DNA of 61,515 bases, counting the filler. It is 4 parts of 4 records of this genome, joined end to end, with 100 filler letters (N's around TTAATTAATTAA, not from the genome) between each part and the next. Parts side by side here need not be neighbours in the genome. Positions count along the whole stretch, not along the records: positions 1 to 28,744 come from DRR723986_8405; 3 more parts are not named here. One strand, 5' to 3'. Within the stretch, counting starts at the first letter, position 1, and each line of letters starts with the position of its first letter. The notes under the pieces were generated by a model that saw only the letters and a program-made list of their open reading frames with translations, was not told the DNA's origin and ran no database searches. Made by a program: the position numbers and the translations under genes. Below, piece by piece: positions 1 to 61,515 of the stretch.

Positions 1-1278
1 CCGCTGGCGCTGGCCGCCGGAGAATTCGTGCGGGTACTTGCGGACAAAGGCGCGTGCCAGCCCCACATCGTCCATCAATTTGAGGACACCCTGGGCGACC
101 GTCTTGCGGTTTTCAATACCGTGCAGCAGCAGCGGCTCCGCCAGGGTATCGAACACGGTCATCCGTGGATTCAGCGAAGCAAAGGGGTCCTGGAAAATCA
201 TCTGCATGCGCCGGCGCATATCCTTGAGCGCGTTACCCTCGAGGCTGGTGACATCCACACCGTCGAAGGTAACCTGCCCGGAGGTCACCGGCACCAGGCG
301 CAGGATGGAACGGCCGATCGTTGACTTGCCACTACCGGACTCGCCCACCAGGCCGAGTACCTCGCCCTTGTTGATGTCGAAGCTGACATCGTTAACAGCC
401 TTCACCACTTCTTTGTGACGGCCCTGCTCAAACCAGGTGCACAGATTGCGAATCTGCAGCAGGGGCTCGGGCTGACCGGACATGGGCTCCTTGCTGTCAC
501 TGGGAATCGCCGCCAGCAACTTGCGGGTATAGGGATGCTCGGCATTGTCGAAAATGCCTTCACGATCACCCGACTCGACAATCCTGCCTTGCTGCATAAC
601 CACGATCTGGTCGGCAATATCCGCTACCACCGCCAGGTCGTGACTGATGAAGATCACCCCGATGTCCCGCTTCTTCTGCAGGTTGGCGATAAGCTGCAGA
701 ATCTGGGCCTGGATAGTGACATCCAGGGCCGTCGTCGGTTCATCGGCGATCAGCAGCTTGGGCTCATTGATCAGGGCCATCGCGATCATGACCCGCTGGC
801 GCATACCCCCGGAAAACTGGTGGGGAAAGTTATCGATGGTGCTGGCGGGGTCTCGGATACCCACTTCATCCATCAGTTCCAGCGCCCGTTGCCGCGCTTC
901 CTGCCGGGAGACCTTCTTGTGGTACACCAGTGGCTCAATCAGCTGGCGGCCAACCGTCATATAGGGATTGAGGCAGGTCATCGGATCCTGGAAGATCATC
1001 GCCACATCCCGACCCCGAATCTGGCGTAATTCTGCCTCACTGAGTTGCAGCAGGTCGCGACCCTCGAAATGCGCCGTACCACCGTCGACCCTGCCCGGGG
1101 GGCTGGGTATCAGGCCCAGCATGCTGTAGCAGGCGACCGATTTACCGGAACCGGATTCGCCGATGATGGCGGTAATCTGCCCCGACTCTACCGTGAAGCT
1201 GATCCCATCCACCGCCTTGTTGGTACCGTTGCGGGTGACAAAACTGACCGCGAGATCCCTGACATCCAGAAGCGCCAT
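1..1278 (-). CDS. Oligopeptide ABC transporter ATP-binding protein, fused double ATPase (OppD/F-like); 3' end runs off the window
   Basis: Manual minus-strand translation from ATG at 1278: MALLDVRDLAVSF...GESGSGKS (Walker A)...FSGGMRQRVMIA...LIADEPTTALD, then a second GESGSGKST and FSGGQRQR. Not in the ORF track because it has no stop in the window. Confidence 0.93.
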   Translation of the reverse strand, partial: MALLDVRDLAVSFVTRNGTNKAVDGISFTVESGQITAIIGESGSGKSVACYSMLGLIPSPPGRVDGGTAHFEGRDLLQLSEAELRQIRGRDVAMIFQDPMTCLNPYMTVGRQLIEPLVYHKKVSRQEARQRALELMDEVGIRDPASTIDNFPHQFSGGMRQRVMIAMALINEPKLLIADEPTTALDVTIQAQILQLIANLQKKRDIGVIFISHDLAVVADIADQIVVMQQGRIVESGDREGIFDNAEHPYTRKLLAAIPSDSKEPMSGQPEPLLQIRNLCTWFEQGRHKEVVKAVNDVSFDINKGEVLGLVGESGSGKSTIGRSILRLVPVTSGQVTFDGVDVTSLEGNALKDMRRRMQMIFQDPFASLNPRMTVFDTLAEPLLLHGIENRKTVAQGVLKLMDDVGLARAFVRKYPHEFSGGQRQR

Positions 1279-1281
1279 AAA

Positions 1282-2169
1282 TCAGTCCTTGGAGCCGCGA
1301 ACGTCCAGCGCATCGCGCAGGCCGTCACCGAGAAAGTTAAGGGAAAACAGGGTCAGGGTCAGCGCCAGGCCGGGAAAGATCAGCAGCCAGGGAAACTCCT
1401 CCATGGTTTCCGCACCGTAGGAAATCAGCAGGCCCCAGGAGGTCTGGGGCGGCTGGATGCCCAGGCCGAGAAAACTCAGGAATGCTTCCAGCAGCATGAC
1501 ACTGGGAATCGTCAGGGTGGTGTAAACGATGATCGGGCCGAGGGCGTTGGGCACGATGTGCCGCCGGATAATCGTCGCGGGCGACAGGCCCAGGGATATC
1601 GCCGCCTCGACAAACTCCTGCTGCCGCAGGGACTGCACCTGCCCGCGCATGATCCGCGCCATGGTCAACCACTCCACCGCGCCAATCGCCAGGAACAGCA
1701 GCAGGATATTGCGTCCGAAGACTACCATCAGCAGCACGATAAAAATCATGAACGGCAGCGCGTACATGATGTCGACCAGGCGCATCATCACCGCATCTAC
1801 GCGGCCGCCCACGTAACCGGCTATCGCACCCCAGGTGACGCCGATAACCAGGGCAACCGCTGTCGCGACAAAGCCGACCGCCAGAGATATCCGCCCGCCG
1901 TACATGATCTGGGTCATCAGGTCGCGGCCAAAAATATCCGTACCAAGCCAGTGCTGGGCCGAGGGCGGTGTTGCGCCGAGGTCGAGGTTCTGGGCCTCGT
2001 AGCTATAGGGCGCTATCCACGGGGTCAGCAGCGCAATGACGATAAACACGACCAGCATCACCAGCCCCACCAGGGCCATGTGATTCTTGCGCAGCCGCAA
2101 CCAGGCATCTTTCCAGAGCGAGGTGCCCTTCTCCGCTTCCTGAAGATCAGTGATCGCCGAAGTCGTCAT
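1282..2169 (-). CDS. oppC: Oligopeptide ABC transporter permease OppC
   Basis: HWLGTDIFGRD and EFVEAAISLG (EAA motif); ATG at 2169 overlaps the oppB stop (TGATG). Confidence 0.9.
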   Translation of the reverse strand: MTTSAITDLQEAEKGTSLWKDAWLRLRKNHMALVGLVMLVVFIVIALLTPWIAPYSYEAQNLDLGATPPSAQHWLGTDIFGRDLMTQIMYGGRISLAVGFVATAVALVIGVTWGAIAGYVGGRVDAVMMRLVDIMYALPFMIFIVLLMVVFGRNILLLFLAIGAVEWLTMARIMRGQVQSLRQQEFVEAAISLGLSPATIIRRHIVPNALGPIIVYTTLTIPSVMLLEAFLSFLGLGIQPPQTSWGLLISYGAETMEEFPWLLIFPGLALTLTLFSLNFLGDGLRDALDVRGSKD

Positions 2170-3101
2170 CAATGATCTCCAAACTGGGCGCGCAGCCTCG
2201 GGTTCATCCACGCAGCCAGGATGTCTGACATAAGGTTGAACAGGACGATGAGCGTTGACAGGAAGACAGTCGTGCCAAGAATCATTGTGTAATCCCGGTT
2301 AAAGGCTGCCTGTACATAGAAGCGGCCAAGACCGGGAATCTGGAAAATGGTTTCAACCACGAAGGATCCCGCCAACAGGCCGGCGAATGCTGGCCCCAGA
2401 AAAGCGACCACCGGAATCAGGCCACCGCGCAGCGCATGACGGGTGACAACCTGCCATTCCGGCAGGCCCTTGGCCCGCGCGGTGCGGATATAGTCCTGGG
2501 ACATCACCTCCAGCATGCCCGCCCGACTGAGTCGTGCGATATAGGCCGCGTAGGCCGAACCAAGGGTGATCGCGGGCAGTATCTTGTCGCCGGGTATGTC
2601 GCCCCATCCCGACACCGGCAGCCAGTCGAGGTAAATACCAAAGACCAGCACCAACAGAGGGCCTAGCAGGAACGAGGGCATGCAGATACCGATCATGGCC
2701 GCTGTCATTGGCACGTAATCCTGTGCCGTATTCGGTTTGAGCGAGGCGAACACGCCGGCCAAGCCACCAATAATCACTGCAACCAGCAGGGCGTAAAAAC
2801 CAAGTTCAGCTGTCACCGGCAGGCCAGCGGCAATCAATTCATTGACGTCACGGCCGGGGTACTTGAAGGAAGGCCCCAGATCTCCGCCGAGCAGATCCCC
2901 GAGATAGGCAAAGTACTGCTGGTACATCGGCAGATCAAGGCGATACTGCGCTTCCAGTGCAGCTTTCACCTCCGGCATCACGGCTTTTTCACTGGAGAAG
3001 GGGCCACCGGGGGCCGCCCGTACCAGGAAGAAGGTCACCGTGATAACGATCAGGATAACAGGCACGGCCTGCGCCAAGCGTATGCCGACAAATCGCCACA
3101 T
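2169..3101 (-). CDS. oppB: Oligopeptide ABC transporter permease OppB
   Basis: APGGPF, GDLGPSFKY, DYIRTARAKGL, VETIFQIPGLG, RDY motifs. Confidence 0.9.
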   Translation of the reverse strand: MWRFVGIRLAQAVPVILIVITVTFFLVRAAPGGPFSSEKAVMPEVKAALEAQYRLDLPMYQQYFAYLGDLLGGDLGPSFKYPGRDVNELIAAGLPVTAELGFYALLVAVIIGGLAGVFASLKPNTAQDYVPMTAAMIGICMPSFLLGPLLVLVFGIYLDWLPVSGWGDIPGDKILPAITLGSAYAAYIARLSRAGMLEVMSQDYIRTARAKGLPEWQVVTRHALRGGLIPVVAFLGPAFAGLLAGSFVVETIFQIPGLGRFYVQAAFNRDYTMILGTTVFLSTLIVLFNLMSDILAAWMNPRLRAQFGDH

Positions 3102-3106
3102 GGGGT

Positions 3107-4777
3107 TCAGCTCTCCTCGGGCCAGCGCCACGGACGACGGTCCGGGTCCAGAGCCACATGTTTAAAGTTACGGTATTCCACTATGTTAGGCCAGTATCCT
3201 GACACGCTGGGCTGCACGAGATGCGCACCTTTGTAGGAAAACAGCGGAATTAGCGGCACTTCCGCCAGAAAGCGCTGCTCCGCCTCGTACATCAGTGAAA
3301 AGCGCTGCTCTCGGCTGGTCGCCCGGTTGACCTCGTTATAAAGGATCTCGTCGTAGCGGGCATCAGAATAACCGGTGCGGTTGGTGCCGCCATCAGTAAC
3401 AAACTTGCCGAGGAAAACGCCCGGGTCGAGGTAGGTACCTATCCAGGCCATCCTCGCCAGCTGGAATTGCCGCTGGTTGACCTTATCCAGATACACCTTC
3501 CATTCCTGGTTCGCCAGGGTAATCCGGATGTTCAACACATCTTTCCAGGCCTGCTGGATTGCCACGGCGATTCGGCGATGATTCTCGTCCGTATTGAACA
3601 CCAGTTCCAGACCCGGCCAGTTGTCCCCGTCCGGATAGCCCGCCTCGGCCAACAGTGCGCGGGCGCGCTCAGGATCAAAGCGGCCGACCTGGGGCGGTTG
3701 ATAGCCCGGTATACCCGGAGGCGTAAAAGACCGGGAGGGCAGCATCGTGTCCAGCAATACCCGCTCAGCCAGCTTTTCCCGGTCAATCGCCAGTGACAAA
3801 GCCTGCCGCACCCGCACATCGGTGAACGGCGCAACCCTGGTATTGAAGAGGTAGTAGTAAGTACCCAGCAGCGGCGCTTCCACATAAGGCGAATCCGGAA
3901 GCTCGCGATACTGGGAGACCTTGTTCACCGGAACCCGGTAGGTCACATGTAGCTGACCCGCGCGAAACATCTTCTCTTCCGTGACAAAATTATCGACCGG
4001 CTTGAACACGATTCCGTTCAGGCTGACATTATCGCGGTCCCAGTAGGTGTCGGAGCGGACGACCTCCAGCCGACGATAGAGTTGCCAGTCGTGCAGGGTA
4101 AACGCCCCATTGCCAACCATGTTCTCAACGCGGGTCCAGCCGGTAAAACGATCGGTCCAGTCGCCAAACGATTCCAGTGTTCCCCGGTGCACCGGAAAGC
4201 TTGCCGGATCGGTCAGCAGGTTGAACAGGTGCGGCGTGGGGTATTCGAGTGTTACTTCCAGAACATGCCGATCCAGGGCTTTCACCCCGAGCGCATCCGG
4301 GTCGCTGATCCGCCCCTCGTGGTAATCCCGTGCGTTTTTTACCGGGAAAAGCACCTCACCCCGCATATTGCCGGTCGCCGGGTTCAGTGAACGCTGCCAG
4401 GACCAGACGAAGTCATCCGCAGTCAGCGGATCGCCATTGCTCCAGCGCGCTTCGGGGTTCAGGTAAAAGGTGACGGTCAGCTGGTCCGGACTGACCTCCC
4501 AATGGCTTGCCACTCCCGGCTCCATTTCCATGGTACCGGGGTGATGATTAACAAGCCCCTCGAACAGGGTGGTAATAATCTCCCAGGAGCCGGTATCAGT
4601 AACAATATGCGGGTCCAGCGTTTGGGCTTCTGAACCAATGCCGTAGTAGAGAACGCCTTCCCGGTTACCACGTTCGACATTGGTTTCCGGATTCGAACAG
4701 CCGGGCAACAGCAGCAACGGGAACAAACATACCCACCAGACAGCGCGTGATACCGCCGGGCGAATAATAGCCTGCAA
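3107..4777 (-). CDS. oppA: Peptide ABC transporter substrate-binding lipoprotein (OppA family), copy 2
   Basis: SBP family 5 motifs (TLDPH, LFEGL, ARWSNGDPLTADDFVWSWQR) and lipobox LLPGC; start uncertain (TTG 4777; ORF open to 4831). Confidence 0.85.
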   Translation of the reverse strand: MQAIIRPAVSRAVWWVCLFPLLLLPGCSNPETNVERGNREGVLYYGIGSEAQTLDPHIVTDTGSWEIITTLFEGLVNHHPGTMEMEPGVASHWEVSPDQLTVTFYLNPEARWSNGDPLTADDFVWSWQRSLNPATGNMRGEVLFPVKNARDYHEGRISDPDALGVKALDRHVLEVTLEYPTPHLFNLLTDPASFPVHRGTLESFGDWTDRFTGWTRVENMVGNGAFTLHDWQLYRRLEVVRSDTYWDRDNVSLNGIVFKPVDNFVTEEKMFRAGQLHVTYRVPVNKVSQYRELPDSPYVEAPLLGTYYYLFNTRVAPFTDVRVRQALSLAIDREKLAERVLLDTMLPSRSFTPPGIPGYQPPQVGRFDPERARALLAEAGYPDGDNWPGLELVFNTDENHRRIAVAIQQAWKDVLNIRITLANQEWKVYLDKVNQRQFQLARMAWIGTYLDPGVFLGKFVTDGGTNRTGYSDARYDEILYNEVNRATSREQRFSLMYEAEQRFLAEVPLIPLFSYKGAHLVQPSVSGYWPNIVEYRNFKHVALDPDRRPWRWPEES

Positions 4778-4784
4778 GCCGGGC

Positions 4785-6434
4785 CTAATCCCTGGCTCCG
4801 AGCCAGCGTTCTGCCGGATCGAGCCAGACATACTTGAGGTTAAGTGAGTCCATCAGGTTCGAGGGCAAGCCCTTCACGCTGGGATGGATCAGGTGCTTAC
4901 TGGTGTAGGTATAGATCGGCAGGATCGGCATTTGCTCCATGAGCATGGTTTCCGCTTCATAAAATACCGCAAACCGCTCCTCCCGGGTTTTCGCCTGCGG
5001 CGCCTTGAACAGGATCAATTCGTCGTAGCGGGGGTCAGAATAGCCGGTATTGTTGTTACCGCCATCGGTCAGGTACAGGTCAAGAAAATTATAGGGGTCG
5101 ACATAGTCCCCTATCCAACCGCGGCGGGCGATGTCGAAATCCATCTGGGTGACAGAATCGAGGTAGACCTTCCATTCCTGATTGGAAATGGTGATGCTGA
5201 TATTCAGCACCTCTTTCCACATTTGCTGCAGGGCCACCGCGATCTGCCGGTGACTTTCCTGGGTGTTGTAGATCAATTCGAGACCGGGCCAACCTTCGCC
5301 ACCAGGAAAACCAGCCTCAGCCAGCAGCTCGCGCGCACGCTCCGGATCGTAGTCAAACAGCTTCGGCGGCTGGTAGCCAAGGGTTCCGGGCGGGGTGATG
5401 CTGTAGGCCGGTACCGTCGACTCCTTGAGCACAGAATTGTTCAGGGTAACCCGGTCTATCGCCATGGAGAGCGCCTTGCGCACCCTGACGTCATCCAGCG
5501 GAGGCCGCTTGGTGTTGATCAGGTAGAAATAGGTGCCCAGGTAAGGCGCCTGCACGTAGGGCGTGTTTTCCATCGCGCGGTAAACGGGAATCTTGTCCAG
5601 CGGTATCGTCTGGGTATAGTGCAGCTGCCCCACCCGGAACATCCGCTCCTCGCTGACGATGTTTTCGGTGGGATAAAACACCACACCGTTGAGTTTGACC
5701 TTGTCGCGGTCCCAGTAGGTTGGGCTTTTGCTCATGCTGATGCGCCGATTCAACAGCCACTCGCTGAGCACGAACGCGCCATTACCGACGATGTTTTCAA
5801 CCCGGGTCCACTTGGTGAAGCGATCAGTCATCTTGCCGAACTGTTCAACGGTCGCCCGGTGCACGGCAAAGGTGCTGTAGTGATCCATCAGCTGGAGGAA
5901 GTACGGTGTGCGCTCATTGAGAGTCACTTCGAGGGTGAGGTCGTCCAGTGCCTTGACCCCCACCTCGCCGAAGTCTTTCAGTTCGCCGGTTGCGAAGGCC
6001 TGGGCATTCCTGATCGGGAACAGCATGTAGGCGTAGAGATTACCCATTACCGGGTGCAGCGCACGCTGCCAGGACCAGACATAGTCGTGCGCCGTCATCG
6101 GGTCGCCGTTGGACCAGCGGGCCTGGGGATTAATATGGAAGGTGATAACACGCCCGTCATCACTGATGTCCCAGCGCTCGGCGACACCGGGCTCGGGTTC
6201 AAGCGTGTAAGGGTTCTTTACCGCCAGACCTTCGAACAGGGCCCGGATGAGGTGATTCTCTGGAACCCCGGTCACGACATGCGGATCAAGCCCCTGGGGT
6301 TCCGAGCCATTGCCATAATGCAGGATACCGTCGCGGTTGCCGCGCTCGACGTTCGACTCCCCGCCGGTGCAGGCAATCGTGGCGGCAGCAAACAGCAAAA
6401 CAGGGAACAGCTTAAGGACGGCATAGCGCTTCAT
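4785..6434 (-). CDS. oppA: Peptide ABC transporter substrate-binding lipoprotein (OppA family), copy 1
   Basis: GLDPH, LFEGL, ARWSNGDPMTAHDYVWSWQR, GWIGDY; lipobox TIAC. Confidence 0.88.
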   Translation of the reverse strand: MKRYAVLKLFPVLLFAAATIACTGGESNVERGNRDGILHYGNGSEPQGLDPHVVTGVPENHLIRALFEGLAVKNPYTLEPEPGVAERWDISDDGRVITFHINPQARWSNGDPMTAHDYVWSWQRALHPVMGNLYAYMLFPIRNAQAFATGELKDFGEVGVKALDDLTLEVTLNERTPYFLQLMDHYSTFAVHRATVEQFGKMTDRFTKWTRVENIVGNGAFVLSEWLLNRRISMSKSPTYWDRDKVKLNGVVFYPTENIVSEERMFRVGQLHYTQTIPLDKIPVYRAMENTPYVQAPYLGTYFYLINTKRPPLDDVRVRKALSMAIDRVTLNNSVLKESTVPAYSITPPGTLGYQPPKLFDYDPERARELLAEAGFPGGEGWPGLELIYNTQESHRQIAVALQQMWKEVLNISITISNQEWKVYLDSVTQMDFDIARRGWIGDYVDPYNFLDLYLTDGGNNNTGYSDPRYDELILFKAPQAKTREERFAVFYEAETMLMEQMPILPIYTYTSKHLIHPSVKGLPSNLMDSLNLKYVWLDPAERWLGARD

Positions 6435-6498
6435 AGGGCAGGATTTCGGGGACCGGAACACGCGCTCACTCTACCGCAGTGGCCACAAAATACCAGTA

Positions 6499-7203
6499 TC
6501 AGCATGGCAGCGTGATCCACGTAGACCGGGCTACGGCAAGGATCTGACCCGCTGCGGAGGCGACCGCGGTGCCTGCGTACAGCTTGCGCCCGTCGACCCC
6601 CAGCGGCCAGGCAAACACCACCAACGCTTCTTTACCCGGCACCGGCGCCTTCAACTCGGCGACCAACTCACCCAGCAGCGCCGGCCGGTGCTGCTGTCCT
6701 GACGCTGCGAAATAGCCAGGACAATCCAGGGCAGACCAGACGATCTCCGGACGCACCATACCCTGCTCGTCCAGCAGGTCCGGTGTCGGGCGCCAGCAGC
6801 AGGCGAGTAGCGACCAGTCCGTAACCGGTCCCGGGAACAGTTCCAGGCCGTCGTGATCGGGCCGGCCGGGACCACAGACAAAGCAGGTCGGGAACGTGTG
6901 GTCATCAAAGCAGGGAAAGCCTGACTCCGCTGCTTCCGCCGCACCGAGCGTCGGTGCGGGCGGGACATCCAGTTCCAACTGCGCCGGGACGGCAGAAGCG
7001 ACCAGCGTTTCCCCGTCGTGCATCAAGGCGGCGCCCTTATCTCCCCTGCTCAGCTGCAGCTGCCGATCCAGAGGCGGCGGCACGTGCAGGCGTACCCGGG
7101 CGACGCCGTCGATACAGGCCGCCAGGATGCCGCAACTGTAACCACCGTTGCCCGAGGCAGGTGGTCCATTAAAACGAGCGGGGATGAATAGGGAGGCGGG
7201 CAT
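6499..7203 (-). CDS. Conserved hypothetical protein, probable double hot-dog/thioesterase fold
   Basis: FNGPPASGNGGY, CFVCG and ALDCPG motifs typical of hot-dog fold proteins. Confidence 0.6.
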   Translation of the reverse strand: MPASLFIPARFNGPPASGNGGYSCGILAACIDGVARVRLHVPPPLDRQLQLSRGDKGAALMHDGETLVASAVPAQLELDVPPAPTLGAAEAAESGFPCFDDHTFPTCFVCGPGRPDHDGLELFPGPVTDWSLLACCWRPTPDLLDEQGMVRPEIVWSALDCPGYFAASGQQHRPALLGELVAELKAPVPGKEALVVFAWPLGVDGRKLYAGTAVASAAGQILAVARSTWITLPC

Positions 7204-7316
7204 GCAGAACTCCTGAGTCAATCGACCCTTAGCATAGCAGCCGGAACCGCAATCGGCTTGGCTTGTCGCGGGGATTCTGGGATAGACTTACGCCCCTGCA
7301 GGCAGTGGAGCCGGAC

Positions 7317-7784
7317 ATGCTGGACGACATCCTGAATTACGTGCAATTAACTGGACGGGTGGCCACCTCCGGCCAGCCCACCGCGGATCAGTTTGCCGCT
7401 ATTGCTGGCGCCGGCAACCGCGCCGTTATCAATCTGGCCATGCCCGACTCCGACGGCGCACTCCCGAATGAAGGCAACCTGGTCACCCACTACGGCATGA
7501 GCTACGTCCACATTCCCGTTCCCTGGCAGGCGCCGACCGCGGATCACCTCAGCAACTTCATCGATGTCATGCGAGCTTTCAGGGACCGGCCAGTCTGGGT
7601 TCACTGCGCCATGAACCTGCGCGTCTCCGCTTTCATGTATCACTACCTGGCGAAAGTTGACCAACTGCCGGAGGACGATTGCCGATCGCCCATTTTCGCG
7701 GTGTGGGAGCCACAAATGGATACGGTGTGGCGCGAATTTCTTGTACTCGACAGCAGCGAGGTCAAGGCACTTGGGCGCAACTGA
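7317..7784 (+). CDS. Protein-tyrosine-phosphatase-fold protein (DUF442/Blh-like)
   Basis: TSGQP, VINL, YVHIPV and CX5R motif HCAMNLR. Confidence 0.75.
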   Translation: MLDDILNYVQLTGRVATSGQPTADQFAAIAGAGNRAVINLAMPDSDGALPNEGNLVTHYGMSYVHIPVPWQAPTADHLSNFIDVMRAFRDRPVWVHCAMNLRVSAFMYHYLAKVDQLPEDDCRSPIFAVWEPQMDTVWREFLVLDSSEVKALGRN

Positions 7785-7832
7785 TATGAGACCCGTCGCC
7801 ATGCTACTCAACTTCAGCAGCACCCGTCAGCC

Positions 7833-8978
7833 ATGAGCACCATACACTGGCTTGGAGCGGGATTATCCAGCGGCCCCGGAATTCGCCGCCTTGCCGCCGG
7901 GGACAGCCCGCTGGTGCTGTGGAACCGCACGCCGGGCAATGCCCTCGCCCAATTGCAGGGCGCGGACTGTCAGGTGCCGGTAAGACCGCTGGAGCTCGAG
8001 CAGCTGGCACAGCAGGTGAGCGCCGGTGACATCCTGGTCTCCATGCTGCCCGCCGATTGGCATCCCCGCATTGCAGAACTGGCGCTGGCGCGACGCGCAC
8101 ACTTTGTATCGAGCTCCTATGTATCGGAGGCCATGCTCAGACTGGACGCGGATGCACAGGCATCGGGCATCTGCCTGGTCAACGAGGTGGGGCTGGACCC
8201 AGGCCTGGACCACCTGATGGCGCACCAGTTGCTGGATGCTTACCGCCAGAGCGAGTGCCCCAAGGACAGCCGCCTGAGTTTCCGATCCTATTGCGGTGGT
8301 TTCCCCGCGATCGCCAACCCCTTCCGCTATAAGTTCAGCTGGTCACCCGTGGGCGTGCTGCGGGCATTGCGAACGCCCGCACGCTGTATCAGGGACAGCG
8401 CGGTACTCGATGTCGCCCGGCCCTGGGAGGCAATTACCGACTACCAGCTGCCGACGCCTGAGGGGGAATCCTTTGAGGCCTACCCCAACCGGGACTCCCT
8501 CCCCTTCGTGGACGCCTACCATCTCGACCCGCAATGGCCGGTGGAAGAATTCGTACGCGGCACGCTCAGGTTACCCGGTTGGAGCGAGGCCTGGGGTGAG
8601 CTGTTCGACGAGATCGGCCAGCTGCAGGGCGAGACAGGTGAACAGCGCCTGCTGGACATCAGTGACGCCCTGTGGCGAGCACACGCCTACCAGCCGGGTG
8701 AGGCAGACCGGGTAGTGCTTTGCGTGGAGCTGGCCGCGAACCGCGCCGGCGACACCTTGTGGCACCAGGCCTACCTGCTCGATGTGACCGGCAATGCCGC
8801 CGGCTCGGCGATGGCGCGACTTGTATCCTGGCCGGTAAGCTTTGCTGTCGAGGCGATTCTCGCAGGGACTATCTCTCCGGGGGTCAGTGCCGCGCCCGCC
8901 GATTCCCGGCTGATCCAGACCTGGTTCGAGCAGCTGGCGGACAACGGCGACCTGGTAAGGCACCTGGTGCTCCGGTGA
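7833..8978 (+). CDS. Saccharopine dehydrogenase family protein (glutamate-forming type)
   Basis: NEVGLDPGLDH, SYCGG, YKFSWSP, AYPNRDS, RGTLR motifs. Confidence 0.88.
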   Translation: MSTIHWLGAGLSSGPGIRRLAAGDSPLVLWNRTPGNALAQLQGADCQVPVRPLELEQLAQQVSAGDILVSMLPADWHPRIAELALARRAHFVSSSYVSEAMLRLDADAQASGICLVNEVGLDPGLDHLMAHQLLDAYRQSECPKDSRLSFRSYCGGFPAIANPFRYKFSWSPVGVLRALRTPARCIRDSAVLDVARPWEAITDYQLPTPEGESFEAYPNRDSLPFVDAYHLDPQWPVEEFVRGTLRLPGWSEAWGELFDEIGQLQGETGEQRLLDISDALWRAHAYQPGEADRVVLCVELAANRAGDTLWHQAYLLDVTGNAAGSAMARLVSWPVSFAVEAILAGTISPGVSAAPADSRLIQTWFEQLADNGDLVRHLVLR

Positions 8979-9889
8979 GCTGCCGCGCACCCCACCTGCT
9001 GACGGCACTGCTGACCGTACTCCTGAGCTTGCTGCCGGCGCTACCTGGCAGCGCGATCAGCATTGACACCCAACCCGACTATGAGCGGCCGGGCGACCTG
9101 TCCCCGCGCCAGGACCAGGATCTGCGCGAGCAGTTGCTGAACGCGCTGTGCCTGCAGGGACTTTGCGAGCTGCTCGAGGCCGACAGGCTGGCCGTCGCAC
9201 TGGTGGTCTTTGATGATCGGGAGGCCCGTCTGGCACTGCTCAATGGCCACCTCATGATGTACGCGGCCAGCCTGCCAAAGCTGGCGATAGCGCTGGGCGC
9301 CATGGTGGCATCACAGCGCGGTGACCTGCGAATCGACCAGGCCATGGACCTCGACATCCGGGACATGATCCGGGTTTCCTGCAATATCTGCGCAACCCGG
9401 GTGCTCGAGAAGATTGGCCGGCAACAGTTACTCGCCATCCTGCGGGAACCCGAGTATGCATTCTACGACGCGACCCGCAGTGGCGGCCTCTGGGTTGGCA
9501 AGGACTATGCTGACGCCAAGGCATTCGCCCGTGACCCTATCCATGACCTGTCCCACGGCGCTACCGCCTACCAGGTAGCCCGTCTGTACTATCGTCTGGA
9601 TACCGGCGACCTGCTGGACAGCAAGCATACGGCCTTGATGCTGGATGCATTGGCAAACCCGGGGATAGATCACAAGTTCGTCGCCGGCCTGGGCGAGGTC
9701 GAGGGCCTGAAACTTTGGCGTAAATCGGGCACCTGGCGCAATTTTCACGCCGACAGCGCGCTGGTTTCCGATGCCGGGCACCGCTACATCATGGTTGGTC
9801 TGGTCGAAGACCCCGACGGAGAAAGCATCCTCCGCTCGCTGGCAAGAATCATGCGCGATATCGCTAACGGGAGTGATGCCGCGCCCTGA
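8975..9889 (+). CDS. Exported serine hydrolase, class A beta-lactamase-like fold
   Basis: GTG start overlapping the upstream stop; signal peptide; SxxK (AASLPK), SxN (VSCN), KSG (RKSGT). Confidence 0.8.
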   Translation: MSCRAPHLLTALLTVLLSLLPALPGSAISIDTQPDYERPGDLSPRQDQDLREQLLNALCLQGLCELLEADRLAVALVVFDDREARLALLNGHLMMYAASLPKLAIALGAMVASQRGDLRIDQAMDLDIRDMIRVSCNICATRVLEKIGRQQLLAILREPEYAFYDATRSGGLWVGKDYADAKAFARDPIHDLSHGATAYQVARLYYRLDTGDLLDSKHTALMLDALANPGIDHKFVAGLGEVEGLKLWRKSGTWRNFHADSALVSDAGHRYIMVGLVEDPDGESILRSLARIMRDIANGSDAAP

Positions 9890-11132
9890 TCATCTGATGG
9901 ATCTCCCCTGCCAGCGCCTGATGCGCTACCGCCGAATTCTCCCGCAATACATTGGACAGCAAGGCGACCGCATAATGCAGCCGCGGTTGCTCGGAATCAT
10001 CCTCGATGATTGCCAGCGAACCCATGTAGTTCCGAACGTTTCCGCGGTAAGGCCCGCAGCTGAACCCCTCCTCCGGCTCGCAGCCGTACAGTGATCCCGA
10101 CTTGAAATAGACCGCCGCCTCACGCAAGGCAGGTGCCGAGGCATAACGGATGCGGTTCTCGGTCACGTACAGCAGGCGCTTGATCTGCTGGCTGCTCCAG
10201 GAATCCACCAAGCGACCTTGCTCCAGGAACAGTGCCAGTTCAACCATACTGCGAGGAGTGGCATAGCTGTTGCCACCGCCGTCGACCAGGCGCTTGCCCT
10301 CGCGGGTAAAGAAGCTGCCCTGGCGAAGCGCATCCAGGGACAGGCCACTGCGGCGCAAAGGTTCCCAGAAAGCCTGCTGGAACAAGGCAGTAAGCGCCGC
10401 CCTGCCCGCCTGGTCAAAAAACAGAGAGATGCGGGCCTCCTCCAGCGGATAGCTCGCCCCGAACTGGCGCAGCAGCATGGCGTCGCGCATCACCATGGCG
10501 GCAGCCGAGTTAGAACTGGCGGACAGTGTCCAGTCGAGATACTCCCAGAGGTTACCCTCATCACCTTCGCGCATCGGTCGGCGGGAGAGCGCACCGGAGG
10601 CCGGATCAAATAAGCGAATTTTGTGGTGGTCTGTGACGCTGAAGCGGTCGGCCTTGACCCGCGTCTCACGCAGCAGATCAAGCCGCGCCTGCAGGTCATC
10701 AGGGTAGGCGTCGGCCAGTGCCTGAAAGAGCCCCACCGCGGCGACCAGCTTGCCCACGCTACCGACATTCTGGCGCTGGTCGGGCCGCAATGCGCCGTAA
10801 ACAACCGCATTCGGGTCTGAGAGATCAATCAGTGCGATCGCATAGCGTTCCGCCTGCTCGCCGAACAAGTCCTCAAGGGCAGCGGACAATACCGGGTCCG
10901 CTGGCGGAAGCTCAAAATCCAGGCCCAGCAATCGTGGCTTGATCTCACTGGCTGGACGCAAGGCCCCGGCGGGCTGCCGATCACCCGACAGTTCACCGCT
11001 TTCCACCCGACGGACATAGTCCAGCCGCCGTATACCGGTATCGTGATAGCCGTCGATGGGGTATGCCGCTACTTGCCAGGCCAGCGACGCGCATAACAGC
11101 CCGAGCGCCAGCTGCAGCAAGCAGCGGCTCAT
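9864..11132 (-). CDS. Exported serine hydrolase, divergent beta-lactamase/PBP-like fold
   Basis: Signal peptide (VAA/YP); SxxK (GSVGK), SxN (SSN), KSG (FKSGS); C-terminal Cys pair. Confidence 0.7.
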   Translation of the reverse strand: MSRCLLQLALGLLCASLAWQVAAYPIDGYHDTGIRRLDYVRRVESGELSGDRQPAGALRPASEIKPRLLGLDFELPPADPVLSAALEDLFGEQAERYAIALIDLSDPNAVVYGALRPDQRQNVGSVGKLVAAVGLFQALADAYPDDLQARLDLLRETRVKADRFSVTDHHKIRLFDPASGALSRRPMREGDEGNLWEYLDWTLSASSNSAAAMVMRDAMLLRQFGASYPLEEARISLFFDQAGRAALTALFQQAFWEPLRRSGLSLDALRQGSFFTREGKRLVDGGGNSYATPRSMVELALFLEQGRLVDSWSSQQIKRLLYVTENRIRYASAPALREAAVYFKSGSLYGCEPEEGFSCGPYRGNVRNYMGSLAIIEDDSEQPRLHYAVALLSNVLRENSAVAHQALAGEIHQMIRARHHSR

Positions 11133-14023
11133 CGCTGCGGGGTTTCCTTCAGGTCGACCCGGTCGGCCTCGACAGGTCGGGCACTGGCATCCATCGCGCG
11201 CAGTACCCCGCTGCCCCGGGTACTGCGATTCTCCAGAAACGGTCGCAGCTGGAACAGGCGCAGTTGGCCGTCGAGGAAACCAAACTCGACATCTGCCGGG
11301 GCCGGCTCACCCTGCTCATCCACGATCGGGCCGAAGCGCTGGGGCAGATTACGGGCAAATTCCGCCAGCAGGTGAATCTCCCCCGGCGTCATGATGGTAT
11401 CCGACCCGGATGCCGGCAACTTCAGAATGCCGCCCGCCGGGTCGGGTACCCTGCGCCAGGCAGCGGTGGCCGTGTCCAGCACGCGGACCGATTCCCCGTC
11501 GAGACTGATGCGCAGCGATTCTGCCGCCTGGCCGTCGACCGCCCCGCCCAGGCCCTCATTTACCGCCACCGACAGGATCCCAGTATCACCGCTGTCGATA
11601 TCGGCAGTCACCAGCACCCCGGACTTGTCCGACCCAACCGATTCCAGCAACAAGACCGAGGTGTATACGTGCTCCGGTGCGGTCATATGCGCCTGGCGCC
11701 AGGCAAAGGCCCTTGCAGTAAACGGGGACGCCCATACCCGGGGGATCGCATGGATCAGCTCTTCGAAACCCACCACATTGGGCAGGGTAAGATTCAGCCC
11801 GGCGCCGGTGAATCCGGCCAGGTCCTCAACATTGGTATCGGACCGAACGAAGACGCCGACACTGTCGGAACCGAAGTTCGCAATCATCGCCTTGCGCAGC
11901 TGCTCACGGAAACTGTCGGGCAGCGGGGTGTTGAGAATGGCGGTATAGAGTTCGGTACGAAAGGCCTCGGTGCGCTCCTCCCGCTGCGGACTGCCGGCGG
12001 GCAGCGCCGCAATGGCGCTGTATTGGCTGAGCATCCAGTCCCACAGCGTGTCACCACTGCGATGGCGCTGACCAAGGGCGGTCGAGCGAAACAGGCCGAA
12101 AGGAATGGCAAGACCGCGCGAGACCGCGGCCGGGTAGTGCTTGCGCAGCTCTGCGAGTTTTGCCGCCTTGGGCCCGACGCTGCGGCCCGAATCGCCGGCG
12201 GATAGCTCCGCGATAGGCAGCGGGCGCCGGACAGACAGGTCGAGCTTGTCGAGGTCCGGACGGATCACGATGCCACCCTGCAGGGCCTCACTGGCCTCTG
12301 CTGGACCGGTATCCGCTGTTATATGCACCAATCCGCCCGGACTAACCGCGAGCACGATACGTTCGCCGTCATGGCGCTCGAGCTGTTCGGCCACGTCTTG
12401 GCTGACGCTGACGTTGGGGATACCGAGGTTACGCGCCAGCAACTGCACGTGAGATAAGGGGTTGCCCGCGCCCCGGGTGATTATGCCCGCCACCGGTGGC
12501 AGATCCGAGACCGTTTCTGGCAACAGGTAAATGCCGTCCGCTCTGAATGCGCCGGGCGATTCCGGACGTCGCGCGTAGAGCACACCGCGGGCTATGCCGG
12601 GGTTCAGCGCGTTGAATCCGGAACCGCGGGTATTGTCGAACAGCTGGTGCTTGATGCCGGCCAGCCTGCCGGCGTCGCGGGCGAGGATTTCGATGAGCTG
12701 CGAATAAAAAAGCAGCGGACTGCCGCGCAGCTGGTCCTGGATAAACAGGGCAGCCCGCGGCTCCACCTCGGCGAGCTTCATCATCGACGGGTAAAAATAA
12801 CGGCGCATACCCTGGACGCCCCAACCGCCGGCCCGGCCAAGGTAGTCGAGGCCGGCACGATATGCCGCAAGCGCCGGGGACGACTGGTCCAGGGCGACGA
12901 GCTGCTGCTGCACCTCGGCATACAGACGAGCATTGATATGCCCTGTGCCATAAGCCGCCGCTGCCCCGGCGGCGAGCAACGCAAGGTGCTGTTGCCGGGA
13001 CCGGGATGGCAACTGCTCACGCAGTTCCGAAGCAGCGCGGTAATGCGCGTTTTCGAGTTGCAGACCCAGGTCGAGCAGGTCCAGGCGCAACTGGACGGAC
13101 TGGGCCTGCGCCAGATCACTTCGAATAGCAGCCAGCGCCCTGCCGCTGAGTTCCAGGCGCCGGGCTGCATCACCATTCGCCTCGAGCCAGCCATCCGCAA
13201 CCTGCCCCAGCTCAACGCGCAGCGCGTCCGGCAGCCCATCCCGGGCGAGGGTTTCTCGCAGCAGCGTCTCCAGCGGCCGCCCACCGTAGACCTGGTCTAT
13301 CTCTGACGCCAGTTGCGCATAACGCTGCTGTAACTCGCCATCCGCTACACCGGCTGCGTAGCCGCGCACGCGATCGGCGTCCCCTGCGTCGGGGGCGCCA
13401 TGGATCTTCGCCCTGATTGGCATGAACGGCGGATCATCTTCCGACAATGCCGCCGACCACTGGCGTACCTTAGAGATCGAGGCGCTGTCCTCGCCATGCG
13501 GCAGCAGCTTCACCCCAGTGCGTAAAGCGACGAAGCGCGGCCCCAGCCAGTCGGGGTCGGCAGCAAGCGCCAGCAGCAGCCTCTCCGCTCCGGCGCGCTC
13601 GTCCTCGTCCTGGATCGCACCGCGATAGAAAACCGCCTTGCGGAAAATCCAGCCCTCATCCACCGCCGTCAGGTAGCGTTCGATCAGCAACTGGGCGTAG
13701 TGGTCCTCGGCATCCGCTGCCTGCAGAAAATGCTGCGGCTCGATGCCGGCCAGTAAATTGGCGACCAGGTAGCCGTGTTCGCGCAACTTGACGGTACGAC
13801 TGTTCCACTCGCCATGCTGTACGCCACCGCCGTGTTCCCGGCAGGCATAGGGCTGCGGAGGAAGCACCTTCCCGTCATTGCAGAACCAGCGGATTCTGGA
13901 AAAGGGCCCCCGCGGTTCATCGCGCATCTGCTTGATCCAGCCGGCATAGTCATCCGCTGCGGACAGCGGAACTGAGAGCGGCAGCAAGGCCAGCAGCAGC
14001 AAGGGACTCAGAAATTTGCGCAT
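11129..14023 (-). CDS. PEP-utilising/dikinase family protein with signal peptide; phospho-His domain followed by ATP-grasp (PPDK_N) domain
   Basis: MRKFLSPLLLLALLPLSVPLSA signal; His domain GAGNPLSHVQLLARNLGIP; ATP-grasp motifs VGPKAAKLAEL, VRSDTNVEDLAGFTGAG, VWASPF, DVEFGF..FQLRPF; no pyruvate-binding barrel. Confidence 0.85.
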   Translation of the reverse strand: MRKFLSPLLLLALLPLSVPLSAADDYAGWIKQMRDEPRGPFSRIRWFCNDGKVLPPQPYACREHGGGVQHGEWNSRTVKLREHGYLVANLLAGIEPQHFLQAADAEDHYAQLLIERYLTAVDEGWIFRKAVFYRGAIQDEDERAGAERLLLALAADPDWLGPRFVALRTGVKLLPHGEDSASISKVRQWSAALSEDDPPFMPIRAKIHGAPDAGDADRVRGYAAGVADGELQQRYAQLASEIDQVYGGRPLETLLRETLARDGLPDALRVELGQVADGWLEANGDAARRLELSGRALAAIRSDLAQAQSVQLRLDLLDLGLQLENAHYRAASELREQLPSRSRQQHLALLAAGAAAAYGTGHINARLYAEVQQQLVALDQSSPALAAYRAGLDYLGRAGGWGVQGMRRYFYPSMMKLAEVEPRAALFIQDQLRGSPLLFYSQLIEILARDAGRLAGIKHQLFDNTRGSGFNALNPGIARGVLYARRPESPGAFRADGIYLLPETVSDLPPVAGIITRGAGNPLSHVQLLARNLGIPNVSVSQDVAEQLERHDGERIVLAVSPGGLVHITADTGPAEASEALQGGIVIRPDLDKLDLSVRRPLPIAELSAGDSGRSVGPKAAKLAELRKHYPAAVSRGLAIPFGLFRSTALGQRHRSGDTLWDWMLSQYSAIAALPAGSPQREERTEAFRTELYTAILNTPLPDSFREQLRKAMIANFGSDSVGVFVRSDTNVEDLAGFTGAGLNLTLPNVVGFEELIHAIPRVWASPFTARAFAWRQAHMTAPEHVYTSVLLLESVGSDKSGVLVTADIDSGDTGILSVAVNEGLGGAVDGQAAESLRISLDGESVRVLDTATAAWRRVPDPAGGILKLPASGSDTIMTPGEIHLLAEFARNLPQRFGPIVDEQGEPAPADVEFGFLDGQLRLFQLRPFLENRSTRGSGVLRAMDASARPVEADRVDLKETPQR

Positions 14024-14081
14024 GCCACCACCATCCAGGCGCTCAAAGCGAATCACGGCGGCGGCTTAACACCGGGGCCGC

Positions 14082-14480
14082 TCAGCGTACCGCCATGGAC
14101 AGGTCGAATCCCAGGGCCAGTGCCCTGTTAATGGCAGCATCCCGCTCATGCTCCTCACGGCTGCTCACCCAGAGATTGGTGCAACGCGTTCCGGTGCGGC
14201 AAAACGCGAGCACAGGCCGCGACGGATCGTCGAACAATGACCTCAGCAGGGACAGGTCCGCCCCGGGATAATTCACTGCATTTACAGGCAGGTAGTGGTA
14301 CGCCATCCCGGCGGCCTCAGCCGCCGCCGCGATATCGCTGTGTGAAGGCTGACCGGGCACTTCGCCATCGGGTCGGTTGTTGACCAGCACCCGATAGCCC
14401 GCCGCGGCGATATGCTCTACGTCACTCGGGTCAATCTGGCCGCTGACTGCCAGGTGCTCTTCAAGATTAATCAGGTTCAT
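14082..14480 (-). CDS. TIGR01244/DUF442 family sulfurtransferase or phosphatase-fold protein
   Basis: VSGQI, NNRPDGE, CX5R motif FCRTGTR. Confidence 0.85.
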   Translation of the reverse strand: MNLINLEEHLAVSGQIDPSDVEHIAAAGYRVLVNNRPDGEVPGQPSHSDIAAAAEAAGMAYHYLPVNAVNYPGADLSLLRSLFDDPSRPVLAFCRTGTRCTNLWVSSREEHERDAAINRALALGFDLSMAVR

Positions 14481-14488
14481 ACGCTACC

Positions 14489-16024
14489 TCAGGGCTGCTG
14501 GTACAGGGACTCCATAATCTGGTCGATGGTAAAGCTGGCCGGTCGCTGCCTGGGCGGGTAAGCCTTCAGTGACGCAACAAAGCGGCTCACTGCAACCCGC
14601 GACATACCGACAGCCGGGGCAATCTTCTTGTCCCACCAGAAATTGTAGCCGTTGGAATCCGTATCGGCTCGTTCGAAAGGGTCGCGCCGCAGGTGGAACA
14701 CCTTGGGAATCCGCAAAGTCACGAAGGGGTCCCGCCAGACATCGAACTGGCGTGCGCGCTGCTCGGCAAACACGGATTTCCAGTCATCAATGCGCACCGC
14801 CGTCAATTGCCCGTCGTCGCTGAAGTAAAAAAACTCACGCCTTGGAGTCTGCTCGCTCTGACCCGTGAGGTAAGGCAGGAAATCATAGCCGTCCAGATGC
14901 ACTTTGAAAGTCTTCCCGCCCACCCGGTGGCCCTGCCGGAGCTTGGGTACGATCTGCTCTTCCCCTGCCGCCGCCATGAGGGTCGGAACCCAGTCCAGGT
15001 GGGACATCACCTGGTTACTGATCTGCCCCGGCGCAATCTTACCGGGCCAGCGCACCATGGCAGGGACCCGGAAACCGCCTTCCCAGTTGGTGTTCTTTTC
15101 ACCACGGAATGGCGTGATCGCGGCATCCGGCCACATGTTGTAATGCGGCCCGTTGTCCGTCGAATAAACCACGATGGTGTTATCCGCAATACCCAGTTCA
15201 TCCAGCTTGGCGAGCAGCTGCCCGACATGGCCGTCATGCTCCGCCATGGCGTCGTTGTAGAAACCCTGCCCGGTGGCACCGTGCTGGGATTCCTTGAGGT
15301 GGGTGTAATAGTGCATGCGGGTTGAGTTGAACCAGACAAAGAACGGCTTCTCCTGCTCGTGAGCGCCGTCAATGAACTTCAATGCAGCGCCGAGAAATTC
15401 CTCGTCGACGGTTTCCATGCGCTTGCGGGTCAGCGGACCGCTGTCCTCGATGCGCCCATCCGCACTACTGCGAATCACACCCCGTGGGCTGAAGGCCTTG
15501 TTGAACGCGGGATCCTTGGGCCAGTCAGGATCTTCCGGGCCCTCCTCTGCATTCAGGTGATACAGATTGCCGAAGAATTCGTCAAAGCCGTGGTTGGTGG
15601 GAAGAAACTCATCACGATCACCCAGGTGGTTCTTGCCGAACTGGCCGCTGGTATAGCCGTGGGGCTTGAGCAGCTCCGCCAGGGTCGGATCCTCCGGCTG
15701 AATGCCAATTTCCGCACCCGGGATGCCTACCTTGGTGAGCCCGGTTCGCACCGGGTGCTGCCCGGTAATGAACGCCGAGCGTCCTGCAGTGCAGCTTTGC
15801 TCCCCGTAGTAATCAGTGAATATCATGCCCTCGTTGGCAATACGGTCGATATGGGGAGTCTGGTAGCCCATCATCCCCATGCTGTAGCGACTGATATTCC
15901 AGATTCCGATATCATCGCCCCAGATGACCAGGATGTTCGGCTTATCGGCGGCCAGCAGCGGCGCGGCGGCGGCTGTGCACAGGGCGAGTAGAACGATTCT
16001 GAGCTTTGCGAAGTGCTGGGACAT
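14489..16024 (-). CDS. Arylsulfatase (formylglycine-dependent, Cys-type), exported
   Basis: KPNILVIWGDDIG, SCTAGRSAFITG (CxxxR), GKNHLG, TDNG; signal peptide. Confidence 0.92.
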   Translation of the reverse strand: MSQHFAKLRIVLLALCTAAAAPLLAADKPNILVIWGDDIGIWNISRYSMGMMGYQTPHIDRIANEGMIFTDYYGEQSCTAGRSAFITGQHPVRTGLTKVGIPGAEIGIQPEDPTLAELLKPHGYTSGQFGKNHLGDRDEFLPTNHGFDEFFGNLYHLNAEEGPEDPDWPKDPAFNKAFSPRGVIRSSADGRIEDSGPLTRKRMETVDEEFLGAALKFIDGAHEQEKPFFVWFNSTRMHYYTHLKESQHGATGQGFYNDAMAEHDGHVGQLLAKLDELGIADNTIVVYSTDNGPHYNMWPDAAITPFRGEKNTNWEGGFRVPAMVRWPGKIAPGQISNQVMSHLDWVPTLMAAAGEEQIVPKLRQGHRVGGKTFKVHLDGYDFLPYLTGQSEQTPRREFFYFSDDGQLTAVRIDDWKSVFAEQRARQFDVWRDPFVTLRIPKVFHLRRDPFERADTDSNGYNFWWDKKIAPAVGMSRVAVSRFVASLKAYPPRQRPASFTIDQIMESLYQQP

Positions 16025-16177
16025 GAGTGCTTCCTTTGGGAGTCGAGCCTGGCGTACCGTCCGGCCCCGCGCCAGCGGGGCCGGTTCGCTGTTGACCGAT
16101 CCTGGAAAACGGTCTCGACCGCATAGTAGAACGCGCAAACCCCGCGGTCAAAGCCGTGACCGCGCTCGCCGTCGACC

Positions 16178-17119
16178 CTAGAACTGGTCGGGCCTGATCG
16201 TGAGGCTCAGGTTGAAGTAGGCGCTGGAGCCCACGTCCACGTCCACCGAATCGAGGCCATCCTCCGAGACGCGCAAGCCGCGGAATCCACCGGCGCCGAC
16301 CTCCGCACCCAGCCAGACGTACTTGTAGAGGCGGCGTTCCACTCCCAGGCCAAAGTCCCAGGCATCGACATTGAAGTACACGTCGCCCTGCTCCGGCTGC
16401 AGCGACCAGGAAGCTCCCGAGGGTGAGACGCCGAGGCGAAACATCCAGTCACTGGTCGGCGCGTAATACACCGCGGGCCAGGGCATGATGGCACTGACAG
16501 TCCAGCGCTCGTTGAGGGTCCAGGACGCGCCAACATAGGGGATGAAGAAATCCTCATCGGCACCGACATCGAAGTAAAAACCGAAGGCCCACCAAAGGTC
16601 CTCACGCTGCTCCCAGCGGGCGAAGGCTCCGCCAAGGGTCTGCCAGCTCCAGCCGCCGTTCTCAAGATCGCTGTCGTGTCCCAGCGGCATAAGGAATCCC
16701 GCTGCCTGCCATTCGGGGTCGACCTGCCGCAACCAGGCGACGGGGATGCCGACAGAACGCACGGTGAAATTCTCGTCGGCCGAGCCCTGGACATTGAATC
16801 TCGACACACTGAGGTACTCCCCCACCGCCAGCATGTCGCGCTCGCCCAACAACAGAGGGACACCTGCGGCCTGGCTCACCGTATCGACGTCATAGCTGAG
16901 CTTGCGTCCCCTGCGATCCTCGAGATCTGAGTCCCCGTAGTGGGTTGCGCCCAGAAAGGCCACCGGGAACATGGGCACATTACTGCGCCCGCGCTGGAAG
17001 CGCAGCTCGCTTTCCTCGATTTGCCGGACCATGCGGTCAACGATACCGGGCTCGTCACCAGCCCGCGCCCAGACGCTGAAACAGGCAAGAATACAAAGTA
17101 CTATTAGCTTATTTATCAT
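16178..17119 (-). CDS. Putative outer-membrane beta-barrel protein (DUF6268-like)
   Basis: Signal peptide, aromatic-rich alternating strands, C-terminal Phe. Confidence 0.6.
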   Translation of the reverse strand: MINKLIVLCILACFSVWARAGDEPGIVDRMVRQIEESELRFQRGRSNVPMFPVAFLGATHYGDSDLEDRRGRKLSYDVDTVSQAAGVPLLLGERDMLAVGEYLSVSRFNVQGSADENFTVRSVGIPVAWLRQVDPEWQAAGFLMPLGHDSDLENGGWSWQTLGGAFARWEQREDLWWAFGFYFDVGADEDFFIPYVGASWTLNERWTVSAIMPWPAVYYAPTSDWMFRLGVSPSGASWSLQPEQGDVYFNVDAWDFGLGVERRLYKYVWLGAEVGAGGFRGLRVSEDGLDSVDVDVGSSAYFNLSLTIRPDQF

Positions 17120-17159
17120 ATAGATAGATGTCTTTATTAAACCTTTATGCGATATAAAT

Positions 17160-17915
17160 TTACAGGCCCAGACCTTTGCCGCCGTCCCATAGCAGCTTAG
17201 CGCCCACGACTACCAGGAAAGCGCTGATAATACGGTAATAGAGTCCCGGCTCTGTGCGCTGCACCAGCCAGTGGCCGATCTTTACGCCCAGGGGGGCAAG
17301 CGGGACCAGCAGCAGCGAGTACAGCAGGTTATCGGTACTGAACTGCCCCAGCCAGTAATAGGGCAGCAGCTTGACCATATTGACCACGGCGAAAAACAGG
17401 CCGGCAGTACCGGCGAATACCAGCGGGCTGAGCCGCTTGGGCAACAGGTACATGGTAAACGGCGGCCCACCGGCGTGAATGCTGAAACTGGTGAAACCGG
17501 CCATGGCCCCGAACAGCCCGCCGGCCGCGGGATTGTGCCCCTGGCTGCTCCGGGAGGTCCAGCCAAGCAGGCTCTGGGCACCAAAAGCCAGTGCGATAAT
17601 GCCGATCAGCACACGCATGTAGTCGTCATTCATCACATCTGCTGAGAGATAACCCAGCAGGATGCCAAATACTGCACCGGGCAACAGCAGCTTGAGCGAT
17701 CTGGCGTCGAAGATACCCCAGTAGGTTTTCACCACCACGGCATCCATCACCACCAGGATCGGCAGCAGGATGGCTGCTGCCTGGGTCGGCGACATAACCA
17801 GCGCCATCAGCGGCACCGATATGACGGAGATCGACCCTCCGAAACCGCCCTTGGCGATGCCGTACAGCAGTACCGCAGGCAGGCAGACCAGATAGAACGC
17901 CGGATCACTGAGCAA
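17160..17915 (-). CDS. Sulfite exporter TauE/SafE family membrane protein
   Basis: KGGFGG, HAGGPP, multiple transmembrane segments; TTG start. Confidence 0.85.
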   Translation of the reverse strand: MLSDPAFYLVCLPAVLLYGIAKGGFGGSISVISVPLMALVMSPTQAAAILLPILVVMDAVVVKTYWGIFDARSLKLLLPGAVFGILLGYLSADVMNDDYMRVLIGIIALAFGAQSLLGWTSRSSQGHNPAAGGLFGAMAGFTSFSIHAGGPPFTMYLLPKRLSPLVFAGTAGLFFAVVNMVKLLPYYWLGQFSTDNLLYSLLLVPLAPLGVKIGHWLVQRTEPGLYYRIISAFLVVVGAKLLWDGGKGLGL

Positions 17916-17920
17916 GGGGG

Positions 17921-19024
17921 TCAGTCGACCAGGCCAAAGCGGGATGCAAGCACGTCGATGATCTCGGCACGCGGATCAGGGGAAACAGTCAGGGGCTCAC
18001 CGGTAATCCGCTCGGCAATCCCGGTATAGGTAGCCGAGACCTGCATCAGGACCTCGGCGGGTAGCGCGTTATCGCGGGCCAGTGCCTGGCGCTCGGGCAT
18101 GCGCTCCTTATTGAGCAGGATATCGGGGTCGGGAAAGTATTCGAGCAGGAGCTGGCGAAAACCCTCTTTAGAGTTTTCCAGCACCCTGCCCTCGCGGTAG
18201 GACGGCCCGTCCCAGATGCGGGAGGAGTCCGGTGTTCCAACCTCATCCATGTAAATCAACTTCTGCCTGCCCCTATCATCGGTGACATAACCGAACTCGA
18301 ACTTGGTATCGACAAACACCTGGTCGACTCGCGCCAGCTCCTCACTGATAAGCTCAAAACCCTGGCGCAGCAGGGTTTCGTAGTGGTCCACATCGGCGGC
18401 GGCAAGAAAATTGAATGCGCTGTAGTTCGCCACGATAGCCGCACGCGAAATGTTCGCATCGTCGACGGCCGGCACGCCGGGTATGCCCTGGAGAATGCCC
18501 TTGGTGGACGGCGTAATCAGCAGCTCGGGTAATTTCTGGTCTTTCTGTAGTCCGTCGGGCAGCGTGATACCGCAAAACTCGCGCTCGCCCAGGGCATAGG
18601 CACGCCACATCGATCCGGTTATGTATTGCCTGGCGATCGCTTCAATCATCACCGGGCGGGCTTTCTGCACTATCCACACGAGGGGATGCGGTATTTCCAG
18701 GATGTGGCTATCGGCAAGCCCGTGCTCCCGGAACAGGCTGAACCAGTGATTGGATATGGTATTGAGCGCCGCCCCTTTGCCCGGCACACCTGCCAGACCG
18801 CCCTCGCCATGCCAGATACAGTCGAACGCTGAGATACGGTCGGAGATGACCATAATGGCGAGCGGCGCATCCGCCGCGACCGGGTACCCGCGATCCCTGA
18901 TCAGCCGGGCGCTGTCTGCGGCGGTGAGCCAGTAGACGGACCGCACCTTGCCACTGTGAATGGGCCGGTCGGTGCGAATGGGCAGGTCATTGTTGACCGC
19001 CAGTACCTTGTCAGCGAGGCTCAT
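17921..19024 (-). CDS. purC: SAICAR synthase (long Vibrio-type PurC)
   Basis: [36 protein letters not shown]; start MSLADKVL. Confidence 0.93.
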
Positions 19025-19284
19025 GAACACATCCTGTCTGGCCGGAAACACCCGAAACTGAGATATTAGAGGCCGGTCGGGTATAACCGGCGCTGGCGAT
19101 TCTAGCAAAGCACACCGCGCGGCACACCCCGGCCGGACGGCCAGGACGCCCGGCCCTGGCAGCCTCATGGTCAGCGGTTGGCAGGATACGCCCTGTTGCG
19201 ACCCGCCGACTTGAGGTACCTTTACCACCGGGCAGTTAAAAGACCCACATAACCTGTAAACCTCGAGAGAATACCGCGCACGCC

Positions 19285-19716
19285 ATGTCGACAGCACCAC
19301 AAACCCCCTACCAGATACTTGGCGAACAGGGCATTCGCGACCTCGCCGATCGCTTCTATGAGCTGATGGACAGCCTGCCGGAGGCCGCGGGCATTCGCGC
19401 CATGCATGCCCGGGACCTGGACCCGATGAAGGAGAAACTGGCCGATTACCTGATTGGCTGGATGGGCGGCCCCCCCATTTATGCCGAGAAGCGCGGCTCG
19501 GTGTGCATGACCGAACCCCATGAACCGTTTCATATCGGGCCCGCGGAGCGCGACCAGTGGCTGCTGTGCATGAACCTGGCGCTGGAGCAAACCGGGGCCA
19601 GCGAGGAACTGGTCGACATGCTGAAAGTCCCGATGTTTCGTATCGCGGACGCGGTGCGCAACCGGGAAGGTCCCAGTGCGGCGGCTACGGATGCCAATAT
19701 CATCGCCGCCGGCTGA
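19285..19716 (+). CDS. Group II truncated hemoglobin
   Basis: [28 protein letters not shown]. Confidence 0.88.
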
Positions 19717-19789
19717 CGGCAGCCCCGCGCTTGGGTGAGCGCGAAACAATCAGCTACAATCTGCCCTCCTTCTCAGCGGAAAACGCCTC

Positions 19790-21841
19790 ATGCGAACTGG
19801 CACCGGTATCGCCCTCGCCCTGCTCACGCTTCTCTCCCCCGGAACACGATCGCAGCAGCTTGATGAGGTGCTGGTTACCGCAACCCGCGCAGAACAGAGC
19901 GGGCGCTACCTGCCGCTGACCTGGTCCGCCGTAAACCAGGACGCCATCGACCTGACCGGCCATGTCCATATCAACGAATTGATGCAGCGGGTTCCCGGCG
20001 CCTGGATCAGCCGCGGAAACGGCCAGGAAAGCCTGACCGCACTGCGCTCGCCGGTACTCACCGGCGCCGGCGGCTGTGGCGCTTTTTTCATGGCCTGGGA
20101 CGGGATCAGCCTGCGCGCCCCGGGGTTCTGCAACGTCAACCAGCTGTTTGACGTCAACGCCGAACAGGCCGGCCGCATCGAGGTGATCAAAGGGCCAGCC
20201 ACCGCCCTCTACGGCTCCAATGCCATGCACGGCGTCATCAACGTTCTCAGCGCTGCGCCGACCGAGGCGATGGACCAGCAGCTGTCCCTTGAGGCCGGTC
20301 CCTTCGATTACTATCGCGGCAAATACCACTACCGCAACACCTACGGCCGCCACGGGATCAGTTTCAGCGTCAATGGCACCACCGATGGCGGCTACAAAGA
20401 CAGTTCAGGCTACGACCAGCAGAAGTTCACCTTGCGCCACGATTACAGCGGCTCGACCTGGGATATCACTTCAGCTATCGAGGCCAGCAACCTGAACCAG
20501 GAAACAGCGGGTTTTATCGAGGGCTACAAGGCCTACGAGGACGAAGATCTCAAGGACAGCAATCCCAACCCGGAAGCCTATCGTGATGCCTGGTCCATGC
20601 GCCTTTACAGCAGCTTCAGCCGCGACCTGGATGAGCAGAACAGACTCACTATCACGCCTTACCTGCGCGACAACGAAATGACCTTCCTCCAGCATTTCCT
20701 GCCCTGGAAGGCGACCGAAGAGAACGGCCATTCCAGCATCGGCGTTCGGGCCAGCGTCCACACGGTTAACGGCAACTGGCGCTGGGTCAACGGTCTCGAC
20801 CTGGAGCTGACTGACGGCTGGCTCAAGGAAATCCAGGATCAGCCATTCAGCCCCAACCAACCCGCCGGCGTGCACTACGACTATCAGGTAGACGCCCTGT
20901 CGGGGGCAGCCTACAGCCAGCTCGACTACCAGTTCAGCGAGCGCTGGTCGGCGATGGCCGGAGCACGCCTCGAGTACACCGACTACGATTACGACAACCG
21001 CACCGGCGATGGCTCCGCCTGCGAGCCCGATGCCAGCGCCTGTCGCTTTTTCCGACCGGCAGATCGCAGCGACAGTTTTACCGACTGGTCACTGAACCTC
21101 GGAACCACCTACGCCTATCGCGAGAACCACCTGAGTTACCTGCGCCTGGCCAGCGGCTTCCGGGCACCACAAACAGCCGAGCTGTATCGCTTGCAGGCGG
21201 GCCAGGAAGTTGCCGACCTCGAATCGGAAGAAATGCGAAATATCGAATGGGGCTTGCGGGGGCTGGCCGGCACCGCGCTGCAGTACGATTTCGCGCTGTT
21301 CTACATGGAAAAAGACGAAGTCATTTTCCAGGACGCCGACCGGCAGAACGTGAGCGGTGCCAGTACCGAGCACTATGGGGCAGAGCTCGCCCTGGACTAC
21401 CGCTTCAATGAGGGCTGGTACGCGGGCCTGGACCTTACCGCCGCACGCCATCGCTATGCCAGCCGCACGGAACTGCTGGGTTCCAGCGGCGACATAGAGG
21501 GCAATGATATCGACACCGCGCCGCGCCTGTTTGGCAGCGCTCGCCTGGGCTGGGATGCGGCGAGCTCAGGCTGGCCAGTGCGCACCGAGCTGGAATGGGT
21601 ATACATGGACGAGTATTACCTGGAGCCCGACAATCAGCACCGCTACGATGGCCACTCGCTGCTCAACCTGCGCGTCAGTGGCGAGCTGGGTGATCGCTGG
21701 CGCGGCACCTTGCGAATAAGCAACCTGCTGGACGAGGATTACGCGGAACGCGCTGATTTCGGTTTCGGTCAATACCGCTACTTCGTTGGCCAACCGTTGG
21801 GAGCCTACCTTGAGCTCAGTTACCGGATGGGTGGCAGCTGA
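19790..21841 (+). CDS. TonB-dependent receptor
   Basis: Signal peptide, TonB box DEVLVTATR, IEVIKGPATALYGSNAMHGVIN, C-terminal NLLDEDY. Confidence 0.92.
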   Translation: MRTGTGIALALLTLLSPGTRSQQLDEVLVTATRAEQSGRYLPLTWSAVNQDAIDLTGHVHINELMQRVPGAWISRGNGQESLTALRSPVLTGAGGCGAFFMAWDGISLRAPGFCNVNQLFDVNAEQAGRIEVIKGPATALYGSNAMHGVINVLSAAPTEAMDQQLSLEAGPFDYYRGKYHYRNTYGRHGISFSVNGTTDGGYKDSSGYDQQKFTLRHDYSGSTWDITSAIEASNLNQETAGFIEGYKAYEDEDLKDSNPNPEAYRDAWSMRLYSSFSRDLDEQNRLTITPYLRDNEMTFLQHFLPWKATEENGHSSIGVRASVHTVNGNWRWVNGLDLELTDGWLKEIQDQPFSPNQPAGVHYDYQVDALSGAAYSQLDYQFSERWSAMAGARLEYTDYDYDNRTGDGSACEPDASACRFFRPADRSDSFTDWSLNLGTTYAYRENHLSYLRLASGFRAPQTAELYRLQAGQEVADLESEEMRNIEWGLRGLAGTALQYDFALFYMEKDEVIFQDADRQNVSGASTEHYGAELALDYRFNEGWYAGLDLTAARHRYASRTELLGSSGDIEGNDIDTAPRLFGSARLGWDAASSGWPVRTELEWVYMDEYYLEPDNQHRYDGHSLLNLRVSGELGDRWRGTLRISNLLDEDYAERADFGFGQYRYFVGQPLGAYLELSYRMGGS

Positions 21842-21871
21842 GCAGGCCTCTCGGAATGCCCGAAGCGGCGC

Positions 21872-22879
21872 TCAGGCCATGGGTGAGATACCGACCGCGT
21901 CCCTGACCTTGTCCATCAGGGGCACGCTGTGCTCTCGCGCCCGCTCGGCTCCCTGGCGCAACACTGACTCAATATGTGCCGGATCAGCCATCAATTCGTC
22001 ATAACGCGCCCGCGCAGGCGCCAGCTCACTGTTGACCAGTTCGAACAGCTGCTTCTTGGCCTCGCCCCAGGCGATTCCCTCAGCAAAGGCCTTGCGCATA
22101 CGCGCTGTTTCCGCCTGGTCGGCAAACGCCGCCCAAACCTGGAATACCGTTGAGTCATCCGGGTCCTTCGGCTCACCTGGCTCGAGCAGGTTTGTCTTGA
22201 TCCGGTTAATCGACTTACGCAGCTGTTTCTCGGTCTGGAACAGCGCAATCGTGTTGTTATAGCTCTTGCTCATCTTGCGCCCATCCAGGCCCTGGAGGAC
22301 GGCAACATTGTCATCGACGACCGCCCGCGGCAAGGTGAATACCTCGGCGAAGTTGTGGTTGAAGCGCTGAGCGATGTCCCGCGCCATCTCCACGTGCTGG
22401 ATCTGGTCCTTGCCTACCGGAATATCCTCGGCATTGAACAGCAGGATATCCGCGGCCATCAGCACCGGATAGCTGAACAGGCCCATGGTGATGCCGTAGT
22501 CAGGGTCCTCACCGGCGTCTTCATTGGCCTGCACCGCCGCTTTGTAGGCATGCGCCCGGTTCATCAGCCCCTTGGCCGCATTGCAGGAGAGAATCCAGGT
22601 GAGTTCGGTAATCTCCGGTATGTCGGACTGGCGGTAGAACACCGCCTTTTCCGTATCCAGCCCCAGAGCCAGCCAGGTAGCGGCGATTTCGCGGCTGGAC
22701 TGGCGCACCTGCTGCGGGTCCTGACACTTGATCAGCGCATGGTAATCGGCAAGAAACAGGAAAGAATCCACCCTGGGGTCGCGCGAGGCCGCAATCGCCG
22801 GCCGGATAGCCCCGACGTAGTTACCGAGGTGTGGAGTGCCGGTCGTGGTGATACCGGTCAGGACGCGCTGGTTTGCCAT
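21872..22879 (-). CDS. trpS: Tryptophan--tRNA ligase
   Basis: HLGNY (HIGH), GKDQIQH, KMSKS. Confidence 0.96.
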
Positions 22880-22966
22880 GGGTTCTGGGCTTCCGGAAAA
22901 GGCGACAATGATACTGGTAATAGGACAGGCAGGCTATCCCGGGCAGCTGCACCGAGGTGCCTGCCC

Positions 22967-24097
22967 TCAGGCGGCCGGGGCGAGCAGCTGCAGTAATTCC
23001 TGTCGATAGGCCGGTGCCAGGGCGTCGATGCTATAGCCAGTCACATCGGGCGCCGAGACTCCGCCCCCGGCGATCCCCAGGGCCAGACGGCGAATACCCG
23101 CCAGCGCTGATCGGGCCTCACTGGCCGGCGACCCGGGATCCGAGGCATAGAGGAACTCGGGGGCGAACAACTCCGGATAGGCCAGCCGGGAAGGCATCAG
23201 CGGCACGCAGCCCTGCTGTACCGCTTCCAGGACTGCCAGGCCCTGGAACTCGTGCAGGGAGGTGCCGAGCACAATATCCGCCTGCGCCAGCAGGGCCAGG
23301 TAATCGCCCCTGTCCGGCAAGTAACCAAACTGCACCAGCCGGGTGGCAAACTCCCGCTCGATACGCGCAAACGCCTGTGGTGAATCGCGAAAGCGCTGAC
23401 CGACGACCGCCAACCGGTAATCGATTCCCTCAGCCTCAAGCAGTCGCAGCACCGCAAGCAGGCCATCACCGCCCCTGTCGTACTCGAAGCGGCCGGTCCA
23501 CAGCAGTCGCAGCGGCCGCTGCGGGTACGGGCCAGCACCGGGGAAAGCCCCTGTAGGCTGGTTGGCAGTACCCTTGGCCTGAAACAGCGGAACCGGCAGC
23601 ACGGCAGCACGGGATTGCAGAGAGGCAACCACACCGGGCGGCACATGGTCAGGCAGCCGGTCCAGCAACTCGCTCAATCCGGCAAAAAACGAGTCGTGGT
23701 TGTAGCGCGAATTGAACAGCAGGCGATCCGCCGCCAACGCACTGTAGAGACTCACCATCTGCGCTTCCAATAGCGACGACTGTCGGTCGTTAACCGGATA
23801 GGCAAATTGATTTTCATGAAAATAGAGCGCGGCGGGAACGGCGCCAAGTGACGGCACCAGCCCGCGCAGGGTCGCCAGGTCTACCATCGAGGTGGCCAGG
23901 AGCAGGTCGTAGTCGCCCTCGAGCACGTCCCGCTCCGCTACGGCCCAGGACAGCGGGTTGCCCCGGACCCGCCAACTGAAATGGCGCGGCGGGAGTTCCA
24001 GCACCTGCCACTGCCACTCGGGGAACATGGCGAGCAAGCTCTCACGCCAGTGCACATGACTGCCCGCAGCATAGGCCGACAGAAGCAGCACCCGCAT
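22967..24097 (-). CDS. DUF3524 + GT-B glycosyltransferase (GTDC1/QTMAN-like)
   Basis: GSH, LPPRHFSWRVRG, YFHENQFAYP, FNSRYN, HEFQGLAVLEAV, RLAYPEL motifs. Confidence 0.85.
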   Translation of the reverse strand: MRVLLLSAYAAGSHVHWRESLLAMFPEWQWQVLELPPRHFSWRVRGNPLSWAVAERDVLEGDYDLLLATSMVDLATLRGLVPSLGAVPAALYFHENQFAYPVNDRQSSLLEAQMVSLYSALAADRLLFNSRYNHDSFFAGLSELLDRLPDHVPPGVVASLQSRAAVLPVPLFQAKGTANQPTGAFPGAGPYPQRPLRLLWTGRFEYDRGGDGLLAVLRLLEAEGIDYRLAVVGQRFRDSPQAFARIEREFATRLVQFGYLPDRGDYLALLAQADIVLGTSLHEFQGLAVLEAVQQGCVPLMPSRLAYPELFAPEFLYASDPGSPASEARSALAGIRRLALGIAGGGVSAPDVTGYSIDALAPAYRQELLQLLAPAA

Positions 24098-24099
24098 GG

Positions 24100-25422
24100 T
24101 CAGTTGGCGGTCAACTGCCCGGAGTAGGTAAAGAAGCGGCGCAACACCCGGGCTAGGCCGAATGCATCCTCGCTGCCAGCGAGTTCGCGTATAGAGTGCA
24201 TGGCAAACGTGGGCACGCCGATATCCAGGGTGCGTACACCTGTGCCTCCCGCAGTAATTGGACCGATCGTACTGCCACAGGCCATATCGGTGCGCACCAC
24301 GAAGGACTGCACAGCGACGCCCTCCTCTGCTGCCAGCATCCGGTAGAGGCCGGCCGTTTCGCTATTGGTGGCGTAGCGCTGATTGGCATTGGCCTTGATT
24401 ACCGGGCCAGCGTTGAGCCTGGGACCGTGGTTGTCATCGTGGCGGTCGGCATAGTTCGGATGAATGCCGTGGGCGTTATCGGCGGATATCATCATCGAGC
24501 GCTCGACCAGGCGCGCATACGCGTCCTCGCTGCCCGCAATGCGACGCAGGGTTGCACTGAGCATCGGCCCCTGGGCACCCGCAGTAGACAGGCTTCCCAC
24601 TTCCTCGTGGTCATTGCAGACCAGCAAGGCGGACTGTGCGCCATCGCTGGCAAGCAGGGCCTGAAGGCCGGTATGGCAACTGAGCAGGTTATCGAGCCGA
24701 GCCGAGGCAATAAATTCCCCCTTGAGCCCGATCACTGCAGGCGGCTGCGAGTCATAAAACCCCAGCTCATAGTCGAGCACCTTGTCTATTTCACTACCCG
24801 GGTGTTCCTGTAGCAGCCTCGTGCGTAACAAGTCCCGGAAGTTCGGCTGCTCCTCATCGGCAACCAGGCTGAGCAGCGGCAGGATATCGGTTTGCGGGTT
24901 GATCCTGCGGCTATTGTTCACTTCGCGATCGAGGTGGATTGCCAGGCTGGGAATCACCGCGATAGGGTCACGAAAATCAATCAAAGCCGTACGCAACTGA
25001 CCGTCAGTGCTGCGATAGCTGACCCGGCCGGCCAGTGACAGATCCCGGTCATACCAGGGGTTGAGCAGCACACCGCCATACACCTCGACCCCGAGCTGGT
25101 AATAGCCATGGCGGGTCTTCTCCGGTGCGGGCTTGACCATCAGGTTGGGGCTGTCGGTGTGAGCACCCACCATGCGCATCCCGTCGACCGGAGCGCCGTC
25201 GCTGCCATACACAAATGCGATGAGCGAGCTGCCGTTGCGAGTCAGGTAGTACTTGCCGCCGGCGTGCAGGTTCCAGCTTGCAGACTCGCTGAGTTCAACA
25301 AAGCCGGCGTCACGCAGTCTGGCAACCATGGTTGCCACCGCGTGGAACGGGCTGGTGGCCCGGGCAAGGAACTGGCACAGCCCCTGGTTGAATTCCCCAC
25401 TCGTAGCGGCAAGTTCGATCAT
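24100..25422 (-). CDS. apeB: M18 family (aspartyl) aminopeptidase
   Basis: GAHTDSP, RLDNL, DHEEVGS, SADNAH, CGSTIGP, MHSIRE. Confidence 0.92.
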
Positions 25423-26309
25423 TTATCCAATTCCTCATCGTGTGCCTGCAGGCGGGCGAACAGGCTGGACGTATCCCAGCGCCCACCACCAAGCGACTGC
25501 ACCTCGGCATAGAAACTATCTACCAGTCGGGTCACTGGCAGCGTCAGCTCCATGCCCTCGGCCTCTTCCAGTACCATGCCCAGGTCCTTGCGCATCCAGT
25601 CCACAGCGAATCCGTGGTCATAGTGCCCGGCGAGCATGGTCTGGTAGCGATTCTCCATCTGCCAGGACTGGGCGGCGCCTTGCGAGATAACCTCAACCAC
25701 CGCCGCGGTATCCAGCCCCGCTTTCTCTGAGAACTGAAGTCCCTCTGCCAACCCCTGTACCACACCGGCGATACATATCTGGTTGACCATCTTCGCCAGC
25801 TGGCCACTACCCGCGGGACCCAGTAAGCGGACGCAGCGTGCATAGGCGTTAAGTACCGGCTCTACACGGGTGAAGGCGTCTTGCTCTCCCCCTACCATGA
25901 TCGTCAGTGCACCGTTTTCTGCTCCCGCCTGGCCGCCGGAAACCGGCGCATCGAGAAAGCCATGACCACTGTTACGGGCAAGCTCCTCCAGTTCGCGCGC
26001 AAGCCTGGCGGAAGCCGTGGTGTGATCGACCACCACGCCTCCGGGCGCCAGCCCCGCAAAAACGCCATCGGGCCCGAGCAGCACGCTGCGCACGTCATCA
26101 TCGTTGCCGACACAGCTGAACACCAGCTCAGCGCCCGCGGCAGACCCCGCGGGACTCGCCGCTGCACGGCCACCGTAAGTTTCGACCCAGTCGACCGCCC
26201 GGCTGTCGGTACGATTGAACACCGTGACATCGTGACCTGCGCGCTGCAGGTGCCCCGCCATCGGGTAACCCATCACGCCCAGTCCGACAAAACCAATTTT
26301 CATCTGCAC
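25419..26309 (-). CDS. NAD(P)-dependent oxidoreductase, 3-hydroxyisobutyrate dehydrogenase family
   Basis: [24 protein letters not shown]. Confidence 0.9.
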
Positions 26310-26393
26310 CTCAATTGTTCTTCCCCGCAGCGAGGCGCGGGAGGAGCAAGGTTAGAGGGCGCAATCAGCTGGCGCAAGTCGACCGCCACCTCG

Positions 26394-27197
26394 TCAGTAT
26401 AAAAACAGAGCAAACAGTACCGCAGCGAGAACCAGGCGGTAGTAGACAAACGGCATCAGGCCGATACGGTCCAGCAGACGCAGGAAAGCGGCAATACAAA
26501 GGTAGGCCGTGAGCCCGGAGATCGTAGCCCCCAGGGCGAGAATACCCCAGTCCACCGGAACCGCCTGACCGAGCAGTTCGACAGACTTCAGGGTACCGGC
26601 ACCTGCGATAACCGGGATCGACAGCAGGAACGAGAAGCGAGCCGCAGACTGGCGATCAACACCCAGCAACAGCGCCGCTGTTATGGTTACCCCCGAGCGG
26701 GAGACACCCGGCACCGGCGCGATTGCCTGTGCCAGGCCAATGATAATCGCTATGGGCAAGGTTATCCGCTGAAACTCCTGGCGGCCCGCCGCCTGCCGGT
26801 CGGCATAACCCAGCAGCAAGCCGAAAACCGCCGTGGTGGTCGCGATGACCGGCAGGTTGCGGAGCGTGGTCTCGATGAAGCTACCGCCGGCAAAACCCAC
26901 GACTGCTACCGGCACGCTCGCACAGGCCAGAAACAGGACCATGCTGCTCTCGGCATTGGTCTCCCGATAGCGCACGGCATGCAGGCAGCCCCCGGCGAGC
27001 ACCCACAGGTCGCGCCGATAGTAAGCCAGTACCGCGAACAGCGTCCCCACATGGACGGCAACATCAAACGCCAATCCCTGGTCGGGCCATCCAAATACAA
27101 GAGAGGGAATCACCAGGTGCGCCGAACTGGAGATCGGCAGGAATTCGGTCAGGCCCTGAAGTGCGGCCAGCAGGACCGCCTGTAAGCTATCGATCAT
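26394..27197 (-). CDS. uppP: Undecaprenyl-diphosphate phosphatase
   Basis: QGLTEFLPISSSAH, PGVSRSG, ARFSFLLSIP. Confidence 0.95.
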   Translation of the reverse strand: MIDSLQAVLLAALQGLTEFLPISSSAHLVIPSLVFGWPDQGLAFDVAVHVGTLFAVLAYYRRDLWVLAGGCLHAVRYRETNAESSMVLFLACASVPVAVVGFAGGSFIETTLRNLPVIATTTAVFGLLLGYADRQAAGRQEFQRITLPIAIIIGLAQAIAPVPGVSRSGVTITAALLLGVDRQSAARFSFLLSIPVIAGAGTLKSVELLGQAVPVDWGILALGATISGLTAYLCIAAFLRLLDRIGLMPFVYYRLVLAAVLFALFLY

Positions 27198-27919
27198 GAG
27201 CGCTTGCCCTGCTCAGCCAGTTTTTTCCAGCCAATTGTCTCCTGCACATAGCTCGGCGTAATCTCCAGCGCGCTGTGGGCAAGACCGTCGGCAGCCGCGA
27301 TTTCCGCCAGCGAGACCAGGTCGCGGGCCTCGGGCAGAATACCTGCCGCGCCTGTCGAAATCCGGGGCGCCAGTGCACCGGGAAAGCGCGCCAGATATGC
27401 CAAACCATCACCGGCGGCAAGCAGTGGACGCCCCGCTACCAGCGCCAGGATCTCATCTGCGGGCAATAGCTCCGGCTGACAAACCGATGGGCCCGTCAAC
27501 TCGCACGGGAGACCGTCGCAAATCTCGAACAAGGCCCAGTAGCATTCGTCGATGCGCGCATCGATAACACTGAGCAGGCAATCCCCCTCGGCTACAAGAC
27601 CCTGCCGCACGGCGGTCAGCGCCTGGCAGGCCAGGGTCGAAATACCAACCGCCGGCAGGTCGGCAGCAAATGCCATGCCCTGAGCTGCACTGGACGCGAT
27701 ACGTAGCCCGGTGAAAGAACCCGGACCGGCACCGAACGCGATCAATTCGATGCCGGCGGCCCGGAGATCGCCACCGGGTACCAGTTCCTCCAGCATTCCG
27801 AGCAAGCGCTTGCTGTGCTGGCGCGGCACCAACTCATGGAGCTGGCGGACCTCGCCGGCGACAGACAGCGCCACCGAGCAGGCATCTGTTGCTGTGTCGA
27901 TTGCGAGGATATTGGTCAT
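27194..27919 (-). CDS. tsaB: tRNA threonylcarbamoyladenosine biosynthesis protein TsaB
   Basis: ILAIDTAT, GPGSFTGLRI, DAR. Confidence 0.93.
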   Translation of the reverse strand: MTNILAIDTATDACSVALSVAGEVRQLHELVPRQHSKRLLGMLEELVPGGDLRAAGIELIAFGAGPGSFTGLRIASSAAQGMAFAADLPAVGISTLACQALTAVRQGLVAEGDCLLSVIDARIDECYWALFEICDGLPCELTGPSVCQPELLPADEILALVAGRPLLAAGDGLAYLARFPGALAPRISTGAAGILPEARDLVSLAEIAAADGLAHSALEITPSYVQETIGWKKLAEQGKRS

Positions 27920-28049
27920 CGACGACTCCAAGGCCGGGAACGGGAAATCTCTGAGCGCCAGGGCGATTTGTGCTGACGCGGGACTTCTGGAATTATCCCA
28001 CACTTGCTCTGCAGCATGACAGCTGGGAGATCCGTACAGGACCCGAGGA

Positions 28050-28649
28050 ATGACCGTAGACGATCCAACACGCCAACAGATCGCGGGGCTGATTCTCGCC
28101 GGCGGGAGGGGACGGCGTTACGGCGGCAGGGACAAGGGGCTGGCCCTGTGGCAAGGGCGCGCCCTGATACAACACACCATTGACCGCCTGGCACCACAGG
28201 TAACGAGCCTGGCAATCAGCTGCAATCGCAACCGTGAGGCCTACGCCCGCCTCGCAGCCAGCGTAGTGACGGATAAACGGGGCGGCTTCCAGGGTCCGCT
28301 GGCGGGTATTGAGAGCTACGCGCCACTGCTCAAAGGGGACTACCTCGCGGTGGTACCTTGCGATACCCCATTGCTGCCGCAGGATATGGTTTCTCGCCTG
28401 CTGGACGGACTAGGAGAAACAGGCGCCAGGACCGCCGTCGCCTACGCATCCGACGGATCCCGGGAGCACTACCTGTGCGCCCTGATTCGCGCGACTGCCC
28501 TTCCGGGTCTGACGAGTTACCTCGCAAGCGGCCAGCGCTCGGTTCGAGGCTGGTTTGCCTCCATCGAGGCTGTTCCGGTGGACTTTGCTGACCAGCCACA
28601 GGCATTCAAAAACATAAATTCCAAAGAAAAAGACCCCGGGGCGGCATAG
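28050..28649 (+). CDS. mobA: Molybdenum cofactor guanylyltransferase
   Basis: LAGGRGRR..G.DKG, GPLAGI, PCDTP, FKNIN. Confidence 0.92.
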   Translation: MTVDDPTRQQIAGLILAGGRGRRYGGRDKGLALWQGRALIQHTIDRLAPQVTSLAISCNRNREAYARLAASVVTDKRGGFQGPLAGIESYAPLLKGDYLAVVPCDTPLLPQDMVSRLLDGLGETGARTAVAYASDGSREHYLCALIRATALPGLTSYLASGQRSVRGWFASIEAVPVDFADQPQAFKNINSKEKDPGAA

Positions 28650-28663
28650 CCTCCCGGGGTCTT
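28623..28663 (-). terminator. Intrinsic terminator for the minus-strand gene converging on mobA; overlaps the mobA 3' end
   Basis: Stem AAGACCCCGGG...CCCGGGGTCTT followed by a U-rich tract on the minus strand. Confidence 0.75.
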
Positions 28664-28698
28664 ACACTGACCGATCGCGTTACCGCAGCGACGGCGCG

Positions 28699-28744
28699 CT
28701 ATTTCTTCTTGGCGGCTGCCTTTTTCTTCGGCGCAGCTTTTTTC
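28699..28744 (-). CDS. C-terminal fragment of an unidentified protein with a Lys/Ala-rich tail (partial)
   Basis: Reads ...KKAAPKKKAAAKKK-TAG up to the contig edge, followed by a terminator. Confidence 0.6.
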
Positions 28745-28844
28745 NNNNNNNNNNNNNNNNNNNNNNNNNNNNNNNNNNNNNNNNNNNNTTAATTAATTAA
28801 NNNNNNNNNNNNNNNNNNNNNNNNNNNNNNNNNNNNNNNNNNNN
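28745..28844. other. Artificial contig spacer
   Basis: N-run with TTAATTAATTAA at 28789-28800. Confidence 0.99.
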
Positions 28845-29423
28845 GTCGCCGCCCTGACCCGGAATACGCATCTTGAGGCCGACGAGATCGTCGAGGCTGT
28901 TGATCTCCTTGCGGAACCAGCCGCCCATCTGGTGGCCGGAATTGGCCGCCTGGAAGGCTTTCACGCCGAACTGGCCAGACAGTTCGTCCCAGAGTTCCTG
29001 TCCGCCGCCGAAATCGATCCAGCCCATGATTTCCTGCGCCGTCATGCCAAAGGGCACGGCGGTGAAGAAAGGATAGGCGGGGGATTTGGCCGTCCAGTAA
29101 TATTCGGCGCCGTGATACATGTCGGCCGAGCCGTTCGCGACCGCGTCGAAACATTCGAAGGCGGGTACGAGTTCGCCTGCGGCAAAGACCTTCACCTCGA
29201 TCACGCCATCTGTCTCGGCCATGATACGGCGGGCGACACGCTCTGCGGCCTCACCGAGGCCCGGCAGGCCCTTCGGCCAGGTGGTGACCATGTTCAGCTT
29301 GCGCCGGTTGCGGCTGATGGCCGGGGTGCCGGCCAGCGGTGTAGTGCTGGGATTGGCAAAGGCAGCTGCTGCGCCGCCAAGGCCGAGCACGCCCGCGCCA
29401 ACGAGGTTACGTCTGTTGATCAT
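28845..29423 (-). CDS. TRAP transporter substrate-binding protein DctP (TakP-like), Tat signal; 3' truncated
   Basis: NRRNL Tat motif, MVTTWPK, AGELVP, QMGGWFRKEI, GLKMRIPG. Confidence 0.9.
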
Positions 29424-29478
29424 GCGTTTCCTTCCCCATTACCCGTCAGGGCGCCCCGGACCCGGTCTCTCACGGACC

Positions 29479-30237
29479 TTATTCGTCGTCGCGGAGCAGC
29501 CTCCAGCGGTCTCCGTCGAGCACTTCGAGCGGTTTGTAACGGCGCTTGTAATCCATTTTCGGGCTGCCCTTGACCCAATAGCCCAGATACACGTGCGGCA
29601 GGCCGAGGTCCTGCGCGAGCCGGATATGGTCAAGGATCATGAAATGGCCGAGCCCGCGGCCTTCCAGATCCGGGTCGAAGAAAGTGTAGACCATCGAGAA
29701 GCCGTCGCGCAGCACGTCGGTGATCGAACAGGCGACCAGAGGGGCGTCTTCCTCCGGCCCGTCGCGATATTCGAAGATATGGCTTTTCACCGGGCTGCCG
29801 CCGACCATGGCCGCATAGTCGCGATAGGACATTTCCGACATGCCGCCGCCCTCATGGCGGGTCTGCACATAGGATTTCAGCAGGGCGTATTGCTCCCGCG
29901 TCGGTTCAGCGGGGACTTCGCGGCGTATGAGGCCACCATTGCGCTGCATGGCGCGCCGGTCGTTGCGCGACGGGATGAAATCCCGCGTCGGCACACGCAC
30001 ACTACGGCAGGCATTACAGCGCGGGCAGGCCGGCCGGTAGGCGATGGTCTGGCTGCGCCGGAAACCCGACTGGCTGAGCAGATTGTGGACGAGATCTGAT
30101 TCGGTGATCGAGAGATTCGTGAACGCCTTGCGCTCTTTGCGGCCCGGCAGATACGGACAAGGGCTCGGATTCGTTACGTAAAAACGCAACGAACGCTCCA
30201 GACCGGGGGGCAGGATCTTCGAGTCCGTAAATTTCAT
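29479..30237 (-). CDS. bpt: Aspartate/glutamate leucyltransferase (Bpt, ATE-like)
   Basis: PCPYLPG, GFRRSQ, YRPAC..CNAC, YLGYWV..SPKMDYK. Confidence 0.9.
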   Translation of the reverse strand: MKFTDSKILPPGLERSLRFYVTNPSPCPYLPGRKERKAFTNLSITESDLVHNLLSQSGFRRSQTIAYRPACPRCNACRSVRVPTRDFIPSRNDRRAMQRNGGLIRREVPAEPTREQYALLKSYVQTRHEGGGMSEMSYRDYAAMVGGSPVKSHIFEYRDGPEEDAPLVACSITDVLRDGFSMVYTFFDPDLEGRGLGHFMILDHIRLAQDLGLPHVYLGYWVKGSPKMDYKRRYKPLEVLDGDRWRLLRDDE

Positions 30238-30253
30238 GCCTTAGACACTACAC

Positions 30254-32098
30254 TTACAGATCGAACCGCCAAGGGGCGAAGAGCGTAAACACGCACCAAA
30301 GCACAAAAACAAGCGGTCCGCCGAAGCGGACGAAGTCCCCGAAGCGGTAATGACCGGGGCCCATGACCAGCATGTTCGTCTGATAGGCGATCGGCGTCGC
30401 GAAACTGCAATTGGCACCGTAAATGACCGCCAGCAGGAAAGGCAGAGGGTCGGACACGTTCAATTCATGCGCCGCCGAGAGGGCAATCGGGGAGAACAGG
30501 ATGGCCGTGGCGGCGTTCGAGAGCAGGTTGGTCAGGATGGCCACTGCCAGGAACAGGGCCGACAGAACGGCCAGTGTGCCGAAAGGCGAGGCGACATTGA
30601 CCACGGCGTGCGCAATGAAGGAGGCCGCGCCGGTCTTCTCCAGCGCCATGCCCATGGCGAGCGCCGCGCCGATGACGAGGAAGATGCGCAAATCCAGCGA
30701 CCGGCTGGCCTGCCGGTAGTTCAGGCAGCCCGTGACCAGCATGGCCACGGCGCTGAGCACTGATGCATGCAGGATCGACAGGACGCCGGAGGCAGCAGAA
30801 ATGACAAGCGCGAGCGAGATCACCCGCGCAGCAAGGGCCTTGGTGGTCAGCGGGATTTCGGTCTGGGACCATTCCAGCAGGATCAGGTCGCGGCTCTGGC
30901 GCAGTTCCAGGAAGGCGTCCGGCGGGCCGCACAGCAGCAGCGTGTCGCCCGATTCCAGGCGGATCTCGCCGAGCTTGGTGCGGATCATGCGGCTGCGGCG
31001 CTGGATGCCCAGCGTCACGGCGCGGGTGAGGCGGCGGAAGCCAAGCATCTCGACCGTCCGGCCCACCATCCGGGAGCCGGGCGCGATGACGGCTTCGGTC
31101 AGCGACAGGCGGCGCGGTTTGCCGCTGTCGTCGAGGTCTCCGCCCGCAGACTGCCAGACCTGCTGCAGGAAGTCCGGCTGGCGGGCCAGAACGTTCTGAA
31201 GCGCCGCGCGCGTTGCGGCCACGATGACAAGGTCGCCGGGGCGCAGCTTGATGTCTTCATAGGGCGGCAGGAATGCGCGTTCGCCGCGCTGGATCATGCG
31301 CACGGTCATGTCGGGCAGGTCGGTGAACATGCCTGCGACGGGCTTCTTGCCCTCCAGGAAGTGACCCTGCGTGACTTCGATCTGCGTCAGGAACTGCTTT
31401 GACGAGGTCGGCGCGATGTCTTCCGTCAGGCCCTCGCGGACCGGCAGCAGGAAGCGCGAGAAAACCAGGAGGTAGACCATGCCCGCGGCGGCCAGGATGA
31501 GGCCCATCGGCGACTGTTCGAAAAAGCCAAGTTGGCGGCCTTCGAGCCGGTCAAAGGCTTCGGCGGCCAGCAGGTTGGTCGACGTACCGATCAGTGTCGT
31601 CATCCCGGCGAAGATCGAAATGAAGCTGAGCGGCATCATCAGTTTCGAGGCCGAGGATTTCATCCGATGGGCGATGGCGCTCATCACCGGCAGGAACATG
31701 ATCACGATCGGCGTATTGTTGACGAAGGCGCTGATCCCGAACACGGCGAGGAAGGCGAGCAGAAGCGTGATCCGCGGGCGCCGGTCATAGCCAGACAGCA
31801 GCGCTTTGGTCGGGCCTTCAAGGGCGCCGGTCTGGAACAGGCCCTGGCCGACGACCAGCAGGGCCATGATGGTGATCAGGGCCGGATTACCGAAACCGGA
31901 GAGCAGGTCCTGCGCGCTGATCGGGGTGCCGTCTTCGCCATGCGCGCCGGGCAGGGTGAACAGGACCAGCAGCGCTGCGATCACGCAGACAGAGACCAGC
32001 TCCATCGACCAGCGGTCCAGCATGTAGAAACAAATGGCAGCCAGGACGACGCCAAGGCTCGCCCACATGGTCCAATGTGTCAGGAATTCTGCGAGCAT
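30254..32098 (-). CDS. SLC13/DASS family permease with TrkA-C domains
   Basis: SAFVNNTP, TLIGTSTNL, LSNAAT, TPIAYQTN, GDF. Confidence 0.9.
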   Translation of the reverse strand: MLAEFLTHWTMWASLGVVLAAICFYMLDRWSMELVSVCVIAALLVLFTLPGAHGEDGTPISAQDLLSGFGNPALITIMALLVVGQGLFQTGALEGPTKALLSGYDRRPRITLLLAFLAVFGISAFVNNTPIVIMFLPVMSAIAHRMKSSASKLMMPLSFISIFAGMTTLIGTSTNLLAAEAFDRLEGRQLGFFEQSPMGLILAAAGMVYLLVFSRFLLPVREGLTEDIAPTSSKQFLTQIEVTQGHFLEGKKPVAGMFTDLPDMTVRMIQRGERAFLPPYEDIKLRPGDLVIVAATRAALQNVLARQPDFLQQVWQSAGGDLDDSGKPRRLSLTEAVIAPGSRMVGRTVEMLGFRRLTRAVTLGIQRRSRMIRTKLGEIRLESGDTLLLCGPPDAFLELRQSRDLILLEWSQTEIPLTTKALAARVISLALVISAASGVLSILHASVLSAVAMLVTGCLNYRQASRSLDLRIFLVIGAALAMGMALEKTGAASFIAHAVVNVASPFGTLAVLSALFLAVAILTNLLSNAATAILFSPIALSAAHELNVSDPLPFLLAVIYGANCSFATPIAYQTNMLVMGPGHYRFGDFVRFGGPLVFVLWCVFTLFAPWRFDL

Positions 32099-32144
32099 CA
32101 GGGCTCCGGGACTTTCTGGTATAGCCCCCGGAAACCGGAGGGCG

Positions 32145-32831
32145 TTAACCCTCTACTTGGACCAGTATGCTGACCCGCCGGTTAACGGGCAAGTGGGGCT
32201 GAGCCGGGATGAGGGGCCGAGTATCGGCCAGACCGGCCACGCCGCGAATACGTTCCGCAGCGACACCTGCGGCTTGGAGGATACGCCGGGCCTCGTTTGC
32301 CCGGTCCGAAGACAGCTCCCAGTTGGAGTAACCGGGGGTCAGGCTCGGGAAGGCGTCGGTATGACCTTCAAGGACAAGTGTACCCTTCGTACCGGCCAGT
32401 GCGTCCGCCGTGTCGCGGGCGAGGGCCAGGCCGGATTCGGTGAAGCGGCCATCGGCGCGGTCGAACAGCGGACGCTCTGCCGTGTCGACGAGGTCAATGC
32501 GGATACCGTCTGCCTCTTTTGCCAGCACCACGCTGGCGCCGGCGGCAACAAGCGCCGGGTTTTCGCTGAGCGCGCTGAACACGCGGTCAGCTGCCGAGGG
32601 GCCGGATTGTACCGAGACGGCGGTGGCGGCGTCCGGGGCACGGTTATGGAAATAGTCGGCAATCTCGGCGCGGTCGTCGGCGGATACGCCGCTGACCAGC
32701 CACATGAGAAGGAAAAACGCCATGAGCGCGGTCAGGAAGTCGGCATAGGCCATCTTCCAGGTGCCGGCCTTTCGGGCGGGCGCAACGGGCATTCTGCCCG
32801 CGCCTTGTGAAGAGTAAGTGGCATAAGCCAT
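32145..32831 (-). CDS. motB: Flagellar motor protein MotB (short form)
   Basis: WKMAYADFLTALMAFFLLMWL transmembrane segment; EGHTD, NWELSSDRA, NRRV OmpA-like motifs. Confidence 0.88.
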   Translation of the reverse strand: MAYATYSSQGAGRMPVAPARKAGTWKMAYADFLTALMAFFLLMWLVSGVSADDRAEIADYFHNRAPDAATAVSVQSGPSAADRVFSALSENPALVAAGASVVLAKEADGIRIDLVDTAERPLFDRADGRFTESGLALARDTADALAGTKGTLVLEGHTDAFPSLTPGYSNWELSSDRANEARRILQAAGVAAERIRGVAGLADTRPLIPAQPHLPVNRRVSILVQVEG

Positions 32832-32964
32832 CTGCTCGCTCGAACCCTCTCCTTCTGAGTGGTCTGCCTGTATTAGCAGGCCTTGGTGAAGGTCAGGTCA
32901 CGCCAGACGGTGGGATTTCGATGAAATTCGATCTATCTGGTACGGGCGCAATTGGAGAATCGAC

Positions 32965-33822
32965 ATGGCACGCACGGCATTTCTTGGCCTCGGAGTGATG
33001 GGGTTTCACATGGCGAGCCATCTCGCCGCGAAGGGGCACGAGGTCGTGGTGTGGAACCGGACCCATGCCAAGGCCGAGAACTGGGCGACCCAGCACAAGG
33101 GCGAAGTGGCCAGGGACCCGGCCTCTGCGGCCTTCGGCGCTGAATATGTCCTGCTGTGCCTCGGCGACGATCCGGACGTGGCCGAAGTCTTTGCCGCGCT
33201 GGAGCCGAGCGTGGCGGCTGGCATGGTGATCGTCGACCACACGACCGCCTCGGCAGACCTTGCGCGCGATCTCTATGCCCGCTGCAAGGCGAAGGGTGCG
33301 CATTTCCTGGATGCGCCGATCTCCGGCGGCGAAGCCGGCGCGCGCAATGGCGCCCTGACCATCATGTGCGGCGGCGACGACCCGACCTTCGAACAGGCCC
33401 AGTCGATCATGGCAGCCTATGGCAAGCGGATGACCCACATCGGTTGTGCCGGGTCCGGCCAGCTGGCCAAGTCCGTCAACCAGATCTGTATCGCCGGCAT
33501 CGTGCAGGGCCTCGCCGAAGGCCTGCATTTCGCGGAGAAAGCGGGGCTGGACGCCGCGGCGGTGATCGAGGCGATCAGCGGCGGGGCGGCGCAGAGCTGG
33601 CAGATGGAAAACCGCTGGAAGACGATGGTGGATGATCATTACACGCACGGATTTGCCGTCGACTGGATGCGCAAGGATTTGCGCATCACGCTGGAGGCGG
33701 CCCGCGACAATGGTGCGACCCTGCCGGTGACTGCATTGGTTGACCAGTTCTATGCCGACGTGCAGGCCATGGGCGGCAATCGCTGGGATACGTCCAGCCT
33801 TCTGGCCCGGCTGAAGCGCTGA
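32965..33822 (+). CDS. NAD(P)-dependent oxidoreductase, 3-hydroxyisobutyrate dehydrogenase family
   Basis: FLGLGVMG, DAPISGG, KSVNQ, KDL. Confidence 0.9.
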   Translation: MARTAFLGLGVMGFHMASHLAAKGHEVVVWNRTHAKAENWATQHKGEVARDPASAAFGAEYVLLCLGDDPDVAEVFAALEPSVAAGMVIVDHTTASADLARDLYARCKAKGAHFLDAPISGGEAGARNGALTIMCGGDDPTFEQAQSIMAAYGKRMTHIGCAGSGQLAKSVNQICIAGIVQGLAEGLHFAEKAGLDAAAVIEAISGGAAQSWQMENRWKTMVDDHYTHGFAVDWMRKDLRITLEAARDNGATLPVTALVDQFYADVQAMGGNRWDTSSLLARLKR

Positions 33823-33832
33823 GGTTCGCGGA

Positions 33833-34834
33833 GTGAGACGCCTCGACATTCATCTGACGGCGGACGAGCGGCTTGATGTCGTCCTGCGTGCCGTCAAGGC
33901 CTCGGACCCTGTGGACTATTATGTCCTCGACACCGAACAGAAGGACCGCAAGCTGGTGTCCGTCTTCGTCCGTGAAGGCGTGGAACAAACGCTGATGGAC
34001 AATGTCCAGTCCGCCCTGGAAGGGGCAAATGGCTGGCGCATCTCCATCCTTCCCATCGAGGCAACAGCCCCCAAGCTGGAAGAGCCGAAACCCGGCAAGG
34101 AAGCGAAATCCACACAGGCGACCCGCGAGGAAATCTATTCCGACGTGGCAAGCGGTGCGCGCTTTGACCGGAACTTCTTCATCATGGTGGTGCTCTCCAC
34201 CATCGTGGCGGCAATTGGCCTGAACTCCGACGGGGTGGCGGCTGTGATCGGCGCGATGGTGATTGCGCCGCTGCTGGGGCCGGTGCTCGGTTTTTCCATG
34301 GGCGCGGCGCTTGGCGATTTTGCGATGCTGAAGCGGGCAACCGTGACGCTGGCGGCCGGCATCGGCACGGCGCTTGCCTGTTCGCTTCTCCTGTCTTTCC
34401 TGCTGCCGATTGACCTGCAGAGCCATGAGCTGATGTCGCGCGCGGAGGTCCGTCTTGACGGACTGGCGCTTGCCATGGCGGCGGGCGGAGCTGCGGCGCT
34501 TTCGCTGACGCGTAGCCAGTCAGCCGCGCTCGTGGGCGTCATGGTGGCCGCAGCCCTGCTGCCGCCGGGCGCAGCCGTTGGCCTTTTCATGGGGGCAGGC
34601 GAGTGGGCGCTGGCCCTGCGAGCCTGCCTGCTGCTGGCGCTGAACGTGGCGGCGCTGATCCTGTCGGCCTTGATCGTGTTCCGGTTGCGCCGCATCCGGC
34701 CGCGCTCCTGGATCGAGCAGAAGAATGCCAATCGGGCTGTCCTGCTGAATGCCCTCTTATCGGGCTTTGTGCTGATCGTCTCCGTCGCGCTGATACTTTA
34801 TCTTGATCTCGGGAACAAAGTATCGATCGGGTAG
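33833..34834 (+). CDS. TIGR00341/DUF389 family membrane protein
   Basis: VIGAMVIAPLLGP, LVGVMVAAALLPP; GTG start. Confidence 0.85.
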   Translation: MRRLDIHLTADERLDVVLRAVKASDPVDYYVLDTEQKDRKLVSVFVREGVEQTLMDNVQSALEGANGWRISILPIEATAPKLEEPKPGKEAKSTQATREEIYSDVASGARFDRNFFIMVVLSTIVAAIGLNSDGVAAVIGAMVIAPLLGPVLGFSMGAALGDFAMLKRATVTLAAGIGTALACSLLLSFLLPIDLQSHELMSRAEVRLDGLALAMAAGGAAALSLTRSQSAALVGVMVAAALLPPGAAVGLFMGAGEWALALRACLLLALNVAALILSALIVFRLRRIRPRSWIEQKNANRAVLLNALLSGFVLIVSVALILYLDLGNKVSIG

Positions 34835-34862
34835 TGCGAAACAGACTAGCGCAGAGACTCAG

Positions 34863-35417
34863 ATGAATGATCCAGCTCGATTCCGATCGCGGATTGCGAC
34901 GGAAGACGATATTCCCGCGATCACTGAGCTGATGCGCGCTTCCATCGCGGTCAACATGCGGGCTTTCCTGTCCGAACCGGAGATCAAGGCCGCGCAGGAG
35001 ACGATGGGCGTCGACCGCAGCCTGATCTCAGACGGGACCTATTTCGTCATTGAAACCGATGTGGACGGCGAAACGGCCATGGTGGCCTGCGGTGGCTGGG
35101 GCAAGCGGCGGACGCTTTATGGCGGGGACCACTCACCCGGACGGGACGACACCCTTTCTGATCCGGCAACCGATGCAGCGCGAATCCGCGCCATGTACTC
35201 CCATCCTGACTGGATCCGTCAGGGCCTCGGCACCTTGCTGCTGGAACTGGGAGAGAGCGCGGCCCGGAATGCAGGTTTTACGACAATCGAGCTGGGGTCC
35301 ACCGTCCCTGGCCGTCCGCTCTATGAGGCCCGCGGCTACGAAGCTTACCATATCGAACACCACACCGGCGCAAACGGAGAGCGGAATACCGTGATCCACA
35401 TGCGCAAGCCGCTGTAA
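34863..35417 (+). CDS. GNAT family N-acetyltransferase
   Basis: IRAMYSHPDWIRQGLG acetyl-CoA motif; LYEARGY. Confidence 0.85.
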   Translation: MNDPARFRSRIATEDDIPAITELMRASIAVNMRAFLSEPEIKAAQETMGVDRSLISDGTYFVIETDVDGETAMVACGGWGKRRTLYGGDHSPGRDDTLSDPATDAARIRAMYSHPDWIRQGLGTLLLELGESAARNAGFTTIELGSTVPGRPLYEARGYEAYHIEHHTGANGERNTVIHMRKPL

Positions 35418-35544
35418 GCAGGCAGGGCGGGCGGGTTTACATCCGGGCCTGAACTTCTAGGTTGGGGAGTGAGACCCCCAAAGCACCCGCGAGAGCGACG
35501 CGGCCTTTGATGACCCACACCCTACCGAAAAGATTGGATTTATT

Positions 35545-35982
35545 ATGACGCAGGTCAAAAACGGCGACACCGTAAGCATTCACTATAAAGGGACGCTGAG
35601 CGACGGCACCACGTTCGACAGCTCCGAAGGGCGCGATCCGCTGGCTTTCCAGGTCGGCTCCGGGCAAATCATCCCGGGCCTCGATTCGGCCATTCCGGGC
35701 ATGGCAGTCGGCGACAAGAAAACCGTCAACGTGCCGTGCGATCAGGCCTACGGCCCGGTCAATCCGGACATGCGCCAGCAAGTTCAGCGTACGGAAATTC
35801 CAGCTGAAATTCCGACCGAAGTCGGCACCCGCCTGCAGATGCAGGCCCAGAACGGCCAGGTCATTCCGGTTGTCGTGGTCGATGCCAACGAAACCACCGT
35901 GACGCTGGATGCCAACCACCCGCTGGCCGGTCAGGACCTGACCTTCGCCATCGAACTGGTCGACATCCAACCGGCCGCCTGA
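35545..35982 (+). CDS. FKBP-type peptidyl-prolyl isomerase (SlyD/SlpA-like, no His-rich tail)
   Basis: HYKGTL.DGTTFDSS, IIPGLD, AYG, DANHPLAG. Confidence 0.92.
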   Translation: MTQVKNGDTVSIHYKGTLSDGTTFDSSEGRDPLAFQVGSGQIIPGLDSAIPGMAVGDKKTVNVPCDQAYGPVNPDMRQQVQRTEIPAEIPTEVGTRLQMQAQNGQVIPVVVVDANETTVTLDANHPLAGQDLTFAIELVDIQPAA

Positions 35983-36017
35983 CGCGCCAGCATTCAGCAA
36001 CGCAAATCCGATAAAAC

Positions 36018-36055
36018 AAAAGGGGGAGAGCGGATGTCCGTTCTCCCCCTTTTTT
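36018..36055. terminator. Bidirectional intrinsic terminator between the PPIase and hydrolase genes
   Basis: AAAAGGGGGAGAGCGGA-TG-TCCGTTCTCCCCCTTTTT hairpin flanked by A and T tracts. Confidence 0.85.
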
Positions 36056-36908
36056 ATTCTGCCGGAACCGCCGTGAACTCTTCTTTCCAGGCGGTCATTT
36101 CTTCGCGGTTGTCATGGTCCCACGGGTGGAAGCCCGGCTTGAACCAGGAGAGCCACGTCTTCCAGCCCTTGCCGAACAGGGACGGTTTCTTCCAGAGGAA
36201 GGCCTTCACGGCGCGGTCGGCCTCTTCCTGCGTGTAACCGTCCGCCATCAGCAGCTGGGCGGAGTAACCGGCAATATTGTTCGTGAAATTGCTGGTGATG
36301 ATCAGCATGGACATGCAGCGGCGATAATAGCGCTTCAGGGGCGACCAGTTTTTCGTCGCTTCGAGGAAGACGTCATAGGCGACGGCTTTGTGCTCGGTCT
36401 CTTCCATGGCGTGCCAGCGCCACAGGCGCTCCAGTGCCGGGTCGGTCTTGCTGAACAGCTGGCCGTAATCGGTATCCAGATCCATCATCAGGTCCGCCAT
36501 CATGGCGGTGAAGTGCTCCAGGCAGATCGTCGCGATCAGCATACGGAACGGCCCGCCATCATAAGCGAACTTCACTTTCTCGCGGATCTTCGCCTCGATC
36601 ACGTCGACCGGGTATTTCGCCCGGTCGATCTTGTTGTTCAGCAGGTGATGCTCACGCGAGTGGATGGCCTCCTGGCGGATGAAGTCTTTCACGTCCTGCG
36701 CCAGCTTGCCCGAGACGTCATTCTTGTAGGCCTTCACCGCGTCGATGAACATGCGCTCGCCATCGGGGAAGGTCAGCGACATGGCATTGAACACGGCCGT
36801 GGCGACCGGGTCGCCGTCCAGCCATGGGCCATTATCGGCGGCGGCCATATCGAAATGCAGGTCGCGGGGCAGAATCGTTACATCTTCGGGGGTGCGCTTG
36901 GTCGTCAT
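36054..36908 (-). CDS. Predicted metal-dependent hydrolase (ferritin-like, ExxH motifs)
   Basis: FPDGE..FI, QEAIHSREH, LEHFTA, WHAMEETEHK, PGFHPWD. Confidence 0.85.
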   Translation of the reverse strand: MTTKRTPEDVTILPRDLHFDMAAADNGPWLDGDPVATAVFNAMSLTFPDGERMFIDAVKAYKNDVSGKLAQDVKDFIRQEAIHSREHHLLNNKIDRAKYPVDVIEAKIREKVKFAYDGGPFRMLIATICLEHFTAMMADLMMDLDTDYGQLFSKTDPALERLWRWHAMEETEHKAVAYDVFLEATKNWSPLKRYYRRCMSMLIITSNFTNNIAGYSAQLLMADGYTQEEADRAVKAFLWKKPSLFGKGWKTWLSWFKPGFHPWDHDNREEMTAWKEEFTAVPAE

Positions 36909-36968
36909 GGTGCTAGGAACCTTGAGGAAATATCTGGACAATAGTCTTATGCTGACAAATAACACTAC

Positions 36969-36982
36969 TGACAAAAATGTCA
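36969..36982. promoter_or_regulatory. Probable TetR operator, inverted repeat TGACA-AAAA-TGTCA
   Basis: Inverted repeat between divergent genes, overlapping the TetR ATG. Confidence 0.55.
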
Positions 36983-37579
36983 ATAAAGAGTAACGACCCC
37001 CCGAGAATCCGGCGCAGTCCGGAAGAATCCCGCGCCAATATCCTGGCGGCGGCTGAGCAGCTATTGGTGGAACGGGGGCCGCAATCCCTGCGGCTGGCGG
37101 ACGTGGCAAAGGCCGCCGGCGTCGCCAATGCCACGGTGCTGCACCATTTCGGCTCCATCGATGCCGTCCAGCAGGCGCTGATGGAACAGATGATCGGCGA
37201 CCTGGTCGAAAGCATCATGGCCATCGAGATCCCGGCCGATGCCCCAGCGGAGGCACGGGCCGTGGGCCTGAAGACATTGTTCGACGCCTTGGAGACGCCA
37301 GGCGCCGCACGCCTCGCCGCCTGGCTGGAACTGACCGACGAGACCGGCCGCCTGACTGTCGTGCGCGAGGCGGTTCAGGAAGTGGCGCAGAAGAAAATCT
37401 CGCAGGCCGGCGTGCCGGAAGACGTGGCCGAAGACATGATCCTTCTCAGCGTCACGCTGGCGCTCGGCGTCGGCTTGTTCGGGCCGTCACTGGGCAAACT
37501 GATCGGCAAGCCCGAGGGGCGGGCGAGGGAGCTGACACTGCAGATGCTGCTGGCGAACTTCCAGCGTTTGGCGGATTGA
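36977..37579 (+). CDS. TetR/AcrR family transcriptional regulator
   Basis: ILAAAEQLL..G...LRLADVAKAAGVANATVLHHFGS helix-turn-helix. Confidence 0.92.
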   Translation: MSIKSNDPPRIRRSPEESRANILAAAEQLLVERGPQSLRLADVAKAAGVANATVLHHFGSIDAVQQALMEQMIGDLVESIMAIEIPADAPAEARAVGLKTLFDALETPGAARLAAWLELTDETGRLTVVREAVQEVAQKKISQAGVPEDVAEDMILLSVTLALGVGLFGPSLGKLIGKPEGRARELTLQMLLANFQRLAD

Positions 37580-37611
37580 GGGCCGAGCCGTTCTAGAGGG
37601 AGATCTGACTC

Positions 37612-39030
37612 ATGGCCTTGCGTTTTTTGCTCGCGATTGCCGCCACTTATGTTTTGGCAAGCTGCACGTCCACAGATCGCAGTGTTACGGGGGATCCAGA
37701 ATTTGGACCGGTTAAGCGACTGAGCGAAAACTCAGGCGCAATCGATGGAGTTTGGCAGTCACGCGGATATGGCTGGGTCTTCGAAATAAATGGCGATCAG
37801 CTGACGCAGTATCAGATCACATCGGAAATGTGCTTTGAGACGCCCGACGAGAGCAAAGCCCTGAGTGAGACGCTGTCTCTCGACTACCAACTGTTCAGGA
37901 AATCCGAAACGGGCGAGCAAGCCATATTGCAGCTGCTGCCAGACGATACTGAAATCCGGATCGATCGGATTGATCAGCTTCCCGTAGCATGTCGCGAAGA
38001 AGCGGCCTGGTCCAAGCAGGACACATACGACTATTTCGCAGCGATGATGGCCGAGCACTATGCCTTCTTCGACATTCGCCAGATCGATTGGAATACTCGC
38101 GTTGAACGGGCTCGCACTCAGCTTGACAACAAAATGACCGACGACGCTTTTTTTGACCTGCTGGCTTCAATGATCGATGGCTTCAGTGACTCTCATACGA
38201 AACTGATCGCTAACATTGATGAAGAGGCTCGCCGTCAACAGGACGGACTGGGGCAAACCCTGTCCGCAATTCGCGCCGTAGATCAGGAGACTCCCTGGCT
38301 GGTCGGCCTGTTCTCGGGGTTGCAAGAAAACGTCCTGGACGAAGGCAGTGTTCACACCGCGAATGACCGGATTCTGTGGGGCATGATCGATGGACGAATT
38401 GGATATATCCAAGTGCTGGTCATGGGAGGGTTCAGCGGAACTGATATCTCGGATCCGGAATTTCGAACGGCTGAGTTTGAGGTTTTTGACGCCGTTTTGG
38501 ATCGAGCGTTGGCAGAGATGGTAGGTGCCGATTTTGTCGTTCTCGATTTGTCGAACAACCGTGGAGGATATGACGCGATTTCCAGACGATTGGTTGCCCG
38601 TTTCGCGGAGGCGGACACCATCGCTTACGGAACAATGGTGCCACGTTCAGGGATTGAGGTCAGGCCACGATACGCCCGGGCAGAAGGAGGTGTGCGGTAT
38701 ACCGGCCCAGTTCTTCTTCTTACCAGCGATGTAACCGTGAGTGGGGGCGAACTCGCCACACTTGGGCTGCGCGCCCTTCCCAATGTCGTGCATATGGGGG
38801 GGGCCACGCGAGGGAGCTTTTCAACCGTGCTTGCCAAACCCTTACCAAATGGCTGGGTGGTTGAGCTGTCCAATGAAGTGATTTCCGGTCCCGGCGGCGA
38901 GGTCTTTGAGGAAACCGGAATTGCGCCTGAAGTTCCATTGGAAATGTTCCCAGTGGACGATCCGGTCGGTGGCTATTTCCTGGCGCTGAATAATGCGATT
39001 GAGTTCATGGATACCCATATCGCCAAGTAA
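37612..39030 (+). CDS. S41 family peptidase, lipoprotein
   Basis: Lipobox LASC; IGYI, LDLSNNRGG, TVSGGE, GGATRG, GIAPE. Confidence 0.85.
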   Translation: MALRFLLAIAATYVLASCTSTDRSVTGDPEFGPVKRLSENSGAIDGVWQSRGYGWVFEINGDQLTQYQITSEMCFETPDESKALSETLSLDYQLFRKSETGEQAILQLLPDDTEIRIDRIDQLPVACREEAAWSKQDTYDYFAAMMAEHYAFFDIRQIDWNTRVERARTQLDNKMTDDAFFDLLASMIDGFSDSHTKLIANIDEEARRQQDGLGQTLSAIRAVDQETPWLVGLFSGLQENVLDEGSVHTANDRILWGMIDGRIGYIQVLVMGGFSGTDISDPEFRTAEFEVFDAVLDRALAEMVGADFVVLDLSNNRGGYDAISRRLVARFAEADTIAYGTMVPRSGIEVRPRYARAEGGVRYTGPVLLLTSDVTVSGGELATLGLRALPNVVHMGGATRGSFSTVLAKPLPNGWVVELSNEVISGPGGEVFEETGIAPEVPLEMFPVDDPVGGYFLALNNAIEFMDTHIAK

Positions 39031-39085
39031 AGCGATCTTCAGGGTAGGTCTTGCGGACGCCTTCGCTTGTGCTGACGGCTGAGAT

Positions 39086-39417
<332 letters not shown>

Positions 39418-39517
39418 NNNNNNNNNNNNNNNNNNNNNNNNNNNNNNNNNNNNNNNNNNNNTTAATTAATTAANNNNNNNNNNNNNNNNNNNNNNNNNNN
39501 NNNNNNNNNNNNNNNNN
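39418..39517. other. Artificial contig spacer
   Basis: N-run with TTAATTAATTAA at 39462-39473. Confidence 0.99.
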
Positions 39518-41506
39518 CATGCCCTTGTCGATCATGATCTGGATACGAGACTTGGCCAATTCCAGCGAACCGATCAGCGTTTCATCGTTTGAAATACAGA
39601 TCGAGGCCTTTGCCTTCATCTCAGCAGTCCAGTCGGTAAAGGTGAACGCCTGATCCGCCAGCAAGGTGCCGATGTGCACTTCGATGATGCGGCCTTGGAA
39701 CACGTTATCGCCATGCTGTGCCAGCATCTGCAACTGCGTGGCATGCACAACATCACGGAAATCCATGTGGTCCGCCATCGTGCCCTTAAAGGTCACCTTG
39801 ACCGATTCAGGGATCGGCATCGAGGCTTCGCCGGTGGCCAGCGCCAGCGCCACGGTTCCCGAGTCCGCACCAAAGGCAACGCCCTTGGACATGCGGGTGT
39901 GGCTGTCTCCGCCGATGGTGATATCCCAATCATCTACGGTCAGGTCGTTCAGAACCTTGTGGATCACGTCTGTCATGGCGTGATACTCGCCCTTGGGATC
40001 GCGCGCGGTGATCAGGCCGAACTTGTTCATAAAGCTCATCAGCTTGGGGATATTGGCCTGCGCCTTGAGATCCCAAACCGACGCGGTGTGACAGCCCGAC
40101 TGATACGCGCCATCAACAGATGGCGAAATGACCGTCGCCGCCATCGCTTCAAGCTCTTGCGAGGTCATCAAACCGGTGGTGTCCTGCGATCCAACGATGT
40201 TGACCTTTACGCGCACATCGGAACCCGCATGCAGATCTGCAGTTGTCGCTACGCCACGCGCGTTTTTGTTAAAGATCTTCTCAACAGCCGTCAGGCCCTG
40301 CCCTTCGTGCGAAATCTCTTTCGACGGTGCAAAGGCAGACTTCAACTCTTGGCCAAGAGTTTCAGCCGCAAATGTTTGCAGCTTCTTGCCAAAGACCACA
40401 GCGTAAGAGCCGCCGGCCTTCATGAACTCTACCTTTTGCGGGGTAAAGGCAGAAGACACGTCAACCAGCTCGGTGTCGCCGTCGTACAGTTTTTTGGTTT
40501 TCGAGTTGATGGTCAGAACCTTGCCGGTTTCAACCGAATAGGCCTGTTCCAGCACTGGATCGCCGTTGTCATCTATCACGGTATTGCCGTCTGCATCAGT
40601 TTTCTTGACCCAGTTTTTCAGGTCAAGACCGATGCCGCCGGTCACGCCAACCGTGGTCAGAAAGATCGGTGAAATGCCATTTGTGCCCGCCACAACTGGG
40701 GCAAAGTTCACGAACGGCACATAGGGGCTGGCCTGATTGCCAGTCCACAGTGCCACGTTATTCACGCCGGACATCCGCGAGGACCCAACACCCATGGTGC
40801 CTTTTTCCGCGATCAGCATAACGCGCGCGTCAGGGTTTGCCTTTTGCAGCTCTTGGATTTCGGCCTGTGCTTCGGGCGTGATCATGCACTTGCCGTGCAA
40901 TTCACGGTCCGAGCGCGAGTGTGCTTGGTTACCGGGTGACAGCAAATCGGTCGAGATATCGCCTTCGCCAGCAATATAGGTGACGACCTTGATCTCTTCG
41001 TCGACCTCTGGGAGCTTGGTAAAGAACTCTGCCTTGGCATAGCTTTCCAAAATTTCCGTAGCCACGGCATTGCCTGCAGCATGGGCAGCGGCCAGACGGT
41101 CGGTGTCCGCCTCGTACAGGAACACTTGGGTTTTCAGAACTGTGGCAGCCTTTTCCGCGTTGGATGCATCATCGCCCAGCGCCAGATCCAACAGAACCTC
41201 AACCGACGGGCCGCCCTTCATATGTGAAAGCAGCTCGAACGCAAACACAGGGGTGATTTCTGCAACAGCGACATCGCCCAACACGATCTCTTTCAGAAAC
41301 TTTGCCTTCTCACCCGCGGCGCTGGTTGTGCCAGGGAGGGTGTTGTAGATGAAAAACTGCAAGGACGCTTCGCGATCCTTGTTTTCGGTGTCTTTGATCT
41401 GCGAGATAAGCTCAGCTACAAGCGCGCCATCGTCGATGGGCTTAGGGTGCAAACCCTGTTCTTTACGAGTTTCGATCTCGGTTAGGTAGTCACTGTACAA
41501 AGTCAT
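39518..41506 (-). CDS. acnB: Aconitate hydratase B (3' truncated)
   Basis: HEAT-like N-terminus, TDLLSP, GVGSSRMSG, GSQDTTG, QSGCHTA, GGDSHTR. Confidence 0.93.
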
Positions 41507-41817
41507 GGTTTTGCCGCCGATATAGTGTTGCACGTTGCTTGAACACAGGGTGCCAGAAACGTCTGGCGAGTCGCGTCAAGCTCAATTGTATGCAATGGTA
41601 TACTTATTGCACTGGAATTACAAGATGCTCAGCCGGGCTTTGCTGGGGCATCGCCCCCAAAACGCACAAAACTGACACCAAGATCCGCCATTAAAGGCCC
41701 TTTTAGACAAAGAGCACGATGTGTGCACTGCGGCAACTTTGATCGCAGCACACCCAATTCGCCTTGCACACCAGCCCCAATAGCACGGTATGCAACTTGA
41801 TTGCAGTCAGCCAGGGA

Positions 41818-42747
41818 TCAGGAGGCCCCCTCCTCCACGGCCTGAACCGCACGCTCTGCCATGGCCAATATTGCCTCACGCGAATTCGCAACCGCAATAA
41901 AGCGCGCGTTGTGGCAGAACTTTGCCCCCTTAACACCGCTCGCGTCTTCTAGATCCGTATCGGTCAAACCGGCCCAGCTCTCTGGCAGATCAGCGCGTTG
42001 ATCAAACGTGTCACCCGACAGTTTGATGCCATTCAGGGTCCAGTCCCCGCCCCGCGGATTGACCACGAACAAGATATGATCCGCCCCCGCCTTATCCAAA
42101 GCAGAGCGATACGGCATGCCCATAGGCAATTCGAGAATGGCAGACGTCCCTGCCTTGGCAATGGCATCCTCTACCAGACCTAGCGCACGTGCCTTGGCGG
42201 CAAGGTTTTGAATGAATGCCTCGATAAAACTCTGAACGATCGGGATCGCGGCAAAAAATGCATCGTTGTCAGCCGTTGGCGAGGTGTCGTCGAACACAGG
42301 CTTCAGGCTTCCCAACAGCGTGGGCAACGTCAGTACAGACAGCGGCCCCGCCACCGAAGGCTCCATCGCGCCATTGTCCAGCAGATCAATCGGCAGTACA
42401 AACTTGGCATCGAACTTGACGTGGATCGCCTCGACCTCGTTGGCCGGCACCCCCAAAGCTGCCAGATAAGCCTGACCATAATGCGCCCAGATCAAACCAA
42501 ACGAACTAAAGGGCTGCCCATCCTCACGCAGCGGACCGGGGCGCTGGTGATGATCAAAGATCTGCTGCTCGACATCATACTTGCCGCCCACATCATAAAT
42601 GATCTTGTCATCCGCAGGGACAAGCATCGCACGATCCCGTGTCCGTACCAACTCGGCTTGCGGGTACAGACGTCTCAGAATGACCGACGACATCAACTCA
42701 TCAGCGTGGAAGCCACCAGAATGCGTAACAAGATAGGATATGGTCAT
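41818..42747 (-). CDS. MYG1 family protein (DHH-type exonuclease)
   Basis: THSGGFHADE, RTRD, DVGG, FDHHQ, SSFGLIW, FCH. Confidence 0.88.
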   Translation of the reverse strand: MTISYLVTHSGGFHADELMSSVILRRLYPQAELVRTRDRAMLVPADDKIIYDVGGKYDVEQQIFDHHQRPGPLREDGQPFSSFGLIWAHYGQAYLAALGVPANEVEAIHVKFDAKFVLPIDLLDNGAMEPSVAGPLSVLTLPTLLGSLKPVFDDTSPTADNDAFFAAIPIVQSFIEAFIQNLAAKARALGLVEDAIAKAGTSAILELPMGMPYRSALDKAGADHILFVVNPRGGDWTLNGIKLSGDTFDQRADLPESWAGLTDTDLEDASGVKGAKFCHNARFIAVANSREAILAMAERAVQAVEEGAS

Positions 42748-43003
42748 TGATGGGGGCTCCAAGAGGTCGGGCAAAAGAAAAAGTTGGCGGACCCCATCGG
42801 CTCAGGATGGAATCAAGCGCTCTCTTCACAGTGGTTCAGGGTCAGATCAATAGGTTTGTCTGAATTTGCACCTGATGTTCGCACCCCAAACAATAGCCAC
42901 CTCCCAAAGACGCAGGGAAAATCATTCCCCTAGCCCCATGAAAACGCTGGTGATCAATCTCAAAATCACTCATTCTTTACCAAAATCGCGGAGAGAGCAT
43001 TTT

Positions 43004-43285
43004 ATGAAAAAATTAGCTTTGTTATTGGCAGGCACAGCTCAGATTCTGGCGTCTTGCGAAGAATTCGAAACCGGAGGCAGCAGCGCATCTGGCCAATATC
43101 TTGGAACATTGCCAGAGGGCGTAGTTGAAATTGCAGCCCCAAATCAGGATTTGAAATCGGTAAAGATTGATCCCGTGGATGGCTGCTATGTGTATCGCCA
43201 CGCCGGCCCGGTCGAAACGACCTTCCTGCCGCTCCGATCTAATAGCGGGCAACCCATCTGTTCCCGCGCGCCCGAACCGGCATAA
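43004..43285 (+). CDS. Small hypothetical lipoprotein
   Basis: GGAG upstream of ATG; lipobox LASC; Cys pair (DGCY...PIC). Confidence 0.7.
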   Translation: MKKLALLLAGTAQILASCEEFETGGSSASGQYLGTLPEGVVEIAAPNQDLKSVKIDPVDGCYVYRHAGPVETTFLPLRSNSGQPICSRAPEPA

Positions 43286-43328
43286 AGGTCGGCTTTTCAC
43301 CGACCTAAACTGCACAGTCGAGGTCGCC

Positions 43329-43988
43329 TTATGCGGCGCTATTACCTTCTGGCGCATACAGATATGCAGTCGCACCCGTGGAAACGTGTTCGTACAGCTC
43401 ATTGATATGCGGCATAACCATGCGCACACAGCCCGAACTGGCGCGCCCCCCAATAGACTGCGGGTTGGGCGATCCGTGAATGCGCAAATAGGTGTCGCGG
43501 TTGCCGTCGAACAGATACAAAGCGCGTGATCCCAGCGGATTGGTGGGTCCGCCGTTCATACCATCTGCGTGCTTGGCATAGGCCCCCGGATCACGTTCGA
43601 TCATCGCAGCCGTCGGGGTCCACGTGGGCCACTTGGCCTTTCGCCGGATCGTGTAGGTGCCCGGCTCATACAGATTACCCCGTGCAATCGCCACGCCATA
43701 GCGCATTGCGGTGCCATCGCCCCGAACATGATAAAGATATCGCGCAACGGCATCGACATGGATATCCCCGGGCGTCAGGCCAGCGTTCGCCTCAACCCGT
43801 TGCGGCAAAAATCGCCGATGCAGACCCCACGGGTTTGATGTTGCCGGGTCATATCCAGCAGGCGTCACCTGGGCATCCCAAGCGGACCATTTCGATTGAT
43901 TGGACGTCGGGCCCGCCCACGCTGAGGTCGGTAAAGGAGCCGAAAACAACGCGGCTGTAGAAATAATGAAATGGCGTCTGGTTAACAT
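43329..43988 (-). CDS. L,D-transpeptidase (YkuD/ErfK family), Tat-exported
   Basis: TRRHF, NPLGSRALY, RIHG...SSGCVRM. Confidence 0.92.
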   Translation of the reverse strand: MLTRRHFIISTAALFSAPLPTSAWAGPTSNQSKWSAWDAQVTPAGYDPATSNPWGLHRRFLPQRVEANAGLTPGDIHVDAVARYLYHVRGDGTAMRYGVAIARGNLYEPGTYTIRRKAKWPTWTPTAAMIERDPGAYAKHADGMNGGPTNPLGSRALYLFDGNRDTYLRIHGSPNPQSIGGRASSGCVRMVMPHINELYEHVSTGATAYLYAPEGNSAA

Positions 43989-44382
43989 AAGTCCACAATC
44001 CTTGTTTTCAGCGTTTCAATACCCGCTCGCCTATTAAGATACCCATCATCGTCAAAAGTACCAGTCAATTACCCGCGCGCCTTCGCAAAAGATCGCCTAA
44101 ACCGGTCCGGCAAAAGCTCAGAACACGAGCGGAACAACCTGCACCACTTAAATGGACCTCTGATTTATTTGGCTCCATTTGCACATAAGGAAAGGGTGGT
44201 GAATTTTAAGGCGACGGCCCAACAGGTTAACGAAATTATGGTCGGCGGAAAATGGACCAAAACTCAGGAACAGAGTTGCACCAAAATCAGTGGGGTGTAA
44301 CGTCTCTGTATGTGTCACAAAGTCGTGATACCCTGCCCGTAACTACAATTTAGTTGATTTTGTCGGGCCACGAGGAATTGTT

Positions 44383-45744
44383 ATGTCTCAAAGCTTACTC
44401 AGGTATACGCGCATACTCGAAATCGTTGGCGATACCCTAAAAGTCAAAGTTCCACAGCAATCTGAAACAGAAACACACGTCAGATTCGGGGATTTGGCTG
44501 TCATTGAAACGGTGGATGGGCACAAATCACTGGCGCAGGTTATTTTCATTGATCGCGATGTGGTCACGCTGCAAGTGTTTTCCGGAACCAAAGGCATATC
44601 AACCGGCGCGTCCGCAACCTTTTTGGGGCACCCAATGCAGGTTCCCTATTCCGAAAACATTCTGGGGCGTGTGTTCGATGGCGCAGGCATCCCAATCGAC
44701 GGCGGGCCGGATCTATCCGCTGAACCGCGCCTGACAATCGGAGGGCCTTCGGTAAATCCGGCAAAACGCACCGTCCCCAAAAAGATGATCCGCACCAATG
44801 TGCCGATGATCGACGTGTTCAACACCTTAGTCGAAAGCCAGAAGATCCCTATTTTTTCGGTGTCCGGCGAACCCTTTAACACGTTTCTGTCGCGCATCGG
44901 CATACAGGCCGACGCAGATGTAGTGATCTTTGGCGGCCTTGGGCTGATCTTTGATGACTTCTATACCTTTCGAAAATCCTTTGAGGACGCCGGTGTCTTT
45001 TCTCGCACGGTGATGTTCGTCAACAAAGCGCTGGATCCACTGGTTGAACGCCTACTGGTGCCCGATATGGCGCTGGCTGTGGCTGAAAAATTTGCCGTCG
45101 AAGAAGGCAAGCGCGTTCTTGTCTTGATGACCGACATGACCTCTTACGCCGACGCCATGAAAGAGGTTGGCATCAGTCAGGAACGTGTCCCCTCCAATCG
45201 GGGGTATATGGGCGATCTCTATTCTCAACTGGCACGACGTTATGAAAAGGCGTGTGATTTTGCCCAAGGCGGCTCGATCACGATTTTGACGGTCACCACG
45301 ATGCCCGGCAACGACGTGACCCACCCTGTGCCCGATAACACCGGCTATATCACCGAAGGGCAGCTATACCTGCACTCGGGTGTGATCGACCCGTTCGGCA
45401 GCCTGTCCCGCCTCAAACAGAACGTGATTGGCAAAGAAACACGCGAAGATCACGGCCAGATCATGAACACCATGGTGCGGTTCTATTCTGAATCCCGGGA
45501 TGCAGCGCAAAAACAGGCCATGGCTTTTGATCTGTCCGACTACGATTACCAGCTGCTAAAGTTCGGCGATCTGTTCCGAAGCCGGTTTATGGATATAAAC
45601 GTTTCAATCGCGTTAGAGGATGCACTGGATCTGGGGTGGCAAACCCTGGCCGAGTGCTTCCAACCCGAGCAATTGTTGATGAAGCAAGCCTTGGTCGACA
45701 AATACTTCCCAAAGGTGGCCCATGGCACGGTTGCAGCTCAATAA
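44383..45744 (+). CDS. ntpB: V/A-type ATP synthase subunit B
   Basis: [47 protein letters not shown]. Confidence 0.93.
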
Positions 45745-46327
45745 AAGCGCACTGGCGCATGAAACGACCCAGCTGCGCAGCTATGAGCGGTTCCTGCCAT
45801 CGCTGGATCTCAAGCGTCAGCAGCTGATGGCCGAACGTGCCAAGGCGCGCGCGGATGTTGCGACATTGATGGCACAGGTCAACGATCTGGCGCAATCGGT
45901 GGGCAAACGCGTCCCTATGCTGGCCCAAGACGGGGTTGATTTAGATGGATTGGTCACACTGCAAGATTACCACGTCAAAGAAGTGAATGTGGTCGGCGTC
46001 AAGCTGCCTGAACTTGACCGGATGGTGGTCGCCGTTCGCCCCTACTCCCCTATGGCCAAACCGCAATGGGTCGATGCTGTCGCCCAGCTGCTACACGACA
46101 TGATCGAAGCCCGGCTCAAAGTCTCGGTCGCGCAGCAGCGCGTGCGCATTTTCGACAAGGCGGTGGACACTGTAACCCAGCGCGTGAACCTGTTTGAAAA
46201 AGTCCTCATCCCGCGCGCCAAGGCCAACATCAAGAAAATCCGCATTTTCCTGAGCGATGAACAAATGCAGGCTGTGGTTCGCTCAAAGATCTCCAAACGC
46301 AAACGCGCACAGGAGAGGCTGAGATGA
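45722..46327 (+). CDS. ntpD: V/A-type ATP synthase subunit D
   Basis: [24 protein letters not shown]. Confidence 0.9.
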
Positions 46328-48105
46328 GCATTGCCCGGCTAAAGAAGCTGACGCTACTTGGTCCGCTGGATCAAAAACACGCGGCGCTAGAGATCCTGCA
46401 AGACTTGGGTTGCATGCACATATTGCCCCTTGCGCCCTTGCCCGACGCCCCAGAAAAGATCAATGAATCCGGGGCCAAGGATGCCTATAAGGTCCTGCGT
46501 TTCTTGGGTGACGTTCCAAAACCGCGCCGCCAAGTGCACCGCGACCCGGATTTCGACATGACCGCGGCGGTGAAACAGGGCCTCGCCCTGATGCAGCGCA
46601 TTCGGGACACGGGGGATCGGCGCGATTTTCTAGCCCATCGCATCACTCAAGTGCGCCCTTGGGGCGATCTGGAATTCCCGCCAAAGGAAGAGCTGGCTGG
46701 CAACCATTTCTGGTTCTATCGCTTGCCGGTAAAACACCGCAAAACTTTGGATGATCTGCCCATGCCTTGGGCCATCCTGCATCAGGATCATCGGTCGCTC
46801 TATGTCGTGCTGATTGCCCCGGATGAGCCCGCTGATGACATCCTGCCCGCGCCGCGCACGCACACCGGCTCCCTCCCAATCCATGAGTTGGAGGAGCAGC
46901 TAGAAGAGGCAGAAATCGCGCTCGAAGGGCTCGAGGCCGAGCGGATCGCGCAAACCCGCTACCTGACTTTGATGCGGCGCAACCTAGCCGTTGCCGAAAC
47001 GCAGTCTGAACTGGCCCATGCCGAACAGCAGGTGCTCACACAGGATGAGCTGTTTGCCGTTCAAGGCTGGGTGCCAGAGGATCAATTGGATGCGATCCGG
47101 GAAAAAACCCAAGGCTTTGCCCTGCTGATCGAGGACCCCGCGCCCGATGAACTGCCCCCGACCCTGCTTGAGCAACCCCAAGACCGTAGCGCTGGCGTTG
47201 ATCTGGCGATGTTCTATCAGGTTCCCAACTACAACGGGTGGGACCCAACACTGTTACTGATCGGCTCATTCGCAATGTTCTTTGCGATGATCGTCGCTGA
47301 CGCGGGATATGGCTTTGTCATTTTGGGTGGGCTTCTTGCAGCTTGGGCTCCGCTTGGACGAACAGCGCAAACACGATCCTGGCGCCGCGTCGGTCTGATC
47401 ATTTCCACAGCCACCATTGCTTACGGAGTTGCGGTCGGCAGTTATTTTGGAACCCTGCCGCCAGGCTTGTCAGCCCTGCAAGTTCTGGACCTCAATAATT
47501 TCAGCGCCATGATGCTATTGTCGATCCTGATCGGGGTCGCCCACTTGGTGCTTGCCAATGCCCTCGCAGCGCGTGCGGCATGGGGGCACCGCAAAGCCAT
47601 CGCGAACATAGGCTGGATCGCCGCCTTGACTGGTGGGTTACTCCTGTGGCTCGCCAACATGCGCGGTTCCACCCCACTATTGGGCGGGGGGGTTATGGCT
47701 CTTGGCCTGTTGACGATCTTAGCCTTTTCCAGCGACCGCCCCGTGCAGCGTCCAACCGATTGGCTCTGGCGTTTACTGGATGGTGGGCAAGCACTTGCCG
47801 GCGCCATGGGGGCCTTTGGCGATGTGCTCAGCTATATGCGCCTGTTTGCGCTTGGACTGGCCTCTGCATCACTTGCCGTCACGTTCAACGATCTGGCCCT
47901 AACGGTGATGGAGGCCCTGCCCGGCCTTGGCATCTTGCTCGGGGTCCTCATTTTGCTGATAGGCCACGCCCTAAATTTTGCCCTCGCGTTGATGAGCGGC
48001 GTCGTGCACGGGCTGCGACTGAATTACATCGAATTCTACAAATGGGGTTTGCCAGAGGAAGGCGTCGCCTTTCGCAAGTTTGCCCGCAAGGAGGTTCAGG
48101 AATGA
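46324..48105 (+). CDS. ntpI: V/A-type ATP synthase subunit I (a)
   Basis: GWVP, DAGYG, DVLSYMRLFALGLAS (essential Arg), HGLRLNYIEF. Confidence 0.92.
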   Translation: MSIARLKKLTLLGPLDQKHAALEILQDLGCMHILPLAPLPDAPEKINESGAKDAYKVLRFLGDVPKPRRQVHRDPDFDMTAAVKQGLALMQRIRDTGDRRDFLAHRITQVRPWGDLEFPPKEELAGNHFWFYRLPVKHRKTLDDLPMPWAILHQDHRSLYVVLIAPDEPADDILPAPRTHTGSLPIHELEEQLEEAEIALEGLEAERIAQTRYLTLMRRNLAVAETQSELAHAEQQVLTQDELFAVQGWVPEDQLDAIREKTQGFALLIEDPAPDELPPTLLEQPQDRSAGVDLAMFYQVPNYNGWDPTLLLIGSFAMFFAMIVADAGYGFVILGGLLAAWAPLGRTAQTRSWRRVGLIISTATIAYGVAVGSYFGTLPPGLSALQVLDLNNFSAMMLLSILIGVAHLVLANALAARAAWGHRKAIANIGWIAALTGGLLLWLANMRGSTPLLGGGVMALGLLTILAFSSDRPVQRPTDWLWRLLDGGQALAGAMGAFGDVLSYMRLFALGLASASLAVTFNDLALTVMEALPGLGILLGVLILLIGHALNFALALMSGVVHGLRLNYIEFYKWGLPEEGVAFRKFARKEVQE

Positions 48106-48545
48106 ATGAATTGGTACTCGCCCTGGGATGGCTGGGGATTTACGCACCGATGGCCCTGGGCACTGTCGCCAGCGCCATTGGCTGCTCGATCGCAGGTCAG
48201 GCCAGCATCGGCGCAATGACCGAAGTCGACAGCGGCTATGGCCGGTTTGTCGGCATCTCGGCGTTTCCATCAACCTTTGTGATTTATGGCATCGTCATCA
48301 TGTTCACCCTCAACCGTGAGGTCACACCAGAAAACGCCGGCGGGTTGTTTGGCATTGGTATCTTGGCGGGAATCGCGCTGCTCTATTGTGGCATTTCACA
48401 GGGCCGTGCCTGCGCCAGTGCCATCAATGCAGCGAAAGAAAAGCCCGAGATCTTTGGATTGGCGCTGGCTCCGGCCGCCATCATCGAAGGGTTCGGCGTC
48501 TTTGCCTTTGTTTTTGCATTGGTGATCAGTGCGGGGATTAGCTGA
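48102..48545 (+). CDS. ntpK: V/A-type ATP synthase subunit K (c), four-helix proteolipid
   Basis: ATG overlaps the subunit I stop; 147 aa, two hairpins, Glu only in helix 4 (AAIIEGFG). Confidence 0.9.
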   Translation: MNELVLALGWLGIYAPMALGTVASAIGCSIAGQASIGAMTEVDSGYGRFVGISAFPSTFVIYGIVIMFTLNREVTPENAGGLFGIGILAGIALLYCGISQGRACASAINAAKEKPEIFGLALAPAAIIEGFGVFAFVFALVISAGIS

Positions 48546-49222
48546 TGAAACAAGAGGGCATGATTTCACAGGGTGTTGATGCCCTGATCGACAAACTGCG
48601 CAACGATGGAGTTGCCGCCGGACAGGCCGATGCAGATCGCATGCGGGCCGAAGCCAAAGCCGAAGCAGCCCAGATCGTCGAAGACGCAAAACGCGAAGCC
48701 GATGCCTTGGCCAAAACCGCCCGATCCGAGGCCGAAACCTATCGCGCTGCGGGCGAACAGGCATTGGACACAGCAATGCGCGACGCAGTTCTCACCATGA
48801 AGGCCGGTCTGACCGAGCAGTTTGCCCAAGACGTGCAACGCCTTGTGTCCAAGGAAATGACAAACCCTGATCTGCTAAAACAGATGATCCTCGAGATCGT
48901 TGGCGCAACCGCAGCGCAGTCAAACCTATCTGGCAAAACCGGGGTTATACTGCCAGCCAAGGTCGCAACCCCAGATGACATTCGACAAGACGCTGACGCG
49001 CTCCAATCCGGGGCCTTGACCAAATACGTTCTGGGTTTGACCGCCGAGATGCTTCGCCACGATGTAACCCTGCATGCAACCGATGATATCGACCACGGCA
49101 TTCGGGTCCGCGCCGAAGACCAAGGCGTTGTGCTAGATCTCACGGACCGCGCCGTTGCGTCCTTGTTGATGGAACACCTACAACCTCGCTTCCGTGCCGT
49201 GCTTGAGGGTGTGATCCGCTAA
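48545..49222 (+). CDS. ntpE: V/A-type ATP synthase subunit E
   Basis: LIDKLRNDGV, long Ala/Glu/Lys coiled coil, C-terminal LQPRFRAVL; operon position. Confidence 0.8.
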   Translation: MKQEGMISQGVDALIDKLRNDGVAAGQADADRMRAEAKAEAAQIVEDAKREADALAKTARSEAETYRAAGEQALDTAMRDAVLTMKAGLTEQFAQDVQRLVSKEMTNPDLLKQMILEIVGATAAQSNLSGKTGVILPAKVATPDDIRQDADALQSGALTKYVLGLTAEMLRHDVTLHATDDIDHGIRVRAEDQGVVLDLTDRAVASLLMEHLQPRFRAVLEGVIR

Positions 49223-49223
49223 A

Positions 49224-49916
49224 ATGAGCACTCAGGACAGCTATACAGCGCTTATGTGCAGCCTACCCCGGTCCGAACGCTTGTTCGTTGACCGATTACC
49301 ACCTCTGTCGCGGCTGCGCTTGAACAAGCGACTGCGGGCCCTGTCTCCGGAAGATGCCAAGGTCCTACACCTTCTCGAACACGTGCTAAGTTGGCAGGAA
49401 TACGACATCGAGATCACCGAAGCCCAAGCTGTAGATCGCGCCAAACACGTGCTCCCGCTAATCCCGCACTCAACTCTGCGCTACCTGTTTCTGGACCGAA
49501 TGGAACTGCGCAGCGCCGTCGCTGCCCTGCGTTTGCGCCATCGGGGCGACCCTGCGCCGACCACCCCCTTTGGGTTTGGCCGCTGGACTCGCCATATCCC
49601 GGCCCATTGGTCCGAGCCAACATTTGGATTAGATGCGCCGCTGCCTTGGTTAAATGAGGCGCGTCACCTCTTGGAACAAAACGATCCCTTGGGATTGGAG
49701 CGCCACCTACTCGACACCAGTCACCGCCAATTGAAACGATACGGCGCGCGGCATCATTTCGATTTCGAAGCGGTCGCTATCTATGTGCTGACCTGGAACA
49801 TTTTTGACCGCTGGGCCCACAGTAACGCCGAAGCTGCTGCCGAGCGATTTGAAGTGTTGGCACAGCAAGCAATGGCCGCCTTTGGTGACATCAATCTTGA
49901 GGGAACTCATCCATGA
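49224..49916 (+). CDS. DUF2764 family protein (V-ATPase subunit C-like)
   Basis: Y..LMCSLP N-terminus, HFDFEAV..Y C-terminus; lies between E and A. Confidence 0.72.
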   Translation: MSTQDSYTALMCSLPRSERLFVDRLPPLSRLRLNKRLRALSPEDAKVLHLLEHVLSWQEYDIEITEAQAVDRAKHVLPLIPHSTLRYLFLDRMELRSAVAALRLRHRGDPAPTTPFGFGRWTRHIPAHWSEPTFGLDAPLPWLNEARHLLEQNDPLGLERHLLDTSHRQLKRYGARHHFDFEAVAIYVLTWNIFDRWAHSNAEAAAERFEVLAQQAMAAFGDINLEGTHP

Positions 49917-51754
49917 CTGCCCCTACCCCGATTGCTCAAACAGCAACTGCGCGTGTCGTTGCGGTTCAAGAGGATCTGCTGAAAATCCAAACCTTGCCAG
50001 ATGCACAAGGCATGCCCGGCCAATTGGTCAAGAACGAGGTGGTTTATATCCTGCCGTCGTTGACTGGACCAGATGGGCGGCAAGAGCGGCTCAAAGCCGA
50101 AGTCCTGCGCGTGCGCGGGGACGAGGCGGATGTGCAAGTCTACGAAAGCACGGTTGGCGTTGCCGTTGGTGATCCGGTGGAACAAACCGGCTTACTGCTG
50201 TCTGTCGAACTGGGCCCGGGCCTGTTGGGCCAAGTCTTTGATGGCCTGCAATCGCCCCTGCCCAAAGTCGCCGAAACCTTTGGCACCTTTCTGCCCCGCG
50301 GCGCTGATGTCCCGGCTTTGGATACAGAAAAGAAATGGTCATTCACGCCCATCGCCAAAATCGGTGACACAGTCGTTGCGGGCGACACCCTCGGCACGGT
50401 GCCAGAGGGTCGTTTCAATCACAAAATCATGGTCCCCTTCAATTGGACCGGACCCTATACGGTGATTTGGGTGCAATCAGGCGCGGCGCGTCTGCAGGAT
50501 ACCGTCGTCAGACTGGCGGATGAGTCCGGTGCGGAACACACAGTATCCTTGATCCAGAAATGGCCCGTACGTCGCCCGCTATCCGAAGGAATCCTGAAAC
50601 GAGATCTTTCGCAGCGCCTGTACCCAACAGAACCTGTCCTGACCTCGCAACGCCTGATCGATACCTTCTTTCCCATCGCGCGCGGCGGCACGGCCTGCAT
50701 CCCCGGTCCCTTTGGCGCTGGCAAAACCGTCTTGCAGAACCTGATTGCACGCAATGCACAGGTGGATGTGGTTGTCGTCGTCGCCTGCGGGGAACGTGCG
50801 GGCGAGGTGGTCGAAACGATCAACGAATTCCCCAACATGACCGACCCCACCTCGGGCGGTAGCCTGATGGATCGCACCATTATCATCTGTAACACCTCGT
50901 CGATGCCCGTCGCGGCGCGCGAGGCTTCGATCTTTACCGGCATCACACTGGGCGAGTATTACCGCCAGATGGGCCTTAATGTGTTGTTGATCGCCGACAG
51001 CACATCGCGATGGGCGCAGGCAATGCGCGAAACCTCTGGCAAACTCGAAGAAATCCCGGGCGAAGAAGGTTTCCCCGCCTATCTCGAAAGCTCGATCAAG
51101 GGGCTCTACGAACGCTCTGGCGTGATCAAAACCAATGACGGCGACACCGGCAGCCTGACGATGATTGGAACGGTCTCTCCCGCCGGGGGCAATTTTGATG
51201 AACCCGTGACACAATCAACGCTTTCAACGGTGAAATGCTTTCTCGGGTTGTCGTCGGAACGCGCCTACAAACGGTTCTATCCCGCCGTGGATCCGTTGCT
51301 CAGCTGGTCCCGCTATCTTGATCAACTGTCCGATTGGTACGAAGACAACGCCCAGCGCGGCTGGACCGCCAAAGTGCGCGAGCTTCTTGCCCTGTTGGAT
51401 CGCGGCGAACAGATCACACAGATGATGCAAGTCACCGGCGAAGAAGGCGTCACCATCCAAGATTTCGTGACCCAGCAAAAAGCGCTGTTCGTGGATATGA
51501 TTTATCTACAGCAGGATGCATTTGATGTGGTTGACGCCACCGTGCCAATGCCACGCCAAATCCTCACATTCCAGATGATGTATGACGTGGTGACATCACA
51601 GGCCGAATTTGCGGATAAATCTGAGGCGCGGCAGGTGTTCACCCAGCTGACTGGCTTGGTCAAAAATTTCCACTATGCCGCTGAAAACACGCCCGAATAC
51701 ACCTCAACACTAGAGGCGATCCGGGCGCTTTGCCGTGATAAGCTCGGGCTCTGA
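49913..51754 (+). CDS. ntpA: V/A-type ATP synthase catalytic subunit A
   Basis: GPFGAGKT, CGERAGE, NTSSMPVAAREAS, ADSTSRWAQA, PGEEGFPAYL. Confidence 0.95.
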   Translation: MTAPTPIAQTATARVVAVQEDLLKIQTLPDAQGMPGQLVKNEVVYILPSLTGPDGRQERLKAEVLRVRGDEADVQVYESTVGVAVGDPVEQTGLLLSVELGPGLLGQVFDGLQSPLPKVAETFGTFLPRGADVPALDTEKKWSFTPIAKIGDTVVAGDTLGTVPEGRFNHKIMVPFNWTGPYTVIWVQSGAARLQDTVVRLADESGAEHTVSLIQKWPVRRPLSEGILKRDLSQRLYPTEPVLTSQRLIDTFFPIARGGTACIPGPFGAGKTVLQNLIARNAQVDVVVVVACGERAGEVVETINEFPNMTDPTSGGSLMDRTIIICNTSSMPVAAREASIFTGITLGEYYRQMGLNVLLIADSTSRWAQAMRETSGKLEEIPGEEGFPAYLESSIKGLYERSGVIKTNDGDTGSLTMIGTVSPAGGNFDEPVTQSTLSTVKCFLGLSSERAYKRFYPAVDPLLSWSRYLDQLSDWYEDNAQRGWTAKVRELLALLDRGEQITQMMQVTGEEGVTIQDFVTQQKALFVDMIYLQQDAFDVVDATVPMPRQILTFQMMYDVVTSQAEFADKSEARQVFTQLTGLVKNFHYAAENTPEYTSTLEAIRALCRDKLGL

Positions 51755-52720
51755 TTATTCAGCCGCCTTTAGCTCTTTGCCCTGTGGAATGACCTCGTAA
51801 CCGGGCTCTTCCGGCTCGTCATCCAGCATTTCGGGTGGGAAGCCGGGAGCAAGGATTTCCAACCCGGTGGCGTCCTCAAGTCGGCGGATGATATTCGGCG
51901 ACAGCTCGCGTTCGCCGTATTTTGCGATGCCATCCTCGAAAATCTTGACCATCAGCGGGCTCACCTCAAGCGGCACGTTGGCGCGATCCGCGACCTCTTG
52001 GAACAGGCCCACATCCTTTTTCACCAGATCCATGGTGAATGAAATGTCGCGAGACCCGTTCAGGATGACCTGACTTTCGGTGATATGCGAGAACGAGTTG
52101 CCCGAGCTGATCTTGATCGCCTCATAGGTGGTGTTCAGATCCATGCCCGCCGCTGCTGCCGTCACCAGTGCCTCGGCGTTGGCGACCAGATGCACGGTGG
52201 CCAGATAGTTGGTCACGACCTTCAGAACCGAGGCAGACCCCAGATCACCGGTATGCAGAATGCGCCGGCCCATAGTGGTCAGGAACGGTAGGATGCGCTC
52301 AAACGTGGCGCGATCACACCCGGCGAAAATCGCGATGTTGCCCGTATCCGCACGATGGCATCCACCGGAAACCGGGCAATCCACCGCTGCACCACCACGT
52401 TCGATGACCATCGCACCCAGACGCTTGGCTTCGGCTTCATCCGTGGTGGACATCTCCATCCAGATCTTGCCCGTCGTCACCTCGGGCAACATTTCCTGCA
52501 TCACCGCATCCGATGCCGCAGGTGACGGCAGGCAGGTAATGACCGCATCACAATCCCGCATCAGTTGGGCCGGGTTTTCCCCCGCCTGGGCGCCCTTTTC
52601 CACAAACGCCTGCACCAGATCCGGGTTCAGGTCATAGACAGTCAGATCCACGCCATTGCGCAGCAATGATCCCGACAGTTTATGCCCGACATTGCCCAGA
52701 CCGATAAAACCAACTTTCAT
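51755..52720 (-). CDS. NAD(P)-dependent oxidoreductase, 3-hydroxyisobutyrate dehydrogenase family
   Basis: GFIGLGNVG, DCPVSGG, KVVTNY, KD. Confidence 0.88.
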   Translation of the reverse strand: MKVGFIGLGNVGHKLSGSLLRNGVDLTVYDLNPDLVQAFVEKGAQAGENPAQLMRDCDAVITCLPSPAASDAVMQEMLPEVTTGKIWMEMSTTDEAEAKRLGAMVIERGGAAVDCPVSGGCHRADTGNIAIFAGCDRATFERILPFLTTMGRRILHTGDLGSASVLKVVTNYLATVHLVANAEALVTAAAAGMDLNTTYEAIKISSGNSFSHITESQVILNGSRDISFTMDLVKKDVGLFQEVADRANVPLEVSPLMVKIFEDGIAKYGERELSPNIIRRLEDATGLEILAPGFPPEMLDDEPEEPGYEVIPQGKELKAAE

Positions 52721-52842
52721 GTTCTCTCCTCCCTGACGGGCGCATGCCCGCGTATACGATTCTGAGGGCGAGTATTTCGCGTGACAAACCCCAAGAGAAA
52801 CGAATAATAACTGCACAAATATATAAATATTTTTGGTGATAC

Positions 52843-53727
52843 GTGGATAACCTCCCCAATCCGATTTGGCTGCGCAGCTTTGAATCCGCAGCCCGACATT
52901 TGAATTTCACCGAAACGGGCCGCGAATTGGGCCTGACCCAAACCGCTGTGTCCCTGCATATCCGCTCTCTCGAGGCGGATCTGGGAGCAAAACTGTTCAC
53001 CCGTGCGGCCCGGCGCCTGACGCTGACAGAACTGGGACAATCCTATGCGCTGACCGTTCGGCGGGCGCTTGCTGATATCACGCTCAGCACCAATGCTCTG
53101 TTTGGGCCTGCAACCCGGCAAACGCTGACCATTCGGGCGGCGATTTCCTCGGCCACCTATTGGATCGCCGCGGAACTCCCCGCGTTTTCAGCCGCCTACC
53201 CTGATATTCCCGTGCGACTGGTATCCAACATCTGGGCGGACAGCACGGGACCGGGCGACGTTGATGTCGAAATCCGCCTTGGGTATGGCGATTGGCCCGG
53301 TGTGCGGGTCGAAAAGCTTTGTGATGAAACCATCGTTCCGGTTTGCCGGGCTGACAGCGCACTGCCCACTTTGAACCAATTGCGAACTGCACCCTTGATC
53401 CATATCCTTGGATACGAGGACAACTGGGCGCGCTACTTCGAGGCACACGCCCTAGCTCCGCAAGACACCCCCCCGCTCCATTCGGTCGACACCACGGTGG
53501 CTGCCCTGCAAATGGTCATGGGTGGCGCAGGCTATGCCACGATCCTAAGCCGCTTTGCCCAGAACGCCATTGCGCAGGGTCTGCCACTGCAAATTGCAGG
53601 GCCGGCGATTCCCTTTGGGCAGTCGCATTACCTGATCTATCCCGATGACACTGCCGCACGTCCTGCTTCGGCGCAGGTGTTTACCGCATGGTTGCGAGAC
53701 CGGCTTAGTACAAATGCCGTTGGATGA
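52843..53727 (+). CDS. LysR family regulator (GcvA-like)
   Basis: LRSFESAARHLNFT....ELGLTQTAVS..IRSLE..LG..LF; divergent from the oxidoreductase. Confidence 0.92.
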   Translation: MDNLPNPIWLRSFESAARHLNFTETGRELGLTQTAVSLHIRSLEADLGAKLFTRAARRLTLTELGQSYALTVRRALADITLSTNALFGPATRQTLTIRAAISSATYWIAAELPAFSAAYPDIPVRLVSNIWADSTGPGDVDVEIRLGYGDWPGVRVEKLCDETIVPVCRADSALPTLNQLRTAPLIHILGYEDNWARYFEAHALAPQDTPPLHSVDTTVAALQMVMGGAGYATILSRFAQNAIAQGLPLQIAGPAIPFGQSHYLIYPDDTAARPASAQVFTAWLRDRLSTNAVG

Positions 53728-53778
53728 TCGCGTCGGGTCGCTTTTCTGCCTTGGCCCATGAACGAAGTCGCCCCATGC

Positions 53779-53784
53779 TTGACA
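53779..53784 (+). promoter_or_regulatory. Probable -35 element (TTGACA) of the riboswitch-controlled cob transcript
   Basis: Consensus TTGACA about 30 nt upstream of the riboswitch P1. Confidence 0.45.
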
Positions 53785-53812
53785 AGGCCGGTGCCCATGC
53801 CGCATGTCCCAT

Positions 53813-53998
53813 CCGTTGGTGTCTGTGAAAACAGATGAAAAGGGAATGTGTCAGCAAGAGCCCTCTTGTGAAACACAGCCGCCCCCGCGACCGTGACCGG
53901 AGAGGGAGCCCAAGCCACTGGCCATCAGGCCGGGAAGGCGGGACACCCGACAGAAGGATCCGCCTTCTGACATCCGCAAGCCGGGAGACCTGCCAACA
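53813..53998 (+). ncRNA. Cobalamin riboswitch
   Basis: GGT..AAAAGGGAA, GCCCCCGCGACCGTGA, GCCACTG..GGGAAGG, B12 box AAGCCGGGAGACCTGCC; upstream of DUF1636-cobW. Confidence 0.95.
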
Positions 53999-54077
53999 CC
54001 CGAAGACCAAACCGGACGGGGTGTTCCGGTGACGGGCTTATAGCCCGCGCATACCCCGTTCCCCAACCCGTAGGGGG

Positions 54078-54461
54078 ATGAGAGACGTGACCGATCAAAC
54101 ACCAGTGGAACTGCTGGTATGCACCACTTGCCGACGCGGCTTGCCAATCGAGGACGACAGCCAGCGCCCCGGCGCCCTGCTGCATGCGGCTCTGGCCGAG
54201 GCCGGATTACCCGATGGCGTTCAGTTGAAAGCTGTCGAATGCCTGTCCAACTGCGATCAGGGATGCTCTGTCGTGCTGCGCGGCGGTCCTGCGCGCTGGA
54301 CCTTTGTCTATGAGAACCTGAACGAAACCGACGATATCGATGTCATCGTCGAAGGCGCCACAAAATACCACGCCACCGAGAACGGTATCGTTCCGTGGCG
54401 CGAACGCCCTGTCCATTTCCGCAAAAACTGCGCAGCCCGCATTCCCCCGCTTGGAGCCTGA
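54078..54461 (+). CDS. DUF1636 family metal-binding protein (cobalamin-associated)
   Basis: VCTTC, ECLSNCDQGC, GIVPWRERP..ARIPP. Confidence 0.88.
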   Translation: MRDVTDQTPVELLVCTTCRRGLPIEDDSQRPGALLHAALAEAGLPDGVQLKAVECLSNCDQGCSVVLRGGPARWTFVYENLNETDDIDVIVEGATKYHATENGIVPWRERPVHFRKNCAARIPPLGA

Positions 54462-54463
54462 AC

Positions 54464-54703
54464 ATGTCTGATCTGTCAAAACTTCCCGTTACCGTCATCA
54501 CCGGCTTTCTTGGCTCGGGCAAAACAACGCTTGTCCGCCACCTGATGCAGAACCCTCAGGGCAAACGCCTTGCTGTGATCGTCAATGAGTTTGGCGATGT
54601 GGGTGTGGATGGTGAGATCCTGAAATCCTGCGCTATCCCTGACTGCCCTGCAGAAAATATTCTGGAATTGGCAAATGGCTGCATCTGCTGCACCGTGGCC
54701 GAC
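54464..54703 (+). CDS. cobW: Cobalamin biosynthesis protein CobW (3' truncated)
   Basis: TGFLGSGKTT, VNEFG, ELANGCICCTVAD. Confidence 0.92.
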
Positions 54704-54803
54704 NNNNNNNNNNNNNNNNNNNNNNNNNNNNNNNNNNNNNNNNNNNNTTAATTAATTAANNNNNNNNNNNNNNNNNNNNNNNNNNNNNNNNNNNNNNNNN
54801 NNN
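54704..54803. other. Artificial contig spacer
   Basis: N-run with TTAATTAATTAA at 54748-54759. Confidence 0.99.
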
Positions 54804-54833
54804 TTCGGCTTCGGCTTCGGCTTCGGCTTCGGC
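54804..54833. repeat. Tandem hexamer (TTCGGC)x5 encoding (Ala-Glu)n in the ScpB tail
   Basis: Read directly at the contig edge. Confidence 0.9.
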
Positions 54834-55430
54834 AGTATTTGACTCGGCGCTGGCCTCGGCAAGATTGTCTTTGTCGAACTGCAGCTCTGAGTTCAAAGAA
54901 TCTAAATCGGCAATCTCAGCCAGACTGGGCAGTTCGTCGAGATTACTGAGATTAAAATAGTCCAAAAACTGACGCGTGGTCGCATACATGGCCGGTCGAC
55001 CCGGCACATCTTTATGGCCAACAACGCGCACCCACTCTCGCTCCAGCAGTGTTTTAACAATGTGAGAGCTGACCGCGACACCCCGTATTTCTTCGATGTC
55101 ACCGCGAGTGATCGGTTGGCGGTAGGCAATCAGCGCTAGGGTCTCTAGCAGCGCGCGTGAATAGCGCTGGGGCTTTTCGTCCCACAAGCGACCTACCCAG
55201 GGTGCGAACTCTTCTCGTACTTGAAAGCGATAACCACTGGCCACCACTTTGAGCTCGTAACCACGGTCCTCACAATCCCGCTCTATTTGCGCCAGAGCAT
55301 CGCGAACTTCATTGGCCGCAGGCCGTTGTTGTTCGTCAAAGAGTTCAGCCAGCTGAGCGAGTGTTAGCGGCTTTCCCGCTGCCATCAGCGCTCCTTCGAG
55401 TATTCTTTGTAACTGCTGCGCGTCAATCAT
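54804..55430 (-). CDS. scpB: SMC-Scp complex subunit ScpB (3' truncated)
   Basis: SRALLETLALIAYRQPITRGDIEEIRGV, PGRP..YATT..FLDYF. Confidence 0.95.
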
Positions 55431-56338
55431 CAGGTGTTCTTAGCTTTAACGTGAATGGGGGCAAAAGGCGCTGACTGAACAATTTCAACCAGAGACTCCT
55501 TAATGAGCTCCATAATAGCCAAAAAGGTCACAACAACCCCGAGACGCCCTTCCTCGGGTTTGAACAGTGAGACAAAAGGCACAAAGGTATCGCCGCTCAG
55601 CCTCGCTAATACTTCCGACATTCTCTCACGAGTGGACAGCTTTTCCCGCTCGACCTGGTGGCTAATGTACAGATCTGCGCGCTGCAAGACTTCACTGAGC
55701 ACCAGCATCAATTCTTTCAGATCAACATCGGGCTCTTGCTTAACCTTTTTCATTGGCGGCGGTGCCACCTCGCTAAGGTAGGTTTCGCGCCCTACTCGCG
55801 GCAGCTGATCGATATTCTCTGCGGCCTGCTTGAAGCGTTCGTATTCCTGCAGCCGTCTTATTAACTGCGCGCGGGGGTCTTCGTCGTCTTCCAGCTCTTC
55901 GCTGGAGCGCGGCAGTAGCATCCGGGATTTAATTTCCGCCAACATCGCCGCCATCAACAGATACTCAGACGCCAGCTCGAACTGCATGGCGTTCATCATA
56001 TTGACGTACTGCATGTATTGCTCAGTGATCTGAGCAACGTTGATCTCCAAAATATCGATGTTCTGTCGCTTTATCAGGTAAAGCAGAAGGTCAAGCGGCC
56101 CCTCAAAGGCTTCCAGGAAGACTTCCAAGGCTTCAGGGGGGATATACAAATCCTTTGGCAACTCGGTAAGCGGCTTACCCTGGACGATCGCAAACGGCAT
56201 TTCACCCTGCTGGGGCCGACTGCGCAGCGCCTTAAGGCTAACAATGTCCATGGCACGCTGCATGGGTGCACGGCGGGGCGCACCGGGCAGATTTTCTGCT
56301 ACCGGCTGTTCGTTATCCTGACCGTTGCCCTGCTGCAC
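55430..56338 (-). CDS. scpA: Segregation and condensation protein ScpA
   Basis: FEGPLDLLLYLI, IKSRMLLP, VVTFLAIMEL. Confidence 0.95.
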   Translation of the reverse strand: MQQGNGQDNEQPVAENLPGAPRRAPMQRAMDIVSLKALRSRPQQGEMPFAIVQGKPLTELPKDLYIPPEALEVFLEAFEGPLDLLLYLIKRQNIDILEINVAQITEQYMQYVNMMNAMQFELASEYLLMAAMLAEIKSRMLLPRSSEELEDDEDPRAQLIRRLQEYERFKQAAENIDQLPRVGRETYLSEVAPPPMKKVKQEPDVDLKELMLVLSEVLQRADLYISHQVEREKLSTRERMSEVLARLSGDTFVPFVSLFKPEEGRLGVVVTFLAIMELIKESLVEIVQSAPFAPIHVKAKNT

Positions 56339-56391
56339 GAGCGCCCCCTATTCTCACTAAGCCGGCGATTATACGGCTATCTGCTCGAGCG

Positions 56392-57021
56392 TCACAGCGC
56401 TTGTTCAAATTGACTGACATCGCCAAGGCCGCGGCGAAGCACTACTGGCACGTCATCCACGAGATCGACCACAGACGTTGCCTCCATGCCACAGTAACCG
56501 CCGTCTATCACCAAATCGACGTGGTTCGCCAGCGTATCGCGAATGTCATAGGGGTCCGTCATCGGCAAGTCTTCGCCTGGCAGAATCAGGCTCACGCTCA
56601 TTAGTGGCTCATTCAGCTCTGCTAATAGGTCTAGGCAAATTTGGTTGTCGGGTACGCGCAGGCCCACGCTCTTGCGCTTGGGGTGGTGAAGGCGCTTAGG
56701 GACCTCGGGCGTGGCACGCAAGATGAAGGTGTAAGGCCCGGGAATAAGGTTTTTGAGCAGGCGAAAGCTGCTGTTATCAACTCGGGCATAATTACCCAGC
56801 TCAGAAAGATCACGACACATCAGCGTGAAATTGTGCTTGTCGTCCAAACGACGAATCGTTCGGATACGCTCCAATGCACTTTTATCCCCGAGGTGGCAGC
56901 CCAGCGCATAGGCCGAATCAGTGGGGTAAGCGATCACGCCGCCACTGCGGACGATATCGGCCGCCTGTTTGATTAACCGTGCCTGTGGGTTTTCGGGGTG
57001 GATCTGAAAAAATTGACTCAT
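56392..57021 (-). CDS. yciO: YciO / Sua5-YrdC family protein
   Basis: MSQFFQIHPENPQ, YPTDSAY, PGPYTFIL, GLRVP. Confidence 0.92.
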   Translation of the reverse strand: MSQFFQIHPENPQARLIKQAADIVRSGGVIAYPTDSAYALGCHLGDKSALERIRTIRRLDDKHNFTLMCRDLSELGNYARVDNSSFRLLKNLIPGPYTFILRATPEVPKRLHHPKRKSVGLRVPDNQICLDLLAELNEPLMSVSLILPGEDLPMTDPYDIRDTLANHVDLVIDGGYCGMEATSVVDLVDDVPVVLRRGLGDVSQFEQAL

Positions 57022-57039
57022 AATTATCCTTAAATGCGG

Positions 57040-57867
57040 TCAGCTGGCCCTTAGCCAACGCTGCCATACCGGCTGACAATTTCCCACTACCTCGGCATCA
57101 CAGCCAAGATCACACCACTGGCTTAAGTGGTGAAAATCACTGCCAGCCGACGCTTCAAATTCAAAGTGCCTGCACAGCTCACGCAGGTAACGTAACTCTT
57201 GGTCCGCAGGCCGGCCATTACACACCTCCAGCGCCTCGCCGCCCAGGTCTTTAAACTCTGTGAGCAAGCGACGCAGCTTTGCATTGGTCATTTTGTAGTG
57301 CATAGGGTGAGCAATCGCAGCCACACCACTGCCGGCGTGTATCCATGACAGCACAGACGCCAACGATGGCCACATCGCCTTTACATCGCCAATTTTGCCA
57401 GCGCCCAAAAAGCGGTCAAAGGCCTCATTCATCGACCCCACATAGCCCTTTTCAACCATATAACGGGCGAAGTCTGGTCGACCCAGCGGCCGGTCAGCCA
57501 CACTGCTCCGCAATGCCTCAACATCAATATCGATGCCCTTCTTGCTTAAACGGGCGGCAATTGTCTCGCTGCGCTGCTCCCGCGCCACCTTCTGCCCCGC
57601 GATGGCATCGCACAGCAGCGGCTCAGATACGTCCAGCCCCAAACCCAATACGTGAATGTTGACGCCATTCCAGTTGCATGAAAACTCCGCACCACACACC
57701 AGCTGCAGATCGCCGGGAAGGTCTTCTAGCGCCTGGTAAGCATCGACCGTATCGTGATCAGTAATTGCCAACAGATCAACGCCACGATCAACCGCGCGCG
57801 CCACCAACTCCTGGGGGGTCAAACCGCCATCGGAGGCGGTGCTATGGGTGTGTAAATCGATTATCAA
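57040..57867 (-). CDS. yciV: PHP domain protein (YciV/TrpH-like)
   Basis: DLHTHSTASDG, AITDHD, AHP, GSDFH; TTG start. Confidence 0.88.
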   Translation of the reverse strand: MIIDLHTHSTASDGGLTPQELVARAVDRGVDLLAITDHDTVDAYQALEDLPGDLQLVCGAEFSCNWNGVNIHVLGLGLDVSEPLLCDAIAGQKVAREQRSETIAARLSKKGIDIDVEALRSSVADRPLGRPDFARYMVEKGYVGSMNEAFDRFLGAGKIGDVKAMWPSLASVLSWIHAGSGVAAIAHPMHYKMTNAKLRRLLTEFKDLGGEALEVCNGRPADQELRYLRELCRHFEFEASAGSDFHHLSQWCDLGCDAEVVGNCQPVWQRWLRAS

Positions 57868-57981
57868 GCTTTAATACTCCAGCACCTCTGTGGCGCTCAC
57901 CCCCTGCGCTAGTGATAACGCGGGAAAATGGTTATAGTGAGCCGCGCATTCGCGCAGACAATCCCGACCACAGGACGAACC

Positions 57982-58695
57982 ATGCCCCCAAACAATCAGG
58001 GCAAGCCACGGCACAGTGCCGTGACCAACCTTTTATTCAATATTGTGATACCGACGCTGATACTCACCAAGTTCAGCGGCGAAGAAGACTTGGGGCCTAG
58101 CCTGAGCATCATTATCGCACTGGCTTTTCCCGTGAGCTTCGGCGCATGGGATTATATTAAAACCCGCCGCACCAACATTTTTTCCATACTCGGTTTCGTC
58201 AGCATCTTACTGACCGGCGGGATCAGCCTGTTGGAGCTGGACCCTCAATATATCGCCATTAAAGAGGCGGCGATCCCCGGCCTGATAGGCCTTGCTACGT
58301 TGCTGTCACTATACACGCCCTATCCGCTGATCAAAACGCTGTTGTTCAACGATGAGGTTGTCGACACCGCGCGTATCGAGAAGGCGCTTAGTGAGCACAA
58401 TGCCCACAACGCCTTCAACGTAGCCCTTCGCCGAGCAACCTACTTACTGGCTTTCTCTTTTTTCCTGTCCTCGACCCTGAATTACCTGCTCGCCAAGTTT
58501 ATTTTGGTCAGTCCTCCCGGCACCCCTGAGTACAGCGCCGAGCTGGGAAAAATGACCGGACTCAGCTTTCCCGTCATCGCACTGCCCTGCACAATCGTGA
58601 TGATGGGCGCCCTGTTCTACCTAATGAACAGAGTTAAGAGCCTCACAGCACTGGAGCTCGAACAGATTTTTAGATTACACCAGGATCAAAACTAA
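57982..58695 (+). CDS. VC0807-like inner membrane protein
   Basis: [45 protein letters not shown]. Confidence 0.75.
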
Positions 58696-58697
58696 TC

Positions 58698-58997
58698 ATG
58701 TTTTACGCCATTCTCAGTGAAGACGTCAGCAACAGCTTAGAAAAGCGCCTGACCGCGCGCCCTGCCCACCTCGCGCGCCTAGAGGAACTAAAAGCCGATG
58801 GCAGGCTCTTAGTTGCCGGCCCTCACCCCGCCATTGACAGCAACGACCCGGGAGACGCGGGTTTCACCGGAAGCCTGGTGATCGCCGAATTTCCCAGCCT
58901 GGAGGATGCTCAGCGGTGGGCCGATGCAGACCCTTACATTGCGGCCGGCGTGTACAGCAAAGTTAGTGTAAAACCGTTTAAAAAAGTACTGCCCTAG
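58698..58997 (+). CDS. yciI: YciI family protein
   Basis: [21 protein letters not shown]. Confidence 0.92.
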
Positions 58998-59084
58998 AAC
59001 AGGGCGCCAAATTGCAGTCTGCAACCATGTACATTACTCTTATTCATTAATACCTTACCGCAATTTTTTAAAGTGGAATTAACA

Positions 59085-59756
59085 GTGAAGAAACTCACCC
59101 TTCTCGGCCTTGTGACCGTCCTGCTCACCCTCTCTGGCCAACTGTTCGCCGAAACCCGCTATATCAGCGACAAGGTTTATGTACCACTTCGTGTTGGGGA
59201 TGGCAGCAAATACCGAATCGTTCATCGCGGCCTGCCCAGTGGCACTAAGCTTGAACTCATCACCACCAACGAGAGCACGGGCTACTCTAAAGTCAAAACA
59301 ACAAGCGGTACCGAAGGCTGGCTGCCCAGCCACTACCTTGTCGAGGCGCCCGTTGCACGCACACGCTTAAAAGAAGCGGAAACCAAACTCAGCAAACTCA
59401 GTGAGGCTAACAAAGCCCTCCGCGAGCAACTCAAAAACACCACGCAAAGCAGTGAGCAAACCGCCTCCATTGTGGAACAGCTAGAACGCGAGAACACCGC
59501 CCTCAGCGAAGAGCTGGATGCGATCAAACGCATCTCTGCCAACGCCATTAAACTCGACAGCGACAACCGCCGCCTGCTTGAGAGCAACCAGATGCTGAGC
59601 AGTGAGGTCGATGTGCTCAAGACCGATAACGCTCGCCTGCGTGAAAACAAAGAAAACGAATTTTTCCTAAACGGCGCTTTCGCGGTGCTTATCGGCGTAA
59701 TGATCGCTCTAATCGTCCCACGCATGATGCCTAAGCGGCGTTCAGAATGGGGCTAA
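59085..59756 (+). CDS. TIGR04211 SH3 domain protein (YgiM-like)
   Basis: Signal peptide, YISD..VPLR.G...YRI, EGW, coiled coil, C-terminal transmembrane segment plus RRSEW; alternative GTG at 59073. Confidence 0.85.
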   Translation: MKKLTLLGLVTVLLTLSGQLFAETRYISDKVYVPLRVGDGSKYRIVHRGLPSGTKLELITTNESTGYSKVKTTSGTEGWLPSHYLVEAPVARTRLKEAETKLSKLSEANKALREQLKNTTQSSEQTASIVEQLERENTALSEELDAIKRISANAIKLDSDNRRLLESNQMLSSEVDVLKTDNARLRENKENEFFLNGAFAVLIGVMIALIVPRMMPKRRSEWG

Positions 59757-59760
59757 GACG

Positions 59761-60339
59761 ATGCGTATAACCGCTTTTTTATGCCTTTTACTCTCACTCA
59801 GCATCGCGCCCGCCCACGCTGGCGATAAGCCCGTTGTCACCCTGCACACCAGCAAGGGAGACATCCGCATTGAGCTGTTGCCAGACCGCGCGCCCATTAC
59901 CGTGGAAAATTTCCTCAATTACGCGAAAAGCGGTTTCTACGACGGAACCATTTTTCATCGCGTCATTCGCCGCTTTGTCGTTCAAGGCGGCGGCTTTACA
60001 GCGGATATGGTTGAAAAACCCAACGGCGAACCGATTGTTAACGAGTCCAAGGCCAGCCGGCTGAGCAATCAGCGCTGGACGGTTGCCATGGCGAGAACCG
60101 ACGACCCGAATAGTGCCCGCTCGCAGTTTTTTATTAACCTGCGAATGAACCTGTCGCTCGACGCACGCATGGGCCGCGACGGCTACGCGGTGTTCGGCCA
60201 TGTCATTGATGGTCAGCATGTCGTAAGAGACATTAGCAATGTGCGCACCCAGCGCGTCGGCGACTTTGAGGACGTGCCCATGGAGCCGATTATTCTGGAG
60301 CGAATCAGCATCAGCAAGGCAAGCCCCGCCACTAAATAG
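59761..60339 (+). CDS. ppiA: Periplasmic cyclophilin-type PPIase
   Basis: APITVENF, FHRVI..FVVQGGG, AMART, SQFFIN, YAVFG; signal peptide. Confidence 0.9.
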   Translation: MRITAFLCLLLSLSIAPAHAGDKPVVTLHTSKGDIRIELLPDRAPITVENFLNYAKSGFYDGTIFHRVIRRFVVQGGGFTADMVEKPNGEPIVNESKASRLSNQRWTVAMARTDDPNSARSQFFINLRMNLSLDARMGRDGYAVFGHVIDGQHVVRDISNVRTQRVGDFEDVPMEPIILERISISKASPATK

Positions 60340-60351
60340 CCAGAGGCCGCG

Positions 60352-61110
60352 ATGACCGCACTCAGCATCAACCTGAACAAAATTGCCTTAATCAGAAACT
60401 CGCGCGACACCGAGTACCCAAGTGTCATCGAACACGCGAAGCGCTGTATTGCTGCAGGCGCACACGGTATTACCGTCCACCCTCGCCCCGACCAGCGCCA
60501 CATACGGGCAGACGACTGCTACGCCTTAGCAGGCGTGCTGGACGTGGAGTTTAATATCGAAGGTAACCCACTGGCCGCCCCCATGAAAAGCGACCGGACT
60601 GGCGTCAGCGACTACCCCGGTTTCATGGAGATTATTCGCCGGACTCGCCCCGCTCAGTGCACCCTGGTGCCGGACAACAACAGCCAGCTAACCTCCGACC
60701 ACGGTTTCGACCTCAAGCGCGACGGAGAAAAAATTGCGCCTATTATCGAAGAGCTTCGTGCAATGGGTGTGCGTGTCAGCCTGTTTATGGACCCCGATGC
60801 CGAACAAATACGCCTAGCCAAAACCTTCGGCGCCGACCGCATCGAGCTGTATACCGGCCCCTATGCCCAGGCCTATGGGAGCCCCCAGCAGGAGAACTGC
60901 CTCGCCCGTTTCGTCAACGCCAGCCGCGTTGCCGCCGAAAGCGGCTTGGGCCTGAATGCAGGCCACGACCTTAACCTGCACAACTTAGCGCTCTTCAAGC
61001 GCAGCGTGGATCAACTGCTGGAAGTGTCGATCGGCCACGCCTTCACCGTGGACGCTATTGAACTTGGCCTGGATCGAGCGATCGCCGCCTACCTGGACTG
61101 CCTGCGCTAG
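60352..61110 (+). CDS. pdxJ: Pyridoxine 5'-phosphate synthase
   Basis: ITVHPRPDQRHI, NIEG, TLVP, RVSLF, IELYTG, NAGHDL, EVSIGH. Confidence 0.93.
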   Translation: MTALSINLNKIALIRNSRDTEYPSVIEHAKRCIAAGAHGITVHPRPDQRHIRADDCYALAGVLDVEFNIEGNPLAAPMKSDRTGVSDYPGFMEIIRRTRPAQCTLVPDNNSQLTSDHGFDLKRDGEKIAPIIEELRAMGVRVSLFMDPDAEQIRLAKTFGADRIELYTGPYAQAYGSPQQENCLARFVNASRVAAESGLGLNAGHDLNLHNLALFKRSVDQLLEVSIGHAFTVDAIELGLDRAIAAYLDCLR

Positions 61111-61284
61111 AACTGCTCCGCGAGGCGGCGTTATTAGCAGCGCGCAAACACAGGCCGCTGGAACGCCGCCGGGATGCCCACCCAAACGCTATACACAAAG
61201 CATCAAAACATAACGCACGAAGACACGACGACCGTCGCGATGCTCTACGGCAAATAATTCGAGGAGAAAATTAAGACAATAAGA

Positions 61285-61361
61285 TGGGGTGGCCGACGGG
61301 GCTCGAACCCGCGACAACAGGAATCACAATCCTGGACTCTACCAACTGAGCTACGGCCACC
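61285..61361 (-). tRNA. tRNA-His (GUG), including G-1 and CCA
   Basis: GGTGGCCGTAGCTCAGTTGGTAGAG...ATTGTGAT...GGTTCGAGCCC...CCA. Confidence 0.96.
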
Positions 61362-61384
61362 ATAACGTATGACTTGACCTGTAA

Positions 61385-61461
<77 letters not shown>

Positions 61462-61485
61462 AAAAAGCGTCAAGAGTTGACGAAA

Positions 61486-61515
61486 TGGTCGGGGTAGAGA
61501 GATTCGAACTCCCGA
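61486..61515 (-). tRNA. 3' part of a tRNA, probably tRNA-Pro (anticodon outside the window)
   Basis: TCGGGAGTTCGAATCTCTCTACCCCGACCA: T-arm plus Pro-type acceptor end CCGACCA; Pro-Arg-His clusters are common. Confidence 0.75.

Follow-up and report, generated by a model that had tools for sequence, protein, structure and literature searches.

The dikinase gene (DK) and the two serine hydrolase genes (H1 and H2) at this locus form a real and conserved module, a conclusion which we regard as practically certain. The window, i.e. the whole stretch of DNA that was analysed, is 61,515 nucleotides long, and the following features were assigned in it.

11129-14023, minus strand: DK, 964 aa, with a predicted signal peptide, a putative helical acceptor domain, a His swivel domain and an ATP-grasp domain
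13955-14023, minus strand: predicted signal peptide of DK, about residues 1-23 (hydrophobic leader, heuristic)
12644-13954, minus strand: mostly helical N-terminal domain of DK, residues 24-460, putatively acceptor-binding
12449-12451, minus strand: His525 of DK, the predicted phospho-accepting His of the swivel domain, aligning with the PEP synthase His motif
11216-12235, minus strand: ATP-grasp domain of DK, residues 597-936, with K619, R727, D911, E913, Q925 and R927
11129-11132, minus strand: ATGA overlap of the DK stop and the H2 start, read from the sequence; the junction is conserved
9864-11132, minus strand: H2, 422 aa, with SxxK/SxN/KSG retained and a PBP-A/class A fold that carries insertions
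9864-9889, no strand assigned: 26 nt shared by the converging H1 and H2 genes at their 3' ends, read from the sequence
8975-9889, plus strand: H1, 304 aa, paralogue of H2; SxxK/SxN/KSG intact
8975-8978, plus strand: GTGA overlap of the H1 start and the saccharopine dehydrogenase stop, read from the sequence
7833-8978: saccharopine dehydrogenase gene upstream of H1, local context

No published description of the module was found in a literature search with most subscription journals and supplements outside its coverage. The first-pass annotation of the window had likewise known of no characterised system with this composition; its gene coordinates, the ATGA overlap and the 26-nt overlap were all borne out by the sequence. 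The DK reading frame ends in ATGA at 81 of the 119 related loci scored and in GTGA at 16. H1 starts with a GTG codon, which overlaps the TGA of the saccharopine dehydrogenase gene. This neighbour was present in three close relatives only and is therefore local context outside the module; since H1 is coupled to it through GTGA, the module consists of two convergent transcription units, not a single operon. H2 and H1 are convergent at 42 of the 76 loci whose sequence continues for 3 kb or more downstream of DK. Promoter and terminator scans at the locus gave signals at chance level only.

Conservation of the three genes was analysed in a family sample of 151 genomes and a phylum sample of 401 genomes. 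In the family sample, DK was found in 22 genomes, H2 in 20 and H1 in 20; both hydrolases accompanied DK in 20/22 genomes, and every hydrolase-positive genome was DK-positive. In the phylum sample, DK was found in 28 genomes, together with H2 in 27/28 and H1 in 26/28, counts that are not independent because one clade holds 22 of the 28 positives. Neither sample contained strong hydrolase matches in genomes without DK. Where at least 600 nt lay downstream of DK, the next gene was H2 (99 loci) or H1 (9 loci) at 108/112 loci. The metagenome loci (n=80) were the 80 best out of 545, with some redundancy among them. The linkage is maintained under several gene orders, and is found on either side of the deepest division in the DK tree (loci L053 and L054).

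In the phylum sample, a single genome (G490) has DK but neither hydrolase; its DK has lost His525, K619, R727, D911, E913 and R927, and no TLC-family carrier gene was matched in it. In another genome (G083), DK is a stop-interrupted remnant with the same upstream genes as in the window, and H1 and H2 were not found. These indicate that the loss of DK function and of the hydrolases goes together. An intact DK without a detected hydrolase was seen in genome G081 and at locus L107, and H1 was not found in genome G241. A chance neighbourhood of unrelated genes might be read from the window itself, where H1 faces DK/H2 and its start is coupled to the stop of a gene unrelated to them; however, the near-complete co-occurrence, the adjacency under several gene orders and the joint loss make this hardly conceivable, and it is refuted within Pseudomonadota. 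The three-gene unit proposed in the first-pass annotation was thus confirmed by co-occurrence, adjacency and conserved layout. An absence of hydrolase enrichment near DK homologues across phyla, which it had named as grounds for rejection, was contradicted within Pseudomonadota and at one Desulfobacterales-labelled locus.

By its domains and residues, DK is predicted to be a His-swivel dikinase of the PEP synthase/PPDK type, with turnover predicted likewise. PF00391 was matched at residues 500-556 (24.2 bits, cut-off 23.1) and PF01326 at residues 615-933 (94.8 bits, cut-off 27), and the AlphaFold2 model has a pLDDT of 93. His525 is a His in 104 of 106 aligned homologues; K619, R727, D911, E913, Q925 and R927 are kept in 104-105 of the 106. 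DK thus combines an ATP-grasp domain bearing the conserved K, R, D/E and QxR residues with a mobile His domain. The best structural match of the ATP-grasp domain was the rifampin phosphotransferase (RPH) 5hv1 (Z 31.9, rmsd 2.5, 311 aligned residues). RPH, PEP synthase, PigC/RedH and HpeI are cytoplasmic enzymes, which share this ATP-grasp fold (Z 26-32) and the His-swivel motif with DK. In these enzymes the ATP-grasp domain is N-terminal (chain ranges start at 1-4), whereas in DK it is C-terminal; moreover, DK scored far below the family cut-offs of RPH, PEP synthase and PigC (TIGR01418, 74 versus 740 bits; NF041857, 73 versus 999 bits; NF052631, 53 versus 1300 bits). A search for DK-H2 fusions gave six longer proteins, three of them with both domains. 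In P0273, P0275 and P0276 the linker is out-of-frame text, which marks them as frameshift artefacts; P0272 and P0274 are artefacts of read-through into antisense sequence, and all the longer proteins were discarded.

The N-terminal domain has conserved residues (C48, C61, W46, W125, R134, R187, H208 and R433), and no family in Pfam covers it. The PDB-sequence profile search returned nothing for this domain; fold searches with the whole DK model matched it to generic four-helix bundles only (Z up to 11.4), and no entry for a glucan, water dikinase (GWD) was among the matches listed. An Atlas search with residues 24-460 returned clusters below 0.9 only, and the clusters of GWD and phosphoglucan, water dikinase (PWD) that stood at ranks 12 and 14 of 30 Atlas matches (scores 0.90 and 0.89) are a lead only. 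The plant enzyme StGWD1 has a 444-residue central domain of 20 helices, followed by the His domain and then the ATP domain (PMC13553574); the DK model has the same order, with an N-terminal domain of about 437 residues and about 21 helices. GWD1/PWD and DK are thus alike in the order of helical domain (about 440 residues), His domain and ATP-grasp domain, in the predicted transfer of a beta-phosphate via a swivelling His, and in an acid/Arg pair at similar spacing before this His (D430/R433 and His525 in DK; E900/R904 and His992 in GWD). DK also has K206-H208-D215, which fits K-[IL]-H-x6-D, presumably a GWD motif. A relationship between the helical domain of DK and the central domain of GWD (PDB 9HA9) is a possibility. 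Unlike GWD/PWD, DK is bacterial, is partnered with serine hydrolases, and features both a predicted signal peptide and an N-terminal subdomain of disulfide type. It also differs in its lack of CBM45/CBM20, for which Pfam gave no match and 964 aa leave no room, and in falling below the PF22973 (GWD1_pHisD) cut-off (no match for the DK of the window; best of 46 homologues 18.7 versus 27 bits). Among 181 genomes, no bacterial GWD-like gene scored above the cut-off.

The two hydrolases are supported as PBP-A-like proteins rather than class A beta-lactamases, with their activity predicted from motifs and fold. The motifs are S99-x-x-K102, S135-x-N137 and K250-S-G in H1, and S125-x-x-K128, S206-x-N208 and K344-S-G in H2; as had been noted before, SxxK/SxN/KSG is intact in both, and the catalytic S, K and N are invariant among the homologues (81/81 for H1, 96/96 for H2). 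The H2 model (pLDDT 94) had PBP-A (2j7v) as its top Foldseek match (E 7e-10), with a structural Z of 24.3 tied with class A-like chains. H1 matched PF13354 (E 7e-14), and PBP-A was the sole significant match of its profile against the PDB (E 3e-5). HHalign paired H1 and H2 at 98.6%, which makes them paralogues. Against the NCBIfam bla_class_A model, H1 scored 12.5 versus a cut-off of 200 bits, and H2 had no match. The predicted omega-loop segment contains no invariant Glu in the homologues of H1 or H2; the class A Glu position, in the numbering that we take to apply, would be F275 in H2 and Y178 in H1. This call is weaker for H1, which is without a folded model and has E (44) or D (26) at position 177 in 70 of 81 homologues. 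Both proteins thus have the class A fold type with SxxK, SxN and KxG, and are without the invariant deacylating Glu, as in PBP-A-type enzymes. The preference of the first-pass annotation for PBP-A-type enzymes over true beta-lactamases therefore held, PBP-A being the best match of both.

PBP-A (Tll2115 of Thermosynechococcus elongatus, PDB 2J7V) is the nearest solved relative of both hydrolases, with which it shares the class A-like fold, SxxK/SxN/KxG and the absence of the catalytic omega-loop Glu. We know of no kinase partner of PBP-A. Its identity with H2 is about 13% in the structural alignment; H2 is set apart by large insertions and by a pair of conserved Cys, and H1 and H2 alike by many conserved Arg, Lys and His residues. 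PBP-A has been described from cyanobacteria only. It is a DD-peptidase acting on muropeptides (PMC11189452).

The first-pass annotation had also offered antibiotic detoxification. DK might be an exported counterpart of rifampin phosphotransferase, and the hydrolases slow enzymes that trap or hydrolyse beta-lactams; the ATP-grasp match to RPH, the class A fold of H2 and the patchy spread (22/151 genomes in one family) fit this. However, the RPH and class A scores are far below their cut-offs, the domain order differs and no rifampin-binding domain was matched. Moreover, 72,556 plasmids gave no match, viral contigs gave no full-length DK (one contig matched the ATP-grasp part alone), and the module is retained across a 22-genome clade. 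Detoxification is accordingly disfavoured, and we consider it very doubtful.

All three proteins are predicted to be exported. Signal peptides were judged by whether the mean hydropathy over 9 residues of the leader reached 2.0 or more, a heuristic and not SignalP; such leaders were found in 104/104 DK, 86/91 H2 and 69/78 H1 homologues, and the same threshold was passed by 8%, 14% and 17% of internal windows, respectively. The signal peptides noted earlier on all three proteins thus agree with predicted leaders that are enriched in the homologues. The Cys pairs C48/C61 of DK (106/106) and C351/C359 of H2 (96/96) are invariant, which fits an oxidising compartment. The periplasm is generally regarded as being without ATP.

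A recurrent neighbour addresses the puzzle of the ATP source for an exported DK. A gene of the TLC/NTT ATP/ADP-carrier family was found at 40/122 DK loci, and at 28/66 of those with at least 10 kb. The background expectation is about 0.4% per 10 kb (221 matches in 151 genomes, by our own arithmetic), so the enrichment is far above chance. A quick tree placed the linked genes in five or more separate groups, which suggests that several TLC clades were recruited separately to DK loci. One TLC clade occurs in 13/151 genomes, 12 of which are DK-positive; in 8 of these 12 the locus is unlinked, and the same unlinked locus is also present, with another TLC paralogue, in a DK-negative genome. The three-gene set of the first-pass annotation is therefore real, but this frequent fourth gene and the GWD-type domain order had been missed.

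PF03219 was matched above the cut-off by 2/2 and 10/14 linked carriers, the remaining 4/14 having no Pfam match and being assigned by similarity only. TLC-HEAT fusions are among the carriers that matched. In this Pfam match most of the linked carriers resemble the NTT/TLC family (PF03219, TIGR00769); they differ from canonical NTTs in their free-living hosts, in the putative cargo and export direction, and in scores far below the TIGR00769 cut-off (65 and 38 versus 387 bits). TLC carriers also adjoin a phosphoesterase that is exported and bears a HipA_2 kinase domain. Another exported protein adjoining TLC genes, of 478 aa, shows kinase-like D-R-x-x-N and N-D-N-D motifs by eye; Pfam and PDB searches gave no support for a kinase. 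The characterised NTTs import nucleotides, whereas outlying members carry NAD or purines or showed no transport; the same source leaves open what NTT carriers do in free-living bacteria (PMC5381601).

The TLC linkage might be incidental to a real module, with DK using another phosphoryl or nucleotide source, e.g. released environmental ATP. At 82/122 loci no TLC gene was seen in the DNA examined, the contig of the window has none, and TLC-like genes are common without DK (114/151 family genomes). Given the enrichment, the apparently separate recruitment of several clades and the presence of a TLC gene elsewhere in 5/5 tested DK genomes without an adjacent one, we give this a low probability. 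The import activity of characterised NTTs (PMC5381601) would also fit a reverse scavenging route, in which DK makes ATP by moving phosphate from an external high-energy phospho-compound to AMP, the TLC carrier imports it, and H1/H2 free the substrate from a larger molecule. An acid phosphatase (16 loci) and an SDF-SBP uptake system (22 loci) recur beside the module, and PEP synthases are reversible. However, this route would need AMP and Pi in the periplasm as well as a phosphate donor as energetic as PEP, and the HipA_2 kinase domain found beside TLC carriers is of an ATP-consuming class; scavenging is quite unlikely.

The mechanism favoured here builds on what was directly observed: the genes are linked, their catalytic residues are intact, the folds and the order of domains are as described above, and TLC genes recur nearby. 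ATP would be delivered to the periplasm, probably by the TLC/NTT-family carrier acting outwards. By established dikinase chemistry, the ATP-grasp domain would load the beta-phosphate onto His525 with release of AMP and Pi, and the His domain would swivel to the N-terminal domain. The exported DK would then pass the phosphate to a hydroxyl group of an envelope substrate, for which peptidoglycan or another glycan is the most likely candidate; H1 and H2 would likely cut or transfer acyl or peptide groups on the same substrate. Extracytoplasmic ATP-dependent phosphotransfer is probable; a hydroxyl or glycan as acceptor is credible at slightly less than even chances, and peptidoglycan specifically is a tentative choice. 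The recurrent neighbours (SDF-SBP transporter, acid phosphatase, and gamma-glutamyltransferase at 8 loci) include nothing that connects the module with cell-wall genes. The whole reading, from ATP delivery to hydrolase action, falls a little short of an even chance.

A periplasmic amide or ester ligase would use the same parts differently: DK would make an acyl phosphate, and the serine of H2/H1 would capture the acyl group and pass it to an amine, for example in re-activating trimmed stem peptides for cross-linking. The translational coupling of DK to H2, the acyl-serine machinery, which is intact but has no invariant Glu for deacylation, and the glutamate-type neighbours (SDF-SBP and gamma-glutamyltransferase) are consistent with this, as are the prodigiosin ligases PigC and RedH, which are of dikinase type with the same ATP-grasp domain. 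However, the acceptors known to us for characterised enzymes of this class are hydroxyl, phenol, enol or carbonyl oxygens (among them those of glucan C6/C3, rifampin and polyphenols), and we know of no carboxylate acceptor; acyl phosphates are labile, and the apparent DK-H2 fusions are frameshift artefacts. We consider the ligase unlikely. Of the coupling between phosphoryl activation and acyl-serine chemistry put forward in the first-pass annotation, the single module stands, but activation of a substrate by DK for the acyl-serine enzymes is one alternative and not an established function.

Phosphorylation of an envelope glycan by DK, if true, would mean that ATP drives a modification of the wall in a compartment taken to be free of ATP, and that the starch-phosphorylating enzymes of plants have a relative in bacteria. 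That free-living bacteria export ATP through NTT carriers for a periplasmic GWD-like DK, with the PBP-fold pair reading or editing the glycan mark, is a more speculative proposal and rather unlikely in full. With its residues intact, an exported DK offers phospho-His and AMP as specific read-outs by which extracytoplasmic use of ATP could be followed. From the module, the His-swivel phosphotransferases gain a new putative acceptor domain, perhaps a relative of the central domain of GWD, and the PBP-fold enzymes gain two new families that have a defined partner. It occurs in many marine and sediment bacteria; after clustering at 50%, 608 representatives matched the N-terminal domain of DK, and the labels of members include Pseudomonadota, Acidobacteriota, Gemmatimonadota and Desulfobacterales.

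The three genes of the module were read from the sequence as follows:

11129-14023, minus strand, predicted exported dikinase (DK, 964 aa)
9864-11132, minus strand, hydrolase 2 (H2, 422 aa)
8975-9889, plus strand, hydrolase 1 (H1, 304 aa)

These positions in the first-pass annotation were all reproduced, together with the ATGA overlap of DK and H2 and the 26-nt convergent overlap of H2 and H1. H1 starts with a GTG that overlaps the stop codon of a saccharopine dehydrogenase gene, and thus the module consists of two convergent units. It is located on the first contig of the window (1-28744). The nearest DK relatives belong to Halieaceae according to the source labels (Haliea, Halioglobus). Related strains are present in marine plankton runs from one study, and 27 of the 35 within-gene strain differences listed are synonymous. 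Small phosphatase/sulfur-transferase-like genes (BLH_phosphatase, TIGR01244) flank the module at 7263-7784 and 14082-14480; the upstream one is common only to close relatives (6 loci).

The three enzymes have intact residues and tight linkage, with joint loss and recurring transporter neighbours. DK was found in 22 of the 151 genomes of the family sample, H2 in 20 (three short weak matches excluded) and H1 in the same 20. The phylum sample of 401 Pseudomonadota genomes gave 28 with DK, 27 with H2 and 26 with H1, after three weak hydrolase matches were dropped. No strong hydrolase match was found in the DK-negative genomes of either sample. A single clade holds 22 of the 28 phylum-sample positives, and therefore Fisher values for this co-occurrence overstate independence. 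Mapping covered 122 loci: 80 were the best of 545 metagenome matches, and the others came from 15 of the 22 family-sample genomes with DK and from the 27 further DK-positive genomes of the phylum sample. The next gene after DK was H2 or H1 in 108 of the 112 loci with enough flank. Both hydrolases were present in 63 of the 76 loci with 3 kb downstream of DK, and 42 of these 76 had the convergent layout; further gene orders were also seen, with two H1 copies at several loci. Co-occurrence in both samples and this adjacency support the three-gene system proposed earlier; the finding holds and goes beyond the original account.

The exceptions include G083, which has a 5' DK remnant broken by a stop (L064, G083:C19:13384-13743) beside upstream genes that it shares with the window. 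H1 and H2 were not found in this genome, which has apparently lost the entire module. Genome G490 encodes a catalytically dead DK, and no H1, H2 or transporter of the ATP/ADP-carrier family (TLC/NTT) was found in it. Intact DK with no hydrolase found in G081 and at locus L107 argues against strict dependence.

The signal peptides assigned earlier to all three proteins were recovered as predicted hydrophobic leaders in most homologues. By a heuristic hydropathy criterion, a leader precedes the mature domain in 104/104 DK, 86/91 H2 and 69/78 H1 homologues; the same criterion gave a background of 8-17% in internal windows. DK and H2 also have invariant Cys pairs, which would fit a periplasmic location.

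Pfam analysis of DK showed a PEP-utilisers mobile domain (500-556) followed by a PPDK_N domain (615-933), and every score against the NCBIfam dikinase-type models was far under cut-off. In the AlphaFold2 model (pLDDT 93), the N-terminal domain is mostly helical and spans about 437 residues; it is followed by the His domain and then by the ATP-grasp domain, for which the best structural match is rifampin phosphotransferase (Z 31.9, rmsd 2.5, 311 aligned). His525 and the nucleotide-site residues are retained in 104-105 of 106 DK homologues, at identities down to about 31%. This order, in which the ATP domain comes last, is shared by the plant glucan, water dikinase GWD1, which is described as having a 444-residue, 20-helix central domain ahead of the His and ATP domains (PMC13553574). 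The proposed catalytic helpers of GWD1, E900 and R904 (PMC13553574), have a spacing to the His comparable with D430 and R433 of DK, which are conserved in 87/106 and 99/106 homologues. Clusters of GWD and phosphoglucan, water dikinases ranked 12 and 14 among 30 Atlas matches. Homology between the helical domain and the GWD central domain is a lead, not a result. The DK homologue of G490 (L052:3957-6872; P0203) has the N-terminal Cys pair and lacks His525 and the ATP-site residues; it is a candidate exported pseudo-enzyme.

H1 is a distant paralogue of H2 (HHalign 98.6%). PBP-A, a DD-peptidase (PMC11189452), was the sole significant PDB match of the H1 profile and the top Foldseek match of the H2 model; VIA-align placed PBP-A level with class A-like chains for the H2 model. 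The SxxK, SxN and KSG catalytic residues are invariant across the homologues of both. No invariant Glu was found in the omega-loop segment of the alignments, and this Glu is described as the key feature distinguishing class A enzymes from PBP-A (PMC11189452). The PBP-A-like assignment of the first-pass annotation thus holds. Conserved Arg, Lys and His residues are numerous in both families and would fit a substrate that is anionic or phosphorylated.

Neighbour clustering revealed a fourth gene, the TLC/NTT carrier, in 40 of the 122 loci; its strand varies, as does its place (upstream, downstream, or between the hydrolase genes). A quick tree of 36 DK-linked and 29 hand-picked background carriers placed the linked ones in at least five groups, and its well-supported branches require at least three changes; this argues for repeated recruitment. 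The linked carriers score far under the TIGR00769 cut-off, and such carriers are described as part of the NTT family without characterised members (PMC5381601). The window itself has no TLC gene. In G028, the closest relative, a carrier of the DK-associated clade lies about 1 Mb from DK, next to genes for an SDF-SBP transporter and for an exported phosphoesterase that contains a HipA_2 kinase domain. A carrier was found elsewhere in 5/5 tested DK genomes without an adjacent one; TLC-like carriers are also common without DK (114/151 family genomes).

Regarding the mechanism, dikinase chemistry would give phospho-His525, AMP and Pi from ATP, and the phospho-His domain would then swing over to the N-terminal domain. 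Phosphotransfer would probably be periplasmic, the TLC carrier would exchange ATP outward, and a recurrent acid phosphatase (16 loci) could remove AMP. Reverse ATP scavenging by DK and the carrier has lower odds. The favoured acceptor would be a hydroxyl of an envelope glycan, given the GWD-like architecture and the oxygen nucleophiles that the characterised relatives phosphorylate; formation of an acyl phosphate for ligation, and detoxification, are also given lower odds. Among glycans, peptidoglycan would be favoured since H1 and H2 are both PBP-A-like. The folds of the three enzymes are already known. The literature search, within limited library coverage, found no described exported dikinase or system of like composition, in agreement with the earlier claim.

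Some DK homologues are labelled Acidobacteriota or Gemmatimonadota, and in one Atlas cluster most members are Bacteroidota. The proposed enrichment of hydrolases beside DK across phyla was found within Pseudomonadota and at L144 (cluster label Desulfobacterales; order DK, H2, TLC), the one labelled neighbourhood read outside that phylum.

Several other neighbours were observed. TLC-HEAT fusions of about 720 aa lie directly within the module (L076, L089-L091, L098, L099, L103, L132), and at some of these a single-domain TLC stands in tandem with the fusion. A Halieaceae locus (L148-L156, L159-L161; e.g. L152:961-8334), conserved with or without the dikinase, encodes an SDF-SBP_bac_3 fusion, an exported Metallophos/HipA_2-kinase fusion and two TLC carriers in convergent orientation, one with a fused Ig domain. 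An exported 478-aa protein of no Pfam family, with a kinase-like D-R-x-x-N / N-D-N-D motif, adjoins a metallophosphoesterase and a TLC carrier (L108:1584-3020, L068:1686-3149, L162:2387-3823); at L107 its gene precedes the DK that has no hydrolase neighbour. A predicted exported 240-aa protein of no Pfam family, with Gly/Met/Pro-rich repeats, is encoded upstream of DK at 8 loci (L089, L090, L091, L098, L099, L104, L121, L122). N runs at 28745-28844, 39418-39517 and 54704-54803 separate the contigs of the window. GC, about 0.62 before them, is 0.54-0.58 afterwards, and gene content also differs, so that the contigs of the window may form a bin of more than one origin. A V/A-type ATPase gene set, identified by eye from translations, is located on a separate contig (44383-51754).
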